Assembly: GCA_051439425.1 (NCBI GenBank)
Contig: JBFRWD010000008.1
Span: forward strand, 1 to 19,188
Length of the DNA stretch: 19,188 nt
Direction: 5' to 3'
Source: Synechococcus sp.
Lineage (GTDB): Bacteria > Cyanobacteriota > Cyanobacteriia > Thermostichales > PCC-7336
A program made the position numbers and the translations under genes. Below the pieces are notes generated by a model that searched no databases, was not told the DNA's origin, and was given only the letters and a program-made list of their open reading frames with translations. Of this stretch, positions 1 through 19,188 are shown one piece after another; positions within the stretch are counted from its first letter, which is position 1; each line of letters opens with the position of its first letter.

Positions 1-627
1 CCGGAAAACCCCGAAGATAGTGGCTTTGACGTTGGTGACACTGACTTTTCTACTCAGAAGACATATTCAAAAAAAGAGGAAGAAAGTGAAAAAAAACAGG
101 GTGAGTGGAACTCTAAAGGGGGTGCGAAAGGAAAGTCAGCGTCACCAACGTCGTCGGCGTCGGAAATCGATCCGGAAAAGATCCAAGATTCGGATCCATC
201 CAGGAAGGGCGAATTTAAACATCACACACGCCCAAGCAAAGCAAGGGTGCAGACTCAATTTTCAGAAAGCGAATCGTCGCCTGGTCGAACTGAAGACGGA
301 ATCGAGGATAAAGCACACCGAGACTCCCCGCCTTCTGAGCAGGGCGGTTCTACCGGTTACCCCGACTTCATCCCTTTAGATGTCACCAACCCACCAGAAC
401 TAAACAGCCCAATCGCGATCTTGGAAAACGGCGAGCTTGTGAACGGTAGGAAGTTTCTGCAACTGGAAAGGGATGGTCGGACAGTCTGTTATAGAGAGCC
501 TAATGGCGGCATTTCTCGGCGGTGGGCAGAGGCTGTCTATGTCCTCCTATCACCCAGCCAGAACTATCGCAGCTCCCCACAGCCGCAAGAGGCACAGTCA
601 GCCGAGCAAGTCTGGGGGGTTGCCTGA
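1..627 (+). CDS. C-terminal part (5' truncated) of an element-encoded protein; low-complexity charged region, possibly the tail of a replication/primase-type protein
   Basis: Frame +1 is open from base 1 (PENPEDSGFDVGDTDF...) through the listed 247..627 ORF to TGA 625-627, which overlaps the next ATG (TGATG). Function is inferred only from context and the internal inverted repeat. Confidence 0.6.
   Translation, partial: PENPEDSGFDVGDTDFSTQKTYSKKEEESEKKQGEWNSKGGAKGKSASPTSSASEIDPEKIQDSDPSRKGEFKHHTRPSKARVQTQFSESESSPGRTEDGIEDKAHRDSPPSEQGGSTGYPDFIPLDVTNPPELNSPIAILENGELVNGRKFLQLERDGRTVCYREPNGGISRRWAEAVYVLLSPSQNYRSSPQPQEAQSAEQVWGVA
28..152. repeat. 21-bp inverted repeat flanking an A-rich spacer (origin-like)
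   Basis: 28-48 GACGTTGGTGACACTGACTTT versus the reverse complement of 132-152, GACGTTGGTGACGCTGACTTT (20/21). The 83-bp spacer has A-tracts. A 10-bp core copy recurs at 381-390 (TGTCACCAAC). Confidence 0.85.
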
Positions 628-845
628 TGTTGTCTATATCCCACGCGCCTGTCGGCCAAGAAGCGCGTCAACTACTTAGAGCAGACACAGCTGACACCCG
701 ATTTTCAAAAGTAAATGCCTTCGCCCCACCCCAGGCAAGGTTTTGGGCAAAAGAAGAAGCGCAGAAGCGCAGACACCCTCTTTATGTCCTCAACGAGCAG
801 TGCTTGAGCTCTGACGATCTCATTGCGAGGGAGGTGAGGCTGTGA
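627..845 (+). CDS. Small hypothetical protein (72 aa, MLSISHAP...EVRL)
   Basis: ATG 627 overlaps the upstream TGA and follows a G-rich stretch. Its stop overlaps the next start (GTGA 842-845). Start revised from the listed 522. Confidence 0.6.
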   Translation: MLSISHAPVGQEARQLLRADTADTRFSKVNAFAPPQARFWAKEEAQKRRHPLYVLNEQCLSSDDLIAREVRL

Positions 846-1117
846 CGACTAGTCTAAAAAGGCTGGGGCTGGCCTTCTTTCTAGCACAAGAGCAAACCCT
901 AGAGGCCCTAGAGTTATCAGATTTGCCCGCCAAGGACTCGCCCAAATATGCCGAGTTCGTTCGGTTACGAGCAACAGATTTTGCTGCCCTCAAACGGCTA
1001 GATCTACCCGAACTAACGCGCCGTTTTGCACAACGACTTTCCGAACGAGAAGATGCAAAATGTCCCGAAGTTCTTGCCGGTCAAGAGTTTGATAGAAGTC
1101 TGGTTGGGCAAAGATAG
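842..1117 (+). CDS. Small hypothetical protein (91 aa) whose 3' end overlaps the recombinase antisense
   Basis: GGAGG at ~830-834 precedes GTG 842, with GTGA coupling to the previous ORF. The last 128 bp overlap the recombinase on the opposite strand. Confidence 0.5.
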   Translation: MTTSLKRLGLAFFLAQEQTLEALELSDLPAKDSPKYAEFVRLRATDFAALKRLDLPELTRRFAQRLSEREDAKCPEVLAGQEFDRSLVGQR

Positions 1118-2417
1118 GGAGCATTGATGTGCTCATTTGCTCCTGCAAGTTCGACTCGTTCAATAAGTGATTCAGTTCATTCTCAATCTGCGCTCGCAAG
1201 CTCTCTTTCGCAAGCTCTAGCCCTTCGTTGAATGGCATGCCTTCAATGTCGCTCAAGGACTTTCGCAGCTCTCTAAGCTTGTCTGATTCTGGTCTGTCGG
1301 GTTCAAATCTTTCTACTTGCGCCGCGACTTCCTTTGCCCGTGCAGTAAGGCAATCGATTACCTGCTTTTCAAGCCCTGTGACCTCAATAGTCTTCTTCTG
1401 ATCGCAGGCTCGCTCGCGCCACTTTGAACACTGAAAGTAGTCGCGAGGAGATCCCTTGCTCCCCCCTTTGAGAGAGTAGTGAGCCGCCCCACAGTTCCCG
1501 CAGTAAACAAGCCCTGCTAGTGGATGGCGAATAGCCTTCGTCCCCCAACCCCTGTAACGCTTGTTAGCAGCCAGAATGTCGAGGATTTGACGCTCTTCCT
1601 CTCTGTTGATCAGAGCTTCGTGAGTGTCGGGAATGATCTGCCATTGCGATCTCGGTAAGCGCTTTGTGCCGCGCTTCTTCAGGTAGCAAGTGTCTCCAGC
1701 CAGAACGGGGTTAGTGAGAAACGAGCTTAGCCCTCCTGGAGAGAACCGCATCATGTCCCGACCGATTCTGCCTTTCATCCCGTAGCTAGGGCGAAAAGTG
1801 AGCCCGAAGTACTCGTTGAACTGCCTCAGCGTCGATCGCAGAGTTCGCCTTGCAAGAAAGGTGTCCACTAGGTAGCGGACGCAATCCGCACGGCTCAGCT
1901 CTTCTCCATCAACACAGAGAAAAGGCTCGCGATTAATGGCGTATTTCTCGTCAACGATTGTGTAGGAAAACGGGGGATTTACCGCCCTGCCCTTCTGTCG
2001 AAGATGCCTCCAGCCATGCTTAACCCGCTCGCCAAGTTGCTCAACTTCTGACTGGGCTAGTACTACCATCAGGCCCGCCATTGTGCGACCCCCAACCGTG
2101 CTTAGGTCTATCGAGCCATCCAAGGACTTCAAGACTACGCCTGTGCCAGTAAACAGATCGAGAGCTTCAAAAGCTGTCTTTCTAGACCTGCTCAGTCGGT
2201 CGAGGCGAGTAACTAAGACCGTTCCCACTTGTTGCCTCTCAACAAGCTCCATCAGCCTTTTGAACTGAGGACGGCGATCGCTACTCCCTGGCTGAACATC
2301 GGTGAAAAGTTCTTCTGCTCCGGCCTCCATCAACCGCGCCTTCTGCTGCTCTAGCGCGTGACTATTATTGGCTTGTTCGCGAGTTGAAACGCGGCAGTAT
2401 CCAACGGTTCGAGACAC
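990..2417 (-). CDS. Large serine recombinase/integrase (XisF-like architecture)
   Basis: N-terminal GYCRVST (catalytic Ser11), RPQF, and VTRLDRLSR resolvase motifs. Central recombinase domain (LTNPVLAG...HEALI). Zn ribbon LAGLVYCGNCG...YFQC...C, then a coiled coil and the typical LVRKVVV C-terminus. 475 aa, GTG start. Confidence 0.95.
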   Translation of the reverse strand: MSRTVGYCRVSTREQANNSHALEQQKARLMEAGAEELFTDVQPGSSDRRPQFKRLMELVERQQVGTVLVTRLDRLSRSRKTAFEALDLFTGTGVVLKSLDGSIDLSTVGGRTMAGLMVVLAQSEVEQLGERVKHGWRHLRQKGRAVNPPFSYTIVDEKYAINREPFLCVDGEELSRADCVRYLVDTFLARRTLRSTLRQFNEYFGLTFRPSYGMKGRIGRDMMRFSPGGLSSFLTNPVLAGDTCYLKKRGTKRLPRSQWQIIPDTHEALINREEERQILDILAANKRYRGWGTKAIRHPLAGLVYCGNCGAAHYSLKGGSKGSPRDYFQCSKWRERACDQKKTIEVTGLEKQVIDCLTARAKEVAAQVERFEPDRPESDKLRELRKSLSDIEGMPFNEGLELAKESLRAQIENELNHLLNESNLQEQMSTSMLPIFAQPDFYQTLDRQELRDILHLLVRKVVVQNGALVRVDLAV

Positions 2418-2478
2418 AGGAACTAAACGCTGTTACTAACTTGCTATTGTATAATTAATTTAGGAACAAAACACCGTT
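2418..2478. other. Putative attachment junction (attL/attR) with an imperfect 17-bp direct repeat
   Basis: 2418-2434 AGGAACTAAACGCTGTT versus 2462-2478 AGGAACAAAACACCGTT (14/17). Palindrome AATTAATT at 2453-2460, where comM homology ends. Confidence 0.7.
2446..2455. promoter_or_regulatory. Overlapping divergent -10-like hexamers at the element end
   Basis: Minus-strand TACAAT (2446-2451) lies 28 bp upstream of the recombinase GTG. Plus-strand TATAAT (2450-2455) points out of the element. No convincing -35 for either. Confidence 0.35.
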
Positions 2479-3393
2479 GTGAGCTAAAGAGATTTCCCCC
2501 GGTCGCGGATACGAACCGCCTCCAACCAATGACACTCCTGATGCCGAGTGGTGTGGAGCTCGAAACGGGCGATCGCTGACAATGGCAGCATGATGCAAAC
2601 TACTCCCCCCCTGCCGTAGCAATCCTGCGACAGAGTATACCTGCGTGACCTCTAATACTTCCGACCACGTGAGAGGAGGCAGCAAACCAGGTAAGCGTTT
2701 GGCCAGCATGGTTTTTCCCGCTCCAGGGCTCCCTACCAGCAACAAATTGTGCCCTCCTGCTGCGGCCACCTCTAATGCTCTACGCGCTAACATTTGCCCT
2801 TTGACATCGGCTAAATCGGGAATCGCTAGCTCTGAACTGGACCTGAAGTCATCAGACAGGTGCTTCCAAGGGCGAACGCTTGTGGAGTCCAGCGACCACT
2901 CGATAACGTCCTGAAGCGATTCGAAGGCAAAGACATCGACTCCCTCTACCATCGATGCTTCTAATCCATTGCTTGCAGGCACAACAACTCGTTCGATGCC
3001 CATTGAACGGGCGGCGGCCACAATGGGTAATACTCCTGCAACGGGCCGCAAGCTACCGTCAAGTGACAACTCTCCCAGATATAAAGTGTTCTCTAATAAC
3101 GGTGTTTCCAGTTGACTGGAGGCTGCCAGTATCCCTAATGCGATCGGCAGATCGAAGCTCGGTCCTTCTTTACGGACATCGGCAGGTGCCAAGTTGATAA
3201 TGACTTTGCGCTGGGGAACAGTAAACCCAGAGTTTTTGATGGCAGCCCGCACCCGTTCTTTTGACTCTTGAACGGCTGTATCCGGTAAACCTACCACCAC
3301 TGTTTGAGGCAGGCCACCGGCAACGTCCACTTCAATAGCGACTTGTAATGCCTTTAAACCTAGCAGCGTTGCCGACCAGACTTTTGCGAACAT
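2455..3393 (-). pseudogene. comM: 5' part (312 aa) of ComM/YifB Mg-chelatase-like AAA+ ATPase, interrupted at Walker B
   Basis: MFAKVWSA start (ATG 3393). Motifs VVGLPDTAVQES, INLAPADVRKEG-SFDLPIA, GELSLDG, DVKGQ, Walker A GSPGAGKT, RPFRAPHHS and PGEISLAHNGVLFL. It then reads N-stop instead of DE; about 200 aa of the ~500-aa family length are missing. Confidence 0.92.
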
Positions 3394-3487
3394 AGTGCTG
3401 CGATTTCCACATGTGTGGTTGTATCGTTGCGTCCGATCTGATGAGTTGACTACCGGGTTTCTACTCAACCTAACCTGAGTTTGATAG

Positions 3488-3524
3488 CCTTCATCCCTAA
3501 CCCCTCTCCTACGTTGGGAGGGAG
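3488..3524. repeat. REP-like palindromic intergenic element
   Basis: CCTTCATCCCTAACCCCTCTCC-TACGTT-GGGAGGGAG forms a hairpin. It resembles the CCCTCA-CCC-AACCCCTCTCC...GGAGAGGG class of dispersed repeats. Only one copy in this window. Confidence 0.45.
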
Positions 3525-3677
3525 CAAGAGACTGATTCGTTGAGCTATGAGGCAGCTTCCTGCTTAAGTGGCCCCGTCGAACTGACGCTAAGCTGCGGTC
3601 GGATTGTTCTCAGACAACTGATTTCTTGCCAGTGAATGCGTCTACGCGAGATCCCGATAGTGCCGAATATTGAATCT

Positions 3678-4535
3678 CTAATATCCAGCCGCTATCCGAT
3701 CGGCGACCATTGCTGCTTCGGGAATTCGTATAACGTCTGTTTTTAAGCTGCCATCTAGATGGAACCAAAGTTGACGGATTCCAGGAGCATCTTCATCAAT
3801 CGCAAACTGTTGGCTGCGGGGCTTAAACTGCACGCATGTAGAGGGACATCCCAAAAATCGCACGCTCCCATGTTGGTATTCCCATGCTTGGTGAACGTGC
3901 CCGAACAGCACGGCACGCACGCAGTCAAAGTCTTCCAGTATGGCCAAAAAATCGCTGGAGTTTTCCAGTGTGGAACTATCCAGCCATTGAGAATCCATTA
4001 GATAAGGAGGGTGATGCAGGCACACGGCTGCATGTTCCTGGCGATCGCTAGCTAAATGAAGTTGATGCTCGAGCCACTGCAGTTCAGATGTAGCTAGACG
4101 CCCCCCCACCTGCTGCGGTACTGCCGAATTCAGCAGAATGAATCGCCATCCCTTGCGGACGAATGCTTTGTCTTCATGTACGCGATCCTGCCCGGAGTTG
4201 GTACTAGCGATTGTCGGTTGGTTGGTTGGCGTGACGTCGCTGACTGAGCCCAATGCCATTTCCATTTCTGACAGTTGGTCGTGGTTACCAGCTAACCAAT
4301 ACGTATCTGTCGGCAGCTTGGCTACAGCACATCGAAATCTTTGGTAGGAAGCGAAGCTCCCATCCTGTGATAAATCCCCAGTGGCTAGCAGGATGTCGGG
4401 TTGATGATTCAGTGCGGAGATTGCTGCCAAAACTGTGCGAAAAGTACGATCGGTTGGTATCCCCAACAGCTGCGTTTCGCGATGGGCAAACAAGTGTGTG
4501 TCTGTAATCTGAATAGCGTAGAGGGATTCAGTCAT
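3678..4535 (-). CDS. cpdA: 3',5'-cyclic-nucleotide phosphodiesterase (CpdA/Icc metallophosphoesterase)
   Basis: Motifs QITDTHL, TGDLSQD, GNHD, LHHPP, FGHVHQ, CPSTCVQFKP and terminal GY. Start revised to ATG 4535 (MTESLYAIQ). Confidence 0.9.
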   Translation of the reverse strand: MTESLYAIQITDTHLFAHRETQLLGIPTDRTFRTVLAAISALNHQPDILLATGDLSQDGSFASYQRFRCAVAKLPTDTYWLAGNHDQLSEMEMALGSVSDVTPTNQPTIASTNSGQDRVHEDKAFVRKGWRFILLNSAVPQQVGGRLATSELQWLEHQLHLASDRQEHAAVCLHHPPYLMDSQWLDSSTLENSSDFLAILEDFDCVRAVLFGHVHQAWEYQHGSVRFLGCPSTCVQFKPRSQQFAIDEDAPGIRQLWFHLDGSLKTDVIRIPEAAMVADRIAAGY

Positions 4536-4601
4536 TCGGTATCGCGAGCGAAGAAGCCGAGAAAAGCGCGGACAGCTAGCTGTTTGCACAGATTGGTGTA
4601 G

Positions 4602-4773
4602 GTTGCCCTCAAGGGCAATTGACAATAGTGAAACTGAGATTCTGGCAACCGACCGATATGTGTTAGCGTAGCGCCTTTACCACGAGTGCAAACTCGTATC
4701 GGTTAGGTTGAGTTTCACGGTAGTTCGCCGGGCTACTTTTACAGTGCCCCCACAACGGGTCAAGAACGGCGAT
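4602..4773 (+). ncRNA. Candidate structured ncRNA with a 6S RNA-like rod; boundaries and strand approximate
   Basis: Nested pairings: 4602-4607/4768-4773, 4619-4623/4759-4763, 4633-4639/4737-4745 and 4642-4649/4723-4731. Apical hairpin ACGAGT-GCAA-ACTCGT (4682-4697) has a GNRA loop. G-U pairs favour the plus strand. Intergenic, ~175 nt. Confidence 0.45.
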
Positions 4774-4925
4774 CGCGATCGCTGACAAAATCAACAAAAT
4801 GGCCTATGAGGGCGTAGCGCTGATATTGCAAGTCTTTCTAAGGTCAGGAGATTAGAAAAACTAACCTGCTCGGGCAGCAACAGGCTTTTCAAGACAACTG
4901 TCTAGCAGCTTGCCACATGCTATGC

Positions 4926-4951
4926 GGTTGCCGAGGCATGAATCGGCAACT
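4926..4951. terminator. Hairpin downstream of the methyltransferase gene
   Basis: GTTGCCGA (4927-4934) and TCGGCAAC (4943-4950) form a perfect 8-bp stem. No U-tract, so termination is uncertain. Confidence 0.3.
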
Positions 4952-5048
4952 ACCCCCCTTCCTAGCCGAGTGACTTCTGACGGTCCTCAGTACGTTCGTC
5001 ACCCAACTGACAATTCAATCATTGATATGGCTCGTGCTGAGAAGATGA

Positions 5049-6041
5049 CTACCGTACCTCTGCAATGAGTGTGCGGTGGCGAGGACTATTGATGGTTTGT
5101 GTTGGGGGATGAAACCCTGCCTTGGCGATCGCTGCAGTGATATCGAAGCTAAAGTAGTCATCTAAAAATGGTTCCGTGCTTTTTAGCAACGTGAACACGT
5201 ACGGAGGCATGTTCCGATGAGCATCAGATTGAGGATTCATATCCATAATGGCCAGGTGCCCACCCGGTCGTAGCAGCCTGCGAGCCTCTGCAAAAATGGC
5301 TTGTGCTGCGGTTTGTGGTAGCTCGTGGCACACCAGGCACAATGAGACTAAATCGTACTCATTGCTGGGCAATCCAGTGGCTTCGGCAGCAGCATGTTGC
5401 CAACGGACAGCACGGTCTAGCTGTCTGGCTTGATAGTCTGCGATTGTTAGAAAGTATGGGGACAGTTCTAACCCTGTCATCGAGGCATTAGGATAGCAAT
5501 CTTGTAGGGCAAAGGTGCTCATACCTACGCTGCAGCCCATATCTACGATAGCTGTCGGCGCTGTGGACAAGTGTTTCCGAAGCACGTCGTGATAGCTGTG
5601 CCGAAGTTTGGTATCTCCATTGACCCCAACTTCAGGCCATATGGTTGCGTGAACGGCCCGGGCAGCGACCTCCACCTCAGTGGCTGCATCCCAGCTCAAA
5701 TTACCGTCGTCGTAGGCGTGAAACGGCGAACAGTAGTAGTTGGGGTAACTGAGGTCCGGATCGATGAGTGCCTCCCAACGCTGTTGCCACTCGTGTGAAA
5801 GAAGGCTACCTGTCCCTAATGCTTGTGGCCCAATCGCTTGCTTTAAGGCTTCAGATTGGGCGCGCCAGCCGATGCCCATCATTTCGGCGCGATCGATCAT
5901 CCTTTGACGAGCTTTGCCTTTCACCCATCGGAATAATGGCTCAATCGCCAGCAAGCCATTCACGAGCCGGACGGACAGTGGCTGCCGAGCTAGAGACTTC
6001 TGGGAGGCTGCAGTGGACATATTGGATGCAGTCATCAACAC
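5049..6041 (-). CDS. Class I SAM-dependent methyltransferase
   Basis: Motif I IVDMGCSVGMST, GLELSPYFL, YDLV..CLVCHELP and RLLRPGG. N-terminal YPNYY..PFHAYDDGNL is typical of a cyanobacterial/plant family. Exact start uncertain (6041, 6035 or 6020). Confidence 0.9.
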   Translation of the reverse strand: MLMTASNMSTAASQKSLARQPLSVRLVNGLLAIEPLFRWVKGKARQRMIDRAEMMGIGWRAQSEALKQAIGPQALGTGSLLSHEWQQRWEALIDPDLSYPNYYCSPFHAYDDGNLSWDAATEVEVAARAVHATIWPEVGVNGDTKLRHSYHDVLRKHLSTAPTAIVDMGCSVGMSTFALQDCYPNASMTGLELSPYFLTIADYQARQLDRAVRWQHAAAEATGLPSNEYDLVSLCLVCHELPQTAAQAIFAEARRLLRPGGHLAIMDMNPQSDAHRNMPPYVFTLLKSTEPFLDDYFSFDITAAIAKAGFHPPTQTINSPRHRTLIAEVR

Positions 6042-6092
6042 TTCAAGATCTCAACCGTATTCAACAGATGGTGTATCAGATAATTGCTGCCT

Positions 6093-6317
6093 TTAGATGT
6101 CAGAGAGCTGCCACCATCCAAATGCTGGCCCAATGAATCGCACGACCACCCAAAATACTGCCAGCAGTGCAATGCCAACCCAAGCTCCTCGGGTCGTGAG
6201 ATCGTAGGCTTTTTGCATTTGGCCTTTGCTGAGGGGAGAACCTGGCCATGCCGGTTGGTTGTCCGGATCGTTATATGCGTCTCCCATGCTCTGCTTGCGG
6301 CGTTTTGCCTCGCCCAT
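6093..6317 (-). CDS. DUF2839 family small membrane protein (74 aa)
   Basis: MGEAKRRK start at ATG 6317 with GGAGG upstream. C-terminal TM ends TTRGAWVGI...VVRFIGPAFGWW. Confidence 0.88.
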   Translation of the reverse strand: MGEAKRRKQSMGDAYNDPDNQPAWPGSPLSKGQMQKAYDLTTRGAWVGIALLAVFWVVVRFIGPAFGWWQLSDI

Positions 6318-6428
6318 TGCGGCCTCCCAGTCAACACGAACACACCACTCATGTAAGCACGGGTTGGCCGCAGCGTTCGTCACAATATGCAAAGGTCACG
6401 CTATCTGACTCACTTTAGATATTATTCA

Positions 6429-7361
6429 TTAACCTGTCAGAAGGCTGACTAATAGGGCTTTCTGAGCATGCAATCGATTTTCAGCTTGCTGCCATACTCG
6501 AGACTGCTTCCCCTCGATGACGGCATTTGTGATTTCTTCGCCGCGGTGAGCTGGTAAGCAATGCAGCACGATCGCGTCTCCGGATGCTTGCTTCAGCAGG
6601 TCGGTATTCAATTGGTAAGGCTGGAAAATAGGAATACGAGCATCGGCTAGCTCCTCTTGCCCCATACTGGCCCAAACGTCGGTGTAGAGAACGTCAACAC
6701 CTTCAACAGCGGCCATCGGGTCATGCAAGAGTTCAATCGTGCTCCCGCTGCCAACTGACCGTGCGATTCCACGAGCGCGATCCACAACATCCATTTTGGG
6801 CTCGTAGCCTTGCGGAGTTGCAACGCGGAGGTTCATGCCGGTCAGAGCAGCGCCCAACAGTAGGGAGTGAACGATGTTGTTGCCATCGCCGCAGTAGGTC
6901 ATGGTAGTGCCTTGAACCTGACCAAATACCTCTTTCACTGTTAGCAAGTCAGCCAAAATCTGACAGGGATGGTAAAGGTCAGTGAGTGCATTAATAATCG
7001 GTATGCTGGCATAGCGAGCAAAGTCTTCCACTTCTCCCTGGTCGAAGGTACGAATAGCCAAGACATCCATATAACCGGACAGAATTCGGGCCGTATCCGG
7101 AATGGGTTCCCCCCGACTGACTTGCATAGTGGTCGGGATCAAATCGAGAACGGTTCCGCCACACTGCGCAATAGCGGCAGCAAAGCTGACTCTTGTTCGG
7201 GTGGATGCTTTGCGAAACAGAAGCCCCAACACTTTGCCTGTTAAGCTCGCTTGTTGCTCGCCGGACTTCAGCACTGCAGCCAAATCAAGAAGTGCAGCAA
7301 TTTCATCCGCAGATAGATCGTTCAAACTCAGAATGTCACGACCAACCAGAGAGCTTTCCAT
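6429..7361 (-). CDS. argF: Ornithine carbamoyltransferase
   Basis: STRTR, HPCQ, GDGNN, TDVWASMGQE, HCLP and QAENRLH motifs. Confidence 0.97.
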   Translation of the reverse strand: MESSLVGRDILSLNDLSADEIAALLDLAAVLKSGEQQASLTGKVLGLLFRKASTRTRVSFAAAIAQCGGTVLDLIPTTMQVSRGEPIPDTARILSGYMDVLAIRTFDQGEVEDFARYASIPIINALTDLYHPCQILADLLTVKEVFGQVQGTTMTYCGDGNNIVHSLLLGAALTGMNLRVATPQGYEPKMDVVDRARGIARSVGSGSTIELLHDPMAAVEGVDVLYTDVWASMGQEELADARIPIFQPYQLNTDLLKQASGDAIVLHCLPAHRGEEITNAVIEGKQSRVWQQAENRLHAQKALLVSLLTG

Positions 7362-7507
7362 AAGGGGTATCCAATCCAGCCGTGCAGCACGTTCAAGTCA
7401 CTTACACGATCTGACAAGAGTTGCCAGACTCGACCCGTTGACTCAAACCCTGAAATCAGAAGTAGCAGCGTAACAAGCTAGACGGTTCTTCAAGCACAAA
7501 CGATAGC

Positions 7508-8851
7508 CTAGCGATCCAGGCTAGTACTATCAGCGTTGAGAGATTCTTCCCCGATCTTGCTTGTTTCGGGTGACAGCGCTTGACGCTGTTGGTCTCCACC
7601 AGTGGCCAACTGCAATTCCAGGTTCTGCACTGCAGCAGCATACTGCGGATCGGCCGATGTCGCCAATAGTTCGCGATCGCTAGTTAGCGTCTCAATGTCC
7701 GCTTCCGATAGCTCGACAATGCGATCGGGAGTGATGCCTGTACTGTTAATATCAGTGCCGCTAGGGGTGCGATAACGGGCGATCGTGACAGCTAAGCCTG
7801 AGCCACCTGAGATTGCATGTACGGATTGCACCAATCCTTTGCCAAATGTTTGGGTTCCAATCAATGTTGCTCGCTCGTTATCCTGGAGTGCCCCTGCTAG
7901 AATTTCACTGGCACTGGCAGAGCCCCCATCCACCAATACGGTCATGGGCTTATCCGTCAATGCTTCGCCATTAGCAGCAATGCTATCTTGTATCCCCTGG
8001 CGATTTTCTGTTGAGACAATCCCGCCATCGTTCAAAAATAGTCGAGCAATCTCGGCGCTAGAGTACAGCAGTCCACCAGGATTTCCCCGGAGATCGAGTA
8101 CGTAGGCGTCTACATTTAATCCTTCGAGCTCTTCAACCGCATCGCGCATTTCATCAGCAGCTTTCGCACTGAACTGGGATAGACGAATGTATCCAATTTG
8201 CTGTTCCCCAGCCGGATGCACTTCGTTGGTGACTGCATGTAGTTCGATGCGCTCGCGCTTGATATCAAAATCAAATTGTTCGGCGTCATCTCGGAGAACG
8301 GTCAGAGTGACGACAGACCCAACCTCCCCACGGATGAGATTAACGGCTTGGTTAACATCCATGCCCTCAGTTTCAGTACCATCAATCTCGACAATAATGT
8401 CTCCTGCTTGAACACCAGCATTTAAGGCCGGTGAGTTATCAATCGGAGATACAACGAGCAGTCGGCCAGTCTCGTCCTCCGCTCCCAGCTGAATGCCAAC
8501 ACCGGTCAGCTCACCGGATGTATCAATTTGCATACTGGCATACTGCTCGGGATCCATAAACCGAGTGTACGGATCGTCGAGTTGCTCTAGCGCCTCTCGG
8601 ATAGCCTCATAGGCGGCTTCCTCGGTGGCATAGTCGCGCGATAGCAGGTCTTTCCTGACTGACTCCCAGTCCACATCATTGAAGTCACTATCGACGTACT
8701 CTCGGTTAACAATCTGCCACGCCTCATCAACTAGCTCTTTGGGATTATTGCGAAATCCAGCCCAACTTGGCGCAGCCACTTGAATGCCGACAACCCCAAC
8801 CAGTCCAATGACTGCAGCTGTTGTGCCGAAAATAATGCTGCGCTTATTCAT
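7508..8851 (-). CDS. Carboxyl-terminal processing protease (S41A, CtpA/CtpB/CtpC family) with PDZ domain
   Basis: Signal/TM N-terminus, DDPYTRF, GVGIQL (PDZ), LDLRGNPGG, SASASEI (catalytic Ser), TFGKG (catalytic Lys) and GITPD. Paralog cannot be assigned by eye. Confidence 0.93.
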   Translation of the reverse strand: MNKRSIIFGTTAAVIGLVGVVGIQVAAPSWAGFRNNPKELVDEAWQIVNREYVDSDFNDVDWESVRKDLLSRDYATEEAAYEAIREALEQLDDPYTRFMDPEQYASMQIDTSGELTGVGIQLGAEDETGRLLVVSPIDNSPALNAGVQAGDIIVEIDGTETEGMDVNQAVNLIRGEVGSVVTLTVLRDDAEQFDFDIKRERIELHAVTNEVHPAGEQQIGYIRLSQFSAKAADEMRDAVEELEGLNVDAYVLDLRGNPGGLLYSSAEIARLFLNDGGIVSTENRQGIQDSIAANGEALTDKPMTVLVDGGSASASEILAGALQDNERATLIGTQTFGKGLVQSVHAISGGSGLAVTIARYRTPSGTDINSTGITPDRIVELSEADIETLTSDRELLATSADPQYAAAVQNLELQLATGGDQQRQALSPETSKIGEESLNADSTSLDR

Positions 8852-9330
8852 GAGAAATCATTCCTTGATGCTAGATGGAAGAGGAAGGGAATGTCGGTGG
8901 TGAACGCTGACTCCACTCCGGTGACGGCCACAGCTAGCTGCCCCGAATACTACAATCTAGCCCGAAATATATCGGGAGTCATGCTGAGGCAGATAGATCT
9001 GAGACCCGGGCACTCGGATGGTTACAAGGGCAAATGTCACAAGGGTGAATAACAGGCAGTAGATTCAGCGAAAGATTCACTCAGTCATACGACTGTCGTA
9101 GGTGATGACTTGAGCGTAGTGAGCCCAATTTAACATGGATATTTATCAAGACAGTAGTCAAACTTGCATGAATATTTCTTGATATTGTCAAGTTCTGTGT
9201 CGCTTGGCAGTTAGACCTCTATCTAGTTGGCTTGCAATCAACTATAGGAATGCATGCCTGCCTGAAAGTGTTTTTCACGCCAAGTTTGGGTTCTGGATGC
9301 TCTTCTTGACTAGCAAGTGCTCTGAAGTAT

Positions 9331-9699
9331 TTACTCCTTCTTCTCATCAATCTTCGTTGACACTTCTTCAGCGGTCTCGGAGAGGTGGAGTTGCTGCTCT
9401 ACCCAGCTTAAGTAGGCATGGCTGCCACTAACAATCGGCAACGCAACGATTTCAGGTGTGTCGTAAGGGTGGTGGTTTAATATCAGTGCTTGCAATGATG
9501 GATAAAGTTTCTGAGATGTCTTCACCAGACATTGCCACTCAGTTGCGGTCTCAAGTGTTCCGTTCCACCAGTATCGGCTGATGATTGGTCCGACAATTTG
9601 TCCGCAAGCTACAAGATGAGACTCCAATAACCGAGTTGTTAAAGACTCCGCATCTTCCTGCGTTGCCAATGTCGTACAGACTTGTAGAAACTTAGACAT
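9331..9699 (-). CDS. cutA: Divalent-cation tolerance protein CutA
   Basis: LVACGQI..SRYWW.G..E...KT and HHPYDTPEI...YLSW. Start set at ATG 9699. Confidence 0.92.
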   Translation of the reverse strand: MSKFLQVCTTLATQEDAESLTTRLLESHLVACGQIVGPIISRYWWNGTLETATEWQCLVKTSQKLYPSLQALILNHHPYDTPEIVALPIVSGSHAYLSWVEQQLHLSETAEEVSTKIDEKKE

Positions 9700-9739
9700 A
9701 AACGACGATGTCAACAACTAACGATACGAGCGACAACTA

Positions 9740-9770
9740 GCCCGGGAGAAGGGTCATGCCTTACCCGGGC
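9740..9770. terminator. GC-rich hairpin between infB and cutA
   Basis: GCCCGGG (9740-9746) pairs with CCCGGGC (9764-9770), with an inner AAGG/CCTT stem, 40 bp after the infB stop. The U-tract is weak. Confidence 0.45.
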
Positions 9771-9809
9771 CAGAGTAGTTTTGTCAGGTTCAAGCTCGCT
9801 CAGCGATAC

Positions 9810-12800
9810 CTATTTGCCAGCTGATGCAAGAGTTCTACGTTTGGCAACCAATTGGTAGACTTCAAGCACATCTCCTTCTCGCCAGTCGTTGAAATTATCT
9901 AAGGCGATACCGCATTCAAATCCAGACGCGACCTCCCGAACATCTTCCTTGAAACGCTTCAGAGAATTAATGCGGCCCTCATAGATGCGATTTCCGTCCC
10001 GCGTAACGCGAACAAAAGCGTTGCGCTGGACTTTACCAGACTGTACGTAGCTGCCAGCTACCACGCCCTTGCCAATTTGAATCAGCATGCGGACTTCAAC
10101 TTGACCCAACCACTCTTCAACCTCTTCTGGCTCAAGGAGACCTTCCATCGCGGCTGTGATTTCTTCAAGCAGGTTGTAGATGATATCGTACTCGCGAATA
10201 TCCACACCGTATCGGTCTGCAGCCGCTCGTGCACCGGGCGCGAGTGTTGTGTTAAAGCCAATAATGATGGCATTACTGGCTGCTGCAAGGTCGATGTCGG
10301 TTTCGGAGACCTCACCGGGAGATGCCAATAACACGCGAATTTGTACTTCATCTTGAGACAGTTGTTGTAGCGATCCTAGGATGGCTTCCACTGACCCTTG
10401 TACATCTGCCTTAAGGATGAGGTTGAGTTCTTTCAACTCGCCCTCTTGGGCTTGAGCAGATAAAGTGCCTAGACTGACGCGACGAGACGCCATGGCTTGC
10501 TGCAAGCGAGACTGGCGCTGATCTGCAGCCCGTTCCTCTGCTACTTGGCGGGCTTGCTTATCGTCGGTGTAAACGTCAAATTCGTCTCCAGCAGCAGGGA
10601 CATCGTTCATGCCCAATACCTCAACGGCAGAGGATGGACCGGCTTCTTGGACGCGTATTCCACGGTCGTCCACCATTGCTTTGACTCGACCCATGACTGA
10701 GCCAGCTACCAGAGTATCCCCAACCCGCAGGGTACCGTTCTGGACTAGCAAGGTTGCTACCGGACCACGAGCCTTGTCCAGATTTGCCTCGATCACCGTT
10801 CCTTTGGCTGGGCGATCGGGATTTGCTTGCAATTCTCCTACCTCGGCAACCAGCAGAAGCATCTCTAATAGGTCGTCCAGATTTTGTTTGGCCAGCGCAC
10901 TCACTCCAACCATCGGAATATCGCCGCCCCAATCTTCGGGGACTAAGCCACGCTCGGCGAGTTCCTGCTTGACTCGATCTGGACTGGCAGCTTCTTTGTC
11001 AATTTTGTTGATAGCGACAACGATTGGTACTTGGGCTGCTTGAGCGTGACTAATGGCCTCCAGTGTTTGAGGACGTACGCCATCATCAGCGGCAACCACC
11101 AAAATGGCTATGTCGGTAACCTTGGTCCCTCTTGCTCTCATGGCAGTAAATGCTTCGTGGCCAGGAGTGTCCAAGAATACTACGCGCTTTTCGACACCTT
11201 CGACGTCCAGATCGACGTGATAGGCCCCAATATGCTGGGTGATGCCACCTGCTTCTCCCGAAGCAACTTTTGTTTCTCGGATGGAGTCCAGTAGCGTTGT
11301 TTTACCGTGGTCGACATGACCCATGATGGTCACAACTGGGGGACGATGAGTCAAATGCTCAACATCGCTCAGATCTAGCATCTCAGTCTTAGTTGCTGCC
11401 GCCGCTGCTTCCTTGTGTTCAACCTCGTACCCAAGTTCGGTGGCAACCATTTCTGCCGTTGGAATATCTAGAGTTTGGTTGATATTGGCCATTACTCCCT
11501 TGAGGAATAGTGCCTTGATAATCTCAGTTTCAGCAATTTGCAATTGATTGGCTAGTTCCTGGACAGTCAGACTGCCTTCCAGTTCCAATACAGTTGGCTG
11601 TTCTGCCTCAGTGGTTTCGAGGGCGGCAGCAACTGTAGCTTGTTGCTGACGTCGCCGGCTGGGCCTAGAAGACTTAGGACGGCTAGAACGGACTGGGGTG
11701 AGGCGAGGGCCAGTAGTCGGTGGCTTAGCCCCAGGGCGTGGCAATGGCTTGAGAGCATCCAATTCGGATTGCTGCGCAGCAGACAGCATTTCTGTATCTG
11801 TATCGAAGTTGTCTTCGTCCTTACCAACACCACGCCGACGCTTGCTGCGCTTTTTGGCAGGTTGCTTGAGAGCTGCTAATTCGTCATCTTCGCGCGTAGA
11901 TGTTTGCTTGCGTTTGGTCGTCACACGACTGGTAGGGCGCTTTGGCGCAGCCGCTAATTCGGGGACGGATATGGCTGCGTCTCCAGCAACACTGATGCTG
12001 TCGTTGCTTGACGGGCCACTCGATTTGGCTCGGGAGGGCGGTCCAACTAACTCGGGCAGGTTTTTTTTCGGGGCCGTTGGTTTATCTCTCAGCGGCGGCT
12101 CTGCCGAACGTTTTGGTTGAGCAATTTGAGCCTTGACGCCAGGTCGGGTTGGAGCACCTACGAGTTGAGGCTTTTTCGTAGGAGCGGCAGGCTTAGGTCG
12201 CTCTCCTCCGGTTTGAGAGCGGTCTTTTCCTCCAGCAGGAGAGGTCTGTTGTGCTTGACGACGGGCTGGAGCAATAGGCTTTGCAACCATCTTCCGAGGA
12301 GGTTGGCTTGGTGTTGGGGGTTGGTTTGGTGTTGGAGCTTGAAGAGGTTTTGCAACGGACGGTTTAGGCGATACGGATTTTGGTGCAGTAGGCGGTTGAA
12401 CGATTTGCTGTTGAGGGCGCTTGACTTCAGTCGGTGGCTTGGGGCTATCTACTTGGAGTGGCTTTGCTACTTTGCGAGCTGCTGGTTGCTGAGGGGTTGC
12501 AATAGGACGTTGCAGTTGAGGTGTAGTAGCTTTGGGCGTGGTGTTTTGAGGGACGCGAGTAGAGGCAGGCTGGGCTGAAGGTTTTCTGGGTGGTTGCCCT
12601 GTTGATGCAGCCTGAGAACTTGGAGGAGATGCCAATTTCGGTGGAGACGTAGGCGGTGATGGGGCTTTAGCTGTCTTAGGAGGAGCAGCGGAAGGTGGTG
12701 TCGACGTTTTAGGAGGAGCAGCGACGATCGACGGGGTGGACGACGAGTCACCTGAAGTTGCTGTGCCTTCATCTGAAGAAGCTTTGCGCACTTCTAGAAT

Positions 12801-13076
12801 CTGTAAACCACCGACCGAATCAGCTTTGGTACCGGGGTCTTTACTGTCTTTTCGAGTACTCAAATCCACGACTCCAGGGTCGATGTTGAGGTGCAGGCAA
12901 ATTTTTTCAGCATCAGCGACGCTGATCGAGCTGCTATGACTTTTAGCCGATATTCCCAAGGCTTCGCATGCATCCAAGATGTCTTTATTCTCTCTGCCCA
13001 ACTTGCGCGACAGTTCGTATATGCGCACTTTGGTGCTGCGGCTAGTCGAATTAGATTGGGGCGAAGTTGAGGTCAT
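9810..13076 (-). CDS. infB: Translation initiation factor IF-2
   Basis: KVRIYELS N-domain and long Pro/Ser/Lys-rich linker. G-domain motifs [29 protein letters not shown] and NKID; C-terminal [17 protein letters not shown]. Start set at ATG 13076. Confidence 0.98.
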
Positions 13077-13272
13077 ATAGGGTTGAGGCAGAGAATGTAT
13101 CAATTGCGGCGTAGAGACAGCGATAGAGCTCACAGGGTGGCGGTACCGATTGGGTTGAATCAACCCTGGCAACAGACCACCGACAACACACTTAACTTCA
13201 GCTACTGCTTAGGTAGCTTATCACTGTTACAAGATGGAAAGTAGCTAGCGACGGTCTATCAGAATAACGAAT

Positions 13273-13572
13273 TCATTCGTCAATTACCAGCCCTCCAATG
13301 TTTCTGGATCGCTCTTCACGAGTTTTCAGGGCTGCTAGTAAGGAGTCGAATAGCTCATCGGAAACATTCGCTTTCAATGCATGTCGTAATCGATTTTTCT
13401 TTCGAATTCTCTCCACACATTGTTTCGTTGGGCAAAGATAGGCAGATCGACCCATGCCCTGGCCAATTTGAACTTGCCCCGTATCGTGCTGACGAACGAG
13501 TCTCAAAAAGCGATCGCGATGCGCAAGACGACGACAGGCCGCACAACGGCGCAAGAGTGGCATTTTTGACAT
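13273..13572 (-). CDS. ylxR: YlxR/DUF448 family RNA-binding protein
   Basis: RRCAACR...LRLVR...GMGRSAYLC..C...KKNRL..ALK, directly upstream of infB. Confidence 0.9.
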   Translation of the reverse strand: MSKMPLLRRCAACRRLAHRDRFLRLVRQHDTGQVQIGQGMGRSAYLCPTKQCVERIRKKNRLRHALKANVSDELFDSLLAALKTREERSRNIGGLVIDE

Positions 13573-13897
13573 CAGTCGAAGTCTGTAATGGATGCATCAA
13601 TGCAGCATTCCTGGCTCGGGTTCGCTTGGTTTAGATGCAGGGGGCCACTGGTGTGAGTTCTGCAACTAAGAGCTGCTCTTTCAGTTTCGCATGCCTAGAT
13701 CGTTTACTTGAGGTTGTAGAGACTGTCGGATCGATTTAGTTCTGAGAGTGATGTTACTGTCGCCCGTTATCTACGTTGTGATGCAGAGGTGGTTTTTAGC
13801 TGGGTGTTTTGTATTGCAACTGTTGCGGTGTGCATAATACAGTCTGCGAGCTGTTGGTCAAACTTTCTGTAGGTATGGAGGTCAGGTTGAGATTGTT

Positions 13898-16159
13898 TCA
13901 TCCATGAAATACAGCATGTTGTGCTCGTCCAAGGGTTTTGGCTTGGTACATTGCTGCATCTGCATCTTTTAAGATTTCTTCTGCTGTACGGTACCGTGGG
14001 TGGCTATTCACGATTCCAATGCTTGCTGTAACGGTTAGCTGATGGGAATTGAGATCGAGGGGATGTTGCAGTGAGTCAAGGATTCGATCTGCTACCCGAA
14101 TGGCTTCTTCAGGTTCGCGAATGTGAGTCAACAATACGGTAAATTCGTCTCCACCAAGGCGAGCTACTGTATCACCTTCTCGGACACAGTCCTCCAGCCT
14201 TCGTGCTAGGGCAATGAGCATGAGATCTCCCACCTCATGACCCAATGTATCGTTGATGGATTTGAAGCGATCGCAATCGAGAAACAAGACGGCAAAGTCA
14301 TGTCCTGAATCGAAGGAATGAAAGCGATCGCATGCTCGACTCAATCGTTTAAGCATCAGGGCACGGTTGGCAAGCCCCGTCAGAGGATCGTGTAGAGCCT
14401 CATGCCGTAGTTGAAATTCAATTTGTTTGTGCTGAGTGATGTCCTCAAGCATCACTAGGCTAGTAGATCCCTGTCTATCTGGTGACAGTTCTGTCACCGT
14501 GAGGTCAACCCAGACATCTACCCCCTGAGGATGCTGATAGCTTTGCTCAGAATGGCACCTGGAGGGGTCGGGATTGATGTGGCTGATATCTTCTCGATCT
14601 GCTTGTGCGGTTGCGTTATTCTCGGTACTGGTAGAGAGGATTTCCTCCCTGGAGAGTGCCCTTGGTTTCATGTGGTGATAGCTGTTCCCTTTCCGTTTCT
14701 GCCCCTGGTGATTTATTGAGAGGTCATTGGTTGAAGTGGCATGCTCGATACCGTTTGGTGGTGTTTGGTGGAGGTTCGGTACCGGCAAGGTTAGTCCTAG
14801 TTTTTCAAAGGGGGAGAGCAGTAAATCCGATTCGTCGTGTCCAACGATGCCACACAGAGCTGGGTTGACTTGCTGAATGAGCTTAGTGTTTGTATCAACT
14901 AACGCAATGCCAATGGGGGCAGAATGAACAATCTGACGGAATCTGGCTTCACTTTGCTGTAGCTGTAACTCGACTTGACGGCGTTCGCTAGTGTTACGCA
15001 ATGTAACCGTGAATAGGAGTTCTCCTTGCACATTCGTGTGAGTAATTGACAGGTCTGCAGGGAATTGGCGGCCGTTAACTTGCTGGGCTTCAATTTCGTG
15101 CCATCGACCCGTGAAATCGGTTTCCTGCCCGTTTGATATCGCGATCGCTTCAGCTTGGAACTGTGTGTTCCATGGAGATGCAATAGCCCACTGAGCAAAT
15201 TGACTACCCAGCATGTCCTCTTCCCTGCAGCCAAAGAGTTTTTCGGCAAATGGGTTGAGTTCTACAACATGACCTTGTCGATTCAAAACGACAATGGCGT
15301 CAAGCGAATAGCGTACCAATGCCCTTTGACGCGCAATGGTTTTTTGAAGGTGAGCGGCCATGACGTTGAATGATTCTGCAAATGAAGACAGTTCGTAACC
15401 ACCTTTGTTGATGGGAACGCGCTCGGCAAAATGCCCCGATGCAATCCGATCGGTGGTGGTCATCATTGCTTTGAGAGGTCTGGCAATAGTTCTGCTAAGC
15501 AATAAAGCGAGTAGGGTGCTCAGAGCACCTGCACCAAGAGCTACTTGAGTGGCATCCCATAGCGTTTGGCGAATTGTCTGGTTGAGAGTAGCGTTAGAGA
15601 TCTCGACTATTACCACCTTGGGCACCGCAGAGGTGGATGCAAGACCGCGTGCATTGACTCGACGACCGGCAAACAAATGTTCAGATTGCCAAACGTAACT
15701 AGTGGTTGATGTTTGGCTGAAGGTATCTAACAATGACCTGCTTGGATCGATGAAAGCTAAATCCTGAGCTTCGCTTCCAACCCCTGCGAGGAAGAGACCT
15801 TCGTGTGTAAAAATCGCTCCACGAGATTGGACGTTTCCGACTTCTGTTGATGGAAGAAGGATCGGGGCATCCAAGCTATCGTCTTTGAGATCGAGGCTGA
15901 CTGCCGCAAGCGTGAGGCTGTCAAGTGCAAAATCTGCGTATTGTTCAAGTTCTGCGACTAATCCTTTGCGCTGGTGTGCGACAAATAGGAGGGTAATGCT
16001 GCTGATAGATGTCAGCGCAACTCCTGCGGTGGAAAGCATGAGCCTAACCGGAAGCGATCTCCACCCCCATCTGATACGAGCTAGTGGACGAACATAGTGA
16101 GTCACGATTGATGGGTGCTGAAACTTGGCACTGATGTTTGGTCGATCTCCCGACGACAA
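13898..16159 (-). CDS. Membrane sensor diguanylate cyclase: TM-periplasmic-TM-HAMP-PAS-PAS-GGDEF
   Basis: Two hydrophobic segments and a HAMP domain (IARPLK...ELSSFAESFNVMA). Two PAS/PAC domains, then HDPLTGLANR, DCDRFKSINDTLGH, I-site REGD and RLGGDEF. No EAL domain. Start uncertain. Confidence 0.93.
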   Translation of the reverse strand: MSSGDRPNISAKFQHPSIVTHYVRPLARIRWGWRSLPVRLMLSTAGVALTSISSITLLFVAHQRKGLVAELEQYADFALDSLTLAAVSLDLKDDSLDAPILLPSTEVGNVQSRGAIFTHEGLFLAGVGSEAQDLAFIDPSRSLLDTFSQTSTTSYVWQSEHLFAGRRVNARGLASTSAVPKVVIVEISNATLNQTIRQTLWDATQVALGAGALSTLLALLLSRTIARPLKAMMTTTDRIASGHFAERVPINKGGYELSSFAESFNVMAAHLQKTIARQRALVRYSLDAIVVLNRQGHVVELNPFAEKLFGCREEDMLGSQFAQWAIASPWNTQFQAEAIAISNGQETDFTGRWHEIEAQQVNGRQFPADLSITHTNVQGELLFTVTLRNTSERRQVELQLQQSEARFRQIVHSAPIGIALVDTNTKLIQQVNPALCGIVGHDESDLLLSPFEKLGLTLPVPNLHQTPPNGIEHATSTNDLSINHQGQKRKGNSYHHMKPRALSREEILSTSTENNATAQADREDISHINPDPSRCHSEQSYQHPQGVDVWVDLTVTELSPDRQGSTSLVMLEDITQHKQIEFQLRHEALHDPLTGLANRALMLKRLSRACDRFHSFDSGHDFAVLFLDCDRFKSINDTLGHEVGDLMLIALARRLEDCVREGDTVARLGGDEFTVLLTHIREPEEAIRVADRILDSLQHPLDLNSHQLTVTASIGIVNSHPRYRTAEEILKDADAAMYQAKTLGRAQHAVFHG

Positions 16160-16461
16160 CGGAACTCAAATTGGGAGGACATACAAACTTGAATCGTGTT
16201 GCCAAGACTACTCAAAACAATGGCGGCATGCATCTAAGGAGGCAGGAACCCCCACATTACATACATTCAGTAGAAATACGTGCATTGGGAATAGGTGCAA
16301 TGCAAAATACATCTACTTAATATGAAATTGGAGCTCAGAATGATACGTTCCTGCGATCGAATGGGTACTACGGGTTGCGTTCAAACCCTGATCTGAGAGA
16401 TCGTTCCCGAGAATGGCTGGCAGTGTTTTGCAAGAGCGTGGGCTCATAAAGATTCCATATC

Positions 16462-16920
16462 CTACTGAGTAAGCTTAGCCTTAACTAACTGTTGAACGCG
16501 CGAACCATCAACCCGTCCTTTCAACATCTTCATCAGTGTTTGCATTACCGCGCCCATATCTTGCACGGATTTTGCATCGAGTTTGGCAATCATTGCCTCT
16601 ACTTCATGTTCTAATTCTGATTCTGTAAGTGCAGGTGGTAGATACGTTTCTAAAACCTCTAGCTCTTGAGCTTCTTGCTTAGCTAGGTCGGTTCGATTGG
16701 AAGCGCTGTACTGTGCGATGGAATCTCTACGCTGTTTTGCGAGTTGACTCAGGATTTCAATTTCTTCAGTCTCATCAAGACGATCGCGTCCAGATGGGCG
16801 GATGCTCACTTCTTTTTCTAATATGGCTTTTTTGATGCTACGAACTGTTTCCAGGCGTAGTTTATCCCTACTCTTCATAGCGGCTTTAATATCTTCCGAA
16901 ATTGTTTCTTTTAGTCCCAT
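16462..16920 (-). CDS. GatB/YqeY domain protein
   Basis: LKETISEDIKAAMKSRDK..L..VR...KQRRDSI.QY...R.DLA..E..E..VL..YLP...DMG.VM...GRVDG. Confidence 0.93.
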   Translation of the reverse strand: MGLKETISEDIKAAMKSRDKLRLETVRSIKKAILEKEVSIRPSGRDRLDETEEIEILSQLAKQRRDSIAQYSASNRTDLAKQEAQELEVLETYLPPALTESELEHEVEAMIAKLDAKSVQDMGAVMQTLMKMLKGRVDGSRVQQLVKAKLTQ

Positions 16921-17301
16921 GATTCATTCTTGGATACTCATATATGAATTATATCGTGTCAAAAAATCAATCGATTTATCGAAATATTTCCTGAGAAAGG
17001 GGTTTTTATATGATAATCCTAAAGATCTTAAAAATTGTTGCTTGTTGTTTTGATGCCGTTTTATTTGTCGGCTTACTATGAAGCATATTTTGTCCTTTCG
17101 CATGAATGTTCTGGTTAAGTGCTTGGTTTGGCGAACCAATATATCTTTAGTCACTAACGCTCTGGTAGATCAAGTTAAAAAGATCTAAATTTGAAGTGCA
17201 TGGAAGTTCATTAATAGACTAGATATCAATTTCTCTCCAGGCAATGAGCTGTTTGTGAGATGCTGTAAGCTAAGCGACCTGGGTAAGTATGGCAAATCAT
17301 A

Positions 17302-18294
17302 GTGGTGCGAGTAGGAATTGTTGGAACTGGATTTGCTGCTCGTTTGCGAGCGGAAGCGCTGCTCCGAGATTCGCGCTGTCAGTTGGTTGCGGTGGCGGGT
17401 CGCACTCCTGAGAGAGTGCAAGATTTCGCCGAGAATTTTGGAGCTAAGGGATTCCCGTCAGTTGAGTCTCTTTTATCTGGTGTAGAGCTTGATCTTGTCT
17501 TTGTCAGCACCGTTAATTGCGATCATGCTAGTGCCGCACAGCAAGCTCTTGAAGCAGGCAAACATACTGTTGTGGAATATCCCATCGCATTCGATCTGGC
17601 TCAAGCACGTTCTTTGCTGTCCCTGGCTCATTGTCAGCAAAAATTGCTGCATGTGGAGCATATTGAGCTACTGAGCGGTATCCACCTTACGCTGCGGGAA
17701 GAAGTACCTTCCTTAGGCCGGATTGGATACGTTCAGTACAGTACTATTGCCGCTGCTCGGCCTGCCCCAAAGCGCTGGTCGTATAACCCGAGCTTATTTG
17801 GTTTTCCTCTTGTTGGGGCGATTTCAAGGGTTCATCGTTTAGTCGATCTATTCGGTCCTGTGGAGCATGTATCTTGTCAGTTACGCTACGACGGCCCCAA
17901 TTTGCCCACAATGTTTACGAGCTGTGTGTGTAGTGCGCAGCTCGCGTTTACTAGCGGAGCAATTGCAGATCTAATCTACGCCAAGGGGGAGAATCTGTGG
18001 CGTTCTAGGCGAACCATCGAGGTCCACGGTAGTCATGGCTCCGTGCAGCTAGGGGGAGGCCAAAATGTGGTTATTCGAGCTGATGGCACTCGGAGCGTTT
18101 CGGTTGGCAGTCGTAGAGGATTATTCTATCGAGACACCCATGAAGTGATTCAGCACATTTTGGAAGGTGATTCAATTTACGTTGCCACATCGGATTGCTT
18201 GCATTCCCTGGAAGTGGCACTGGCGGCCCAGACGGCGGCCCAGACAGGCCAGACTGTTCGCTTGTCACCTGCTATCCCTGAAGCACTACCTTAG
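17302..18294 (+). CDS. bvdR: Biliverdin reductase (Gfo/Idh/MocA family), cyanobacterial type
   Basis: VRVGIVGTG, GKH.VVEYP, LLHVEHIELL, PAPKRWSY...FGFPLVGAISR, YAKGE and VGSRRGLF..DT match the Synechocystis BvdR pattern as I recall it. Confidence 0.85.
   Translation: MVRVGIVGTGFAARLRAEALLRDSRCQLVAVAGRTPERVQDFAENFGAKGFPSVESLLSGVELDLVFVSTVNCDHASAAQQALEAGKHTVVEYPIAFDLAQARSLLSLAHCQQKLLHVEHIELLSGIHLTLREEVPSLGRIGYVQYSTIAAARPAPKRWSYNPSLFGFPLVGAISRVHRLVDLFGPVEHVSCQLRYDGPNLPTMFTSCVCSAQLAFTSGAIADLIYAKGENLWRSRRTIEVHGSHGSVQLGGGQNVVIRADGTRSVSVGSRRGLFYRDTHEVIQHILEGDSIYVATSDCLHSLEVALAAQTAAQTGQTVRLSPAIPEALP
18222..18245 (+). repeat. 12-bp perfect tandem duplication in the bvdR 3' end
   Basis: GGCGGCCCAGAC x2, plus a partial third copy, encoding AAQT-AAQT-GQT. 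Confidence 0.8.
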
Positions 18295-18368
18295 ATGCCT
18301 GCTATGTGCCCTTGGTAAGCGAGTCTGGCGATGCACTTGACTCTTGCCTAATGCCTTACTCTGGTGCC

Positions 18369-18908
18369 CTATTCTGAAGGAGAGGGGGGCTCTTCGAAAA
18401 TGATGCCTAGCTGATTGAATGGCACATAGTTGAGGCTTTCTCGAATCGCAGTTTCGGATTGTGTGGGATCCAGACCCAGCTCGACTTTGCGTCTGGCCCG
18501 ATTGACCCGCGCCTGTAGCTGTTCGACCTCTGTGGTGAGAGTTGTCAAACTACGATTGGTGTTTTGTCGGACAGGGTGAAGTTTGACGATGCCGGAAACC
18601 GCGATCGCCGCCCATATAACTGTGAATGAGGCGGCGATCGCGGTTTCCCATATCTGGACTCTGCGGCGCTCTCTTATACGTTGCTGCTGACGGAGATGGG
18701 TGGATGTTTGGCGTGCTGAGGTTGCTACATACTGCGCCTGCCTGCGATCTCGGCGCTCTTGATAATGATGAAAAGGAATAGGTTGTGACTGCGACGCCAC
18801 TTCTGCTGATGCCTGCCTCCGCCTGACAGGCTGTTGTCTCTGCCTGTCTCCCTGGTGATTGGGGAATTTAAGCTCTCGATGTTTGGCTGGTCTGGGTTGA
18901 GATTTCAT
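18369..18908 (-). CDS. Conserved cyanobacterial bitopic membrane protein with coiled coil (FtsL/DivIC-like, slr1601-like)
   Basis: Basic Arg/Gln-rich N-terminus, one TM (IWETAIAASFTVIWAAIAVSGIV), coiled coil (LTTLTTEVEQLQARVNRAR) and a DP...RE..NY tail. Start is ATG 18908 or GTG 18935. Confidence 0.6.
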   Translation of the reverse strand: MKSQPRPAKHRELKFPNHQGDRQRQQPVRRRQASAEVASQSQPIPFHHYQERRDRRQAQYVATSARQTSTHLRQQQRIRERRRVQIWETAIAASFTVIWAAIAVSGIVKLHPVRQNTNRSLTTLTTEVEQLQARVNRARRKVELGLDPTQSETAIRESLNYVPFNQLGIIFEEPPSPSE

Positions 18909-19063
18909 CAGCTTGCCACTCCCTGGCTGCACCACATTTAGTGTATCGTGTCAGCCTGTAAGTTCGCTTTCCTCTATTGGCAGCTTCGTGATAAGTAGGT
19001 CGTCTAAATGAATGTTGCAAGAGCCTGAGGCCTTGTAAGGTCTGACAGATTTCTATCTTGCGT

Positions 19064-19188
19064 CTGAGTACAGGACAAAAGCTTGAAAAGGAACAGAGGT
19101 GGGGGTTTCGTAGGATAACCACAACCAAACGAATCCCCCATGGACGAGGTTAACCTGCTCAGAGAGCGTCTGCGAGCCCACTTTCCCT
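19064..19188 (+). mobile_element. Left end of an IS4-family insertion sequence
   Basis: CTGAGTACAGGACAAAA (19064-19080). Its reverse complement reads TTG TCC TGT ACT (LSCT), the terminus through which this group's transposases run into the right IR. A hairpin and a transposase-like start follow. Confidence 0.75.
19140..19188 (+). CDS. IS4-family transposase, N-terminus (3' truncated by the window)
   Basis: MDEVNLLRERLRAHFP... resembles the M..I..L...L..H..WH.AR start of cyanobacterial IS4 transposases. Only 16 codons are visible. Confidence 0.65.
   Translation, partial: MDEVNLLRERLRAHFP

Follow-up and report, generated by a model that had tools for sequence, protein, structure and literature searches.

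An XisF-family serine recombinase beside an interrupted comM: a probable integrative island of a recurrent kind in a marine cyanobacterium

INTRODUCTION

Why does the gene for ComM, the branch-migration helicase of natural transformation, break off in one cyanobacterium exactly where its Walker B motif should be encoded, and is the break a switch or the mark of a mobile element? The question is raised by the first few kilobases of a 19,188-nucleotide stretch (hereafter, the window) that starts at base 1 of a contig from a Synechococcus sp. metagenome-assembled genome (182 contigs, 96% complete). Next to the break lies a large serine recombinase (LSR) of a family known from developmental DNA rearrangement. 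The fdxN and nifD elements, the skin element and the Listeria comK prophage all rebuild their interrupted genes by excision, and XisF itself works together with XisH and XisI and is heterocyst-specific. By analogy, an earlier note made from the sequence had proposed an excision-controlled competence switch. The analysis below confirms that the interruption of comM is genuine, neither chance nor artefact, and leads to a different reading, which we hold to be very probably correct: the window carries the attL end of an integrative island inserted into comM by an LSR, as one case of a recurring lineage.

RESULTS

The comM fragment and its junction

The 5′ fragment of comM occupies positions 2458–3393 of the minus strand and reads without a stop or frameshift from 3393 down to 2458 for 312 codons, 311 of them normal comM codons and the last (2458–2460) an Asn codon derived from the element. 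The frame ends GGT GTT TTG TTC CTA AAT and is closed by TAA at 2455–2457. Where the window has AAT TAA, four relatives have GAT or GAC followed by GAR, the Asp-Glu of Walker B; a continuous ComM frame with this dipeptide is thus absent, an Asn and a stop standing in its place. The earlier note's account of comM as split at Walker B, with an undecayed 5′ half and the recombinase starting 37 nt further on, is borne out. Upstream of the break the fragment is a typical ComM. It retains the Walker A sequence GSPGAGKT and the Lon-like ChlI domain (PF13541, positions 1–121 of 121), is 86% identical in amino acids to the whole ComM of another genome (G003), and scores 382.8 bits by itself against the YifB profile TIGR00368 (cut-off 362.4). 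Its match to Mg_chelatase (PF01078) covers positions 1–112 of 207, so the gene is cut in the middle of its AAA+ module. Compared with a close relative, the 5′ half has a dN/dS of about 0.13; of the 38 differences listed out of 45, 26 are synonymous codons and 10 are non-synonymous. Upstream of comM and outside the element, a metallophosphoesterase gene identified by Pfam (3678–4625, minus strand) represents the chromosomal flank and is syntenic with the gene upstream of the whole comM in G003.

The junction is supported from two sides. A separately built Logan contig of 7223 b, from the probable source run, covers window positions 447–4000, junction included. On the element side, the P′ arm of attL (2418–2460, minus strand), which makes up the entire 5′ leader of that recombinase's gene, carries an ACAAT motif at 2450–2446, about 10 nt from the crossover, that is common to 8–9 of 10 aligned related junctions. 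Because an independent contig spans the junction and the arm bears the motif of the family, the junction is taken as genuine.

The distal part of comM

The earlier note expected the 3′ half of comM to the left of the window. The half does exist and is intact over 163 codons, but the contig ends there, and it is found instead at positions 1–489 of another contig (C161). It covers codons 352–514 without a stop, is 89% identical in amino acids to G003, and carries Mg_chelatase positions 153–206 together with PF13335. Over the two contigs the domain set of ComM/YifB is complete (Lon-like N-terminal domain, AAA+ module, Mg_chelatase_C), save that Mg_chelatase profile positions 113–152 are missing from the assembly. 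Searches with the whole G003 gene (tblastn, blastn) found no match in the assembly for the 39 missing comM codons and attR, and the ends of the two contigs have no 21–55-mers in common with any contig. Both contigs are syntenic with one G003 locus, their link to each other being one of binning and synteny alone. Since C161 starts at codon 352, a second insertion near the NPCPCG site was considered and rejected, as C161 runs straight through that motif. No second comM was found in the assembly. Two other competence genes, ComEC and DprA, are present with open frames.

The recombinase and the visible part of the element

The recombinase gene (990–2417, minus strand) starts with GTG at 2417, ends with a stop at 990–992 and encodes 475 aa. 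It lies on the same strand as comM, 37 nt beyond the comM stop (2418–2454). Three Pfam domains are present, namely PF00239 Resolvase (3.2e-31, residues 5–144) and, both above cut-off, PF07508 Recombinase and PF13408 Zn_ribbon_recom; the XisF profile of NCBIfam, NF041201, scores 425 bits, above its cut-off of 375. Residues Y7, R9, S11, R71 and R74 and the zinc-ribbon cysteines C306, C309, C330 and C338 are invariant in 17 homologues. The earlier description of a complete, co-oriented XisF-family LSR therefore stands, with the proviso that the name fits the protein family and not the function, the interrupted gene here being comM and not fdxN. In the tree of LSRs the protein has a long branch (1.18), and its closest LSR relative is 46% identical. 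Close phage relatives were not found, the best phage record being 23.6% identical and the best IMG/VR entry 29–32%.

Only 2.4 kb of the element is visible. Between the contig end and the recombinase (1–989, plus strand) lie a 5′-open ORF at 1–627 and an ORF at 842–1117 that overlaps the 3′ end of the recombinase gene; neither matches a known family, and this interior has no homologue in four related elements. The source run contains two alleles of bases 1–476. XisI (PF08869) has no match in this genome, a silence to be read against equally silent control genomes, a genome 96% complete and an element that is mostly unassembled. A scan of positions 800–3700 for promoters and terminators gave no site ahead of the recombinase gene in its reading direction, with match counts not above those of shuffled sequence. 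Another contig of the assembly (C167) was tried as part of the element because it carries an AAA_22 and YdjM pair, as the elements of G063 and G268 do; it was set aside for want of any other link.

The empty site and the proposed crossover

A close relative, about 95.6% identical and found in run X2, has an uninterrupted comM site. Its identity to the window ends after position 2462, inside the Leu codon that precedes the Asp codon, and its loose end, reverse-complemented, reads DELTEFRREV. More broadly, of 40 relatives 39 carry an undivided comM, and in the remaining one a contig end cuts the gene. The Leu codon CTA (2461–2463, minus strand) would hold the crossover dinucleotide CT (2463–2462). 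The same position emerges from attP sites rebuilt for complete related elements: in all three, the best dyad symmetry (12, 11 and 15 of 22) lies at offset −3 from the Asp codon, and a shared dinucleotide is seen in these three relatives; the window contributes attL. A joined, excised form of comM is absent from the assembled contigs of the source run, contigs being what was searched; this absence does not show that excised forms are lacking.

Recurrence at the Walker B site

Related LSRs occupy the same Walker B site at 17 other loci, in four genomes and 13 named cyanobacterial records. Cultured carriers include Nodosilinea sp. LVE1205-7, Egbenema sp. FJBBOT/2019, Phormidium sp. FACHB-1136, Nostoc sp. 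ATCC 43529 and Cylindrospermum sp. FACHB-282. Among LSR-homologue loci in sampled cyanobacterial genomes, 6 of 31 adjoin comM; in species-representative genomes, where loci were found with an eight-sequence recombinase alignment, in 13 of the best 80 a part of comM adjoins the start of the LSR gene, always at residues 306–318. Both halves of comM, on one strand, flank elements of 41–72 kb in four genomes (G063, G268, G090 and G216), the insertion in G216 being at the NPCPCG motif; congeners of G063 and G268 have an uninterrupted comM. Two layouts recur. In the near type, which is that of the window, the recombinase follows the comM stump on the same strand after 16–48 nt, the gap being 18–41 nt in seven related loci; six related elements instead carry the recombinase on the opposite strand, at their far end. 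In a tree, the comM-associated LSRs cluster apart from those associated with nifH and nifD; the grouping of all comM LSRs has weak support (37/92), and an inner clade that excludes the Synechococcus protein has 92/97.

The gene is hit elsewhere as well. Leaving aside the published CASTs, serine and tyrosine recombinases have at least five different sites in cyanobacterial comM: LSRs insert near aa 110, 310 and 355, and tyrosine recombinases near aa 245 and 400. One genome (G290) has two tyrosine-recombinase insertions in its comM, which may be of the kind described by Hsieh and Peters 2022. The gene is frameshifted or a remnant in three genomes (G340, G397 and G349), and 22 of the 401 cyanobacterial genomes sampled yielded no comM. 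This survey of comM across the phylum leaves out G107, G208, G345 and G355 (two matches with a full-length best hit) and the weak single matches in G041, G047, G062, G100, G124, G139 and G153.

Mobility, cargo and selection

Synonymous divergence sets these elements apart from their hosts. Between two Nostoc (L089 and L090), dS is 0.04 for the LSR and 0.36 for comM, while in a second pair it is 2.3 for the LSR and 0.7 for comM. Judged by these divergences, the related elements move horizontally and are not co-inherited with the host. Mobility of the Synechococcus element is extrapolated from the family, because it has no relative closer than 46% identity. The complete G063 element carries metal-resistance cargo and transfer-like genes, and its 37 ORFs include no phage structural or packaging gene. 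The syntenic elements of G090 and G204, 67–78% identical, are accompanied by comM halves with a dN/dS of 0.05–0.08. Vertical inheritance, with selection acting on the split gene, was considered for this pair and rejected: pairwise dS among six genomes shows element and host divergences to be discordant. For the same reason, the purifying selection cannot be assigned to the interrupted period.

DISCUSSION

A proposed course of events

The following course of events would account for the locus. An island landed by LSR recombination in the roughly 40–50 bp of comM that encode Walker B, with a crossover at bases one and two of the Leu codon that precedes Asp. While resident, it would leave a 312-aa ComM stump that keeps Walker A but ends before the catalytic Asp-Glu, and so has neither the AAA+ elements that follow nor the C-terminal domain; the helicase should therefore be inactive. 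The recombinase gene would begin 37 nt inside the island and read inward, as in relatives. Precise excision would rejoin the Leu, Asp and Glu codons, as the geometry of the complete relatives indicates and as presumably holds here. On a larger scale, XisF-family elements appear to have colonized this one comM site repeatedly and horizontally across cyanobacterial orders. The choice of comM is plausibly that of a conserved landing site, which would give a wide host range; equally, following the published idea of an intragenomic conflict, it plausibly shields the element from removal by transformation. Convergence at the level of the gene, by recombinases of two kinds at different positions, favors the view that knocking out transformation benefits the elements.

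Switch, dead end or artefact

A programmed switch would have the element stay in its lineage, excise on a defined signal (starvation, darkness, DNA damage or competence induction) and rebuild comM. The layout lends itself to this, as transcription from the comM promoter could run on into the recombinase gene: the gap between stump and recombinase is short here and in the seven near-type loci, and here it holds neither a terminator-like nor a promoter-like site. The recombinase and the two parts of comM are intact, the comM halves here and in G090 and G204 have low dN/dS, and the XisF family includes remoter members in nifH and in nifD/K-type genes. One version, that the comM branch of XisF is transcribed from the comM promoter so that competence induction leads to excision, a rebuilt helicase and an escaping circle, strikes us as improbable, and a programmed switch of any description is likewise doubtful. 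Element and host do not co-diverge, occupancy is patchy (the empty site in the X2 relative, whole genes in nearly all relatives and in the G063 and G268 congeners), and the cargo of G063 is typical of an island. In the six elements with a far-end recombinase on the opposite strand, read-through from comM cannot drive it. With horizontally mobile relatives, an empty site in a close relative and no excision product among contigs, the switch proposed in the earlier note is unsupported. If it were true, non-differentiating cyanobacteria would have their own, competence-coupled version of the heterocyst elements, and the excised circle would escape before incoming DNA can delete the element.

It is similarly unlikely that the locus is a dead end, in which the element is fixed, its recombinase inactive here and comM a young pseudogene heading for decay. 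Such a reading would explain why attR and 39 comM codons are missing from the assembly and why no empty-site contig occurs in the source run, and it accords with the dispensability of comM, evident because the gene is frameshifted, a remnant or not found in other cyanobacteria. Against it, the recombinase keeps every invariant catalytic and zinc-binding residue, 311 plus 163 comM codons run without a stop or frameshift at low dN/dS, and the missing stretch falls at a contig break, for which a second allele of the element interior, as seen in the source run, is a usual cause. Least likely by a wide measure, and in our view scarcely credible, is an artefact, whether a chimeric junction or comM parts from different organisms. 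A metagenome-assembled genome in 182 contigs, a window at a contig end, a partner contig that begins within comM and contig ends that do not overlap would all permit it. Yet a separately built contig crosses the junction, the junction shares the family's arm motif and the codon position of 17 other loci, and both comM parts match one G003 locus at similar identity. The integrative island hence remains the preferred reading.

Relation to known elements

The comM island is real and recurrent but of an already known kind. Mg-chelatase-like genes are reported as a frequent target, hit by 12.4% of the LSRs predicted to be site-specific, and competence genes as enriched among LSR targets (Durrant 2022, PMC10083194). 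The elements of that study resemble the present one in integrating site-specifically inside "magnesium chelatase/ATP-dependent protease" (YifB/ComM-type) coding sequence; its passages on this target name no cyanobacteria, XisF-family clade or Walker B position, which its supplements may do (PMC10083194). The sr1WO variant of Wolbachia prophage WO likewise has an LSR that integrates into a magnesium chelatase gene, with gene parts on both sides, but is the tailed prophage of an endosymbiont (PMC9203015), whereas no phage gene was seen here and the G063 element resembles a cargo island. In cyanobacteria, type I-B1 CASTs and a tyrosine-recombinase element also target comM, with inactivation of competence as the proposed benefit; these work by guide-RNA transposition and tyrosine recombination, not by a serine recombinase (Hsieh and Peters 2022, PMC9881144). 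The comM insertions of Proteobacteria are also site-specific mobile elements with an anti-curing rationale (Croucher et al. 2016, PMC4774983; PMC12378983). They include AbaR/Tn6022 in Acinetobacter baumannii and insertions in Aggregatibacter, Mannheimia, Francisella and Pseudomonas syringae, and differ in phylum and in their integrases or transposases (PMC4774983, PMC12378983). The fdxN element of heterocyst formers shares the recombinase family (NF041201 passed), but comM is not among the 22+3 interrupted orthologues in Table 1 of Hilton et al. 2016 (PMC4874684). Unlike heterocyst elements, the comM elements have hosts that include non-heterocystous lineages, and they move horizontally. No paper was found on an XisF-family or other LSR element in cyanobacterial comM, although the supplements of Hilton 2016 and Durrant 2022 may hold cases. 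The novelty that the earlier note suggested was set too high, since LSRs in Mg-chelatase-like genes (Durrant 2022) and cyanobacterial elements that target comM (Hsieh and Peters 2022) are published.

Significance

Mobile elements are known to insert into comM time and again, and the locus contributes a well-documented lineage of them from cyanobacteria. The pipeline name "fdxN element excision recombinase XisF" misleads, as it is attached to comM-island integrases in many cyanobacteria. ComM loss lowers transformation in other bacteria and does not abolish it (PMC12378983), and strains picked for genetic studies, among them records of Nodosilinea, Phormidium, Egbenema and Nostoc, may transform poorly owing to a comM island. 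Finally, the classical nif-gene elements of heterocyst formers have horizontally mobile islands as their closest relatives, which bears on the origin of developmental DNA rearrangements.

Interruption of comM at its Walker B codons

On the minus strand of the window, the comM frame opens at an ATG (3393) and runs for 312 codons to a TAA stop at 2455–2457, ending in GGT GTT TTG TTC CTA AAT. At the same place, four relatives read Leu/Phe-Leu and then GAT or GAC followed by GAR, the Asp-Glu of the Walker B motif. Pfam finds the ChlI (Lon-like) domain of the 5′ fragment complete, and the Mg_chelatase AAA+ profile matched only up to position 112 of 207. The GTG start (2417) of a large serine recombinase (LSR) gene (990–2417, minus strand) lies 37 bases past this stump on the shared strand. 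The earlier note's description of a split comM with a recombinase 37 bp on is exact with respect to frame, Pfam domains, and the relatives' Asp-Glu.

A separately assembled 7223-b contig of the probable source run spans the junction, which rules out an artefact of the present assembly. In X2, a public sequencing run from another study, a 1089-b contig is ~95.6% identical to the comM 5′ half and tracks the window down to base 2462, where it diverges. Reverse-complemented, its letters past this point translate to DELTEFRREV; the comM of this close relative is therefore uninterrupted. This alignment puts the breakpoint inside the CT of the Leu codon or immediately after it. The insertion itself is real and site-specific: a serine-recombinase island sits in the Walker B codons of comM.

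The remainder of the gene was sought across the assembly (182 contigs, 96% complete). The 3′ half had been expected to the left of the window; the window is positions 1–19188 of contig C8, so no sequence lies there, but a 3′ part does exist, open, on contig C161. This contig starts within the gene, and its bases 1–489 encode comM codons 352–514, uninterrupted by any stop codon, at 89% protein identity to the whole gene of the genus-mate G003. It is the sole further comM sequence present: codons 313–351 and the far junction (attR) are absent from the whole assembly, and no overlaps exist between contig ends. A single G003 locus is matched on one side by C8 (from 2471 rightwards) and on the other by C161, and these matches extend over the phosphoesterase gene upstream of comM and 150 bp past its end. 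The comM stop is followed, after 72 bp, by a tRNA-Arg(CCT) gene (C161:564–638, L004). A check for a separate intact comM returned none in the genome, the remaining matches being AAA+ paralogues at ≤28% identity. The closest ComM proteins come from cyanobacteria (86–87% identity), which identifies the host as a cyanobacterium.

C8 terminates at the window start because bases 1–476 exist as two alleles in the probable source run, on short contigs at depths of ~9 and 13–17, with shared parts at 22.5. A 1551-b contig of that run extends 1368 b past the window start. Besides the window's version, the sample contains another related copy, or strain, of the element interior.

The recombinase and the element interior

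The 475-aa recombinase carries Resolvase, Recombinase, and Zn_ribbon_recom domains (Pfam) and retains all residues invariant across 17 homologues, among them those of the YxRxS serine motif and four cysteines of the zinc ribbon. Its designation as XisF-like holds, as it passes the NCBI XisF equivalog model (425 bits; cut-off 375). Among 5.8 billion proteins, its nearest relatives are just 41–44% identical and almost entirely cyanobacterial, several carrying the XisF label; phage records and IMG/VR hold none closer than 24–32%. In a metagenome, a ComM stump of 306 aa and a recombinase at 43% identity (P0236 and P0017) are both recorded on a 4676-b contig, probably another junction of the window's layout. 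Remoter homologues adjoin nifH (six loci) and nitrogenase-type genes (three loci), and these are classical heterocyst elements. In a tree of 31 recombinases split at its midpoint, all comM-associated sequences lie on the other side from the nif-associated ones. Support for the whole comM-associated group is weak (37/92) and that for an inner clade is good (92/97), the latter excluding the long branch of the window's recombinase.

By Pfam and NCBIfam, the visible 2.4 kb of the element contains this gene and two open reading frames (ORFs) without family, and nothing else. Neither ORF has a counterpart in four related elements; one, 5′-open at 1–627 on the plus strand, encodes a Ser-, Glu-, and Pro-rich product of 208 aa. 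The complete element of genome G063 carries a copper/metal-resistance set, a toxin–antitoxin-like HicB, HNH and PD-(D/E)XK nucleases, an AAA_25 helicase-like protein, and a TrwB-like ATPase, with no phage structural genes. Elsewhere in the window's genome, a pair comprising an AAA_22 ATPase and a YdjM-like membrane protein (C167:6537–8470, L167) is 31–43% identical to pairs within the comM elements of G063 and G268, and may mark part of the window's element or a different island.

Recurrent insertion into cyanobacterial comM

Insertion of site-specific elements, LSRs included, into comM-type genes is already known. "Magnesium chelatase/ATP-dependent protease" homologues are the target of 12.4% of predicted site-specific LSRs, whose targets are enriched for competence genes (Durrant et al., 2022, PMC10083194); a phage WO LSR integrates into a Wolbachia Mg-chelatase gene (PMC9203015); and cyanobacterial CASTs and a tyrosine-recombinase element are aimed at comM (Hsieh & Peters, 2022, PMC9881144). 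Insertions in Proteobacteria come with an anti-curing rationale, and loss of ComM reduces, rather than abolishes, transformation (Croucher et al., 2016, PMC4774983; 2025 review, PMC12378983). In its main text, the catalogue of 22+3 interrupted cyanobacterial genes does not include comM (Hilton et al., 2016, PMC4874684). In the literature covered, no account of an XisF-family element inserted in cyanobacterial comM was found.

The survey of cyanobacterial genomes that the earlier note had proposed finds related LSRs at the window's comM site, Walker B, in four sampled genomes and 13 named records. Recombinase homologues gathered from 40 relatives and from 400 sampled genomes of the phylum occupy 31 loci, in six of which a comM piece directly adjoins the recombinase. 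In whole-genome searches, both comM halves flank the element on one strand in G063 (~41 kb), G268 (~56 kb), G090 (~42 kb), and G216 (~72 kb); in G204 and G072 they are spread over two contigs. The cut is at Walker B in G063, G268, G090, and G204, in the NPCPCG motif (~aa 355) in G216, and at ~aa 110 in G072. The recombinases of G268 (L066–L068) and G216 (C1:3995488–4068918, L072–L075) are fully supported sisters (100/100), yet target Walker B and the NPCPCG motif, respectively, which suggests a target switch inside one gene.

Screening the 400 genomes with whole ComM added G140, cut at ~aa 110 by a remoter serine recombinase, and G290, whose comM lies in three same-strand pieces cut at ~aa 245 and 400, with tyrosine recombinases next to each cut (C262:10963–45401; L080, L081). 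The two G290 elements measure ~15.5 and 17.3 kb; one carries two Phage_integrase genes together with DUF6262 and a DnaB-like helicase, and in the other a 506-aa tyrosine recombinase adjoins the junction. Seven further genomes were set aside, their comM being frameshifted or a remnant (G340, G397, G349) or cut by contig ends (G133, G338, G121, G092). An element occupies comM in at least eight of the 400 sampled genomes; the frame is whole in 39 of the 40 closer relatives, the remaining one being interrupted by a contig end.

Among species-representative genomes, a comM piece abuts the recombinase start in 13 of the best 80 loci, always at residues 306–318. Seven of these records share the window's layout (Phormidium, Rhizonema, Nodosilinea, Leptolyngbya, Egbenema, Nostoc, and "Cyanobacteria bacterium SBLK"), and in six the recombinase sits at the far end on the opposite strand (Cronbergia, Cylindrospermum, two Nostoc, Phormidesmis, and an Oscillatoriales MAG). 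Because these records and the sampled genomes come from overlapping collections, distinct carrier genomes number 13–17, the window's own excluded.

Junction anatomy and excision

At ten junctions sharing the window's layout, the arm on the element side begins with an AAT/AAC-like or Asp-mimicking codon and conserves ACAAT ~10 nt in; over a 12-nt stretch, the arms of the window and of the Egbenema record are almost the same. When every dinucleotide common to the two junctions was scored in three complete Walker B elements, the dyad symmetry of the rebuilt circle site (attP) peaked (12, 11, and 15 of 22) at positions 1 and 2 of the codon preceding Asp, the same place where X2 and the window diverge. 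Excision at the shared dinucleotide would rebuild Leu-Asp-Glu; for the window's element, whose attR is unassembled, we infer the same outcome.

In some carriers, the arm mimics the lost codons: the G204 stump (L077) reads LFLDEFT, and L092 and L088 read LFLDS-stop, so that the truncated protein retains the Asp, or Asp-Glu, of Walker B. At the G090 junctions (L069, L071), which have the opposite-orientation layout, the inferred crossover dinucleotide AT is its own reverse complement, which for serine recombinases could allow insertion in either orientation.

Competence switch or mobile element

The earlier note had read the intact 5′ half as a candidate excision-controlled competence switch. 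A split comM kept by selection might seem favored by G090 and G204, whose syntenic elements stand at host-like divergence and whose comM halves show dN/dS of 0.05–0.08, but this is countered by disagreement between element and host divergence (pairwise dS) across six carriers. Two Nostoc records (L089, L090) have recombinases at dS 0.04 and adjoining comM 3′ halves at dS 0.36, one element having recently passed from one species to the other; another carrier pair shows the reverse pattern (recombinase 2.3, comM 0.7). From this discordance it follows that the elements move between hosts, and recent arrival therefore suffices to explain intact comM halves. The low dN/dS of ~0.13 between the comM 5′ halves of the window and X2 (from the 38 listed of 45 differences) is explicable likewise. 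No empty-site form occurs among contigs of the probable source run, which cannot reveal rare forms. The competence-switch reading is improbable and has no positive support here; the island is part of a horizontally mobile lineage that is widespread in cyanobacteria.
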